Assembly (NCBI GenBank): GCA_037139495.1
Contig: JBAXGG010000003.1
Span: 1-49,200, forward strand
Direction of reading: 5' to 3'
DNA from: Candidatus Saccharimonadota bacterium
GTDB lineage: Bacteria > Patescibacteriota > Saccharimonadia > Saccharimonadales > JAUPVS01
Length of the DNA: 49,200 nucleotides
Shown here: positions 1-49,200 of the stretch, one piece after another
How positions within the stretch are numbered: the stretch's first letter is position 1
Layout: every line of letters starts with the position of its first letter
Program-made: the position numbers and the translations under genes
The notes under the pieces: model-generated
Told to the model about the DNA's origin: nothing
Seen by the model: only the letters and a program-made list of their open reading frames with translations
Database searches by the model: none

Positions 1-27
1 GTGATAAAACTCCTATAATAAGCAGCA

Positions 28-1797
28 ATGAAGTCGATCTGGAGAATCATAACCTACACCAAGTCGTTGTGGCGCTACTACTTAGCCGTTAGCCTTATTT
101 CTATTGCCGTTGCCTTAGTCGGTTTAATGATTCCGCTGCTCAGCGGTAGAGCCATCGACGCTATTAAAGTTGGGGCTCCCGGTAACGTCACCAAAGTTGT
201 CTGGTTGGCGATCGGCATATTCGTGTTGGATGTGTTCTCGACCTTCCTCAGTAATATTGGTGGCTACTTTGGTGATCAGATGTCTTCTCGCCTGATGAAT
301 CTACTCAGCCACAACTACTACCAGCACCTACTTAGCCTGCCGCAAAGCTATTTTGATACCGAGCTGTCGGGCAAAATTATTAATCGACTTAATCGTTCGA
401 TTGGCCAGATTGGTAATTTTATGCAGATGTGGAGCAACAACTTTCTGCAGTTCATTTTTAGCACCATTTTTGCATTGGCAATTATAGCTTACTTTAGTTG
501 GCCTATCGCCTTACTTCTATTCTCCCTGTATCCGATATACGTATTTATGACAATTAAAACCAGTGGTAAATGGCAAAAGTACCAAGCCAAGATCAACCAT
601 AACTTGGATATTGCTAACGGACGATTTGCCGAATCGATTGGCCAGATCAAAGTTGTTAAAAGTTTTATACAGGAAAAGCACGAACTAAGCTTATTTAGGA
701 GTTACTACACTAAAGTGATCGGTATCACTAAACCGCAGTCGCACCTATGGCACAAACGTGATGTCCAGCGTCGCCTAGTATTAAATGTTATCTTCCTGGG
801 TGTTTATCTGTTAATTTTTGTTCAAGCCGTCAATGGGCACTTTACTCCTGGACAGGCCGTGGCCCTCATTTTATATTCTATGCAGATTCGCATCCCAATC
901 TTTACAATTAGCTTTTTGGTAGAAAACACCCAGCGTGCTGTGGCCGACAGCAAGGACTATTTTGAGGTTATGAGCCTTGAGCCGGCCATAAGTGATCAGC
1001 CAGACGCCAAACAGCTCAAAGTTATCAAGGGAACAATTGAGTTTGACCATGTTAGTTTTGCCTACGACGGCACGCCGGTTATTAACGACGTTTCGCTTAC
1101 TATTAAGCCGGATACCAAAGTGGCGTTGGTTGGCGAGAGTGGCGAGGGCAAAACGACCCTAACTAATCTGCTGTTACGCCTATATGAACCACAAAACGGC
1201 ACTATCTTTATAGATAGCCAAGATATTAATCACGTCAGTCAGCAAAGTCTGCGCAGTAACATAGGTGTAGTTTTCCAGGAGCCAGCTCTTTTTAGCGGTA
1301 CTATTTTTGAGAATATCGCCTATTCCGATCCTTCGGCTACGAAGGCCAAAGTCATTGCTGCCGCCAAAGCTGCCAACGCTGATGAATTTATTGCCAAGCT
1401 GGATAAGGGTTACGAGGCAGAAATTGGCGAACGCGGCCTCAAACTCAGCGGCGGCCAGAAACAACGCATCGCCATAGCCCGTGCACTTTTAAAAGACGCA
1501 CCAATCCTAGTTTTAGACGAAGCCACCAGCAACCTAGATAGCCGCAGTGAACAGATGGTTCAGGAAGCATTGCAACACCTAATGAGGGGCCGAACCACAA
1601 TTATTATTGCTCACCGCCTCAGCACCATCCAAAACGTTGACCAGATCATCACCTTGCAAGGCGGTCAGGTCAGCGAGGTTGGTTCACCAGCCGAACTATC
1701 GCAAAGCGGCGGCGTGTATGATCAGCTGCTCAAACTTCAGCTCGGCCACTCCTCGGCTGGCAAAAAGAAACTAAAAGAATTCGAAATCGCTGGTTAA
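28..1797 (+). CDS. ABC transporter, fused permease/ATP-binding protein (MsbA/multidrug exporter type)
   Basis: Six hydrophobic N-terminal segments; Walker A GESGEGKT, signature LSGGQ, Walker B ILVLDE, H-loop IAHRLST. Confidence 0.95.
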   Translation: MKSIWRIITYTKSLWRYYLAVSLISIAVALVGLMIPLLSGRAIDAIKVGAPGNVTKVVWLAIGIFVLDVFSTFLSNIGGYFGDQMSSRLMNLLSHNYYQHLLSLPQSYFDTELSGKIINRLNRSIGQIGNFMQMWSNNFLQFIFSTIFALAIIAYFSWPIALLLFSLYPIYVFMTIKTSGKWQKYQAKINHNLDIANGRFAESIGQIKVVKSFIQEKHELSLFRSYYTKVIGITKPQSHLWHKRDVQRRLVLNVIFLGVYLLIFVQAVNGHFTPGQAVALILYSMQIRIPIFTISFLVENTQRAVADSKDYFEVMSLEPAISDQPDAKQLKVIKGTIEFDHVSFAYDGTPVINDVSLTIKPDTKVALVGESGEGKTTLTNLLLRLYEPQNGTIFIDSQDINHVSQQSLRSNIGVVFQEPALFSGTIFENIAYSDPSATKAKVIAAAKAANADEFIAKLDKGYEAEIGERGLKLSGGQKQRIAIARALLKDAPILVLDEATSNLDSRSEQMVQEALQHLMRGRTTIIIAHRLSTIQNVDQIITLQGGQVSEVGSPAELSQSGGVYDQLLKLQLGHSSAGKKKLKEFEIAG

Positions 1798-1846
1798 AAG
1801 AAATGGATAATACACCTATAATAGTTTTTAGGCTACACTTAAGGGA

Positions 1847-2290
1847 ATGAGAAAAGCCGCCCGTGCCATTGTTATCCAAAACCAAAACATCTTGCTGATG
1901 AAGCGGAATAAGTTCGGACAAGAATACTATTGTTTGCCTGGCGGTGGCATAGATAGTGGTGAGACGGCCGATCAGTCGGTTTTAAGAGAAATTAAAGAAG
2001 AAGCCAGCCTGAGTGTTATCAATCCTCGCTTGGTTTACATAGAAGAGAATGGCGATCCGTACGGCACCCAGTATATTTTCGTATGTGATTATCAGGACGG
2101 GGACGTGAGGATTAGCCCAGATAGTATTGAAGCCAAATTGAATGCTATTGGCCAAAATACTTTCGAGACAATGTGGGTACCAGTCAGTAAATTTGCTGGA
2201 TTACCGTTCCGCTCGACAGCTTTGCAGCAGGAGCTTGTTAAGGCTTTTAGCCAGGGCTTTCCAAAAGAACCAAGAAAAATTCTCTCCTAG
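1847..2290 (+). CDS. Nudix hydrolase
   Basis: Nudix box GGGIDSGETADQSVLREIKEEA. Confidence 0.9.
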   Translation: MRKAARAIVIQNQNILLMKRNKFGQEYYCLPGGGIDSGETADQSVLREIKEEASLSVINPRLVYIEENGDPYGTQYIFVCDYQDGDVRISPDSIEAKLNAIGQNTFETMWVPVSKFAGLPFRSTALQQELVKAFSQGFPKEPRKILS

Positions 2291-2335
2291 GCCGAAATCA
2301 GCTATAATAAGACGAAACAACAGGAGGTTTAATTT

Positions 2336-2848
2336 ATGGCTAAAAAACGTCAAAGAATAGCGGCTTTAATTGCGGCATTGTTCTTTTTAATCGCATCGTT
2401 AGCCACTAGCGCAGCTGTAATTTATACGATGATCAAACAAAGTAAAGAAGGAAAAACACCCGTGACAGACACAACAAGCCAAGCCGCCAAGCCAGCCGAC
2501 AAACTAGCTGGATTCACTCCGATTTCTGAACCAGTCGCAAATTTGCAGATCACTGACAGTAAAGTTGGCACTGGAGATGAAGCGAAATCTACTTCAACCG
2601 TGAGTGTTCTCTACACTGGTGCCCTTGTAAAGACTGGTATCATTTTCGAATCAAGCGGCTCTCAGCCAGTTTCGTTCCCAGTCAGTGGCGTTATTAAAGG
2701 TTGGCAGGACGGCGTACCTGGTATGAAAGTTGGCGGTGTCCGTCGTTTAGTTATACCGGCTGTTCAAGCTTATGGTGCACAGGCTAACGCTAAGATCCCT
2801 GCAAACTCCGATTTAGTGTTCGACATCACACTGCTCAGCGTCAAATAA
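2336..2848 (+). CDS. Membrane-anchored FKBP-type peptidyl-prolyl cis-trans isomerase
   Basis: N-terminal TM/signal segment; VIKGWQDGVPGMKVGGVRRLVIP..AYG..IPANSDLVFDITLL; SD CAGGAGG upstream. Confidence 0.92.
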   Translation: MAKKRQRIAALIAALFFLIASLATSAAVIYTMIKQSKEGKTPVTDTTSQAAKPADKLAGFTPISEPVANLQITDSKVGTGDEAKSTSTVSVLYTGALVKTGIIFESSGSQPVSFPVSGVIKGWQDGVPGMKVGGVRRLVIPAVQAYGAQANAKIPANSDLVFDITLLSVK

Positions 2849-2881
2849 CAGCGCCCAATAGGTAGATAAAAGTAGGCAAAA

Positions 2882-2930
2882 GCACAACATATAGCGCTAT
2901 TGCATTTACCAAGTACACCATATACAATGC
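2882..2930 (+). promoter_or_regulatory. Putative tandem NrdR boxes overlapping a sigma70 promoter of the redoxin gene
   Basis: GCACAACATATAGCGC (2882-2897) matches the NrdR consensus acaCwAtATaTwGtgt; weaker copy ACACCATATACAATGC (2915-2930); promoter TTGCAT(2900)-N17-TACAAT(2923). Confidence 0.6.
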
Positions 2931-2991
2931 TCTTGTAGATAAATAACAATTAAAAATTAATCAAAAACAATAACTAAGAGGGGATCATCAA

Positions 2992-3240
2992 ATGGCCAAA
3001 GACATCACTATTTTTACTACAAACACCTGCGCCTATTGCGTTATGGTCAAGCGCTATTTAACCTCTAAAGGCATGAACTACAACGAGGTAAACCTCGACA
3101 CTAACCCAGAACGACAAAAAGAAGCCATGGAACTAAGCGGTGCGCTTACTGTTCCAGTTACCGTTGTCACTAAAGAAGATGACAGTCGTGAAGTTGTGGT
3201 TGGGTTTAATCTTGCAAAACTAGCTCCAGCATTAGCTTAA
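2992..3240 (+). CDS. Glutaredoxin-like / NrdH-redoxin
   Basis: 82 aa, CAYC active site, cis-Pro motif TVPV, C-terminal VGF; adjacent to trxB. Confidence 0.88.
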   Translation: MAKDITIFTTNTCAYCVMVKRYLTSKGMNYNEVNLDTNPERQKEAMELSGALTVPVTVVTKEDDSREVVVGFNLAKLAPALA

Positions 3241-3356
3241 TTTATTCAAACCTGATTCACCATCGAGCTTTTATTTACGTATTTCTCCCGTCGTACCACT
3301 ACTACGGTTCGTATCAATACTCATCGCCTCCTTGTATTGCATCAAGCTTAAATAAA
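3241..3356 (-). repeat. 116-nt palindromic intergenic element (structured RNA or MITE-like)
   Basis: Arms 3241-3256 and 3341-3356 give 16 consecutive pairs (3 G-U) only on the minus strand; inner hairpin 3288-3307. Confidence 0.5.
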
Positions 3357-3388
3357 CCTCATAATGTGACTATATATAAGGAGTTCTA

Positions 3389-4336
3389 ATGTCCGATGCA
3401 GAAAAACCCAAAGTTAATAAAGTTGTAATGATTGGTGCTGGGCCGGCCGCTTTGGCGGCAGCTGTTTACACTACTCGAGAAGATATACAGACTCTACTTT
3501 TCGAAAAAGGCGTAATCGGTGGCCTGGCTGCAATTACAGATTGGGTTGATAACTACCCTGGTTTCGCCAAGGGCATCGCTGGTTTGGATCTAGCAGAAAG
3601 CTTGCGACAACAGGCTGAACGTTTTGGTGCCGAGATTGAACTGGGCGAAGTTATGAGTATCAAAAAAGAAGGTGATATCTTGAAGCTTGACACTACTAGT
3701 GGTGATATATTGGCCGAAACTATTCTGATTGCAACTGGCAGTGACTATAAAAAAATTGGTGTACCTGGCGAAAAAGAATATTACGCCCGTGGCGTTCACT
3801 ACTGTGCAACTTGCGACGGCGCATTTTACCGTGACAAGCGACTGGTTGTGATTGGCGGTGGTAACTCAGCCGTCCAGGAATCAATCTTCTTAACTCGCTT
3901 CGCTACTCATATTGATCTTTTGGTGCGCAGCAAATTACGGGCCTCCGACGTCTTGATTAAAGAGCTTGAGAAGCATAAAGATAAAATAACTGTTCATGTT
4001 GGCGTCACGACTGACGAAATTGTTGGCGACGACGGTAGAGTGACTAAAGTTATCGGCACCCTCCATGGAAAAAACGTCGAGTTTGAGACCGACGGAGTCT
4101 TCGTTTTCGTTGGGCTGTTGCCGAACACACAATTCCTTAAAGATAGCGGCGTAGACCTTGATGAAGTTGGTCTAATCAGAACCAACACTAGCCTAGAAAC
4201 CAACGTTTCAGGCATTTTCGCTGCCGGTGACGTCCGCAGCGGCGCCACCCTGCAGATTGCCAGTGCCGTCGGTGAAGGCGCCACTGCCGCCCTCATGATC
4301 CGCAGACACCTAGAGGAAAAAGAACAGACCACTTAG
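3389..4336 (+). CDS. trxB: Thioredoxin-disulfide reductase
   Basis: GAGPAAL FAD motif, CATC redox motif, GGGNSA NADPH motif, GIFAAGD. Confidence 0.95.
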   Translation: MSDAEKPKVNKVVMIGAGPAALAAAVYTTREDIQTLLFEKGVIGGLAAITDWVDNYPGFAKGIAGLDLAESLRQQAERFGAEIELGEVMSIKKEGDILKLDTTSGDILAETILIATGSDYKKIGVPGEKEYYARGVHYCATCDGAFYRDKRLVVIGGGNSAVQESIFLTRFATHIDLLVRSKLRASDVLIKELEKHKDKITVHVGVTTDEIVGDDGRVTKVIGTLHGKNVEFETDGVFVFVGLLPNTQFLKDSGVDLDEVGLIRTNTSLETNVSGIFAAGDVRSGATLQIASAVGEGATAALMIRRHLEEKEQTT

Positions 4337-5016
4337 ATGCTGTAGTCGTTCTCGTAACCGGGGAAGTAGTCCGATTTCAATGAGTCAGCTGGTAAACCAG
4401 CCTTGACTAAGCTGTCGCTTAGGCTGTCAACCATCTGCTCGGGGCCAGAGATATAGACTAGTTTGCCGTCTGGTGAGCCAATTTCTTGCATCAATAGGTC
4501 TGTGGTCAAGCGTTTGCCGACAAACGGTTTAACTTCCGCGCCATAAGATTGAAACAAGTCAGAAAAAAGCAACCCGGCTTCGGTTTGGGCAGCATAAAGT
4601 AGTTTTATAGTACGCTTTTCGTGCTTATCGGTAAGAAACCTAACCATACTGTGGTACGGAGTAATCCCGATTCCGCCAGCAATAAATAATAGCTGTAAAT
4701 TTGGGTCAGTGGGTAGTACGAAGTTACCCTCAGGCTGGTTTATCTCCGCACTATTGCCTGGTTTTAAGGCGAACAAGGCCTTTTTGAAAGAACTACTTTT
4801 TTCAGTGAAGAATTTAGTTGTAATACTTAAGAATGGTTCGGTTGGCGCAGAAGAAAGGGTAAACCAGCGTTTATCGCCTCTTCCATCGCTGTTTGGGTGT
4901 GCCAGAGTCATCTCAACGAACTGACCAGCTTCGTATGCAACCGGCTTTTCGGGCTTCCACTTAAAAGTGGTAATATTGTCGGCCTCGGCAACTGTTTCTA
5001 TCAAGGTTATCTTCAT
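4333..5016 (-). CDS. FAD-binding oxidoreductase, ferredoxin-NADP+ reductase (FNR) family
   Basis: AGQF, RWFTLSS (RxYS-like), AGGIGITP, SGP (CGP-like) motifs. Confidence 0.85.
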   Translation of the reverse strand: MKITLIETVAEADNITTFKWKPEKPVAYEAGQFVEMTLAHPNSDGRGDKRWFTLSSAPTEPFLSITTKFFTEKSSSFKKALFALKPGNSAEINQPEGNFVLPTDPNLQLLFIAGGIGITPYHSMVRFLTDKHEKRTIKLLYAAQTEAGLLFSDLFQSYGAEVKPFVGKRLTTDLLMQEIGSPDGKLVYISGPEQMVDSLSDSLVKAGLPADSLKSDYFPGYENDYSI

Positions 5017-5693
5017 ATCGAACGCCTTTTTACTAACCGGTCCGGGTAGTCGGTACAGATCGAGGCGCGAGGGTAAAGGATGTGCAGAAACCAGGCCAAA
5101 AAACGGCTGTTAACGGTGTACAGGTAAACGTCCAGACCGGCTCGTCGAGCCTGGAAGTAGCCAAAAGGGTTAAGTAGCCAAAAGTTTAGGCCAATGCCTT
5201 GCAACTTGTAGCGCTTGGCGACCTGGATGGCCTCAAGCCATTTGGTATGTTCCAGATAGTAAAGCGGCAGTTTGGGTCGTAATCGACGTAAGTTTTCTAG
5301 CAATGATTGCCGGAACGAGGCTACCCAGACTTTAGTATTAGGGAAGGCGTCCAATACCGATACAATTGCTGCCTCGCAATCATTATCCTTAGCCTCAATA
5401 ATCAGGCCACTTTTGCCTACTAACTTCAGGACGTCTTCTAGTAATAATAGGTTAGAACCGTCCCGCAAGGTTAAGCCTTTTAGGGCCGACCAGTCATGGT
5501 CTCCAATCTTACTTGTGTTGCCGGCCATGGTGACCAAATCAACATCGTGGCAGACTACTAGTTTGTTGTCACGCGTTAAACGAACGTCGATTTCGATAAT
5601 TGACGTTCCTAAGGCTAGGGCTTGTTTGATGGCCGAGACTGAGTTTTCCAGCCCCAAACCGGCGGCACCGCGGTGCCCGATAATTTGTTTCAT
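5013..5693 (-). CDS. Glycerophosphodiester phosphodiesterase (GDPD family)
   Basis: HRG, ENS, EIDVRLTRD..VVCHD, YTVN, TDYP motifs. Confidence 0.92.
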   Translation of the reverse strand: MKQIIGHRGAAGLGLENSVSAIKQALALGTSIIEIDVRLTRDNKLVVCHDVDLVTMAGNTSKIGDHDWSALKGLTLRDGSNLLLLEDVLKLVGKSGLIIEAKDNDCEAAIVSVLDAFPNTKVWVASFRQSLLENLRRLRPKLPLYYLEHTKWLEAIQVAKRYKLQGIGLNFWLLNPFGYFQARRAGLDVYLYTVNSRFLAWFLHILYPRASICTDYPDRLVKRRSI

Positions 5694-5747
5694 AGCTTGC
5701 TCTGCTAGTAGTGTACAATATGTACCAGAAAGTGAGGAATATAACAG

Positions 5748-6275
5748 ATGGCAGACTTTAATCAGGTACTTGATACTGGCGCAGTCGATGACGGCACCGT
5801 TAACACAGTTGTAGAAATTTCTAAGGGTTCGACTCTTAAGATCGAATGGGATCGCAAAAGAGCTGTTTTTATGTTAGACCGAATTGAACCAGCCATCTTT
5901 GTTAAACCCTGCAACTACGGTTTTATCCCTAAGACTCTCGACGAAGACGGTGATGAACTAGATACACTAATTGTTACCGAGGAGCCATTACCAACCGGTA
6001 TCTGGCTAGAAGCTCGCGTAGTTGGTATCTTGAACTTTGAAGACGACGGCGAAGCTGACCACAAAGTTGTGGTAGTCCCAGCCGACAACCGCAACAGCGG
6101 CGACAACATTAAAACGCTAGATGACCTCGGTGAACGTTGGAAAGAACAGATTGTCCACCACTTTACTCATTACAAAGACCTCAAAAAGCCCGGTAGCACC
6201 AAAGTCCTCGGCTGGGGAGATATTGCTGCGGCAATTGCAACAATCAAAGAGTGTCAAGAACGCTACACTAAGTAG
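5748..6275 (+). CDS. ppa: Family I inorganic pyrophosphatase
   Basis: NYGFIPKTLDEDGDELD, DDGEADHK, FTHYKDL. Confidence 0.95.
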   Translation: MADFNQVLDTGAVDDGTVNTVVEISKGSTLKIEWDRKRAVFMLDRIEPAIFVKPCNYGFIPKTLDEDGDELDTLIVTEEPLPTGIWLEARVVGILNFEDDGEADHKVVVVPADNRNSGDNIKTLDDLGERWKEQIVHHFTHYKDLKKPGSTKVLGWGDIAAAIATIKECQERYTK

Positions 6276-6347
6276 GCGACAATCTCCGCCCTTTAGAAAA
6301 CGATCTTTTTTACCTGTAGAATCAGATTTTGGCTCAAACCTAGCTGC

Positions 6348-6381
6348 TTGCGTCCAGCCCCGTTACCAGATACAATAACGG
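6348..6381 (+). promoter_or_regulatory. Putative sigma70 promoter of the gap operon
   Basis: TTGCGT(6348)-N17-TACAAT(6371); inverted repeat CCGTTA/TAACGG (6360-6365, 6376-6381) brackets the -10. Confidence 0.5.
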
Positions 6382-6416
6382 TATAAAGAACTAATGCTTT
6401 AAAAGGATACAAAGAA

Positions 6417-7457
6417 ATGAAAACACGGGTAGCAATCAACGGCTTTGGGCGTATCGGCCGTAACGCTTTTAAAATTGCCTTTGACCGGACCGATATCGAA
6501 ATTGTTGCTGTTAACGATATCACTGACACAAAAACTCTAGCTCATCTCCTGAAGTACGACAGCAACTACGGAACTTACGAGAATGTAGTTACCTTTGATT
6601 CCGAAAATATCATTGTTAAAGGCAAAAAAATTCCAGTTTTAGCTCAGACTGATCCTGCTTTACTCCCCTGGAAGGAACTAAAAGTTGACGTTGTTATCGA
6701 GTCGACCGGTTTTTTTGTTGATCCAGCCAAAGCTCGTGCCCATATTACTGCCGGTGCCAAAAAAGTCGTGTTGAGTGCTCCCGCCAAAGGCGAAGGTGCT
6801 ACAACAATCGTGCTCGGTGTTAACGATGACAGCCTAGAAACCGCCGAAGACATTATTAGCAACGCGTCGTGTACTACAAACTGTATTACACCAGTTGCCG
6901 CTGTTATCGAAGCCGCGTTTGGTATCGATAAAGCCATGATGACAACTATCCACAGTTATACGGCCAGCCAGAAGCTGCAGGACGCGCCGTCTAAGGACTT
7001 GCGTGAGGCACGGAATGCTGCCGAGAATATAGTTCCAACTAGTACCGGTGCCTCAATTGCTGCCGCCCAAGCATTGCCTGCTTTAGCTGGTGTCTTTGGC
7101 GGTTTGTCGGTGCGTGTACCAACCCCAGTCGTCTCACTGAGTGACTTCGTTATTATCACCAAGAAACCTGTGACCGTCGAAGCCGTTAATGAGGCTTTTA
7201 AAAAAGCTGCTCAAGAACCCTACTATCAAGGGATTCTAGCGGTTACAGAAGAAGAGCTGGTTAGCAAAGATTTTATAGGTAATAGTCACTCGGCTATTGT
7301 TGACAGTAAGCTCACCGCTGTAATTGGCGACAATATGCTTAAAGTTGTTGCCTGGTACGACAACGAGTGGGGCTACAGCAATCGTTTGGTAGAAGTTGTC
7401 GCTGACGCCGGCCGAATTTTGCACACTAAAGAAGACCACAACGAACATCACGAGTAA
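6417..7457 (+). CDS. gap: Type I glyceraldehyde-3-phosphate dehydrogenase
   Basis: INGFGRIGR, SNASCTTNC, WYDNEWGYS. Confidence 0.98.
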   Translation: MKTRVAINGFGRIGRNAFKIAFDRTDIEIVAVNDITDTKTLAHLLKYDSNYGTYENVVTFDSENIIVKGKKIPVLAQTDPALLPWKELKVDVVIESTGFFVDPAKARAHITAGAKKVVLSAPAKGEGATTIVLGVNDDSLETAEDIISNASCTTNCITPVAAVIEAAFGIDKAMMTTIHSYTASQKLQDAPSKDLREARNAAENIVPTSTGASIAAAQALPALAGVFGGLSVRVPTPVVSLSDFVIITKKPVTVEAVNEAFKKAAQEPYYQGILAVTEEELVSKDFIGNSHSAIVDSKLTAVIGDNMLKVVAWYDNEWGYSNRLVEVVADAGRILHTKEDHNEHHE

Positions 7458-7461
7458 AAAA

Positions 7462-7911
7462 ATGAAGATCTTTTTAGGCGCCGACCATAACGGTTTTGGA
7501 CTCAAAAGCAAGCTTGCTGACTACCTACAAACTCGCGGTTACGAGGTCGCAGACGGCGGTGATAAGCAACTTAATCCGGAAGATGATTTTCCGGAGTTCG
7601 CAAGTAAAGCCGTTCATGCTCTGAAGGGGAGCGGTGATCCCGAAGCTCGAGCAGTTTTAATATGTGGCAGCGGTCAAGGAATGTGCATGGCCGCTAATCG
7701 CTTTAAAGGTATTAGGGCCAGTTTGGTTTGGAACGAATCTGAGGCCCGATCGTCCCGGAACGATGACGATAGCAATGTCCTCTGCCTAGCCGCCCGAGAA
7801 AACACGGACTTTGACCAGATTACCGCTATTTTAGAAGTATGGCTCAAAACACCATTTTTAGGCGCTGACCGCTTTAGTCGCCGTATTAAGCAATTGGACG
7901 AGTTGGGTTAA
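7462..7911 (+). CDS. rpiB: Ribose-5-phosphate isomerase B (RpiB/LacA/LacB family)
   Basis: GADHNG, ICGSGQGM..ANR.KGIRA, N.SNVLCL; start moved to ATG 7462 just after the gap stop. Confidence 0.9.
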   Translation: MKIFLGADHNGFGLKSKLADYLQTRGYEVADGGDKQLNPEDDFPEFASKAVHALKGSGDPEARAVLICGSGQGMCMAANRFKGIRASLVWNESEARSSRNDDDSNVLCLAARENTDFDQITAILEVWLKTPFLGADRFSRRIKQLDELG

Positions 7912-7913
7912 AT

Positions 7914-8543
7914 ATGAGTGTAGTTGTCCCGGCGATTCTAGCTAAAGACCTGGCAACCTATAAGACTCAAATTCGGCGCGTCGAAAAGTTTGCCGAACGT
8001 ATTCATATTGATTTAACAGACCAGTTGTTTGCAATCAGCCCGACCATCAAGCTTGGGGAAGTTTTCTGGCCAAAGAAGCTTAAGGCAGATCTACATTTGA
8101 TGTACAAAACTCCAACCCGATATATGCGAGAGATTGTCAGGCTGATGCCAAATCTAGTCATAGTCCATGCCGAAGCCGACGGTGATTTTTTGACCTTTGC
8201 CCAGATTCTGGGCAAGCTTAAAATTAAAGTTGGAGTTGCCTTATTGCCCGAAACGCCAGCTTCAGCCATAAAACCCGCTCTACAGTATATTGATCATGTC
8301 ATGATCTTCAGTGGGCACCTTGGTAAATTTGGCGGCGAAGCCGATTTAGACCTGCTCGTTAAGGCCCAAGCCCTAAAGCATATAAAGCCGGAACTAGAAA
8401 TCGGTTGGGATGGTGGAGTTAACGATCGAAATGTTCATCTGCTCAAAGCGGCCGGGGTAGACGTTCTTAATGTTGGTGGTTTCATCCATGAGTCTAAAAA
8501 ACCAGCTACCGCTTATGCTAGACTGTTAAAACAGGTTAGTTGA
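7914..8543 (+). CDS. rpe: Ribulose-phosphate 3-epimerase
   Basis: PAIL, HID, DLHLM, HAEA, G.FGG, DGGVN motifs. Confidence 0.9.
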   Translation: MSVVVPAILAKDLATYKTQIRRVEKFAERIHIDLTDQLFAISPTIKLGEVFWPKKLKADLHLMYKTPTRYMREIVRLMPNLVIVHAEADGDFLTFAQILGKLKIKVGVALLPETPASAIKPALQYIDHVMIFSGHLGKFGGEADLDLLVKAQALKHIKPELEIGWDGGVNDRNVHLLKAAGVDVLNVGGFIHESKKPATAYARLLKQVS

Positions 8544-8550
8544 TTCAAAT

Positions 8551-9405
8551 ATGCAAAAACTAAACATCCAGGAATTAGAACTCAAAGCTAATACCATTCG
8601 CGAGGACATTATTAAGATGTTGGAGCGTGCTGGTAGCGGCCATAGTGCCGGTCCACTAGGATTGGCCGACATTTTTAGCGCTCTATATTTCGACATCCTA
8701 AAGCACGACCCCAAAAAACCCAATTGGAACCAACGCGACCTACTATTACTGAGTAATGGTCACTGCATACCGGTTCAATACGCTGCGATGGCCGAAGCTG
8801 GTTATTTTGACAAAGAAGAATTGATGACTTTGCGGCAGTTTGGCTCCCGTCTGCAAGGACACCCCGAGCGTCTACGTTTACCTGGTCTTGAGAACACTAG
8901 CGGCCCATTAGGCTCTGGCTTAAGTCAGGCGGCCGGAATGGCTTTAGCATTGCGCATGAACAAGGATCATTACCGTTGGATTTACGTAGTGATGGGTGAC
9001 GGTGAACAGGATGAAGGTAACATCTGGGAAGCAGCTATGCTAGCGGCCAAATACAAGCTCAATAACATTATAGCAATTACCGATCGCAATAATATTCAGA
9101 TCGATGGTCCTACTGAAACAGTCATGCCACTGGAAGACCTGCGCGCTAAGTGGGAAGCCTTTGGATGGCACGTAATTGAGGTTGATGGCAATAATATCGA
9201 AGCCGTCATTGACGCTTGCGCCATGGGCCGGGCAATTATCGAAAAACCAGTAATGATTATCGCTCACACTATACCTGGTAAAGGTGTTGATTTTATGGAG
9301 TACGACTTCCGATGGCACGGTATACCACCAAATCATGAACAAGCCAAGAAGGCTATCCACGAAATTCGCACTCTCGGCGGCAAGATTCGGGGCGAACATG
9401 AGTAA
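8551..9405 (+). CDS. tkt: Transketolase, N-terminal (TPP-binding) subunit
   Basis: GSGH, LSNGH, LQGHP, GPLGSG, GDGE..EG..WEA, DRN. Confidence 0.95.
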   Translation: MQKLNIQELELKANTIREDIIKMLERAGSGHSAGPLGLADIFSALYFDILKHDPKKPNWNQRDLLLLSNGHCIPVQYAAMAEAGYFDKEELMTLRQFGSRLQGHPERLRLPGLENTSGPLGSGLSQAAGMALALRMNKDHYRWIYVVMGDGEQDEGNIWEAAMLAAKYKLNNIIAITDRNNIQIDGPTETVMPLEDLRAKWEAFGWHVIEVDGNNIEAVIDACAMGRAIIEKPVMIIAHTIPGKGVDFMEYDFRWHGIPPNHEQAKKAIHEIRTLGGKIRGEHE

Positions 9406-10372
9406 TATGCATTTAGTCGCTAAAGACTTTTTAAAGGATGAGCTAGAAAAAGAACCAATTCGCAAAGGCTTTGGCCGGGGTTTACTAGAAGCCGGTAAGC
9501 GTGATGAGAACGTTGTTGGAGCCTGTGCTGACCTGACCGATTCTACCCAAATGAGTCTCTTTCGCGATGAATTTCCCGAGCGTTTTGTTGAAATTGGTGT
9601 GGCTGAACAAAATCTGGTTACGGTTGGTGCTGGCCTTGCCGCCATGGGTAAAATTCCTTTTGTCAGTAGCTACGCCACGTTTAGTCCAGGGCGCAACTGG
9701 GAACAGATTCGCACCACTATCTGCCTCAACTACCAGCCGGTCAAGATTATTGGCTCCCATGCGGGTCTATACACTGGTAAAGATGGTGCAACGCATCAAA
9801 TGCTTGAAGACCTAGCTTTAATGCGAGTGCTGCCTAACATGGTCGTATTAGCACCAGGCGATAGTGTTGAGGCCGAAAAAGCCACTCTCGCTATGGCAGT
9901 CGATAAGCGGCCTAATTACATGCGTTTAACCCGTGAGCCGACGCCAGTATTTACTACTGCCGAAACTCCTTTTGAAATCGGTAAAGCTTACGTTTTTAGC
10001 CTTGGCAAGGACATTACGATTATTGCTACCGGCACAATGACCTTCCAAGCGCTGGTGGCAGCCGAAATACTGTTTAAAGATGGTATTGATGCCGAAGTCA
10101 TTCACTGCCCAACTATCAAACCACTTGATGCAGCTACTTTGCTAGCCAGCGTCCAGAAAACTCGTGCCGTTATAACTGTTGAGGAAGGCCAGGTTATTGG
10201 CGGACTTGGTGGGGCTGTAGCCGAATTCTTAGGTGAACACTGCCCACGACCACTTAAACGGATTGGTATGAAAGATCACTTCGGCGAATCAGGCGACCCT
10301 GTCGATCTACTTGAACATTTTGGCTTAACAGCCAAACATATTGCTTTGGCCGCACATCAACAGTTACAATAA
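9398..10372 (+). CDS. tkt: Transketolase, C-terminal subunit
   Basis: ADL..S, GVAEQN, DGATHQ, TIKPLD, GGLG; ATG 9398 overlaps the stop of the N-terminal subunit gene. Confidence 0.93.
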   Translation: MSNMHLVAKDFLKDELEKEPIRKGFGRGLLEAGKRDENVVGACADLTDSTQMSLFRDEFPERFVEIGVAEQNLVTVGAGLAAMGKIPFVSSYATFSPGRNWEQIRTTICLNYQPVKIIGSHAGLYTGKDGATHQMLEDLALMRVLPNMVVLAPGDSVEAEKATLAMAVDKRPNYMRLTREPTPVFTTAETPFEIGKAYVFSLGKDITIIATGTMTFQALVAAEILFKDGIDAEVIHCPTIKPLDAATLLASVQKTRAVITVEEGQVIGGLGGAVAEFLGEHCPRPLKRIGMKDHFGESGDPVDLLEHFGLTAKHIALAAHQQLQ

Positions 10373-10387
10373 GCTTAAGGACTTTCA

Positions 10388-11299
10388 ATGCCACAAACAC
10401 TTCAACAGATTCGTGAAAACACCAAAAAGGCTCGGGCTACCATGGCTCGCGCTCGCAAAGACCACTTCGCTTTAGGCGCTTTTAACCTGGATAACCAAGA
10501 AACTCTAATTGCAGTTTGCAAGGCTGCCGCTTCTAAAAAAGCGCCAGTTCTAGTAGAAGTTAGCAAAGGTGAAGTTGATGCAATGGGGCTCGGCAATATC
10601 CGAGATATGGTCGACAACTATAAAGCCGAATACAACCTTGAGATTTATATTAACTTAGACCACTCTCCAACGGTAGAGGATGCCATTGCCGGTATCGAAA
10701 CTGGTTTTGAATTTATTCACATAGATGTAAGCCAGGCCAATCATAATGCCAGTGAGGCAGAAATAATCGAAGCCACTAAACGTGTCGTTGCCTGTGCGCG
10801 GCTAACTGGGGCTCTAGTGGAAAGTGAGCCACATTATTTCGGTGGTAGCTCAAATGTGCATACCGAAAATATTGATTACGATGAGATTAAAAAAACCTTC
10901 AGTACTCCAGAAGGCACCAGAAGTTTTGTTGAGGCCACCGGAATTGATACCTACGCTGCAGCTATCGGTAATCTCCATGGCCATTATCCTGTACCTAAGA
11001 AGCTTGACATCGAACTATTACAAAAGTTAAGAGATGTCATAGATTGTAATATCAGCTTACATGGCGGTAGCGACACCCCTGGACATTATTTTGTAGATGC
11101 CGTTAAAGTTGGTGTCACCAAGATTAATATCAACAGTGATATGCGAGTGGCCTACCGAGACACCTTAGAGAAAGTACTAAAAGACAACCCGACTGAATAT
11201 GCTGTGGTTAAATTGATGGGCCGAGTTGAAGACGCTGTCCAAAAAGTCGTCGAAAACAAGCTCGATATGTTTAACTCGGCCGGTAAAGCCAAGCCATAA
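10388..11299 (+). CDS. fba: Class II fructose-bisphosphate aldolase
   Basis: GAFN, NLDH, AIGNLHG, LHGGS, KININ. Confidence 0.93.
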   Translation: MPQTLQQIRENTKKARATMARARKDHFALGAFNLDNQETLIAVCKAAASKKAPVLVEVSKGEVDAMGLGNIRDMVDNYKAEYNLEIYINLDHSPTVEDAIAGIETGFEFIHIDVSQANHNASEAEIIEATKRVVACARLTGALVESEPHYFGGSSNVHTENIDYDEIKKTFSTPEGTRSFVEATGIDTYAAAIGNLHGHYPVPKKLDIELLQKLRDVIDCNISLHGGSDTPGHYFVDAVKVGVTKININSDMRVAYRDTLEKVLKDNPTEYAVVKLMGRVEDAVQKVVENKLDMFNSAGKAKP

Positions 11300-11302
11300 A
11301 AC

Positions 11303-12274
11303 ATGAGTAAACCTAAAATTATATCAATTGGAGCAGCCGTCCAAGATGTTTTTTTACAGGGCGAATTATTCCGCGCTCACCGCAATAAGGGAGAATCAGT
11401 TGAAGAGTTCGCTATGGGGAGTAAAAATGATGTCGAAGGTGTATATTTTAGCACCGGTGGTGGGGCTACTAATGCAGCAGTAACTTTTGCCCGCCAAGGT
11501 TTCCATAGCTACTACATGGGACAACTTGGCAACGACGTGCCGGCTCGGGCCATCAAAGAAGATTTGTTTAAAGACAAAGTAAACATCAGCCTTGTAAAAA
11601 TCAAGGAACACGTTAACACTGGCTATTCGGTTTTGTTGCTAGCTCCTAACGGCGAGCGAACTATTCTGACTTACCGCGGCGCTTCAATAGATTTTCAGAT
11701 TAAATCACTTGATTTCGCTCATACCAAACCAGATTGGTTTTATATTAGTTCACTGTCTGGTGATTACCAATCATTAAAAGTTATTATCGATTATGCTCGG
11801 AAAAACCACATCAAGGTTGCTATTAATCCAGGTTCGGCTGAACTAAAACACGGACACGACTTCAAAAAACTAATTCCTGACATTAGTATTTTGTGTGTTA
11901 ATAAAGAAGAAGCGCAGATGATCTTTAGGGGTGAGACCTGCGAGGATCTAGTCAGGCACGCTGTTAACCATATACCATTTGTAATTATAACCGATGGTCC
12001 TCGTGGCTCGGTAGCGAGCGACGGCCAAAGCATTTTTAAGGCTGGTATGTATGATGATGTACCTGTTGTCGACCGTACAGGAGCCGGTGACGCCTTTAGT
12101 AGTGGTTTCACAGCTATGATTGCCTCTGGTGTTCCGCTTGATAAAGCTATGATTTTTGCGAGCGCCAATTCAACTAATGTCGTCAGTAAACTCGGTGCTA
12201 AGGCTGGCATCCTCGAAGCAGGCACCCGCCTCCATACCATGCCTATAACTATCCACCCCATAATTCAAACTTAG
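11303..12274 (+). CDS. PfkB/ribokinase-family carbohydrate kinase
   Basis: GGGATNAA, G.D, GERTI, NPG, N..EA, DRTGAGDAF. Confidence 0.92.
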   Translation: MSKPKIISIGAAVQDVFLQGELFRAHRNKGESVEEFAMGSKNDVEGVYFSTGGGATNAAVTFARQGFHSYYMGQLGNDVPARAIKEDLFKDKVNISLVKIKEHVNTGYSVLLLAPNGERTILTYRGASIDFQIKSLDFAHTKPDWFYISSLSGDYQSLKVIIDYARKNHIKVAINPGSAELKHGHDFKKLIPDISILCVNKEEAQMIFRGETCEDLVRHAVNHIPFVIITDGPRGSVASDGQSIFKAGMYDDVPVVDRTGAGDAFSSGFTAMIASGVPLDKAMIFASANSTNVVSKLGAKAGILEAGTRLHTMPITIHPIIQT

Positions 12275-12291
12275 GCGTTTTAGATTTAAGC

Positions 12292-12369
12292 AATCTGTTC
12301 GGTGAGACACGTTGCGTCCGCAAAGATTCCTGAGGGTTCAGGACATACAGCCGAGTTACTGAACAGATT
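12292..12369 (+). ncRNA. Putative structured intergenic RNA/palindromic element, family unknown
   Basis: 14-bp closing stem 12292-12305/12356-12369 (2 G-U on the plus strand) enclosing hairpin TCCTGA-GGGT-TCAGGA (12328-12343). Confidence 0.4.
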
Positions 12370-12410
12370 ACTTTACCAGGCAAAGCGCTCATGTTAATCT
12401 TAGTGCAATT

Positions 12411-13652
12411 ATGAGTAAGATTTTGTCAGATCTCTTGGGCGCTACTGAGCCAATGTTTACGTTAGCTCTAAAACAGCTGGAGGAAGACAGTGGCAATCCG
12501 AGTGCCGATATCCGACTAACTGCTGAAATTACTGGCAAAATTCGACTCAAAACAATAGAACTCGGTTTAGACCCCGATGATACCACCGGCAGTGAGCTTT
12601 ATCATGCTTTGCTAAACCTTATCGCCAAGCAGGACGAACATTTAGTAAAACAAATCGGTGGTTCTGACCCCGATGATACTGCTGCCCTAATGCCTCTTAT
12701 CAGAAAGGCCTGGGAAGCCGTCGACACCAACAAGAGCTGCTGGGTTATCAAGCCGAGTGTCGCTAAAGCAATGCTAAAAAGAACACCGCCTAAAGCAATT
12801 ATGAAGCACCTGGGTTATCGTTCTATCGATTCGATGCTAAAACGTGAAAAACTCGGTGAGATATACGGTGCTTTGCGCTTTGCCGAGGATGCCAAGTGGC
12901 TTAATAATTTTGATGAACATTACAAAAAGCTTAAGCCATACGACTTTGAGACCCGCGAAATTGAGATTATCGAGATGCCATTAGAACGTTGGGGTGATTT
13001 ATCGGCTGCTTTCATTCACAAAAAGAAACATAACATCACCCATCTTAAAGAGCTAGGTGTTATTTTGATGCTGCCAATTGGAAAGGATGTTAGGTTGAAG
13101 GGCATAACTATCTTTGCATTACCCCTATTATTTCATTATCTTAACGAAATTAAACTTTACTCGGCGTTTTTTAAATTAAAACAGATGCAACCTAAGTTTG
13201 GTGAAATTGTCGCTAATACCCTGATTGCTGATACAGCCGAAGCTGCTATTATGGCTGGGCAAACTATCCACTGGCGAGTTATCCAGCGTTATTTTGCCCG
13301 ACTCGAGAACGAATATCATCCTGAAATTTTTGAACCTCACGTCCAACCAGAAGATTTACACTGGCGTCGAGCTGAGGAACTTTTGTTTAAAGTTGACCCA
13401 GAACTGGGCTTTTGGCGTGACTTGGACTACGTTGGCGTTATGCACGCCGGCCGGCCCGTAACAATGAACCTGCTAGACGTTGCCGCCAGTTACGTTAACG
13501 ATATGCCCTATGGTGAACGGGCGATTTACCATTTCCGTGACAGTCTATGGAACGAAGTATTCGTACGTTACATGGGCCAGAAGAACCTCGAACAACAAAT
13601 TCTTGGCCAGCTAGACAACAGCATGATTGCTCCTGAAAAGCTTAAAGTATGA
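12411..13652 (+). CDS. Hypothetical protein (413 aa, soluble)
   Basis: Long ORF on the operon strand, ATGA overlap with the next gene; no family recognised. Confidence 0.85.
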   Translation: MSKILSDLLGATEPMFTLALKQLEEDSGNPSADIRLTAEITGKIRLKTIELGLDPDDTTGSELYHALLNLIAKQDEHLVKQIGGSDPDDTAALMPLIRKAWEAVDTNKSCWVIKPSVAKAMLKRTPPKAIMKHLGYRSIDSMLKREKLGEIYGALRFAEDAKWLNNFDEHYKKLKPYDFETREIEIIEMPLERWGDLSAAFIHKKKHNITHLKELGVILMLPIGKDVRLKGITIFALPLLFHYLNEIKLYSAFFKLKQMQPKFGEIVANTLIADTAEAAIMAGQTIHWRVIQRYFARLENEYHPEIFEPHVQPEDLHWRRAEELLFKVDPELGFWRDLDYVGVMHAGRPVTMNLLDVAASYVNDMPYGERAIYHFRDSLWNEVFVRYMGQKNLEQQILGQLDNSMIAPEKLKV

Positions 13653-14254
13653 ACTATAGTATCTGTGTCTCGGGAGCCGCTGGTGGTAAAACTGTCAATG
13701 CAGCCCGGCCCTTAGCCGAGGCGTTGGGAAGAGAAATTGCAAAACGTGGACACACAATAACTACTGGTGCGACAGTCGGTCTGCCGTATTACGCGGCTCG
13801 CGCTGCTAAAGAAGCTGGTGGAATGAGTATTGGCTTTTCGCCAGCCGCTAGTTTACGAGAGCATCTTCACAAGTACCGATTACCAATCGGAGTTTTTGAT
13901 TTTATCAATTTTACTGGCATGCACTATGTTGGCCGTGATATTCACCTGGTTCAGTCCAGTGATGCAATTATTACTGTTGGTGGCCGTTTTGGCAGTCTGC
14001 ACGAGTTTACAACCGCTTTAGAGTCACGAATGCCTTGCGGAGTCTTAACAGGTAGCGGTGGTACCGCTGATGTCGTGGAAGAGCTAATGGAACGTCTGGA
14101 AGCCCCTAACCGGGACATGGTTGTATTCGATAGCGACCCAGATAACCTAATCAAAAAAATAATCAAAATTCTCGACAAGGAATATGCCGACATCGATCTT
14201 AAAGACGAATTAGCCCGCTGGTATCTTGACAGCAACGCTCCACATTATGGCTAG
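13649..14254 (+). CDS. LOG/SLOG-family protein (putative nucleotide phosphoribohydrolase)
   Basis: A..LG.EIA, TGATVGLP..AA, SIGFSP, R...LV..SDA, GGRFGSLHE (PGGxGTxxE variant). Confidence 0.82.
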   Translation: MNYSICVSGAAGGKTVNAARPLAEALGREIAKRGHTITTGATVGLPYYAARAAKEAGGMSIGFSPAASLREHLHKYRLPIGVFDFINFTGMHYVGRDIHLVQSSDAIITVGGRFGSLHEFTTALESRMPCGVLTGSGGTADVVEELMERLEAPNRDMVVFDSDPDNLIKKIIKILDKEYADIDLKDELARWYLDSNAPHYG

Positions 14255-14270
14255 ATGCTACAATAAGTAG

Positions 14271-16229
14271 ATGCCTCAATTTAAACTGGACTCCAAATAC
14301 CGTCCCGCCGGCGATCAGCCGTCGGCTATAAAGCAGTTGACCGAGGGTGTGCTAAAGGGGCTTAAAGAGCAGACTCTCCTGGGTGTAACAGGTTCCGGTA
14401 AAACCTTTACGATGGCTAATGTTATCCAGAACACTCAAAAACCGACATTGATTTTGAGCCATAATAAAACCCTGGCCGCACAACTCTACAGTGAGTTCCG
14501 TAACTTTTTCCCCGAAAACGAAGTCCACTATTTTGTAAGTTACTTCGATTACTACCAGCCCGAGGCCTATATTCCGCGCAGCGATACCTATATAGAAAAA
14601 GACAGCCAGATAAATGAAGAAATCGATCGATTGCGCCACGCCGCCACTGATGCGCTACTGTCTCGCAAAGACGTAATTATTGTCGCCAGCGTCAGCTGTA
14701 TTTACGGTATCGGCTCAGTTGAGGACTACAACGGACTATCTATCGTGGTAAACAAGGGTCAACGGCTGATTCGTGACAAGTTTTTGCGCCGCCTAACTGA
14801 CATCCAGTATCAGCGCAATGATATCGACTTTCATCGCGGTACTTTTAGGGTACGGGGCGACGTCGTTGACGTTTTCCCGGCTGGCGAGGAATTAGCCTAT
14901 CGAATCGATTTTGACGGTGATGACGTCGAAAAAATCACTAAAATCGATCCATTAACTGGCGAAGTCTTGGCTCAATTAAAAGAATTTAAGATATTCCCAA
15001 GTAGTCACTATGTCACTCCCTTCGACAAACTGAAGGTTGCTATGGTCAGTATTCAGAATGAACTTAATGACCGGCTCAAACTATTCAAGAAAAGAGGCCA
15101 ATTACTGGAAGCTCAGCGTCTCAACCAACGGACAAAGTTCGATCTGGAAATGCTCGAGGAAACTGGGTTTGTTAAAGGAATCGAGAATTATAGTCGTTAC
15201 TTAACTAGCCGCGAGCCGGGCGAACAACCGGCCACATTGCTAGACTATTTCCCAGATGACTTTTTGATGTTTGTCGATGAGTCACATATGACCATGCCGC
15301 AGGTGCGCGGTATGTACAACGGTGACCGCGCCCGCAAAGAAGTACTAGTTGAGCACGGCTTTAGGTTGCCCAGCGCCCTAGACAACCGACCATTAACGTT
15401 TACTGAATTCGAACAACATGTTAATCAGGCGATCTACGTAAGTGCTACACCAGCCGACTATGAACTATCACGCAGCCCGGCTCCAGCCCAGCAGGTTATT
15501 CGCCCTACCGGCTTGCTCGATCCTCCAATTACTATCCGCCCGGTCGACGGTCAGATTGATGATTTGATTGCCGAAATCCGCGATACCGTTGCCAAGCACC
15601 AGCGCGTACTAGTTACGACTCTGACTAAGCGGATGTCTGAAGACTTAACCGACTACCTAAAAGAGCTAAACATCAAGGTAACGTACTTACATAGTGACAT
15701 TGATACTTTGGATCGTACCGACATTTTGCGAGATTTGCGCCTCGGCGTCTACGACGTTGTAGTTGGGATTAACTTGCTACGCGAAGGCCTCGACCTGCCC
15801 GAAGTTTCGCTAGTTGCCATACTTGATGCCGATAAAGAAGGATTTTTACGGAGTGAACAGGCCTTGGTGCAGACAATTGGCCGTGCCGCCCGCCACATTG
15901 ATGGACGGGTAATTATGTACGCCGACCATGTTACCGGCAGCATGCAGCGAGCTCTGGACGAAACCAACCGACGCCGCACTATTCAGGCCGCTCACAACAA
16001 AAAGAACGGCATAACACCAGAAGGGATCGCCAAGGCTATCGAAAAGGGAATGCGCCCCGATATGCCCGAAGAGCCAACTCGACTGAACCTAAAGAAGATT
16101 CCTAAAGACGAGTACGGCCACATTATCCGTGAGCTCAGTGCTCAAATGGAGCTAGCCTCGGCCAACCTACAGTTCGAGAAGGCTGCTGAGTTGAGAGATA
16201 TTATCGCCGACGTTAAGAGCAAAATCTGA
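14271..16229 (+). CDS. uvrB: Excinuclease ABC subunit B
   Basis: [29 protein letters not shown]-terminal UVR domain FEKAAELRD. Confidence 0.98.
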
Positions 16230-16250
16230 ATAGATTAATAGTGCCAGCGT

Positions 16251-17282
16251 TTAAGTAGTTTGATTCCTGAAGTACTCTAATTTGGCGTTAATTGTTTTAG
16301 GGTTGGCGATAGAAAGGTGAGTTCCGGTTATCACCTCAGTAGTAACAGCCTGACGGGATGTTCCGTTTGGACCACGTAGAATTTTGTGGAATTTCCGTTT
16401 CTGGTTACCGATACTATGCTCAAATAGTCGATAATGTGCTTTTTGTGTTTCTGGAATGTGAGCTATTAGATGTCCCAAATCCCCCCAAAAAAGAGCTCTA
16501 GGTAAAAGTGCGTTGCCAATGATATATTCCGTCGATAACTCAATCGTTTTAATATAGCTTGTCGCGTCCTCTTCTTCGTTAATTAGTCGAATAGCCTGGC
16601 GAAACAGACAGTATGCTTCTTTAGCAATGTATTCGGGGTGCTTAAGGAATTTTAAGGCCTCTTCTAGGCCAATTCTAGATACCATACATGGGTCAACGAA
16701 ATAGCCGTCGCGGACTACTCGATCAAAAGCTTCGGAGTAGGCTATCACACCGGTACTGGTCATAGCACCATTTGAATCTCCTTCAGCATCAATGATTGTG
16801 GTTTGTAGCTTATCTTCGAACTTTTGAGCGACAACCCCTAGTGCTAAGTGGACATCCCAGGAATTGCGATAAAGGCTATGACCCTGGTTAGGGACCCCTT
16901 GCCGGTAAGTATGTCTTCCCAATTCTCCTAGACGATCACTAGTCCTTTGATTAAAACCACGATCTAAGCTAGTAAACCAAGCCGGTTCACCAACAATCGG
17001 TAAGTCCGAAATAGGATTTAAAGCTATTCCAACTACACCCCGGGCGCGGGTTCCATCGCTAAAATGTTGATTAAGTTGATAATAGTTAACAAACCGAGTA
17101 TCAAGGTCTGGTCGCGGTATCGGATCTCCAAGTAAATCGATCGAGATATCCCCGAACGTGGGCAGCGGACTGGTTTGCAAAATAAAAACGTCCGCTTTCT
17201 GAGGCGGACGGGTGGAATGCACAATTCCAAGTTTTCTTTCATCGGGACCAGGACCTTCAGACATCATTGCTGCTACTGACAT
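16251..17282 (-). CDS. Hypothetical protein, possible alpha/beta-hydrolase fold
   Basis: 343-aa ORF filling the uvrB-gatC gap; G-D-S-N-G elbow-like motif and a C-terminal GTH; SD-like AAAGG upstream. Confidence 0.7.
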   Translation of the reverse strand: MSVAAMMSEGPGPDERKLGIVHSTRPPQKADVFILQTSPLPTFGDISIDLLGDPIPRPDLDTRFVNYYQLNQHFSDGTRARGVVGIALNPISDLPIVGEPAWFTSLDRGFNQRTSDRLGELGRHTYRQGVPNQGHSLYRNSWDVHLALGVVAQKFEDKLQTTIIDAEGDSNGAMTSTGVIAYSEAFDRVVRDGYFVDPCMVSRIGLEEALKFLKHPEYIAKEAYCLFRQAIRLINEEEDATSYIKTIELSTEYIIGNALLPRALFWGDLGHLIAHIPETQKAHYRLFEHSIGNQKRKFHKILRGPNGTSRQAVTTEVITGTHLSIANPKTINAKLEYFRNQTT

Positions 17283-17393
17283 GGTAAAACCTTTTCTTTG
17301 TTCTTATGCTATTCCACGTGATCGTGTTTGTAAATAACATATTCCGAATTCAGTCTATTCTTACCTGTTAGAAATGCTATACTGAGAAAATAC

Positions 17394-17687
17394 ATGAGCA
17401 AACTTACGCGTCAAGACATATTAAAATTGGCTAAACTCTCGCGACTACAGCTGACTGATGCTGAAGTTAAGCAGTTAGAAATAGAAATTGGCTCTATCCT
17501 TAAGTACGTTGAGCAGCTACAAAGTGTCAACCTAGACGGTATAGAACCGACCTATCAAGTTACTGGTCTAAAAGATGTTACGCGTGCCGATAAAGTAATT
17601 GACTATCAGGCCAATCCAACTGATCTACTAAAAAATGCTCCAGTTACCGAAAAAAGCCATTTCAAGGTAAAAAGGATGGTCAATTAA
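17394..17687 (+). CDS. gatC: Asp/Glu-tRNA amidotransferase subunit C
   Basis: LAKLSRL, IL.YVEQL, EPT, R.D, NAP, F.V; precedes gatA. Confidence 0.93.
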   Translation: MSKLTRQDILKLAKLSRLQLTDAEVKQLEIEIGSILKYVEQLQSVNLDGIEPTYQVTGLKDVTRADKVIDYQANPTDLLKNAPVTEKSHFKVKRMVN

Positions 17688-19108
17688 TGAGCTGGCCAGA
17701 CATTGCCACGATTGCCAAAAACGTTCTGGCTGGCAAAACCACTGCTATCGAATCAGTTGAGCAGGCCCTTAAGTCTATAGACGAGCAAAAAGAATTCTCG
17801 GCAATTATTACTACTACGACGGAACGTGCTCGGCAAAGAGCCAAGTCAATCGATGAAGCCGTTGCCAGAGGCGAAAATCCCGGCCGCCTAGCAGGAGTAC
17901 CATTTATAGCTAAAGATAACTTTTTAACTTTTGGATCTGAAACTACTGCTGCCAGTAATATTCTAAAAGGCTTTAATGCTCCATATCAGTCTACCGCTAT
18001 CGAAAAACTAGAAGCCGAAGGTGCAATTTGTGTCGCCAAAGCAAATTTAGACGCTTTTGCTCATGGTGCTAGTACCGAAAACAGTGACTATATGACTACC
18101 AAAAACCCTCATGACTCGACACGTGTACCCGGTGGTAGTAGCGGTGGATCTGCGGTTTCGGTTGTTTTGGGCCTGGCTCCATTTGCAGTTGGTACTGATA
18201 CCGGTGGCTCCATCCGTCAGCCGGCCAGCTTTACTGGCGCGGTCGGCTTTAAGCCGACTTATGGATTAGTTTCGCGTAGTGGCGTTATAGCAATGGCTAG
18301 TAGTACCGACACGATCGGACCGTTAACTACAAACGTTGAGGATGCAGCTTTAGTCCTTGATGTTATGTCTGGCCAGGACCCGTTGGACAGCACGACTATC
18401 AAGCGTGATGAAACTAGCTATACGATTCTCGAAACACCAGTTAAAGGCGCTAAACTCGGTGTAGTCAAAGAATACATGGAAGGGTTAGACCCAAAAATTA
18501 AAGCCCTAATCATTAAACAAGTTGAAAATCTTAAGAGGGCCGGGGCCGAAGTTAGCGAGATTAGCCTGCCGTCTTTACCTTTGGCATTGGCATGTTACTA
18601 CATTATTTGTCCAGCCGAAGTTAGCAGTAACCTAAGTCGATATGATGGCCAGCATTTTGGTCGTCATACCCCAGATGCTAAAGATCTTGAGACCAGCTAT
18701 AGTCAAACGCGTAATCAAGGATTCGGGAGTGAAGCTAAGCGGCGAATCATGATCGGGACCTACGTTTTAAGCAGTGGCTATTACGACGCTTATTACAAAA
18801 AAGCTCAGCAACTGCGAACTAAGCTTATCAACGAATTCACAGAAGCTTTCAATAAATATGATTTCTGGGTTGGCCCAACTGCTCCGACCACAGCCTTTAA
18901 GATAGGGGAGAACGCAGCCGAACCACTGAAAATGTATCTTCAAGATATTATGACGGTTGCGGCAAACTTAGTTGGCATCCCAGCCATTAGTATACCAGCC
19001 GGAAAAATCGACGGATTGCCAGTTGGTTTGCAGATTATGGCTGCCCAGAGACATGATCGCCAATTGTTGGCGTTTGCAAAAAAAACCGAGGAGCTAAGCA
19101 ATGAATAA
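17687..19108 (+). CDS. gatA: Asp/Glu-tRNA amidotransferase subunit A
   Basis: Amidase signature KDN, PGGSSGGS, GTDTGGSIRQPA, RRIMIGTYVLS.GYYDAYY. Confidence 0.97.
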   Translation: MSWPDIATIAKNVLAGKTTAIESVEQALKSIDEQKEFSAIITTTTERARQRAKSIDEAVARGENPGRLAGVPFIAKDNFLTFGSETTAASNILKGFNAPYQSTAIEKLEAEGAICVAKANLDAFAHGASTENSDYMTTKNPHDSTRVPGGSSGGSAVSVVLGLAPFAVGTDTGGSIRQPASFTGAVGFKPTYGLVSRSGVIAMASSTDTIGPLTTNVEDAALVLDVMSGQDPLDSTTIKRDETSYTILETPVKGAKLGVVKEYMEGLDPKIKALIIKQVENLKRAGAEVSEISLPSLPLALACYYIICPAEVSSNLSRYDGQHFGRHTPDAKDLETSYSQTRNQGFGSEAKRRIMIGTYVLSSGYYDAYYKKAQQLRTKLINEFTEAFNKYDFWVGPTAPTTAFKIGENAAEPLKMYLQDIMTVAANLVGIPAISIPAGKIDGLPVGLQIMAAQRHDRQLLAFAKKTEELSNE

Positions 19109-19463
19109 AGTTCTCAAGGCCCTGCGTCTACGTCGCCGCAATCTCAATCCAGAAAAATTTATACCTCGCTGGAAGGAACTGCAAAAAATGCTTTGCAATA
19201 AAGAACAGTGGTCAGATGCCATTATCGCCGCTGACAAACTTCTGGACGAAGCCCTGCGAAAACTCCATTATAAAGGCAAAACTACGGGTGAACGGATGGT
19301 CTCGGCGCACACTTTATTCAGCGACATAGACGGTGTTTGGTTCGGTCATAAATTACGCAAAAATCTTGAAAGCAATACCCCACCTAAGCTCAAAGAAAAA
19401 GATGTTAAACATGCTTTGATGGGTATAGGCCAAGCTCTAAAAGACGTTGGAGCCCTCAAATAA
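19101..19463 (+). CDS. Hypothetical helical protein inside the gatCAB operon (HEPN/DUF4145-like by resemblance)
   Basis: 120-aa ORF overlapping the gatA stop and joined to gatB by TAATG; pattern AIIAADKLLDEAL..G.T.GER...W.GHKLR. Confidence 0.8.
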   Translation: MNKVLKALRLRRRNLNPEKFIPRWKELQKMLCNKEQWSDAIIAADKLLDEALRKLHYKGKTTGERMVSAHTLFSDIDGVWFGHKLRKNLESNTPPKLKEKDVKHALMGIGQALKDVGALK

Positions 19464-20893
19464 TGTACAAGACGACTATCGGTATAGAATGCCATGTTCA
19501 ATTAAAAACCAAAACTAAACTTTTCTCGGCGGTTGGTAACGACGCTCGCGAGGCGACACCTAACACTCTGATTAGCCACATCGACTTGGGTATGCCCGGA
19601 GCCTTACCGGTATTGAACGAAAAAGCGCTGGAACTTGGCATCCGGGCCGGCTTTGCATTAGGCACCGAGCCCCAATACTTTAGCAAGTTTGATCGAAAGC
19701 ATTATTTTTACCCTGATTTACCAATGGGCTATCAAATTACCCAGTTCTACAACCCGATCATTCGAGGCGGTGAGGTTAACATTACTGTTGATGGCCAGCC
19801 TAAAAAAATCCGAATTCATGAAGCACATCTAGAGGCCGACGCCGGCAAGTCAACTCACCCAATTGGCAAAGACTACAGTCTGGTCGACCTAAACCGAGCT
19901 GGTACTCCGTTGCTAGAAATAGTTTCCGAGCCAGATATGCACTCCTCTATAGAAGCTAAAACCTACGCCAAAGAACTGTGGCTGTTGATGCGCTATGCCC
20001 GAGTATCCGAAGCCAGTTTGTATTATGGCAATATGCGTTTTGACGTTAACGTATCGCTAAGCAAGACCGATGTGCTTGGCACTAGGACCGAGACTAAAAA
20101 CCTGAATAGCTTCAAAGCCGTCGAAAAAGCCATCGAATACGAAGTTAAGCGCCAGGCCTCTATTATGAATAAAGGTGGCAAGATTAATCAAGAAACACTA
20201 GGTTGGGATGAGTCTAAGCAAAAAACCTACTCCATGCGCAGTAAAGAAGAAGCGCACGACTACCGATATATGCCCGAGCCTGATATTCCGCCAATTGAAC
20301 TGACAGAAGCTATGATCAAGCCAATTCGAGACTCAATGCCTGTTATGCCTGACGAGTGGCGTAAACGCCTAATCGGTTTAGGCATGGATCAAAGCCAAAC
20401 TGACACTTTACTTGAAGCAGAGGTTGATGGCGAAGCTAGTTATCTGGGTATTATAGAATCTAATCTAGCTAATTCCGAGAAAGCCAAAGCCCTAGCCAAT
20501 TGGTTCGTTAATACCGAGATTCCGCTAGGCCTCAAAGCCGACAACAAGCTACGGGTTAAGTTGTATGATTCTGTCTATGATTTAGTTAAAGCCGGTAAGC
20601 TAAGTTCAACCGGATCGAAAGCTTTAATTGTTAAGCTTCTTCCAGAAGGAAAACTTCCAGAAAACCTTGAGGTCTACGCCCAAGAAAAAGGCTACATTCA
20701 AGTTTCGGACACCGGCACTATCGAAAAAATCGTCGCTGGTGTTCTGGATGCTAACCCTGGCGCCGCAGAAGACATCAAAAATGGCGAGATGAAGGCTATC
20801 GGCTTTTTAGTAGGACAGGTTATGAAGGAATCCAAGGGCCAAGCCAACCCACAACTAGCCCAGGAACTGATAATAAAGCAACTTGGCCTCTAA
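19463..20893 (+). CDS. gatB: Asp/Glu-tRNA amidotransferase subunit B
   Basis: IGIECHVQL, FDRKHYFYPDLP, DLNRAGTPLLEIVSEP, KNLNSF, DYRYMPEPD, C-terminal Yqey domain. Confidence 0.98.
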   Translation: MYKTTIGIECHVQLKTKTKLFSAVGNDAREATPNTLISHIDLGMPGALPVLNEKALELGIRAGFALGTEPQYFSKFDRKHYFYPDLPMGYQITQFYNPIIRGGEVNITVDGQPKKIRIHEAHLEADAGKSTHPIGKDYSLVDLNRAGTPLLEIVSEPDMHSSIEAKTYAKELWLLMRYARVSEASLYYGNMRFDVNVSLSKTDVLGTRTETKNLNSFKAVEKAIEYEVKRQASIMNKGGKINQETLGWDESKQKTYSMRSKEEAHDYRYMPEPDIPPIELTEAMIKPIRDSMPVMPDEWRKRLIGLGMDQSQTDTLLEAEVDGEASYLGIIESNLANSEKAKALANWFVNTEIPLGLKADNKLRVKLYDSVYDLVKAGKLSSTGSKALIVKLLPEGKLPENLEVYAQEKGYIQVSDTGTIEKIVAGVLDANPGAAEDIKNGEMKAIGFLVGQVMKESKGQANPQLAQELIIKQLGL

Positions 20894-20917
20894 AAATCAC
20901 ATGATACAATTAAGCTA

Positions 20918-21811
20918 ATGAGCCAAAAGCCTGTTAGAAAAGCTGTCATTGCCGCCGCCGGCTTTGGTACCCGATTCTTGCCACAAACTAAGGCTATGCC
21001 TAAAGAGATGCTACCCCTGGTTGACAAGCCGATTATTCAGTATATTGTCGAAGAGCTGGTTGGCTCCGGAATAGAAGACATTGTTATTGTGACAGGCTAT
21101 CACAAGCGATCCGTCGAGGATCATTTTGATAACATGAGCGCCGATTTGCGCAAAAACTTGCATGATGCCGGTAAGGAAGACCTGCTGGAGCAAACTAAAA
21201 AGATCTCTAACCTAGCCAACTTCGCATATATCCGACAAAAAGGTCCACATGGTAATGCTACTCCAGTTTTTAATGCCGCACACCTAATTGGCAATGAACC
21301 TTTCATATATACTTTTGCGGATGACTTCATTATGGCTAAACCACTGCGCTTCAAGCAAATGATCGACCTATATCATAAGCACGGCAGTAGTATCATTTCT
21401 TGCATGAAAATTGACCGGGATGAGGACTACGACAATTATGGCATTGTAGCCGGTGATGAAATTGAACCGGGATTAATCAAGATGTCGACAATCCTAGAAA
21501 AACCCGGTAAAGATAAAGCACCAAGCAACCTGGCTAGTGTTAGTGGTTACTTGTTTACTCCTGACATTTTTGAGTACATCGATCAATCTAGGGAAGTAAT
21601 CGAGCCTGGAAAAGAGCTACAAATCCAGACGGCTATGCAGATGATGATCAATGACGGCAAAAAGCTGCTTGCTTACCAAATTCAAAATGGTAAGTATTAT
21701 GATACCGGAAACAAGCTGGAGTATTTAAAAACAGTCGTAGATTTTGCATTGGAGCATGATGACATTAAGGATGATTTTGCGAAATTCCTTCGTACGAAGA
21801 TTGACCGGTAA
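20918..21811 (+). CDS. galU: UTP-glucose-1-phosphate uridylyltransferase
   Basis: KAVIAAAGFGTRFLP.TK.MPKEMLP, EKP, DTGN. Confidence 0.93.
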   Translation: MSQKPVRKAVIAAAGFGTRFLPQTKAMPKEMLPLVDKPIIQYIVEELVGSGIEDIVIVTGYHKRSVEDHFDNMSADLRKNLHDAGKEDLLEQTKKISNLANFAYIRQKGPHGNATPVFNAAHLIGNEPFIYTFADDFIMAKPLRFKQMIDLYHKHGSSIISCMKIDRDEDYDNYGIVAGDEIEPGLIKMSTILEKPGKDKAPSNLASVSGYLFTPDIFEYIDQSREVIEPGKELQIQTAMQMMINDGKKLLAYQIQNGKYYDTGNKLEYLKTVVDFALEHDDIKDDFAKFLRTKIDR

Positions 21812-21825
21812 GGTATAATACGGGC

Positions 21826-22083
21826 ATGAGTACAGAAACAAGCCTGACAATTTTGGTCGTAATTCTATCAATTACCCTGGCTGCGACTTTAATTTTATGC
21901 ATTATTCTGCTAGTAAAACTAATCAAGATTTCTAATACCGTCCAAAGAATTACCGACCGAGCCGAACAAATTGCCGACAAAGCTGAGGCCGTTAGCGAAA
22001 TGATCGAGAACAGCAATGGCGTAATGGCTTTCGGGCGATTAGTAGCTAATGTTGCCGAAATGTTTAATCGTAAGAAGAAATAA
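21826..22083 (+). CDS. Small membrane protein with coiled coil (YoxC/YtxG-like)
   Basis: Single N-terminal TM followed by heptad helix; directly upstream of a YtxH-like gene. Confidence 0.7.
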   Translation: MSTETSLTILVVILSITLAATLILCIILLVKLIKISNTVQRITDRAEQIADKAEAVSEMIENSNGVMAFGRLVANVAEMFNRKKK

Positions 22084-22096
22084 GAGGATTAACACC

Positions 22097-22513
22097 ATGG
22101 GAAAAGCAAAAAATGTAGCCATCGGAGCGATGATTGCAGGTGTAGCTGGATATGTAACCGGCATTTTGACTGCCCCAAAAAGTGGCAAAGAAACTCGCAA
22201 GGACATAAAAGACAAGGCTATGCAAACAAAAGTAGAAGCTGAGAAGCAGCTTAAACAACTCCACAGCCAGCTAGACTTGCTACTTAAGAAGGGTAAGGCA
22301 GCTTCGGCCAAACTATCCAACAGTGCTAAGGTAGAATGGGAAAAAATCTCTAAAGCAGCCACAGCTAGTAAGGAAAAGGTTCGAGCTGTCTTGAGTTCTG
22401 TCCATGAAGGTGGAACTGACGATAAAGACCTCCAGCAAGCAATAAGTGACGCTAACACTGCCGTCAACCATCTAAAAGATTATATTGCCAAAAACGCCAA
22501 AGCTAAAAGTTAA
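22097..22513 (+). CDS. YtxH-domain protein
   Basis: GA.IAG..G...GIL.APKSGKETR motif; ATG 22097 with SD GAGGA. Confidence 0.88.
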   Translation: MGKAKNVAIGAMIAGVAGYVTGILTAPKSGKETRKDIKDKAMQTKVEAEKQLKQLHSQLDLLLKKGKAASAKLSNSAKVEWEKISKAATASKEKVRAVLSSVHEGGTDDKDLQQAISDANTAVNHLKDYIAKNAKAKS

Positions 22514-22571
22514 TTTCACGCCCCTCGAACAGAGTAAATAAGCTATAATAGCTATATAACTCGAGGGATTA

Positions 22572-25500
22572 ATGCCAGGAAAACCACTTTTACCAAGTGA
22601 TTACGTGCATCTGCACAATCACACCCAATATAGTCTACTAGACGGTCTTTCTAAAGTACCGGCTTTATTCGATCACGTCCAAAAAGCCGGTATGGAAGCC
22701 GTAGCTATCACCGATCACGGAACACTGTCTGGTCTAATTGAATTTTACAAAGAAGGCAAGGCTCGCGGTGTTAACCCGATACTTGGCATGGAAGCTTATG
22801 TGGCGACTCGTAAGCACACCGATAAAGAAGCAGGCAGAGACAAGCTCTATTACCACTTAATTATTTTAGCCATGAACAATGTTGGCTATCAGAATTTGAT
22901 GGCTCTAAGCACCAAGGCTAACCTAGAAGGCTTTTACTACAAACCTCGAATCGATCATGAGTTATTGGAAGAATATAACGAAGGGCTAATAGTATTAAGT
23001 GGCTGTATCGGTGGTGAAATTGGTGACTTGCTACGCCAGGACCAGTACGATAAGGCTAAAGAAGTGGCTGTTTGGTACAAAAAAGTTTTTGGCGACCGGT
23101 ACTATCTGGAGGTTCAGGATCATGGTCATCCCGACCATCCAGCGCGATGGGACGAACAGGTTCCTGTTACCGAAAAAACCTTAAAACTTTCTAAAGAATT
23201 AGATATCCCATCGGTCGTAACCTGTGACGCCCACTACCTAGATCATAAAGATCAGGAGGCACACGAAATACTTCTATGTGTCCAAACTGGCTCATATCTA
23301 ACCGATGAAAACCGAATGAGCCTAAAAAACTTTGAGTTGCATCTTACCGATCCGGTCGAAGTAATTAAGCGGTGGGGTAAGGATCACCCGGAATTAATTA
23401 GTAATACTAGGAAAATTGCCCTCCGCTGTGTAGTTGACATTGAGCTTGGTAAGATTTTGATTCCTAAATTCCCGGTTCCCAAAAACGAAAGTGAAAAAAG
23501 TTACCTAGAAAAGTCAGTCTACAGTGGCTTGGCTTGGCGCTACGGTGGAGTTGAGGAAGCGGACAGTCAAAAAATGACTCCAGCCGAAGCTCGCAAAACT
23601 TTACCCAAGGAAGTTGTCGAGCGTGCTTCCTATGAATTATCAGTCATCAACACGATGGGTTTTAACGGATATTTCCTGATAATTTCAGATTTAATCAACG
23701 CTAGTAAAGATAAAGGTATCGTATTTGGCCCTGGCCGCGGGTCGGCAGCCGGGTCGATTATTGCATACTCCCTAAAGATTACCGAGCTTGATCCATTGGA
23801 ATACGATCTGCTTTTTGAACGCTTTTTGAACCCCGACCGTATCTCGATGCCGGATATAGACATTGATATTCAGGATAGCCGAAGAAACGAAGTTATTCAG
23901 TATTGTATTGATAAATACGGTACTAATCGGGTAGCCAACATCGTTACTTTTGGGCGAATGGCGGCGCGTAACGCAGTTCGTGATGTGGCTCGGGTTTTGC
24001 AAGTTCCGTATGCTGATGCTGACCGTTTGGCCAAGATGATCCCTCCGCCTATTCAGGGCCGCCACATTCTTTTATCAACATCACTCAAAGATGATATGGA
24101 TCTGAAAAACGAGTATGAAACTAGCGAGCAATCTAAACGAGTTTTTGATCTGGCCGTTCAATTGGAGGGTACGATTAGGAGTCACGGCGTTCATGCTGCT
24201 GGTGTGGTGATAGCGCCTGATGACATCGTTAAGTTTGCGCCGCTTGAAATGGCCCAAAAGGGCGTGGTTGCGACTCAATATTCAATGAATCCAATAGAAG
24301 AGCTAGGACTGCTAAAAATGGACTTCTTGGGCCTCTCCAACTTGACGATCATAAAGAATGCCCTACGAATTATTAAGAAGGTTCACGGCGAAGATATTGA
24401 TATTAACAGATTGCCACTGGATGATTCTAAAACATTCGAATTGCTACAACGGGGTGATACAACAGGAGTATTCCAGTTTGAATCCCCCGGTATGAAGCGG
24501 TACCTACGTGAATTAAGACCAACAGAGTTTGATGATGTTATCGCCATGGGCGCGTTATATCGTCCTGGCCCTCTCAGCGCCGGGCTGACAGATAGTTTTA
24601 TTAAAAGAAAAAATGGCAAAGAAGAAACCAGCTATGCTCACCCTCTAATGAAACCCGCCTTAGAGAGTACCTATGGAGTTCTAGTTTACCAGGAGCAGTT
24701 TATGCAGATCTCTCGTGACGTTTGTGGATTCACTGGTGGTGAAGCCGATACTCTGCGCAAGGCGATTGGTAAAAAGAACCGCGAAATGATGGTTAAAATG
24801 GAGAAGCGGTTCGAGGAAGGTGCTGTCGAAAATGGCGTCGATCGCGAGCTGATTCAAAAATTTTGGAAACAGCTACTCGGTTTTGCAGACTATTGCTTTA
24901 ACAAGTCACACTCAGCATGTTACGGTTTAATTTCATACCAAACGGCTTACTTGAAAGCACACTACCCAGACGCCTTTATGGCAGCCCTGATGACCAGTGA
25001 TTTTGATGATACAGACAGGCTGGCGATTGAGATTACCGAATGTAAAAATATGGGAATTCAGGTTTTGCCTCCAGATATTATAGAATCTTTCTTGGAATTT
25101 GCGGTTATGCCTGGTCAAAAACAAATTCGATTTGGACTTAAAGCTATAAAAAATGTTGGTTCTGGCGCAGTAGAAGAAATACTACGAGCCCGTGAAATAA
25201 ATGGTGGATTTGCTAGTCTCGAAGATTTTGCTAGCAAAGTGAGCGCCCGGATTGTAAACCGTAAAACCATAGAGAGCCTAATTAAAGCCGGCGCCTTTGA
25301 CCGCTTTGCCGACAGGAATGTTCTGGTCGGTAATCTTGATGCTTTGGTAGCCTACGCTAACCGTCTCCAAAAAGAGGCCAACAGTGGCCAAACTGATTTG
25401 TTTGGTGATCATGAAGGGGTGATAATTGCACCCAAGCTGGTGCTGGATACAGCGGTTGAAAAACATAACTCCCGTGAGCAGCTGCAGTGGGAACGTGATC

Positions 25501-26192
25501 TATTGGGCTTGTACCTTTCCCAGCATCCCTTGAAGGCTTATGACGACTTCTTGACCGAGCAATCGATACCTTTGAGTGAACTTAAGCCGGAACATGATGG
25601 TAAATCTGTAATAGTGGCCGGCAGTATAAATGAACTACGTGAGATTACTACCAAAAAAGGCCAAAAGATGGCATTCATCAAGATCGCCGATATGAAGGGC
25701 GAAATTGAGTTAATATTATTCCCTAATGCCTACCGGCAAACTACCGGTATCTGGGTTCGCGACCACGTTGTTTTAGTACAGGGCAAGGTAAATGCGAAAG
25801 ACCGAGATGGCAACCAGTCTGATGAAGTTAAAATTATGGTGGATGACGCTCGCGAGGTGACAGTTGAACAAGCCCAGGCTTACCAGGCAAAAGGTAAACC
25901 AATGAAGGTTCCTAAACCGCGGAAAGCGGTAACAGTCAATTCTGCCCCACCCGACCCCAAAAAAACCGCCGTACGTCTGTATATCCGCCTAGAGGATAGC
26001 GGCAACCAAGATCTGCTAGTTTCGCTAAAAGAAACAATAGATGTTAATGATGGAGAAACCGAAGTAGTTTTAGTGCTAGGCCCAGAAAAAAGTAAACAAG
26101 TAGTTAAGCTCCCTAGTCGCGTTAACTGTGATACTGCCGTAGTTGAACAGATACGGGAGCTAGTCGGTGTGACTAACGTTAAACTGCAATAA
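22572..26192 (+). CDS. dnaE: DNA polymerase III alpha subunit
   Basis: PHP domain HLHNH/TDH, GRGSAAGS, MPDIDID, HAAG, FNKSH, OB fold. Confidence 0.98.
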   Translation: MPGKPLLPSDYVHLHNHTQYSLLDGLSKVPALFDHVQKAGMEAVAITDHGTLSGLIEFYKEGKARGVNPILGMEAYVATRKHTDKEAGRDKLYYHLIILAMNNVGYQNLMALSTKANLEGFYYKPRIDHELLEEYNEGLIVLSGCIGGEIGDLLRQDQYDKAKEVAVWYKKVFGDRYYLEVQDHGHPDHPARWDEQVPVTEKTLKLSKELDIPSVVTCDAHYLDHKDQEAHEILLCVQTGSYLTDENRMSLKNFELHLTDPVEVIKRWGKDHPELISNTRKIALRCVVDIELGKILIPKFPVPKNESEKSYLEKSVYSGLAWRYGGVEEADSQKMTPAEARKTLPKEVVERASYELSVINTMGFNGYFLIISDLINASKDKGIVFGPGRGSAAGSIIAYSLKITELDPLEYDLLFERFLNPDRISMPDIDIDIQDSRRNEVIQYCIDKYGTNRVANIVTFGRMAARNAVRDVARVLQVPYADADRLAKMIPPPIQGRHILLSTSLKDDMDLKNEYETSEQSKRVFDLAVQLEGTIRSHGVHAAGVVIAPDDIVKFAPLEMAQKGVVATQYSMNPIEELGLLKMDFLGLSNLTIIKNALRIIKKVHGEDIDINRLPLDDSKTFELLQRGDTTGVFQFESPGMKRYLRELRPTEFDDVIAMGALYRPGPLSAGLTDSFIKRKNGKEETSYAHPLMKPALESTYGVLVYQEQFMQISRDVCGFTGGEADTLRKAIGKKNREMMVKMEKRFEEGAVENGVDRELIQKFWKQLLGFADYCFNKSHSACYGLISYQTAYLKAHYPDAFMAALMTSDFDDTDRLAIEITECKNMGIQVLPPDIIESFLEFAVMPGQKQIRFGLKAIKNVGSGAVEEILRAREINGGFASLEDFASKVSARIVNRKTIESLIKAGAFDRFADRNVLVGNLDALVAYANRLQKEANSGQTDLFGDHEGVIIAPKLVLDTAVEKHNSREQLQWERDLLGLYLSQHPLKAYDDFLTEQSIPLSELKPEHDGKSVIVAGSINELREITTKKGQKMAFIKIADMKGEIELILFPNAYRQTTGIWVRDHVVLVQGKVNAKDRDGNQSDEVKIMVDDAREVTVEQAQAYQAKGKPMKVPKPRKAVTVNSAPPDPKKTAVRLYIRLEDSGNQDLLVSLKETIDVNDGETEVVLVLGPEKSKQVVKLPSRVNCDTAVVEQIRELVGVTNVKLQ

Positions 26193-26193
26193 C

Positions 26194-27075
26194 CTAGCGG
26201 ATTAAACCAATACTCTGAGACAATAGGACACACAGGCCGATAAAGACAACCAAAGTAATATCTAGAATGGGGTGATGCAGGATAAAACGTTCGCCTTTAC
26301 GAAGCTTGCGATGAATCAGGACGCTATTTTTTATAAGTACGTAAGCTAAACTGAGTCCGCCAGCTATGCCTAAGGCAAACGTGACCCACGGTGCTTGACC
26401 GCTAGTCATCGCCTGGGCTTTACTGATTGTCTGGTTGGCTTCACGAACGAAGGGGTTATCGGTGTTATAACCGGCGCTACTAGGGTTAGCAACACCTAAA
26501 CCAGCTGGTTTTTTGCCTGGCTGAGCGTAGAGAGCAACAACTATTGTTTCCGGACCATGGCCTTGAAAGTCAGGGCTATTGACGATTCCAAATCCGACTT
26601 CTGTATAACGATTATCAAGCAGGTTAGCTTTATGTGCGGGGCTATTTAACCAGCCTTTAATTACTTCATTACTGTCAACAAAGCCGTAGGCTAGATTCTC
26701 GCCAGCTTTCTGATATTGGTAAGTTGTGGAGTCGATGAAGGCCCAGGGAGTTCTACCGTCGGGTGTGATGTGAGACCAATAGTTTCGGGTGACCATATCC
26801 TGGGCTTTGGCATTTGCAGCCTGGTCTAATTGAGAGTTTTCATTAAGAATAGCCTGATTATTAGATTGGCGGGCAGCGTTAGTATCAACTAGTAAAGAGT
26901 TAGCACTGACTTCAGACGTGTATTCAAGCACTCCACGCTGCGAGCGGTAAACGGAAGAATGGCCAAGCCATATGCCTGAAAGAACTAATAAGAATAATGG
27001 CAAATAGGGCCAGTACACCTTGTTAAAGTGGTGCGGAAATTTTTTACTTTGGTGATTTTTTGTTTTAACCGGCAT
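26194..27075 (-). CDS. CAP/SCP-domain membrane protein
   Basis: N..R, AA..KA.DM...YWSH, GENLA, WLNSPAH..N; one N-terminal and two C-terminal TM segments. Confidence 0.88.
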   Translation of the reverse strand: MPVKTKNHQSKKFPHHFNKVYWPYLPLFLLVLSGIWLGHSSVYRSQRGVLEYTSEVSANSLLVDTNAARQSNNQAILNENSQLDQAANAKAQDMVTRNYWSHITPDGRTPWAFIDSTTYQYQKAGENLAYGFVDSNEVIKGWLNSPAHKANLLDNRYTEVGFGIVNSPDFQGHGPETIVVALYAQPGKKPAGLGVANPSSAGYNTDNPFVREANQTISKAQAMTSGQAPWVTFALGIAGGLSLAYVLIKNSVLIHRKLRKGERFILHHPILDITLVVFIGLCVLLSQSIGLIR

Positions 27076-27110
27076 CCGGGTCCTATTGTACGTCGCTTAT
27101 GCCAATAAAA

Positions 27111-27602
27111 TCAAGTGAAACGACAGTGATAAAGTGCCATAGCTGCAGCCTGAACGACATTAAAAGACTCTTTTTTACCAAACATTGGGATTACCAGCTG
27201 TAAATCAGTCAGATTTAAAACTGACTTTTCGATCCCCTCAACTTCACGTCCTAAGATTATTGCTAGCTTGGCGGCTGGCTGGTATTCATTCAGGTTGATA
27301 GCTTCCGGGGTCTGTTCTAAACCAGCAATAACAAAACCCTGGTCATGCAAATCTTCAATAACTGCGTTAATATCACCCTGTTGCCAGCTTTGGCTGGTTT
27401 CGGCACCGAGAGCCGTTTTCTTGATTTGCTTATCGATTTTGCCGGCCTGGTGGGGTATGCGTCCATCAGAAGTTGACAGTGGGTAGGGAGTGTAGCCGGT
27501 CAGGTAAACTGTTCTCACGCCCAAGCCCTCAGCAGTTCTTAGCAGCGAACCAACATTATGAGTGCTACGTAAGTTATGGGCGATTACAACAAGTTCATTC
27601 AT
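27111..27602 (-). CDS. TrmH/SpoU-family RNA 2'-O-methyltransferase
   Basis: HNVGSLLRT, LGREVEG, IPMFGKKESFNV SPOUT motifs. Confidence 0.92.
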   Translation of the reverse strand: MNELVVIAHNLRSTHNVGSLLRTAEGLGVRTVYLTGYTPYPLSTSDGRIPHQAGKIDKQIKKTALGAETSQSWQQGDINAVIEDLHDQGFVIAGLEQTPEAINLNEYQPAAKLAIILGREVEGIEKSVLNLTDLQLVIPMFGKKESFNVVQAAAMALYHCRFT

Positions 27603-27661
27603 GTAGACCCCATTATAGATATATATTCACGAGATGCGACTGCTTATGCTTTAATAGAGTT

Positions 27662-29266
27662 ATGAGCCAAGATGCCCGCCTCGACGAGGAACAGTCTACC
27701 CTACGCCGCGCCCGTATTTTAAATATGGCGTATATCGATACTTCTCAGATATCTAACAAACAACTTTACAAAGAGTTAATAACCGTACCAGATTTGTATA
27801 AACTTAAGGTCATTCCGCTTCAGGCTGACGACCATAACATAACTTTCGGCGTTACTAATACCACCTCACAACAAACGATAAAGGATCTGCGAAATCAATT
27901 TTTAGATCAGAGGGTTATATTCGCGCTTATTTCTGACGGTGGCTTCAGAGAATATATAAAATTGTATGACCCGCCAGCCAAAGTTGAATATCAGGATATT
28001 AGTATTAAACACCTAGCGGCCGACCAGCAGACGGTCGAGGATGTTTCGACAACTCTGGCTCAAGTCCGAGCTGATGATACTCTGGCATATCTGGTCCAGC
28101 AGGCCCATAAACTAGCTGCCTCGGATATTCACTTAGAGACACAACCGGATTTTGTAAGAGTCCGCTTGCGTATCGACGGGGTTCTTCATACTATCGCCAA
28201 ATTATCACCGGACAAGTACCGAACGTTAATCTCAGCTATCGCCAGCGCCGGGAACATTTCGACTTCATCGGATGATGCACAACAGGGCCATATTGCTCAA
28301 AAAGTTAAGATGGCCGATGGCGCGGCGGTTGATGTTAACCTGCGCCTAGAAACCGTACCGACCATCAACGGCATCGACGTAGTCATGCGCTTGTTCAATA
28401 TGGAACAAAGCATGTATCAGCTGGACAGACTAGGTCTTACCACTGAGCAGCGTAAGGTCGTCGACGACATTATTAGCCGGCCATCAGGGCTTGTGTTAGC
28501 TGTCGGTCCAACTGGCTCCGGTAAAACCACCACTCTTTACTCCATGCTCAACTCATTAAACAGTGACGAGCGTAAGATTATCACCATCGAAGATCCTGTA
28601 GAGTATCAGTTTAATGGTATTACTCAAATTTCGGTAACTTCAGCCAGCAGCAAAGAAACTAACTTCGCTGACAAGCTACGAGCTGTTCTAAGGCTCGACC
28701 CTGACATTATTATGGTAGGTGAGATACGTGATACAGATACCGCCAAAACTGCTTTACAGGCTTCGCTGACAGGCCACCTGGTACTTTCTACCTTCCATGC
28801 TTCTTCGGCAGCCGCGGCTCTGACCCGAATGATGGATATTATTGGCGAGAACCCATTGTTTGTTTCGGCAATTAGGTTAGTTATGGCCCAACGCTTAGTG
28901 CGCCGTTTAGATGACAAGCTTAAAGTTGCTTTTACTCCTGACGAAACCACGCTCGCTAAGATAAAAGAAGTTGTTGATTCGCTACCAGATAATATCAAAA
29001 AACCTGACTTAAATAACCTTAGTTTGTTTAATCCCGGCAAATCGCCCGATAATCCCTATGGCTTCAGTGGTCAAGTAGCTTTACGTGAACAATTTTTGAT
29101 GACCGGCGAAATCGGCGCTCTGATCCAAAAAGGCAAATCAACAACCGCTCAAGAGATTGAAGCTGCCGCTATAAAAAGTGGTATGCGTACCATGATTCAG
29201 GACGGCATTCTTAAAGTCATAGCCGGTGAAACTACTTTAGAAGAGGTTTACCGCGTAGTTGGCTAG
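27662..29266 (+). CDS. GspE/PilB-family type IV pilus/secretion ATPase
   Basis: ASDIHLE, RIDG.L, GPTGSGKTTT, TIEDPVE, DPDIIMVGEIRD, GHLVLSTFH; start set at ATG 27662 because the longer ORF overlaps the trmH-family gene. Confidence 0.92.
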   Translation: MSQDARLDEEQSTLRRARILNMAYIDTSQISNKQLYKELITVPDLYKLKVIPLQADDHNITFGVTNTTSQQTIKDLRNQFLDQRVIFALISDGGFREYIKLYDPPAKVEYQDISIKHLAADQQTVEDVSTTLAQVRADDTLAYLVQQAHKLAASDIHLETQPDFVRVRLRIDGVLHTIAKLSPDKYRTLISAIASAGNISTSSDDAQQGHIAQKVKMADGAAVDVNLRLETVPTINGIDVVMRLFNMEQSMYQLDRLGLTTEQRKVVDDIISRPSGLVLAVGPTGSGKTTTLYSMLNSLNSDERKIITIEDPVEYQFNGITQISVTSASSKETNFADKLRAVLRLDPDIIMVGEIRDTDTAKTALQASLTGHLVLSTFHASSAAAALTRMMDIIGENPLFVSAIRLVMAQRLVRRLDDKLKVAFTPDETTLAKIKEVVDSLPDNIKKPDLNNLSLFNPGKSPDNPYGFSGQVALREQFLMTGEIGALIQKGKSTTAQEIEAAAIKSGMRTMIQDGILKVIAGETTLEEVYRVVG

Positions 29267-29275
29267 TATTTGGTC

Positions 29276-29304
29276 TTGCAAATAACAGAGAAGTCGTGTA
29301 ACAT
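29276..29304 (+). promoter_or_regulatory. Putative sigma70 promoter of rplS
   Basis: TTGCAA(29276)-N17-TAACAT(29299), 9 nt before ATG 29314. Confidence 0.55.
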
Positions 29305-29313
29305 TGTTTGGAT

Positions 29314-29841
29314 ATGCCATCTGTTATAAATGAAATCGAGAACGAGTTTAAAAAAAACGCAGTTGTTGCCGTTAAGTCAGGTGACACCGTAAAAGTGCAC
29401 CAAAAAATTCGTGAAGGTAGTAAAGAGCGTATTCAAATTTTTGAGGGCTTAGTTATCCGAACCGACCGTACTGCTAGCCACACGGCTTCTATCACCGTCC
29501 GTCGTATTGCCAGTGGTATCGGCGTTGAAAAATCTTATCTTCTGCATTCACCACTAGTTACCAAGGTAGAAATTGTTAAGCGAAGCAAAGTTCGCCGTAA
29601 CTATCTTAGCTACATGCGTGCTCGAACTGGTAAATCGGCTCGTCTGACAGGTATGGTTTTTGATAAAGAAGCCGTTAATGACGTTCGTGACCTCAAGGCT
29701 GAAGCCGAAGAAGCTAAGCTAAAATTAGAGGTTGCCGCTAAGGCCGAAGCCGAACACGCTGCTAAAGCAGCCGAAGAAGCCAAGCTTGAAGCTAAAGCTG
29801 ATGCAGCTATTGCCGAACACGACGCCGCCGCAAAAAAATAA
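29314..29841 (+). CDS. rplS: 50S ribosomal protein L19 with Ala/Glu/Lys-rich C-terminal extension
   Basis: GDTVKVH.KI.EG.KERIQ.FEG, GIGVEK...HSP, KVRR..L.Y.R. Confidence 0.96.
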   Translation: MPSVINEIENEFKKNAVVAVKSGDTVKVHQKIREGSKERIQIFEGLVIRTDRTASHTASITVRRIASGIGVEKSYLLHSPLVTKVEIVKRSKVRRNYLSYMRARTGKSARLTGMVFDKEAVNDVRDLKAEAEEAKLKLEVAAKAEAEHAAKAAEEAKLEAKADAAIAEHDAAAKK

Positions 29842-29859
29842 ACTCGTCAATTTATAAAT

Positions 29860-29887
29860 AAAACCGCCGTTTTTCTGGCGGTTTTTT
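29860..29887 (+). terminator. Intrinsic terminator after rplS
   Basis: AAAACCGCCG-loop-TGGCGGTTTT hairpin with T-run. Confidence 0.8.
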
Positions 29888-29901
29888 GTTACCATAAGAC
29901 A

Positions 29902-30456
29902 ATGATCGGGATTGATGAAGTTGGGAGGGGCTGCTGGGCCGGACCATTATTAGTGGTCGCTGCTAGGCAGCTAACAAAGCTGCCAGATGGCCTGGATGAC
30001 TCAAAAGTAGTTAATAAAAAACGACGTGACGCTATTATACCGGCTATCCAAGCTAGTTGTCAGCTAGGGGAGGGTTGGGTCGAACCAGCCGAAATAGATC
30101 AGATTGGTTTAACCGCTGCCATGAAGTTAGCTGTTGAGCGGGCACTAAATTCACTGGCGGCAAAACCAGACGAAGAAATAATTATGGACGGTAATTTTAA
30201 TTATTGTTCTCCCGTCTATACAAACGTCCGTTGCGTGATTGGCGGTGATGCCACCGAAAGTCTGGTAAGTGCTGCCAGTATATTCGCAAAAGTCAGCCGT
30301 GATAACAGGATGTCAAAACTGGCATTAATACACCCCGGATATGGCTTCGAAAAACACGTTGGCTACGGTACTAAAGCTCACCGCCAAGCACTCGAGCAAC
30401 TCGGAGTTAGCGTATTGCACCGTCAATCCTACAAGCCCATTCAAGCATTTTTGTAA
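29902..30456 (+). CDS. rnhB: Ribonuclease HII
   Basis: GIDEVGRG, DSK, DG, SAASI.AKV.RD, GYGT..H, HR. Confidence 0.95.
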   Translation: MIGIDEVGRGCWAGPLLVVAARQLTKLPDGLDDSKVVNKKRRDAIIPAIQASCQLGEGWVEPAEIDQIGLTAAMKLAVERALNSLAAKPDEEIIMDGNFNYCSPVYTNVRCVIGGDATESLVSAASIFAKVSRDNRMSKLALIHPGYGFEKHVGYGTKAHRQALEQLGVSVLHRQSYKPIQAFL

Positions 30457-30475
30457 GCAGCTTTAATAACACTCA

Positions 30476-30618
30476 CCAGGTAATTAGGTTAGAGTACATG
30501 GCTCCTGCCAGGCTGCGCTGCATGGCCTTTCTGCCTAATTATAGGTAACTAGCAATAGTTGGGAGACCAATTATTACCTGGCTGCCATAGAAGTTGCCGA
30601 CAGGTCCCTTGTTGGCAA
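30476..30618 (+). ncRNA. Putative multi-stem structured RNA between convergent rnhB and pepN
   Basis: CCAGGT/ACCTGG closing stem, AATTAGG/CCTAATT stem, 9-bp hairpin with GAGA tetraloop (30554-30575), 11-bp hairpin 30594-30618; G-U pairs all favour the plus strand. Confidence 0.4.
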
Positions 30619-30626
30619 ATCGCTTT

Positions 30627-33173
30627 TTATGATTTAAAAAACTTTTGGATATCTTTGAGGTCGCGTTTTTTCCAGGCAGCTTGCCATTGAATGGTTTCAA
30701 TACCTTGATAGTAGGCGCGTTCTAGAGCGGGGGTTAATTTAGGTCCGAAAAAAGCTTTGTATTTCTTTAAAAAAGTTGTGTCGCTCATAGTTCTAGCAGC
30801 GTAAATCGGGAAACGGGGAAAACTTAGGTCAGAGCCAACGTTTTCGATCAACCAGTCCCAGTGGTTAACCATCCATTCCCATGTCTGCCATTTGGAATGC
30901 CGATTCATAAAGCTGTAGGCCACCCAGTAGCCGATGTCTTGGAGTCGAACCACATCAGTGGTAATTAAGGACAGCGCTTGCTTGATTAATTCGGGTTGCT
31001 GAAAGCCGGTCAGTGCAGCTGCGAGGGTGGTTCTTTCTTCGCTAAGGTCGCTACTGTTATGTAGGTCGAGTAATTTTTTAAAGGTTTTGGCGTCACCGTG
31101 GCGGGCGGCGGTGTTGTATATTAGGCTACGTAGGTCTGGGTCAATTTCTTCGGGGGTTTTCATCGATTTGAACATGGCCAGGCAAACTTTTGTTACAGCC
31201 GGGTCGTCGGAAACTGATGATAAGCCAAGTATTGTTGGTCGCAAAAGCCTGTCAAAGTATGTCTCGCCCTTCTTGTGTGCCCAGCCTAGTCTTTTAAGCT
31301 GTTTGGCAACTAAACTGCGAACATAAGGCTTCATTAATTCTCGGAGCTTGTCGTCATCCATAACGCCGCGGATGCTGTTTAGTGTGCCGGCCATGACGTC
31401 CCAGACGGCATTATTATCTTCATCCTTATAGTAATGTAATAGTTCAAGAACATCAGTGGTTTTAGAATAACCAGATTTTGCAGTTTCAGCAGCATCGCTA
31501 AGTAAGCCAAGTCGGTCTAAGGGGTCTAATTTACCAGTTGGTACTTGCTTGGCTAGTTTAACCAAGTAATCGTTTGGGTAAGCGACACGATAGAATCCAC
31601 CCTGTTGGTTGTTCAATTTAAGCATATAGTCAGACTGCATTTTCCAGCTCTGCTCTTGTTTGGTCATTAATTGGGGGTCAATTAGTGCGTTCATTGGAAT
31701 CTGCCAAAGAGTTTTAGCGCGGTCCTTTTGAGCTGGGTTGGTGTAATAACGCTGTTGTTTTAAGGTGAGGCTGAGTTTTTTTGTTTCCACGCTGATAATT
31801 GGGTAGCCCGGCTGGCTGGTCCAAACGTTCATAAAGTCTTCGACTGGCTGTTTGGATATTTCGGCTAGAGCTTTCCATAGATCAACGGTATCAGTATTTT
31901 TATAGGCATGAGATTTTAAGTAGTGCCTCAGGCCGTCACGGAAGCTCTCAGGTCCTAGATATTCGTGCAGCATGTGGATGACGCTAGCACCCTTGGAGTA
32001 ACTTATGGTATCGAAAATGCTGCGGATTTCGTCAGGGTGATGAACCGGAACCTCTATAGGATGGGTATTATCTAGACCGTCGAGCCGCATTGCTCCCTGT
32101 TGTTCGTCGGTAATAAACTGGGTCCACATTTGCCATTCGGGGAATAGTTTATCGATGGCGAGGTATTCAATCCAGCTTGCAAAACCTTCGTTAAGCCATA
32201 GATCTGTCCACCAACGCATGGTTACTAAGTTACCGAACCATTGATGGGCTAATTCGTGGGCCACCACCATGGCAACATACTGTTTGGTGTTAAGGCTAGT
32301 GTTTTTAGGGTCGACGAACATACATTGTTCGCGGAAGGTGATACAGCCCCAGTTTTCCATGGCACCACTGGCGAAGTCTGGCAAAGCAATCAGATCACAC
32401 TTGGGTAGCGGGTAGGGAAGGTCAAAATAATCGTTATAGAACTCGAGGCATTTAACGGCCACATCAAGAGCGAATTCAGTAAACTGAGCGTTTGCCGGAG
32501 TTGCGTAAGTGCGCACTAAAACACCATCTTTAGTTTTGGCCTCTAAATATTTCATATGACCAACTACAAAAGCCAGTAGATAAACTGACATTATTGGGGT
32601 AGTTTCAAACTTTGTAGTAGTTTTTTGCCCAATGGTTACAGATTTGAGAATTGGAGTGTTTGCCAGCACAGTTTGGCCTTTTGGGGTGATAAGAGTTAGG
32701 TCGAAGCTAGCTTTGGCTTCTGGCTCATCTATGCACGGGAAGACTTCTCTGGCATGATGGCTTTCGAATTGAGTAGCCAATAACTTCTTGTTTTTTGTAC
32801 CGTCTTTAAAATCACAAGGATACAGGCCGTTCATTTGGCGAGTAATGATGCCGCTAAATTCGAGCTCTATCGTGTATTTACTAGGGTAAAGCATCTCGTT
32901 ACTGTGCAAACGTAGTTCGTCAAAACTCTTCTGAACGTTAATCCGGTCAACACTAACCGGCTGATCGCCCTTACGGTCGTGACGTGTAATCTTGGCGCTA
33001 GTAATCTTTAAGTCTTTTTGGTGGAGTGTTAGCCGTTGGCTAGGACGACCGGTCTTCTTACCGGCAATAATCACCCTGCCAGTGAAAGTCATGGTTTTTA
33101 TATCGGGATTAATGTTTAAGTCGTAATTCTCAGGCTCAAATTGCCTGAATAGGCGGGTCACATTTTTGCTCAT
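30627..33173 (-). CDS. pepN: M1-family aminopeptidase
   Basis: GAMENWG, HELAH-x18-E (WLNEGFA), YSKG, ERAP1-like C-terminal domain; ATG 33173 preferred (TAAAAT 7 nt upstream). Confidence 0.95.
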   Translation of the reverse strand: MSKNVTRLFRQFEPENYDLNINPDIKTMTFTGRVIIAGKKTGRPSQRLTLHQKDLKITSAKITRHDRKGDQPVSVDRINVQKSFDELRLHSNEMLYPSKYTIELEFSGIITRQMNGLYPCDFKDGTKNKKLLATQFESHHAREVFPCIDEPEAKASFDLTLITPKGQTVLANTPILKSVTIGQKTTTKFETTPIMSVYLLAFVVGHMKYLEAKTKDGVLVRTYATPANAQFTEFALDVAVKCLEFYNDYFDLPYPLPKCDLIALPDFASGAMENWGCITFREQCMFVDPKNTSLNTKQYVAMVVAHELAHQWFGNLVTMRWWTDLWLNEGFASWIEYLAIDKLFPEWQMWTQFITDEQQGAMRLDGLDNTHPIEVPVHHPDEIRSIFDTISYSKGASVIHMLHEYLGPESFRDGLRHYLKSHAYKNTDTVDLWKALAEISKQPVEDFMNVWTSQPGYPIISVETKKLSLTLKQQRYYTNPAQKDRAKTLWQIPMNALIDPQLMTKQEQSWKMQSDYMLKLNNQQGGFYRVAYPNDYLVKLAKQVPTGKLDPLDRLGLLSDAAETAKSGYSKTTDVLELLHYYKDEDNNAVWDVMAGTLNSIRGVMDDDKLRELMKPYVRSLVAKQLKRLGWAHKKGETYFDRLLRPTILGLSSVSDDPAVTKVCLAMFKSMKTPEEIDPDLRSLIYNTAARHGDAKTFKKLLDLHNSSDLSEERTTLAAALTGFQQPELIKQALSLITTDVVRLQDIGYWVAYSFMNRHSKWQTWEWMVNHWDWLIENVGSDLSFPRFPIYAARTMSDTTFLKKYKAFFGPKLTPALERAYYQGIETIQWQAAWKKRDLKDIQKFFKS

Positions 33174-33409
33174 TCCTATAATTTTAGCATGAGTCATAGA
33201 AGTGGTGACTATATTATCTGTTGTTCAATAACTTGAATGTCATAGAGGTATTGTTGGTTAGATTCTATAATTTGTATCCACGCTCTCTGAGATTACGCCT
33301 TCTAATTTTTCAATAAATGATGTACCCGATCTTTTTTGTCAGTAAATATAGTCAATCTTACCCCTCAAACAATAAAAAAACATTTCATTTTGGTGCTCAA
33401 AACCAAGTG

Positions 33410-33438
33410 TTGTAAAACTCCGGTAAATAAGCTATACT
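33410..33438 (+). promoter_or_regulatory. Putative sigma70 promoter of nusA
   Basis: TTGTAA(33410)-N17-TATACT(33433). Confidence 0.65.
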
Positions 33439-33449
33439 ACAGAGGCTAT

Positions 33450-33474
33450 GGTCGGCCAATTGGTCGGCTTTTTT
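33450..33474 (+). terminator. Weak intrinsic terminator/attenuator in the nusA leader
   Basis: GGTCGGCC-AATT-GGTCGGCT (8 bp, 3 G-U) followed by a T-run, between promoter and SD. Confidence 0.6.
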
Positions 33475-33530
33475 CATACCATTAACCGAAAATCTAAATC
33501 GTAATATATAAATACTAAAGGAGAATAAAA

Positions 33531-34700
33531 ATGGAATTTGATTTTAAACAACTGGCTCTAGCCATTCAAACTATTGCCGAAGAAAAGAACTTACCAGAAG
33601 AAACTGTTCAAGAAGTCGTCGAGCAGGCCTTGGCTGCCGCTTACCGTCGTGATTATGGTGACCGCGAGCAAGAAGTCCGAGTCGTTATGAACCTGAACAC
33701 CGGTGATGTTACGGCCTTCGTTACCAAGCAAATCGTTGATACTGTCGAAAACACTAGTTCCGAAATTGGTTTATCCGAAGCGCAGGTTCGCAACAAAAGC
33801 GCCAAAGTCGGCGAAGCAATTGAAGTTGGAGAGAAGGTCGAGGAATTTGGCCGTGTCGCCGCTCAAACTGCCAAACAGGTTATCTTGCAGCGTCTGCGCG
33901 AAGCTGAACGCGATATTATAATGACCGAATACGAAGATAAGATTGGAACTGTCATCAATGCTATCGTCGCTCGCGTCGAAGGCCGAATCGTTCGAGTTGA
34001 CCTCGGTAAAGCTCAGGGTATTATGCCAATGAGCGAACAGATACAGGGTGAGCGCTACTACCCAGGCCAACGCATTAAAGTTTTCTTGAAAGACGTCGAA
34101 CGTGGTTTTCGCGGTCCACAACTGGTTGTAAGCCGCGGCAATATCGAATTTATCGAATGGTTGTTCCGTGCTGAAGTTCCAGAGATGGAAAATGGTGCTG
34201 TTGAGATCAAGGGCATTGCCCGTGAAGCCGGTGTTCGTAGTAAGATTGCTGTTGCTAGCAAAACTCCTGGCGTCGACCCTGTCGGTACCTTCGTTGGTGG
34301 CCACGGCACTCGTGTTAACGCTGTTATGAGCGAAGTTGGCGAGCAGGAAAAAATTGATATTGTCGTCTGGGATGCCGACCCAGCCACTTATATCCAGAAT
34401 GCTCTAAGCCCAACAAAAGTCACTGAAGTTAAACTCGATGGTAATTCTAAGAAAGCAGTCGTAATTGTTCCCGAAGATCAGCTTAGTATCGCAATTGGTA
34501 AGAGCGGTCAGAACGTCCGTTTGGCTAGCAAGCTTTCCGGATTCGAAATCGACATCACTGCTGAAAAGGCACCTGAACCAGCCGTTGTTGAAGAACCAAA
34601 GAAACCAGCCGTCGTCCCTAAGCTAAAAAAGAAGTCTGAACTCGAAAACTCTCTACTAGAGGCCATTGAAGAGCACGGCGAAGAGACTCCTAAAAAGTAG
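33531..34700 (+). CDS. nusA: Transcription termination/antitermination factor NusA
   Basis: FGRVAAQTAKQV, S1 domain, AREAG.RSKIAV, DPVG, IGKSGQNVRLA; SD AAGGAG. Confidence 0.97.
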   Translation: MEFDFKQLALAIQTIAEEKNLPEETVQEVVEQALAAAYRRDYGDREQEVRVVMNLNTGDVTAFVTKQIVDTVENTSSEIGLSEAQVRNKSAKVGEAIEVGEKVEEFGRVAAQTAKQVILQRLREAERDIIMTEYEDKIGTVINAIVARVEGRIVRVDLGKAQGIMPMSEQIQGERYYPGQRIKVFLKDVERGFRGPQLVVSRGNIEFIEWLFRAEVPEMENGAVEIKGIAREAGVRSKIAVASKTPGVDPVGTFVGGHGTRVNAVMSEVGEQEKIDIVVWDADPATYIQNALSPTKVTEVKLDGNSKKAVVIVPEDQLSIAIGKSGQNVRLASKLSGFEIDITAEKAPEPAVVEEPKKPAVVPKLKKKSELENSLLEAIEEHGEETPKK

Positions 34701-34747
34701 AGCTAACCAACTACTCCCCTGTTAGCAGTTTAATTAAAGTATGGTAG

Positions 34748-34786
34748 TTAGCACTCTTGACATGAGAGTGCCAGCCACGATATTAT
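34748..34786 (+). promoter_or_regulatory. CIRCE element (HrcA operator) overlapping the clpC promoter
   Basis: TTAGCACTC-N9-GAGTGCCAG (34748-34774); the spacer holds TTGACA (34757), with TATTAT at 34781. Confidence 0.85.
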
Positions 34787-34858
34787 AGGTTTAGCAGAAT
34801 AAAACTGCAGCTGATAGTCTTCTCAGACTATCTTCAATGAAAGGTGGATAATAAGTAT

Positions 34859-37348
34859 ATGATGCCCAACACGCCAACCAACTCAGATTTCAATGAGTTC
34901 GTGAATCATTTAACGGACAATGCTGTCCAAAGCCTTAAGCACGCTGATGCTATAGCTCGTAGTTTCGGCAATGCTTACGTTGGTACAGAACACCTTTTGT
35001 TAGGCGTTCTAGCCCAAGATTCTTCTATGGGGGCAAAAATGCTAGAAGGTGCCGGTGTAACTCTTGACCGAGCCCGTATCGCCCTTAATTTAACCCCAAA
35101 AACTTTGGTTTTAAACATGGGAGCCAAGGGTCTTAGTGAAACTGCCAAACTAACTATCAAAATGGCATTCGACGTATCACAAGACTACAGCCAGGAGTTC
35201 TGCGGCACAGAACATATTCTTTACAGTATTCTGAGCCAAAAAAACGCCCGAGCTACTGTCTTACTAAGAGATATGAACGTAAATGTCGATAGCCTACTGG
35301 CCGAATTAGAACAATTCCTAAATCGCCAACAGTACGAAGAGAACAGCAATCATACAGATGTTCGCCGCCGGGGTACAAAAAAGGCCCGTAAAACTGCTCT
35401 CGACTTTTATGGTACAGACCTAACCGCCCAAGCTCGAGCCGATAAACTTGACCCAGTTGTGGGTCGTGATCCACAGATACGACGGGTAATAACTATACTA
35501 AATCGTCGCACCAAAAATAACCCTGTATTAATTGGAGAACCGGGTGTCGGTAAAACAGCTATTGTAGAAGGTTTAGCTCAGAGGATCGTGGCCGAAGATG
35601 TTCCTGACAGTTTGCTTGATAAACGCATCGTAATGCTCGATTTGGCTGGTATGATTGCTGGAACTAAATATCGTGGTGAATTCGAAGAGCGCCTTAAGAA
35701 GGTAATGGCCGAGCTAGAATCCGATAAGCATGCCATCGTCTTTATTGACGAGCTACACTTGATTGTTGGAGCTGGTGCCGCCGAGGGAGCCATGGACGCT
35801 GGGAACATACTTAAGCCGGCCTTGGCGCGTGGCAAGATCCAGGTTGTTGGCGCCACCACTACTGATGAATATACTAAACACATCGAGAAAGATGCCGCTC
35901 TAGAACGACGCTTCCAACCGATTCAGGTACCTGAAACTACTGTTCCAGAAACCCTGGCGATCCTCAAAGGATTAAGAAAGCATTACGAGGCTTTTCATAA
36001 CGTTAAGGTCAGTGACGATGTCCTAGATGACACCGTTACTTTAGCCAAACGCTACATTGCCGACCGTTTTATGCCTGACAAAGCCATAGACCTATTAGAC
36101 GAAACCGCCGCTCACCTGCGGGTTGATAGAGGTAAAACCCCACCCGAACTTCGTAAAATGCAGAAGGAACTGAAGCTAATTAAAGTCCGCGAAGAAGAAG
36201 CCGCCGACAGCGGTAATTACGAAAAAGCTGCCGAATACAAGATGCAAGCTAGCAAGACGACAAGAGAAATAGATAAGCTCAAGACTGTCACCAAGGCTGG
36301 AAAACGAATTACCATGAACAGCGAGGATGTGGCCGATGTTGTGTCGCGTATGACTGGTGTACCGGTCAGCAAAGTTATCCGCTCCGAAGCCAAGTATCTC
36401 CTTAACCTAGAGAGCCAATTGCAAAAACATATTATTGGCCAAAACGAAGCTGTTACAGCAGTGGCTAAAGCAATTCGTCGCAACCGTTCCGGCATTAGTA
36501 GTGAGCAACGACCCATCGGTTCCTTCGTCTTTCTCGGTCCGACCGGAGTTGGTAAAACCGAATTGGCACGCGTCTTAGCTAAGGAATTCTTTGGTAACGA
36601 AAATGCCATGATAAAGATCGATATGAGTGAATTTAGCGAAAAACACACAACTTCACGCTTAGTCGGCGCCCCTGCCGGTTACGTTGGCTACGAAGATGGC
36701 GGCCAATTAACAGACAAGATTCGACGCCAACCGTACAGCCTCGTGGTTTTAGACGAAATCGAGAAAGCTCACCCCGAAGTATTTAATATGTTACTGCAGA
36801 TTCTCGAGGATGGTGTTTTAACTGATGCTAAAGGTCGCAAAATCGATTTCAGTAATACTATCGTTATTATGACCAGTAACATAGGTGCCGAAAAACTTCA
36901 GAAAGAGGCGAGCCTGGGCTTTCATGCTAACGATAAATCTGATCTTAGAGACCTTGATTCTCTTCACGAGCGCAATAAGGAGAAGGTTAACGAAGAACTA
37001 AAGAAACTGATGCGACCTGAACTGCTTAATCGCATCGACAAAACAGTCGTATTCCGCGCCTTAACTAAACCTGACGTTCTCAAGATTCTGGATCTACAGC
37101 TTGATGAACTACGGCAACGCTTGCAAAAGAAGGGCCTTGGCCTACAAGTCTCAAGCGCCGCCAAGCAATATCTGCTCGATAAAGGCTATGACTCTCATAA
37201 CGGAGTTCGTCCAATGCGTCGTTTGATTCAGGATACTATCGAAGACCATATTGCACTTAAGTTACTAGACGAGGACTATCAAAAAGGTCATATTGTGCAG
37301 GTTGCCACAAAAGCAAAAGATTTAGTGTATAGCGCCAGCAACGAATAA
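34859..37348 (+). CDS. clpC: ATP-dependent Clp protease ATP-binding subunit ClpC
   Basis: Two Clp_N repeats (TEH), two AAA+ modules ([16 protein letters not shown]), short UVR-type middle domain, LGF ClpP loop; alternative starts GTG 34844 or ATG 34862. Confidence 0.93.
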
Positions 37349-37369
37349 ACGGTTATACTTATAGGCGTA

Positions 37370-38362
37370 ATGCCACCAATTAAACGTCACCGCTACAGGA
37401 CACTATTATCAGTACTGATATTACTAGTGATTGGCGTCACGGCAATTAGCCAACGTCAAGCCATATACGACTATGCCAGGCTATATAACTACCAGGTACC
37501 GGCAGAGGTTTCAAATCTAGCGACGGTCACATCTATGACTGATAAGTCTCGCCACGATTTTTACGTTAATCACCCACACATACAAGATAAACAAACCTTT
37601 AACCAAAGTTGCCCCAATAACGGTGGCGAGCAGACAATCATTCTAGGCTGTTATATACCTGTCCAGAATGGAATATACATCTATCGTGTGGCTGACCCGC
37701 AATTAAACGGCGTTCAAGAGGTGACGGCCGCTCACGAAATGCTGCATGGGGCTTACGACCGCTTGAACCAAAAAGATCGTCAACACATAGATGGTTTGCT
37801 AGAGGAATACTTTAGCCATCTGACTGATCAGCGTTTAATCGATATCTTTGCAGCCTATAAAAAATCTGAGCCAAACGACCTAAATAACGAAATGCACTCC
37901 ATTTTTGCTACAGAAGTCGCTAATCTGCCGCCAGCTTTAGAAAACTACTACAAACAATATTTCATCAACCGCCAAAAAGTTGTTGCCTACGCGGCTCAGT
38001 ATCAATTGGCCTTTAGCTCGCGCAAGGATCAGATTACCGACCTAGACAGTAAGCTTAGGTCTTTGAAGATTCAGATTGATGCTAATCAGGCGACATTAAA
38101 GGAGCAAGACGCCAGGCTTTCTGCCCAGCGCGAAGCCTTAAGCAATATATTGAATTCCGGTAATACGCTTGGGTATAATTCCCAGGTTGATAGCTTTAAC
38201 TCTTCAATCCAGTCTTACAATGCTTTAGTCGGCACAACCAAGGATGAGATAAATCAGTATAATAAATTAGTCGAAACTCGTAACGCTATTGCTGTCGAAA
38301 CTCAGAACCTGGCTCAAGAGCTAAATAGTAACAGTAATCTGCAAACTCAGACCGCCCGATAG
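37370..38362 (+). CDS. Membrane-anchored putative zinc metallopeptidase with C-terminal coiled coil
   Basis: N-terminal TM; AHEMLH (HExxH) and downstream NEMHS; long heptad region. Confidence 0.75.
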   Translation: MPPIKRHRYRTLLSVLILLVIGVTAISQRQAIYDYARLYNYQVPAEVSNLATVTSMTDKSRHDFYVNHPHIQDKQTFNQSCPNNGGEQTIILGCYIPVQNGIYIYRVADPQLNGVQEVTAAHEMLHGAYDRLNQKDRQHIDGLLEEYFSHLTDQRLIDIFAAYKKSEPNDLNNEMHSIFATEVANLPPALENYYKQYFINRQKVVAYAAQYQLAFSSRKDQITDLDSKLRSLKIQIDANQATLKEQDARLSAQREALSNILNSGNTLGYNSQVDSFNSSIQSYNALVGTTKDEINQYNKLVETRNAIAVETQNLAQELNSNSNLQTQTAR

Positions 38363-38376
38363 GTTAAACTATTAGT

Positions 38377-39723
38377 ATGAAGAAGAGCGTGGTGCGATAT
38401 GTTTGCCGGAATTGTGGCGCCGAGTCGAATAGTTACTCTGGTAAATGCTATAGTTGTGGTGAGTGGAACACGTTAGAGGAAGAGCTACAGGTCGCGGCCG
38501 AACAAGTCATCAAAAATGGTCAGATTCTAAAGCCGGCCACCGTAACCAAAGTTGCCCGCAAAGACCTTAGTAAACGTCTGCCAACTGGTTTGAGAGATGT
38601 TGATATGGTCTTAGGGGGTGGCTTAGTAGCCGGTAGCGTCTGTTTAATCGCCGGTGAGCCGGGAATTGGTAAAAGCACTATACTGTTACAGATTGCACAC
38701 GGAGTGGGTCTGGCTTTGCAAGTTTTGTACGTCAGCGGGGAAGAGTCAGCTCATCAGCTAGGGATGCGAGCCGAACGGCTTAATGCTAATGCCAAACACC
38801 TGTCGGTTGCCACTAGTAACAGCGCTGATGATATTGCAGCTACTATTGCCAGTGGTGTATACAGCTTAGTGATTATTGATTCTATCCAAACTATGAGTTG
38901 TCAGGCCATCAGTTCAGCGCCCGGCAGCGTTAGCCAGATTACCAATAGTACGCACCTATTAACAGCCGCCGCTAAGCAGTCCAACACAGCTTTAATAATT
39001 GTTGGACACGTTACTAAGGAAGGCTCAATTGCCGGGCCGAAAGTACTTGAACACCTAGTAGATGTAGTTCTGCAGCTAGAAGGTGACCGCTACGGTGGTT
39101 TTAAGGTACTACGCGGTGTCAAAAACCGTTTCGGCTCGACTAACGAGGTGGCTATTTTTGAGATGCAGGAACAAGGCTTAACAGCTGTAAAAAACCCATC
39201 TTCGGCCTTGCTAGCCGAACGTCAGGTTAGTGACGGCTCAGTTGTTCTGGCGACCATGGAAGGTTCGCGGCCAATTTTGGTTGAGGTTCAGGCGCTAGTG
39301 AACAAAACATCATACGGTTATCCTAAGCGTACAGCCAGCGGTATTGATTTAAATCGGGTTAATCTGTTGGTAGCCGTTTTAGAACGCCGAACAAAGTTAA
39401 ACCTTAGCGACCAAGACATCTTTATTAACATCGTTGGTGGCTTGAGGCTAACCGAACCGGCCGCGGACCTAGCGATTTGCCTAGCAATTGGCTCGGCAGC
39501 GCGCGGCTTGCAGCTAAAGCAAAACGCCGTTGTTTTTGGTGAAGTCGGCTTATCTGGTGAGGTGCGTCACGTTCCCTACATAGATAAGCGCATAGAAGAG
39601 GCCAAGAAACTCGGTTTTGACGCCGTTATAGGTCCAGTAAACCGCAGCGGAAAAAAACCGGCGTTCCTAAATGGTGTGACCGACGTCCGCAGTGCTCTTA
39701 ATCAATTTTTAGAGAAAGAATAA
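38377..39723 (+). CDS. radA: DNA repair protein RadA/Sms
   Basis: CxxC-CxxC zinc finger, GEPGIGKST, KNRFG, Lon-like C-terminus. Confidence 0.97.
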   Translation: MKKSVVRYVCRNCGAESNSYSGKCYSCGEWNTLEEELQVAAEQVIKNGQILKPATVTKVARKDLSKRLPTGLRDVDMVLGGGLVAGSVCLIAGEPGIGKSTILLQIAHGVGLALQVLYVSGEESAHQLGMRAERLNANAKHLSVATSNSADDIAATIASGVYSLVIIDSIQTMSCQAISSAPGSVSQITNSTHLLTAAAKQSNTALIIVGHVTKEGSIAGPKVLEHLVDVVLQLEGDRYGGFKVLRGVKNRFGSTNEVAIFEMQEQGLTAVKNPSSALLAERQVSDGSVVLATMEGSRPILVEVQALVNKTSYGYPKRTASGIDLNRVNLLVAVLERRTKLNLSDQDIFINIVGGLRLTEPAADLAICLAIGSAARGLQLKQNAVVFGEVGLSGEVRHVPYIDKRIEEAKKLGFDAVIGPVNRSGKKPAFLNGVTDVRSALNQFLEKE

Positions 39724-39724
39724 A

Positions 39725-40411
39725 ATGAATTATCTACAAATACTATTATTAATCATCATTATCGTCATACTGCTGTTTAAGCGAAATTCAAAATTAGAAA
39801 TCAAAAATACTAAAGTTGGCAATGAAACTATTCTGGATACTTGCGCTCTAATTGACGGTCGTATTATAGAGCTTGCCAGTAACGGCTTTTTGAGTGGCCC
39901 CTACATAATTCCACAATTTATATTAGGTGAGCTCCAGCACCTCGCAGATGGTTCTGACGCTCACAAACGCGAGAGGGCTCGCTTTGGCCTAGAAGTCGTT
40001 CAGCAATTACAGTCAATCGACCAGCTGGACGTCATTGTTGATACTACCGAATTCCCCGAAATCATTCATGTCGATGATAAATTGGTCGCGCTAGCTCAAA
40101 AGCATTCGGCCCGTCTATATACAACCGATTATAATCTTAACAAAGTCGCTGACATTAAAGGAGTTACTGTTCTTAACGTTAACGAACTAGCGCAACAGCT
40201 TCGGCCGCTAGCTTTGCCTGGAGAAGTTAAGACGATTAAGATTGTCCAAAAAGGCAGTAGCAAGAATCAGGGTGTCGGATATTTAGATGACGGCACTATG
40301 GTGGTCGTTGACGCGGCCGCTCGTTCGGTTGGTAAAACTGTAACTATTGAAGTTACCCGGATTCACCAGACTGTAGCTGGAAAAATGATTTTTGCGAATA
40401 TAAAAAACTAG
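39725..40411 (+). CDS. PIN/TRAM-domain protein (YacL-like)
   Basis: LDT..LIDGRI, ELQ, VDDKL, TTDYNLNKVA, QGVGYLDDGTMVVV. Confidence 0.9.
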   Translation: MNYLQILLLIIIIVILLFKRNSKLEIKNTKVGNETILDTCALIDGRIIELASNGFLSGPYIIPQFILGELQHLADGSDAHKRERARFGLEVVQQLQSIDQLDVIVDTTEFPEIIHVDDKLVALAQKHSARLYTTDYNLNKVADIKGVTVLNVNELAQQLRPLALPGEVKTIKIVQKGSSKNQGVGYLDDGTMVVVDAAARSVGKTVTIEVTRIHQTVAGKMIFANIKN

Positions 40412-40431
40412 CCTGAACTCAAAACTTTAAA

Positions 40432-43400
40432 TCAGGTGGTGCCTGGGGAATGTACACCGGTTTCATCTTGGCCGTACCAGGACCCAGATGGAGGGGTTCC
40501 GCCGGAGCAGATTCCTACAGATGCAGGCTTAGACGAGCAAAGCACAGTAGCGGGGTATTTATAAATCGTTACATTTCCTGTACCGCCAGACCAGCTATAG
40601 TTGCCACCTCCATAGTGCACACTCCCTAGTGGGACAGCCGAGACGGCGGCGGCGCAGTTGACGTCGGTTGACGCAGAGGCCGTATAAAGGACGCTATCCG
40701 AAACCACGACTGATACGGAGGTTGTACCTGGTGCAGCCGTGTAGGAGGCGCTAGAAGGACTGTCGCTTACGTTTGAGGAGCTGACTGACTGGCCATTAAC
40801 TGTGAAGGTTATATTACCAGTGAAGTCGCTGCTAGATAGCGGGTGAGTTCCTTGGGAAACCGTGGCTACAATGTCACATAGGGTAGCTGTAACAGTAATA
40901 CTTGGTTTGGCATCATCGCAATTGTGTACATCATCATTACCGCTAGTGGCAGTTGAACCAGTATTGGCGGCACCGGATCCGTTTACGAATATATCTACTG
41001 AGAAGGAGTTAGCGTTGGCATTAGCTTGGTTATCTTTGGCGGCTGGTGGGGTACAGCTAGTAGCTGTTTTTTTAGAAACTTTATCGATAGTTTGATTGCT
41101 GGCCCCAGCTGTTTTGCCTTGGTACCAAGAAGGGAACAGATCGGTGGCACGGCTTGGTTCGACACTACCAATACCTACGTGTGTTCGGACCACAAAAGCA
41201 GGCAATGTCTTAAGCCCATTAGGGGCGACCCAATTGACAGCTTTTATGTTGGCATGCGCCGCTTCCATCCAGCCTCGAGCTAGTGGTGTCGTTAGGTACT
41301 CCATTGCCGTGTGCAGTTCCTTGTTACGGGTGTGGTTACCGGCCCAGGTAACAACAGCGTATTTAGTTGACCAGCTGGTCATTAAACCATCAAACCCATT
41401 GTTGGTGGTACCGGTCTTAACGGCAAATTTCCAGCCGTTTTTTTGGTTCTGGAACTTATAGCTGCTTGGTAGGTAGCTGGAGTTAGGATCACTGGCCATG
41501 TCGTTAACTATGTATGCCGAATCGGCTTTAACAACTTGCTTGCCTTTTGGTTGGGTCCATTGACTGACTGTTTTGTTTGCCGAGTCAGTAATTTTAAGGA
41601 TATAGGTCCGAGGGATAGCATTACCAAGGCGCGCTAGTGTCGATAGACCGTTAACGTGGTCGTCAAGGTGGAGGAAGGCACCGTCCCCGATAGCTGAGGC
41701 ACCATAACACTGACTAACATCAGCCGAAGTAGCATTATTTATGTCGACGCCGTCTTTATAACACTGATAGGGCTTAGGATTATAGGGGTTGGCCATCATG
41801 GCTGACGCGGTGCTAATAACTTTATTGATTGAGTTAACTTTACCGTCGCTGGTATCGTTTGGTACGGCCGAAAGCATGGCTTTAACAGCTGGGACGTTCC
41901 TGGAACCACCTAACGCGTATCGCAACGTCATAGGACCAGGGTACTTAAAGTCATAATCCTGCAAACAGTTACCACCTTGTTTAGGCTGGGCTTTATTTGT
42001 ACATGGATATCCTGGTAGGGCACCCTGTTGATCAAATAGTACCGAGCCAGCACCGACGTTATTATTGTTATCGATAAAGGTTGTGTAGTCGTAAGGCTTA
42101 AAACTGGAGCCCGGCGGAATCAATGCCGAGGCTGCATAATTAATTTTTCCGTGTTCAGCATTACTGAAGTCCGTTCCACCTACTAGAGATACAATCTGGC
42201 CGGTTGCAACATCTTCGGCAACCAATGCTTGTTCGTCGGCAACGCCGCCAGTTAAACGGTAAGCATTCGAAATATTTTTGGCAACTAATCCTTCGGCAGT
42301 GTCTTGCAGGGTCAGGTCTAGAGTTGTCGTAACCTTCCAGCCACCACGCTTAGTAGTTGCTTCTCCGTATTTTTGGTTTAACTCTTGTTTGGCAGCCTGC
42401 ACGAAGTAAGGCGCTTTAATTCCATTATACAAAGGTTGTAATTGATGTACCTGGGCAATTATATCTACTTTTTTGGCAGCTTCGGCTTGGACTTTGGTGA
42501 TTTTTCCTTGGGATGCCATTTGATCTAGGACATATTGTTGTCGGGAAATTAAAGCTGGCTGATCAAATAAGCTGGCTGTTGCGCCGGGGTTATAAAGAGG
42601 ATCACTAAATGGTGAGTAGGCAGTAGGGGCTTTAGGGATCGAAGCTAACATCGAGGCCTGAGCTAGTGTTAGGTCTTTAGCACTAACTCCGAAGTAGTCT
42701 CGAGCTGCTGTTTCGACACCATACTCGACTCCACCATAAGGAGCAACGTTCAAGTAACCTGTTAGAATTTCGGACTTTGTATATTCACGTTCCAGCTCAA
42801 CTGCCAGGATCAGCTCTTTAACTTTGCGAGTTAAAGAGCGGTCGCGAGTCCAGTTTTGATTTAACTTAACAACTTGCTGAGTGATCGTTGATCCGCCTTG
42901 TGTGCCGCCACTTCCAAAGGCGTCGTTTATACCGGCACGGGCAATACCACGAACGTCAAAACCGCCGTGCTTGAAGAAATCTTTATCTTCAATAGCTACG
43001 GTAGCATCTTTCATGTATTGTGAAATTTTATCCTGAGAAACAGGAGTACGTTTAACGGCAGCGTAGTCTTGCCATAATAAGGTCTGCCCAGTTCTGTCGT
43101 AATAGCTTATACTGCCGCCGAGGTTCGTACCAGATATATCTTTAAGATTCGGCAGATCTTTGCGGAAATAAGAAAAAAGACCAACTAATAGTAAGAAACC
43201 GGCCACCATGCCGATACCTAAAAGTTTGAGGGCCATGATAGCACCATCACGACTAAACCAATACTTATAAAGTCGTTTAGGCCCTAGACGTGCAAATACT
43301 CTTTTAACTTGTCCCTTAGGAAGAGTACTCAAAGCCGCAGCTTTGCGCATAGAACGGGTATTTTTAGAGGATTTAAGGCGGTCAGTTAAACTGCGGTGCA

Positions 43401-43494
43401 ACTTGATAGTAGTGCCACTTTTGGTAACAAAATAATTCTTACCAACCCGTCCTGGTTTACGAGGCTTATTGCTGTTGGATTTCATCTGTGCCAA
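40432..43494 (-). CDS. Class A penicillin-binding protein (GT51 transglycosylase + transpeptidase) with C-terminal extension
   Basis: EDKDFFKHGG, GGSTITQQ, RKVKE; SSFK, SRN, KTGT; TTG start with SD AAGGAG. Confidence 0.93.
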   Translation of the reverse strand: MAQMKSNSNKPRKPGRVGKNYFVTKSGTTIKLHRSLTDRLKSSKNTRSMRKAAALSTLPKGQVKRVFARLGPKRLYKYWFSRDGAIMALKLLGIGMVAGFLLLVGLFSYFRKDLPNLKDISGTNLGGSISYYDRTGQTLLWQDYAAVKRTPVSQDKISQYMKDATVAIEDKDFFKHGGFDVRGIARAGINDAFGSGGTQGGSTITQQVVKLNQNWTRDRSLTRKVKELILAVELEREYTKSEILTGYLNVAPYGGVEYGVETAARDYFGVSAKDLTLAQASMLASIPKAPTAYSPFSDPLYNPGATASLFDQPALISRQQYVLDQMASQGKITKVQAEAAKKVDIIAQVHQLQPLYNGIKAPYFVQAAKQELNQKYGEATTKRGGWKVTTTLDLTLQDTAEGLVAKNISNAYRLTGGVADEQALVAEDVATGQIVSLVGGTDFSNAEHGKINYAASALIPPGSSFKPYDYTTFIDNNNNVGAGSVLFDQQGALPGYPCTNKAQPKQGGNCLQDYDFKYPGPMTLRYALGGSRNVPAVKAMLSAVPNDTSDGKVNSINKVISTASAMMANPYNPKPYQCYKDGVDINNATSADVSQCYGASAIGDGAFLHLDDHVNGLSTLARLGNAIPRTYILKITDSANKTVSQWTQPKGKQVVKADSAYIVNDMASDPNSSYLPSSYKFQNQKNGWKFAVKTGTTNNGFDGLMTSWSTKYAVVTWAGNHTRNKELHTAMEYLTTPLARGWMEAAHANIKAVNWVAPNGLKTLPAFVVRTHVGIGSVEPSRATDLFPSWYQGKTAGASNQTIDKVSKKTATSCTPPAAKDNQANANANSFSVDIFVNGSGAANTGSTATSGNDDVHNCDDAKPSITVTATLCDIVATVSQGTHPLSSSDFTGNITFTVNGQSVSSSNVSDSPSSASYTAAPGTTSVSVVVSDSVLYTASASTDVNCAAAVSAVPLGSVHYGGGNYSWSGGTGNVTIYKYPATVLCSSKPASVGICSGGTPPSGSWYGQDETGVHSPGTT

Positions 43495-43598
43495 ATTAGC
43501 TCCTTGATGACACTATTATAGCAAACAATACCAGAATAATAATGCTTATGTTGTTTCCGTTTTGGTAGCAATAGCTGACTCGAGTTATACTGGTGCAT

Positions 43599-44861
43599 AT
43601 GACTAAAACAACCTCTAGTATGACATTAAGCCAGGAACTGACCTGGCGTGGCTTCGTAAATCAGATGACCTTCCCTAATATATCTAAATTAGATGAGAAA
43701 AAGCTGAAGTTTTACCATGGGTTTGATGCCTCATCCGACTCTTTAACCATCGGTAACTTAGCGGCTGTCATGATGGACAAAACTTTTATACGTCATGGTT
43801 ACGAAGCCGTTATTCTAGCCGGCGGCGCTACAAGTTTAATCGGTGACCCGGGTGGCAAAGACAAAGAGCGTCCCTTACAGGCCGAAGAAACGATTCATAG
43901 CAATGTGGCGGCTGTTAAATATCAGCTAGAACAATTGCTTGGTGATAAAGTTACAATGGTTAACAATCTCGATTGGTTTAATAAGATGACAGTTGTCGAG
44001 TATCTTAGGGATATTGGCAAGTACGTCAGTATGACTCCTTTGGTTCAACGCGATTACATAGCCAAACGGATCGGTGAAGACGGTGCCGGCATTACTTACA
44101 CTGAGTTCAGCTATACGTTGTTGCAAGGTTACGATTTCCTCAAGCTTTACGAAGATCACCAGGTTACTTTGCAGCTATCGGGCGCTGATCAATGGGGAAA
44201 CTGTATATCCGGAGTTGACCTGGTACGACGAGTTAAGGGAGTAGAAGTGAATGCCTACACCTTTCCGTTAACAATTAATAAGGCGACCGGTAAAAAATTT
44301 GGTAAGAGTGAAGACGGCGCTGTATGGCTGGATCCAGCTAAAACCTCACCAACTCAGCTATATCAATTTTGGATTAACATCGATGATGAGGGTGTTGAAG
44401 GTTACCTAAAGATTTTTACAGAGCTAGATAAAGATAACATCGAAAAAACCATGCATCATCATAATCAATCCCCTCAACAAAGGGCCGCCCAGACTGTGTT
44501 GGCCCAAGAAGTAACTAAATTAGTCCACGGCGAAGCCGAAATGAAAAAAGCCGAATCAGTCACTGAATATCTAGTTGGCAAGGCGCCGATTAAAGAGGCG
44601 GGCGCCATTACGTTGGCTGTAATTCGTAAAGAGCAGCCTAGCGGCAAAAGCCAACCGACCGGCAGTATAATCGAAGCTCTGGTTAGTAGTGGCTTAGCTA
44701 GTTCTAACACTGAAGCCCGCCGCCTAATATCTGGTAACGCTATTTCTATCAATGACCAAAAAATTAACCGCGAAAACTTTAAGTCTGAAGATTTTCAGAA
44801 TGGCCGACTCCTAATCCGTAAGGGTAAACGTTTTAAAGACAGCGCCCTAGTGGAACTTTGA
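43599..44861 (+). CDS. tyrS: Tyrosine-tRNA ligase
   Basis: GFD, LTIGN (HIGH variant), IGDP, LLQGYDF, DQWGN, KFGKS, C-terminal S4 domain. Confidence 0.96.
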   Translation: MTKTTSSMTLSQELTWRGFVNQMTFPNISKLDEKKLKFYHGFDASSDSLTIGNLAAVMMDKTFIRHGYEAVILAGGATSLIGDPGGKDKERPLQAEETIHSNVAAVKYQLEQLLGDKVTMVNNLDWFNKMTVVEYLRDIGKYVSMTPLVQRDYIAKRIGEDGAGITYTEFSYTLLQGYDFLKLYEDHQVTLQLSGADQWGNCISGVDLVRRVKGVEVNAYTFPLTINKATGKKFGKSEDGAVWLDPAKTSPTQLYQFWINIDDEGVEGYLKIFTELDKDNIEKTMHHHNQSPQQRAAQTVLAQEVTKLVHGEAEMKKAESVTEYLVGKAPIKEAGAITLAVIRKEQPSGKSQPTGSIIEALVSSGLASSNTEARRLISGNAISINDQKINRENFKSEDFQNGRLLIRKGKRFKDSALVEL

Positions 44862-44881
44862 GTCTGCTATACTGAATCCTT

Positions 44882-45661
44882 ATGAATAAAACTATTACCA
44901 AAACCCCCAAAAAAGCCGATCAATACAATGACCCTAGCCATAACTACCTCAACTACTGGGAAGGCCGAGATTATGAGAATGATGCCGAAGTCATCGCTAT
45001 CAAGCGTTTTCTTAAAGGTAAGCACTTTAAGCAAGCCGTCGACATTGGCGGTGGATATGGCCGGTTAAGTGTGCTGCTAAGTGAATATGCAGATAAAGTT
45101 ACACTTGCCGAACCATCTCAACAACAGCTTGATATTGCCAAGATCTTCCTTAAAAATTACCCGCAAATCGATCGTCAATTGATGCAGGCCGATAAACTCC
45201 AATTCCCAGACGCTTCAGTTGACTTAATCATGATGATTCGTGTAATGCATCACTTACCAGACCCGAGCGCCGAATTTGCCGAAGTCTCCCGGGCTCTAAC
45301 TCATGACGGTTATTATCTGCTAGAGATAGCCAACTATAGCCACGCTCAGAATCGCTTCAAACACGCCTTAAAGGGGCAGAAAATGCCAACTAAGCCAGTT
45401 GATATCCGCTCTGTCGAACACCGCCAGAACAAAAGCGAGATTGCCTTCGTCAACCACAACCCCAAAACTGTTATCAAGCAGTTGGCTCACGCCGGCCTTA
45501 AGGTCGAGAAGATGCTGTCGGTTTCTAATCTCCGTTCGCCAGGTCTAAAGAAGGTTTTGCCACGCTCATTTATGCTTAGTCTAGAAAAAATTATGCAGCC
45601 AACCCTGGCCCGATCTTACTTCGGTCCCAGCACCTTTTTGCTAGTTCGCAAAGCTAGCTAG
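44882..45661 (+). CDS. Class I SAM-dependent methyltransferase
   Basis: VDIGGGYGR motif I, FPDASVDLI, RVMHH. Confidence 0.88.
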   Translation: MNKTITKTPKKADQYNDPSHNYLNYWEGRDYENDAEVIAIKRFLKGKHFKQAVDIGGGYGRLSVLLSEYADKVTLAEPSQQQLDIAKIFLKNYPQIDRQLMQADKLQFPDASVDLIMMIRVMHHLPDPSAEFAEVSRALTHDGYYLLEIANYSHAQNRFKHALKGQKMPTKPVDIRSVEHRQNKSEIAFVNHNPKTVIKQLAHAGLKVEKMLSVSNLRSPGLKKVLPRSFMLSLEKIMQPTLARSYFGPSTFLLVRKAS

Positions 45662-45676
45662 TTCTATACTGTACCT

Positions 45677-47713
45677 ATGAAATTACTGAGTCCTTTAGAA
45701 GAGGTCAAGGGTGTTGGGCCGGAACTTGGCGCCAAGTTTGCCCAGCTTGGTTTAAAAACCGTACAGGATTTGTTGTTTTATTTTCCACGTCGTTACGATG
45801 ACTACTCCCACATTCAAACCATCAAAGCCCTGCATCCTGGCACTGTAACGATTAAGGCCAAGATTAAAGAAGCTAAGGGTCGGTATGTCCGTCGCGGCAT
45901 GCATATTACCGAAGCTGTCGCTAGTGACGAGTCGGGCAGTGTACGACTAGTTTGGTTTAACCAACCTTATCGAGCCGCTCAAACCAAACACGATAGTGAC
46001 TATTACATCACCGGCAACTTCGAGCTAAGCCATCAGCGGCTGGCAGTAATGAACCCATCGATGGAGCTAGTTAGTGATTTTCCGGTTAGTACGGCCCGAA
46101 TTGTACCAATTTACCGCGAAATTAAAGGTCTAAAGTCGTCCCAGATCCGCCGAGTACTAAAAAATGTTATCCCAATGGTGGATGAGCTGCCAGAGAGTCT
46201 ACCACTCTGGGTAATTAAGCAACATGATCTTGTCGACCGGGCTCAGGCTTTTCACCAGATACATTTCCCGGACAAACAAACTGATTTAGAAGAAGCGCGC
46301 GATCGATTAGGCTTTGAAGAGGTGTTCGAATTAACTCTGGCGGCGCTGTTAAACAAACACGAAATTCTAAAAGAAAAAACACTTAAGATACCTTTCAAAG
46401 AAGCCTTGGCCAAAAAGTTTGTCGGGAATTTGCCGTTTACACTAACTGATGCTCAAAAACGAGCTGTTTGGCAGATGTATTTGGATATGCAGAAACCTCA
46501 TCCTATGAACCGCTTATTGGAAGGGGACGTTGGTTCGGGTAAAACAGTTGTGGCTACTATGGTTGCCTTAATGGCCATGGAGCAGGGTTTTCAAGTGGCC
46601 TTTATGGCACCAACTGAGCTTTTGGCCCGTCAGCACGCTGAGACAATTCATAAGTTGCTGGAGCCACTAGGTTTTGCCGATCAGGTCGGGCTACTAGTAG
46701 GTAGTTTAAAGCCTAAGCAAAAAGAGCTGGCTCAAAAACACATTGCCGACGGTACTATCCGGTTGATGATCGGGACCCAGGCCTTAATTCAAGAAAAAGT
46801 CGACATGCATAAGCTAGGCCTACTGATAATCGACGAACAACACCGTTTTGGGGTAGATCAGCGTAAACAGCTACAAAAGAAGGCCGGTCACATGCCTCAC
46901 GTGCTTAACATGACTGCCACACCAATCCCGCGCAGTTTGGCATTGACGCTTTACGGTGAACTCGATGTGACGTTAATTGATTCTAAACCAGCCGATCGCT
47001 TACCAATCCAAACTGAACTGTGTTCGCCGCACTCCCGTCAACAACTTTATGAAAAAATTAATAACGAGCTCGACGCTGGCCGACAGATGTTCGTTGTTTG
47101 TCCGTTAATAACGGACTCAAAGATGTTGCAGGCTCGATCAGCCGAACAGGTATACAAAGAGTTTAGTGACAGAGACTTTAAAAAATACCGGGTTGGCTTA
47201 CTCCATGGCAAAATGAAGTCCGACGACAAAAACCACATCATGGAGAAATTTGTAAATCATGAGCTTGATATATTGGTAGCAACAACCGTGATAGAAGTTG
47301 GCGTTGATGTACCAAACGCTACGGTAATGTTAATAGAAAGTGCCGAACGATTTGGTCTGGCTCAAGCTCATCAGTTGCGGGGTAGAGTTGGCCGAAGTAA
47401 TTACCAGGGTTATTGCTACCTCATGTTGACTGATGCAAAATCGCCTAACAAGCGGCTCAGAGCGCTAGCTAACATAACCGACGGCTTTGCCCTGGCCGAA
47501 CTTGATTTGGAGCTCCGTGGTCCGGGAGCGATATACGGGACTTTTCAACATGGAGCTTTAGACTTAAGGATTGCAAAATTGACAGATTTGACGCTGATTG
47601 CTCGCGCCCGTCAAACAGCACAACAAGTTATCGATAAAGACGAAAATTTGTTAAAATACCCAGAGTTATATGAACACCTTAAAGCGCTTCGAGCCATTAC
47701 GAACCTAAACTAA
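45677..47713 (+). CDS. recG: ATP-dependent DNA helicase RecG
   Basis: GDVGSGKT, DEQHRFG, TATPIPR, HQLRGRVGR, DLELRGPG; wedge OB domain. Confidence 0.97.
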   Translation: MKLLSPLEEVKGVGPELGAKFAQLGLKTVQDLLFYFPRRYDDYSHIQTIKALHPGTVTIKAKIKEAKGRYVRRGMHITEAVASDESGSVRLVWFNQPYRAAQTKHDSDYYITGNFELSHQRLAVMNPSMELVSDFPVSTARIVPIYREIKGLKSSQIRRVLKNVIPMVDELPESLPLWVIKQHDLVDRAQAFHQIHFPDKQTDLEEARDRLGFEEVFELTLAALLNKHEILKEKTLKIPFKEALAKKFVGNLPFTLTDAQKRAVWQMYLDMQKPHPMNRLLEGDVGSGKTVVATMVALMAMEQGFQVAFMAPTELLARQHAETIHKLLEPLGFADQVGLLVGSLKPKQKELAQKHIADGTIRLMIGTQALIQEKVDMHKLGLLIIDEQHRFGVDQRKQLQKKAGHMPHVLNMTATPIPRSLALTLYGELDVTLIDSKPADRLPIQTELCSPHSRQQLYEKINNELDAGRQMFVVCPLITDSKMLQARSAEQVYKEFSDRDFKKYRVGLLHGKMKSDDKNHIMEKFVNHELDILVATTVIEVGVDVPNATVMLIESAERFGLAQAHQLRGRVGRSNYQGYCYLMLTDAKSPNKRLRALANITDGFALAELDLELRGPGAIYGTFQHGALDLRIAKLTDLTLIARARQTAQQVIDKDENLLKYPELYEHLKALRAITNLN

Positions 47714-48534
47714 TGTATTCCGGCACAACCCTTAATAAATATTCTGGTCGTTTGCTTGGTGCCCATCAAAAATTTGATAGGGTGTCGCGTAAACATCTTG
47801 AAAAACTCCTGCCGGACAATAGTCTTTTTCCTCAGACACGTACAATTCTTCAATTCGAGGGTAAAAATGGACCAGACGGAATCAAGCGAAAAAGTCCGGC
47901 TAAAGACGAGCCTTGGCATTACTACAGCCCCTTTGACGACGAAGACTCGGAATTAATCGAATTGATTACTGACCACTACAACAGCTTGGTTAAGGAACTA
48001 AAGAACGGTAATAAAGAGCGGAGTGGTTTTGAGGCGGCTTGGCTAGCCCATGCTTTGGTTGACGGCCTAACACCAGCCCATCATTACCCATACGAAGAAA
48101 AGCTAACAGAACTCCGTGGTGGAGAAGGCAAAGAAACCCGCACCACACTGAAGGCCAAACTTATAATCCCAGGGGACACTAAGCGTATCCAGGTCAGGAA
48201 TAACTGGAAAATGTGGGGCCCTAAGGGTCTTTTCACAGCTCACGGTATGTTTGAGGTTGGCATAGCGGCGATTATTAAGCCGATTGGTTTTAGCGATGCT
48301 ATACCGGATAAAGATGAGCTCCAAAAAATTCATGAGATCGGGATTGCTGAATTATTCAAACGTAACGCCCGCGAAATAGCAGTTTTAGGCATGTTCGATA
48401 GCTACCGACGCAAGGGATGGACACCAAAACTAGCCCGACAGGTTCGTCAAAAACTTGGTCCAATGATTATCCAGATGATCACTTTGGCCTGGTATGCCGC
48501 CATGGTTGACGCCCATTTGGTAGAGGCTGGATAA
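47713..48534 (+). CDS. Hypothetical protein with zinc-dependent phospholipase C / S1-P1 nuclease-like motifs
   Basis: Ordered motifs AH, GPD, WHY, HALVDGLTPAH, HGMFE; TAATG coupling to recG and rsmD. Confidence 0.75.
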   Translation: MYSGTTLNKYSGRLLGAHQKFDRVSRKHLEKLLPDNSLFPQTRTILQFEGKNGPDGIKRKSPAKDEPWHYYSPFDDEDSELIELITDHYNSLVKELKNGNKERSGFEAAWLAHALVDGLTPAHHYPYEEKLTELRGGEGKETRTTLKAKLIIPGDTKRIQVRNNWKMWGPKGLFTAHGMFEVGIAAIIKPIGFSDAIPDKDELQKIHEIGIAELFKRNAREIAVLGMFDSYRRKGWTPKLARQVRQKLGPMIIQMITLAWYAAMVDAHLVEAG

Positions 48535-49064
48535 TGAGGATAATTGCCGGCTCACTCAAAGGCCGACAGTTCACTTCTCCGGGTGGTCACCGTACCCACC
48601 CGATGAGCGAAAAAATGCGCGGAGCCATGTTTGGGGTTCTAGGTGACATCGAGGGCCTAACCGTATTAGACGCTTTCGCTGGTAGTGGTGCATTAAGTTT
48701 TGAGGCTTTAAGTCGTGGCGCCAAAAGTGCCCTAATGCTGGATGATGATAAGGCTGCACAGGATGCTATAACGGCCAATATTAGGAGTCTGGGGGTTAGT
48801 AGAGCTCGCTTTATAAGTGCCAATGCCATTAACTGGTCGCGCAGAAATAGTCTTCAAAAGTTCGATTTATTGATAGCTGACCCGCCTTACGACAAGCTCC
48901 CGTTTCCCGTTATAGAGAAGATAGTTCAAAATTTAGCTCATGGTGGAACCTACATCTTATCCTGGCCAAGCCAGTACGAACATCCTAAGTTAGCAGGACT
49001 AGAAATTGTAGCTAATAAACTTTATGGTGATGCCCAGCTGGTTTTTTATCAGCATATCCGCTAG
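48534..49064 (+). CDS. rsmD: RsmD-family 16S rRNA methyltransferase
   Basis: MRIIAG..KGR, LDAFAGSGAL..EALSRGA, DPPY, YG. Confidence 0.92.
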   Translation: MRIIAGSLKGRQFTSPGGHRTHPMSEKMRGAMFGVLGDIEGLTVLDAFAGSGALSFEALSRGAKSALMLDDDKAAQDAITANIRSLGVSRARFISANAINWSRRNSLQKFDLLIADPPYDKLPFPVIEKIVQNLAHGGTYILSWPSQYEHPKLAGLEIVANKLYGDAQLVFYQHIR

Positions 49065-49087
49065 AATAGCCCTGTTACGTCACGCAT

Positions 49088-49171
49088 GCGGATGTGGTGG
49101 AATGGTAGACACGCTAGTTTTAGGAACTAGTGCCGAAAGGCGTGAAGGTTCAAGTCCTTTCATCCGCACCA
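49088..49171 (+). tRNA. tRNA-Leu (anticodon TAG)
   Basis: Acceptor GCGGATG/CATCCGC, D-loop TGGTA, anticodon stem CTAGT/ACTAG with loop TTTAGGA, long variable arm, T-loop TTCAAGT, encoded CCA. Confidence 0.97.
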
Positions 49172-49200
49172 GACGACATTTCAATAGCCTTTACGAGGCT

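What the first reader, a model, noticed from the sequence alone, without database searches (positions are those of the whole stretch)
5748..14254. Candidate nucleotide-ribose catabolism module: LOG + non-oxidative PPP without transaldolase + PfkB + aldolase
Seen: co-oriented ppa, gap, rpiB, rpe, split tkt, class II fba, PfkB kinase, unknown 413-aa protein and LOG-family gene; no transaldolase or PfkA in the cluster. Known: LOG/PpnN enzymes cleave NMPs to base + ribose-5-P, and some transaldolase-less organisms close the PPP through sedoheptulose-1,7-bisphosphate using a phosphofructokinase plus aldolase. Inference: scavenged NMPs give R5P, RpiB/Rpe/Tkt give S7P and F6P, the PfkB kinase phosphorylates them, Fba splits them and GapA harvests the trioses. 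This would be a RuBisCO-independent way for a host-dependent bacterium to live on nucleotides.
Basis: partly seen in the sequence, partly recalled or inferred. Interest (0 to 1): 0.72.

Follow-up and report, generated by a model that had tools for sequence, protein, structure and literature searches.

The report
Saccharibacteria operon replacing missing sugar enzymes
This is the core sugar-phosphate gene cluster of tiny host-dependent Saccharibacteria, in which an unusual kinase likely stands in for two missing textbook enzymes, while the nucleotide-cleaving-like gene at its end is likely an optional side feed rather than the cluster's purpose.

Summary
All ten genes are real and co-oriented; the genome has no detectable transaldolase or PfkA. 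The cluster is the standard central-carbon operon of Saccharimonadales: PfkB in 148 of 151 genomes, transaldolase in 7, PfkA in 4. The PfkB likely replaces phosphofructokinase (already predicted in print for TM7x): three unrelated aldolase types fill the slot beside it, one homolog is fused to an aldolase, and it keeps the Pfk-2 Lys27 equivalent. An S7P/SBP role is plausible but untested. 'Living on nucleotides' is weakened: the LOG gene is a non-canonical SLOG cluster-4 member, no more linked than uvrB, not beside the kinase outside this order, and dispensable in published Southlakia Tn-seq, where pfkB, fba, rpe, rpiB, pgi and glucokinase matter and gap does not; this genome also has glucokinase, PGI and the oxidative PPP. 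In its favour, 97 of 151 genomes show neither oxidative PPP nor PRPP synthase, yet sampled ones keep RpiB. The kinase's deeper partner is the 413-aa orphan (no family; weak zincin-like fold hint), sometimes fused to LOG. The scan noted this orphan-LOG pair before on other DNA.

The parts
5748..6275 (+). ppa, inorganic pyrophosphatase (upstream neighbour, 141 bp before gap; often separated from gap by insertions in relatives)
   Evidence: PF00719 E 5.6e-45; insertions
6417..7457 (+). [quoted passage not shown]
   Evidence: TIGR01534 416 bits over cut-off 367
7462..7911 (+). rpiB-family ribose-5-phosphate isomerase
   Evidence: TIGR00689 and NF004051 over cut-off; ATG at 7462
7914..8543 (+). rpe, ribulose-phosphate 3-epimerase family
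   Evidence: PF00834 E 1.5e-24; under the TIGR01163 cut-off
8551..9405 (+). transketolase N-terminal (ThDP-binding) subunit
   Evidence: PF00456 E 4e-59
9398..10372 (+). transketolase C-terminal subunit
   Evidence: PF02779 + PF02780
10388..11299 (+). class II ketose-bisphosphate aldolase; replaced in situ by class I or FbaB-type FBP aldolases in some relatives
   Evidence: PF01116 E 6.5e-61; metal-ligand motifs present (their role is recalled); swaps
11303..12274 (+). PfkB-family kinase, likely fructose-6-phosphate 1-kinase and possibly sedoheptulose-7-phosphate 1-kinase
   Evidence: PF00294; K41 aligns with Pfk-2 Lys27, kept in 68 of 70 homologs; only PfkB over cut-off in the genome
12411..13652 (+). 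413-aa orphan of Patescibacteria, single copy, follows the kinase; fused to a classic LOG domain in some relatives
   Evidence: no family; 147 of 151 order genomes; 6 of 143 genomes outside the order, all just behind the kinase; fusions
13649..14254 (+). SLOG cluster-4 (LOG-like) protein with the LOG Arg/Glu pair but a variant motif
   Evidence: PF18306; R96 and E119 invariant in 18 sequences; closest solved structures 1rcu, 6y01, 2iz5

Best explanation
This is the conserved central-carbon operon of Saccharimonadales, in which the PfkB-family kinase likely phosphorylates fructose-6-phosphate (and probably sedoheptulose-7-phosphate) at C1 so that the adjacent aldolase would split the products, thereby standing in for the undetected phosphofructokinase and, in the catabolic direction, transaldolase. 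Shown here: gene identities, absence of tal/pfkA hits, kinase-aldolase coupling, residue conservation. Inferred: glucose enters by ROK glucokinase and PGI, or by zwf-pgl-gnd in this genome; RpiB/Rpe/Tkt turn any pentose phosphate into F6P, S7P and GAP; kinase plus aldolase clear F6P and S7P. The LOG-like gene is inferred to be an accessory, dispensable source of ribose-5-phosphate or a nucleotide-handling partner of the orphan, not the main fuel line. My odds by step: F6P 1-kinase 0.75; physiological S7P kinase 0.5; LOG-like protein cleaves NMPs 0.55; its R5P feeds this pathway to a useful extent 0.3; nucleotides as main energy source 0.1.
For: PfkB 148 of 151, PfkA 4 of 151, transaldolase 7 of 151 genomes; 118 of 151 show none of tal, xfp, pfkA. 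The slot upstream of pfkB holds class II aldolase in 51, class I in 4 and none within 3.5 kb in 5 of 60 loci (after removing 3 duplicate loci), and an FbaB-type class I enzyme in L111. L090 is a PfkB::class I FBP aldolase fusion. 5 of the 7 transaldolase genes lie inverted between aldolase and pfkB. K41 aligns with Pfk-2 Lys27 and the ribokinase XGKG lysine is missing, as described for Pfk-2 (PMC6429617 passages); sulfofructose kinase uses the same in-trans lysine (PMC8006165 passages). Outside the order the kinase sits by aldolases, gap, tkt or rpe. Southlakia Tn-seq: pfkB 815>344>46 reads, fba 782>124>19, rpe 295>75>10, rpiB 118>31>4, with pgi, ROK and tpi called essential, LOG 2084>3498>3748 (PMC10633639 Table S1 rows). 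TM7x uses glucose and induces its pfkB (PMC12815258 passages). This genome has ROK, PGI/PMI, zwf, gnd, pgl, tpi, pgk, pyk.
Against: No activity measured here or in the papers I read. The kinase lacks the TR/RRS 6-phosphate motif of Pfk-2, scores far under the hexose-phosphate kinase model TIGR03168 (60.8 vs 216.4), and its best solved relative is YdjH, a kinase of a free ketouronate. Documented SBP pathways use PfkA-family PPi-PFKs (PMC7029132 passages). In Southlakia tkt mutants decline only 2.6 to 5.6-fold and are not called defective, which neither direction of flux explains cleanly; that organism is an oral species without the orphan at this locus, so its fitness pattern may not transfer. 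Where tal is gained, the aldolase and kinase are kept, which is neutral for the S7P step. No enolase was found in this genome or 3 of 4 family members, so ATP yield below GAP is uncertain.
Confidence: 0.55

Rival explanations
1. One reading: the operon exists mainly to burn the ribose of scavenged nucleotides; the LOG-like enzyme (perhaps with the orphan) releases R5P, and PPP, kinase, aldolase and GapA turn it into ATP.
For: A LOG-type gene lies within 4.5 kb of pfkB in 52 of 62 loci: 45 SLOG cluster 4 and 7 classic LOG, the latter fused, separate or inverted. PF18306 hits in 151 of 151 genomes (weak hits not checked). Catalytic-type Arg/Glu kept. 97 of 151 genomes show neither zwf nor PRPP synthase, and 22 of 25 loci fetched from such genomes keep rpiB-rpe-tktN-tktC, so an outside pentose source is needed to explain RpiB. 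In Southlakia rpiB and rpe matter more than tkt or xfp, as expected if R5P flows in and two exits share the load. No RuBisCO in 5 of 5 family genomes.
Against: LOG, gap, enolase and gpmA mutants are neutral in Southlakia. uvrB is as tightly linked (58 of 62). No LOG beside the kinase in 20 of 20 loci outside the order (1.5-kb flanks) or in the six orphan loci there (up to 9-kb flanks). The classic LOGs are 41-60% identical to each other, so they may stem from few events. The nearest solved relatives include Moco carrier proteins. This genome has a full glucose entry and oxidative PPP.
Confidence: 0.2
2. The kinase acts on a free sugar or nucleoside (ribose, fructose, a ketouronate as YdjH does), and the aldolase cleaves a ketose-1-phosphate; upper glycolysis stays broken.
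For: Top NCBIfam score is ribokinase (109.6 bits, under cut-off 299.65); TM7x_02415 was first annotated ribokinase; best PDB hit YdjH, itself paired with a class II aldolase; no TR motif.
Against: The conserved K41 is absent from YdjH in the alignment; the ribokinase XGKG lysine is missing; bona fide class I FBP aldolases replace or fuse to the partner; pgi, ROK, tpi, fba and pfkB share a fitness cost.
Confidence: 0.15
3. The working unit is kinase plus orphan: the 413-aa protein is a metal-dependent enzyme (for example a sugar-bisphosphatase or a nucleotide hydrolase) or a regulator that sets the direction of flux at this step; LOG was added later in Saccharimonadales.
For: Orphan directly or one gene behind the kinase in 58 of 62 order loci and 6 of 6 loci outside the order, where neither aldolase nor LOG is adjacent. 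Conserved His/Glu/Asp/Arg set including H242-Y-x-x-E246. Most of the top 50 structural matches are zincin-type metalloproteins.
Against: Best Z only 6.8, in the range of chance; no Foldseek hit. The residues decay to 35-60% in divergent homologs. Southlakia lacks it at this locus and G058 carries an internally deleted copy; 14 of 20 kinases outside the order have no orphan in their genome.
Confidence: 0.1

Closest known systems
SBP pathway of cellulolytic clostridia and Entamoeba (PPi-PFK plus FBP aldolase instead of transaldolase; PMC7029132, passages read)
   Same: No transaldolase; transketolase, Rpi, Rpe and aldolase present; a phosphofructokinase-type step would clear S7P
   Different: Here no PfkA-family enzyme; the candidate is a PfkB-family, presumably ATP-dependent and one-way kinase; S7P activity untested
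E. coli Pfk-2 (PfkB) and sulfofructose kinase YihV
   Same: PfkB fold motifs, in-trans Lys27 equivalent, no XGKG lysine, aldolase partner
   Different: 19% identical to Pfk-2; no TR/RRS triad; under TIGR03168 cut-off
TM7x_02415 of Nanosynbacter lyticus (PMC12815258, passages read) and SEML1_0547 of Southlakia epibionticum (PMC10633639, supplement rows read)
   Same: PfkB-family kinase next to fba; in Southlakia the same gene order gap-rpiB-rpe-tkt-tkt-fba-pfkB-LOG; predicted PFK substitute in TM7x
   Different: Southlakia has no orphan between pfkB and LOG; no assay or S7P role in the passages I saw; I did not compare their sequences with the window's
E. coli YdjH/YdjI (octuluronate kinase and its 1-phosphate aldolase)
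   Same: Best solved sequence relative (E 3.6e-38); kinase next to class II aldolase
   Different: 26% identity; lacks the conserved lysine; sits in a sugar-acid uptake operon
LOG/PpnN phosphoribohydrolases; SLOG cluster 4 (Thermotoga 1rcu, Moco carrier proteins 2iz5, 6y01)
   Same: Rossmann SLOG fold family, Arg and Glu at the catalytic positions
   Different: Motif is VGGxGSxxE, not PGGxGTxxE; under classic LOG cut-offs; no PpnN accessory domains in its 201 aa; activity untested

Membership tests
SBP (transaldolase-free) pentose phosphate pathway | No transaldolase in the genome | tested here: met
   0 hits in own genome, 94.8% complete; 0 of 4 family genomes and 7 of 151 in the order
SBP (transaldolase-free) pentose phosphate pathway | Transketolase, Rpi, Rpe and FBP aldolase present | tested here: met
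SBP (transaldolase-free) pentose phosphate pathway | PfkA-family (PPi-dependent) PFK as in the described cases | tested here: not met
   PF00365: 0 in own genome, 4 of 151 in order
SBP (transaldolase-free) pentose phosphate pathway | A kinase with physiological affinity for S7P and an SBP pool | not testable with these tools
   needs enzyme assay and metabolomics
Pfk-2/FruK/LacC phosphosugar kinase subfamily of PfkB | GXGD catalytic motif and N-terminal sugar-binding Asp | tested here: met
   G260-A-G-D263 and D15 invariant
Pfk-2/FruK/LacC phosphosugar kinase subfamily of PfkB | In-trans lysine (Lys27) replacing the XGKG lysine | tested here: met
   K41 aligned to Pfk-2 K27 at 19% identity; 68 of 70 homologs; by sequence alignment only
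Pfk-2/FruK/LacC phosphosugar kinase subfamily of PfkB | TR motif / RRS triad for the 6-phosphate; score over TIGR03168 cut-off | tested here: not met
   T106-G107 in place of TR; 60.8 vs 216.4 bits
Classic LOG phosphoribohydrolase (PF03641/TIGR00730) | PGGxGTxxE motif and score over cut-off | tested here: not met
   motif VGGRFGSLHE; 23.2 vs 27 and 44.4 vs 96.35 bits
Classic LOG phosphoribohydrolase (PF03641/TIGR00730) | Catalytic Arg and Glu | tested here: met
   R96 and E119 invariant and aligned with Arg/Glu of 5zbj; their role from PMC8234997 passages
SLOG cluster 4 (PF18306) | Score over Pfam cut-off across the model | tested here: met
   102.9 vs 26.3 bits, positions 2-150 of 151
Classic LOG phosphoribohydrolase (PF03641/TIGR00730) | Releases base and ribose-5-phosphate from NMPs | not testable with these tools
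   needs assay
Zincin metallopeptidases (for the orphan) | HExxH zinc motif | tested here: not met
   H242-Y-L-N-E246 on the long helix 232-256
Zincin metallopeptidases (for the orphan) | Zincin fold | tested here: inconclusive
   best Z 6.8, rmsd 5.0, 227 aligned (3o0y); many zincins at Z 3-5

The most novel reading that the evidence does not exclude
Patescibacteria close both glycolysis and the pentose phosphate pathway with one undescribed PfkB clade that phosphorylates F6P and S7P, and in Saccharimonadales a new metal-dependent enzyme (the 413-aa orphan) plus a LOG-like nucleosidase feed it ribose-5-phosphate from host-derived nucleotides: a RuBisCO-free nucleotide-to-triose route that would explain why RpiB is kept in genomes with neither oxidative PPP nor PRPP synthase.
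Probability: 0.15. Interest if true: 0.82.

Novelty: new variant of a known kind. Interest (0 to 1): 0.5.

Why it matters
Papers on Patescibacteria repeatedly report that phosphofructokinase and transaldolase are both missing and that glycolysis therefore looks broken (PMC6031116, PMC7143001, PMC12361377; passages read), yet TM7x ferments glucose (PMC12815258). One soluble 323-aa kinase, present in 148 of 151 Saccharimonadales genomes and in genetically tractable strains, makes this directly testable. An S7P role would be an SBP pathway run by a PfkB-family enzyme, which I did not find described. The nucleotide-fuel reading would add a second route beside the RuBisCO-based one, but present evidence makes it a side branch at most.

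Tried and rejected
Complex prediction of kinase with orphan (alignments A2, A7): no answer, score 0.00 against a mark of 0.32; not counted for or against binding. Foldseek against PDB: no match under E 0.001. Profile search of PDB sequences: one chance hit. Pfam on 20 orphan members: no family shared by two members. ESM Atlas: best 0.76, no lead; a second query on part of a distant homolog got no answer. Idea that the orphan replaces the aldolase outside the order: rejected, 5 of 5 genomes tested (of 6) have a class II aldolase elsewhere. Idea that transaldolase displaces the aldolase: rejected, it is kept. Phosphoketolase as the general exit for pentoses: only 26 of 151 genomes. Promoter and terminator scan: 18 vs 12.9 and 9 vs 8.4 expected, none in the pfkB-orphan gap on the + strand; uninformative. 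FBPase, nucleoside phosphorylase and phosphopentomutase were not searched in the own genome. Literature searches for a LOG or nucleotide-ribose route in Saccharibacteria returned nothing relevant; the library lacks most subscription papers. Supplements of PMC12815258 (its Fig. S4) were not read and may bear on the pathway map.
Full report
Observation. The ten genes are present at the stated places on the + strand and match the named families, except that the last gene belongs to SLOG cluster 4 (PF18306) and falls under the cut-offs of classic LOG models. Close relatives of the 413-aa protein lie in records titled Saccharibacteria/Saccharimonadales or unnamed bacterium/Patescibacteria (29 loci). 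The assembly is 663 kb in 41 contigs, 94.8% complete.

The rest of the genome. No transaldolase, no PfkA family, one PfkB over cut-off, no RuBisCO or PRPP synthase. Of 27 candidate proteins picked by eye and scanned, there are G6P dehydrogenase, 6-phosphogluconate dehydrogenase, phosphogluconolactonase, ROK kinase, bifunctional PGI/PMI, TPI, PGK, pyruvate kinase, a heme-copper oxidase subunit I and an NADH dehydrogenase-like flavoprotein. Enolase was not found here or in 3 of 4 family genomes, and the fourth has a stop inside the match. Phosphoketolase is seen only as a chimeric fragment at a contig end. So this organism can make pentose phosphate from glucose and does not need nucleotides for it.

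Distribution. In one draw of 151 genomes of the order (at least 90% complete, kin not independent): this PfkB 148, orphan 147, PF18306 151 with weak hits unchecked, transaldolase 7, PfkA 4, zwf 40, PRPP synthase 27, phosphoketolase 26. 118 show none of tal, xfp, pfkA; 97 show neither zwf nor PRPP synthase. Of the 39 genomes whose kinase locus I fetched, 25 are of that last kind and 22 keep rpiB-rpe-tktN-tktC at the locus. The kinase falls in two subclades (about 50% and 33% identical to the window's), both in the same slot.

Kinase and aldolase are a pair. After removing 3 duplicate loci, the gene within 3.5 kb upstream of the kinase is a class II aldolase in 51, a class I FBP aldolase in 4 and none in 5 of 60 loci; further class I cases are L003, L046, L060, and L111 has an FbaB-type enzyme. 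L090 encodes a 670-aa kinase::class I FBP aldolase fusion. Five of the seven transaldolase genes have landed, inverted, between aldolase and kinase, with the aldolase kept. Outside the order, 20 of 143 genomes have a strong hit to the window's subclade; labelled neighbours within 1.5 kb are aldolases in 5, the orphan in 6, also gap, tkt, rpe, and no LOG. In sequence, D15 and GAGD are invariant; K41 aligns with Lys27 of E. coli Pfk-2 and is kept in 68 of 70 homologs, and the XGKG lysine is missing. PMC6429617 (passages) describes exactly this swap for Pfk-2, and PMC8006165 (passages) the same lysine in sulfofructose kinase. Against membership of the Pfk-2 subfamily: no TR motif and a TIGR03168 score of 60.8 vs 216.4; the best solved relative is YdjH, a free-ketouronate kinase paired with a class II aldolase, which lacks the lysine. 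Inference: a C1 kinase for an anionic ketose, most simply F6P. PMC12815258 (passages) already predicts this for TM7x_02415 and shows glucose use and induction, with no knockout or assay.

The SBP step. With transketolase but no transaldolase or phosphoketolase, S7P has no exit unless it is phosphorylated and cleaved (established pathway logic; PMC7029132 passages). The only candidate kinase is this one. The described cases use PfkA-family PPi enzymes, and that paper notes an ATP enzyme could serve only the catabolic direction. This step is inferred, about even odds.

The LOG gene. R96 and E119 are invariant in 18 aligned sequences and line up with the Arg and Glu of a solved LOG, the pair described as catalytic (PMC8234997 passages), but the motif is variant and the nearest structures are 1rcu and Moco carrier proteins. 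In 62 non-duplicate loci with at least 5 kb downstream, a LOG-type gene is near the kinase in 52 (45 cluster 4, 7 classic), the orphan in 58, uvrB in 58. Classic LOG appears fused to the orphan (L027, L028, L109, L125), separate (L015, L107) or inverted (L096, L098); the six of these whose frames I compared are 41-60% identical (the L096 frame was mis-picked and left out). Two subfamilies at one site suggest a real tie, but the block trxB to gatB is conserved as a whole, so synteny alone is weak.

Genetic evidence from a relative. PMC10633639 (main-text passages; rows of Tables S1 and S2) gives Tn-seq for Southlakia epibionticum, which has gap-rpiB-rpe-tkt-tkt-fba-pfkB-LOG without the orphan. 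Normalised reads T0>T1>T2: LOG 2084>3498>3748 (non-essential), pfkB 815>344>46, fba 782>124>19, rpe 295>75>10, rpiB 118>31>4 (growth defect), tkt 2847>1283>508 and 1323>1321>518, gap 4376>4163>3595, enolase and phosphoketolase neutral; ROK, PGI/PMI, TPI, ppa and carbamate kinase essential by T2. Neutral gap upstream and LOG downstream argue against polar effects. My word searches found no row for pgk, zwf, gnd, tal or PRPP synthase; I did not read the whole table. The pattern fits a glucose-to-triose chain that includes the kinase, shows LOG is not needed in rich co-culture, and shows that ATP through GapA is not what the operon is needed for in that species. That rpiB and rpe outweigh tkt and xfp is compatible with a pentose inflow from an unknown source.

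The orphan. No Pfam, NCBIfam or PDB sequence match; 928 representatives at 50% clustering and 1634 proteins in a second search, the best 120 unnamed or 'hypothetical', including Parcubacteria, Tagabacteria and Pacebacteria labels. It occurs in 6 of 143 genomes outside the order, plus one weak hit, each directly or one gene behind the kinase, with no aldolase or LOG adjacent. So kinase plus orphan is the older pair and LOG a Saccharimonadales addition. Models are confident except residues 275-300 and the C-terminus. Foldseek found nothing; the wide structural search gave Z 6.8 at best, with mostly zincin-type proteins in the top 50, which is below the level the tool calls meaningful. A conserved HYxxE sits where HExxH might; it is 95-100% conserved in the close set but 39-59% in divergent representatives. 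I read it as a possible metal-dependent hydrolase, low confidence.

Earlier notes of this scan (read after my own tests) describe the same orphan-LOG pair on other DNA; three call the orphan Saccharibacteria-only, which contradict.

Verdict. New variant of a known kind; interest 0.5.

Noticed in passing
L034:13043-13657 (end of contig C12 of the own genome): One open frame that reads as an acetate-kinase-like piece (by eye), a phosphoketolase N-terminal piece (PF09364) and a further unrelated piece; either a misassembled contig end or a deletion relic of ackA-xfp.
   Followed up: partly
own genome and family f1: No enolase found in the own genome or 3 of 4 family genomes although pyruvate kinase and PGK are intact in the own genome; the one hit has a TAG inside. 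Lower glycolysis may be cut in this family.
   Followed up: partly
L110, L111, L112, L113, L114: Transaldolase (actinobacterial-type subfamily model NF002881 for L113) inserted in inverted orientation between aldolase and pfkB in 5 of the 7 tal-bearing genomes.
   Followed up: yes
L090:8931-10940: PfkB kinase fused to a class I fructose-bisphosphate aldolase, a second copy away from the operon.
   Followed up: yes
L092:8645-10608: Both PfkB subclades in tandem behind a class I aldolase, hinting that they may differ in substrate.
   Followed up: no
L091:8108-9170: Orphan reduced to a 157-aa internal deletion (residues about 1-68 and 336-402) still in frame between pfkB and SLOG.
   Followed up: partly
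L023:1934-3565, L026, L028, L091, L109: A RelA/SpoT gene on the opposite strand between ppa and gap in several relatives and in Southlakia; PpnN-type LOG enzymes are ppGpp-regulated (search listing).
   Followed up: no
window 16251-17282 (- strand): 343-aa ORF with no Pfam or NCBIfam match between uvrB and gatC; similarly sized unnamed ORFs sit at this place in many relatives.
   Followed up: no
L133, L137, L169, L171, L181: Outside the order a gene that looks by eye like a 2-hydroxyacid dehydrogenase follows the kinase or the orphan; not scanned.
   Followed up: no
own genome C33 and C40; C23 and C35: Near-identical gene starts on different small contigs, suggesting duplicated or strain-mixed assembly pieces.
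   Followed up: no
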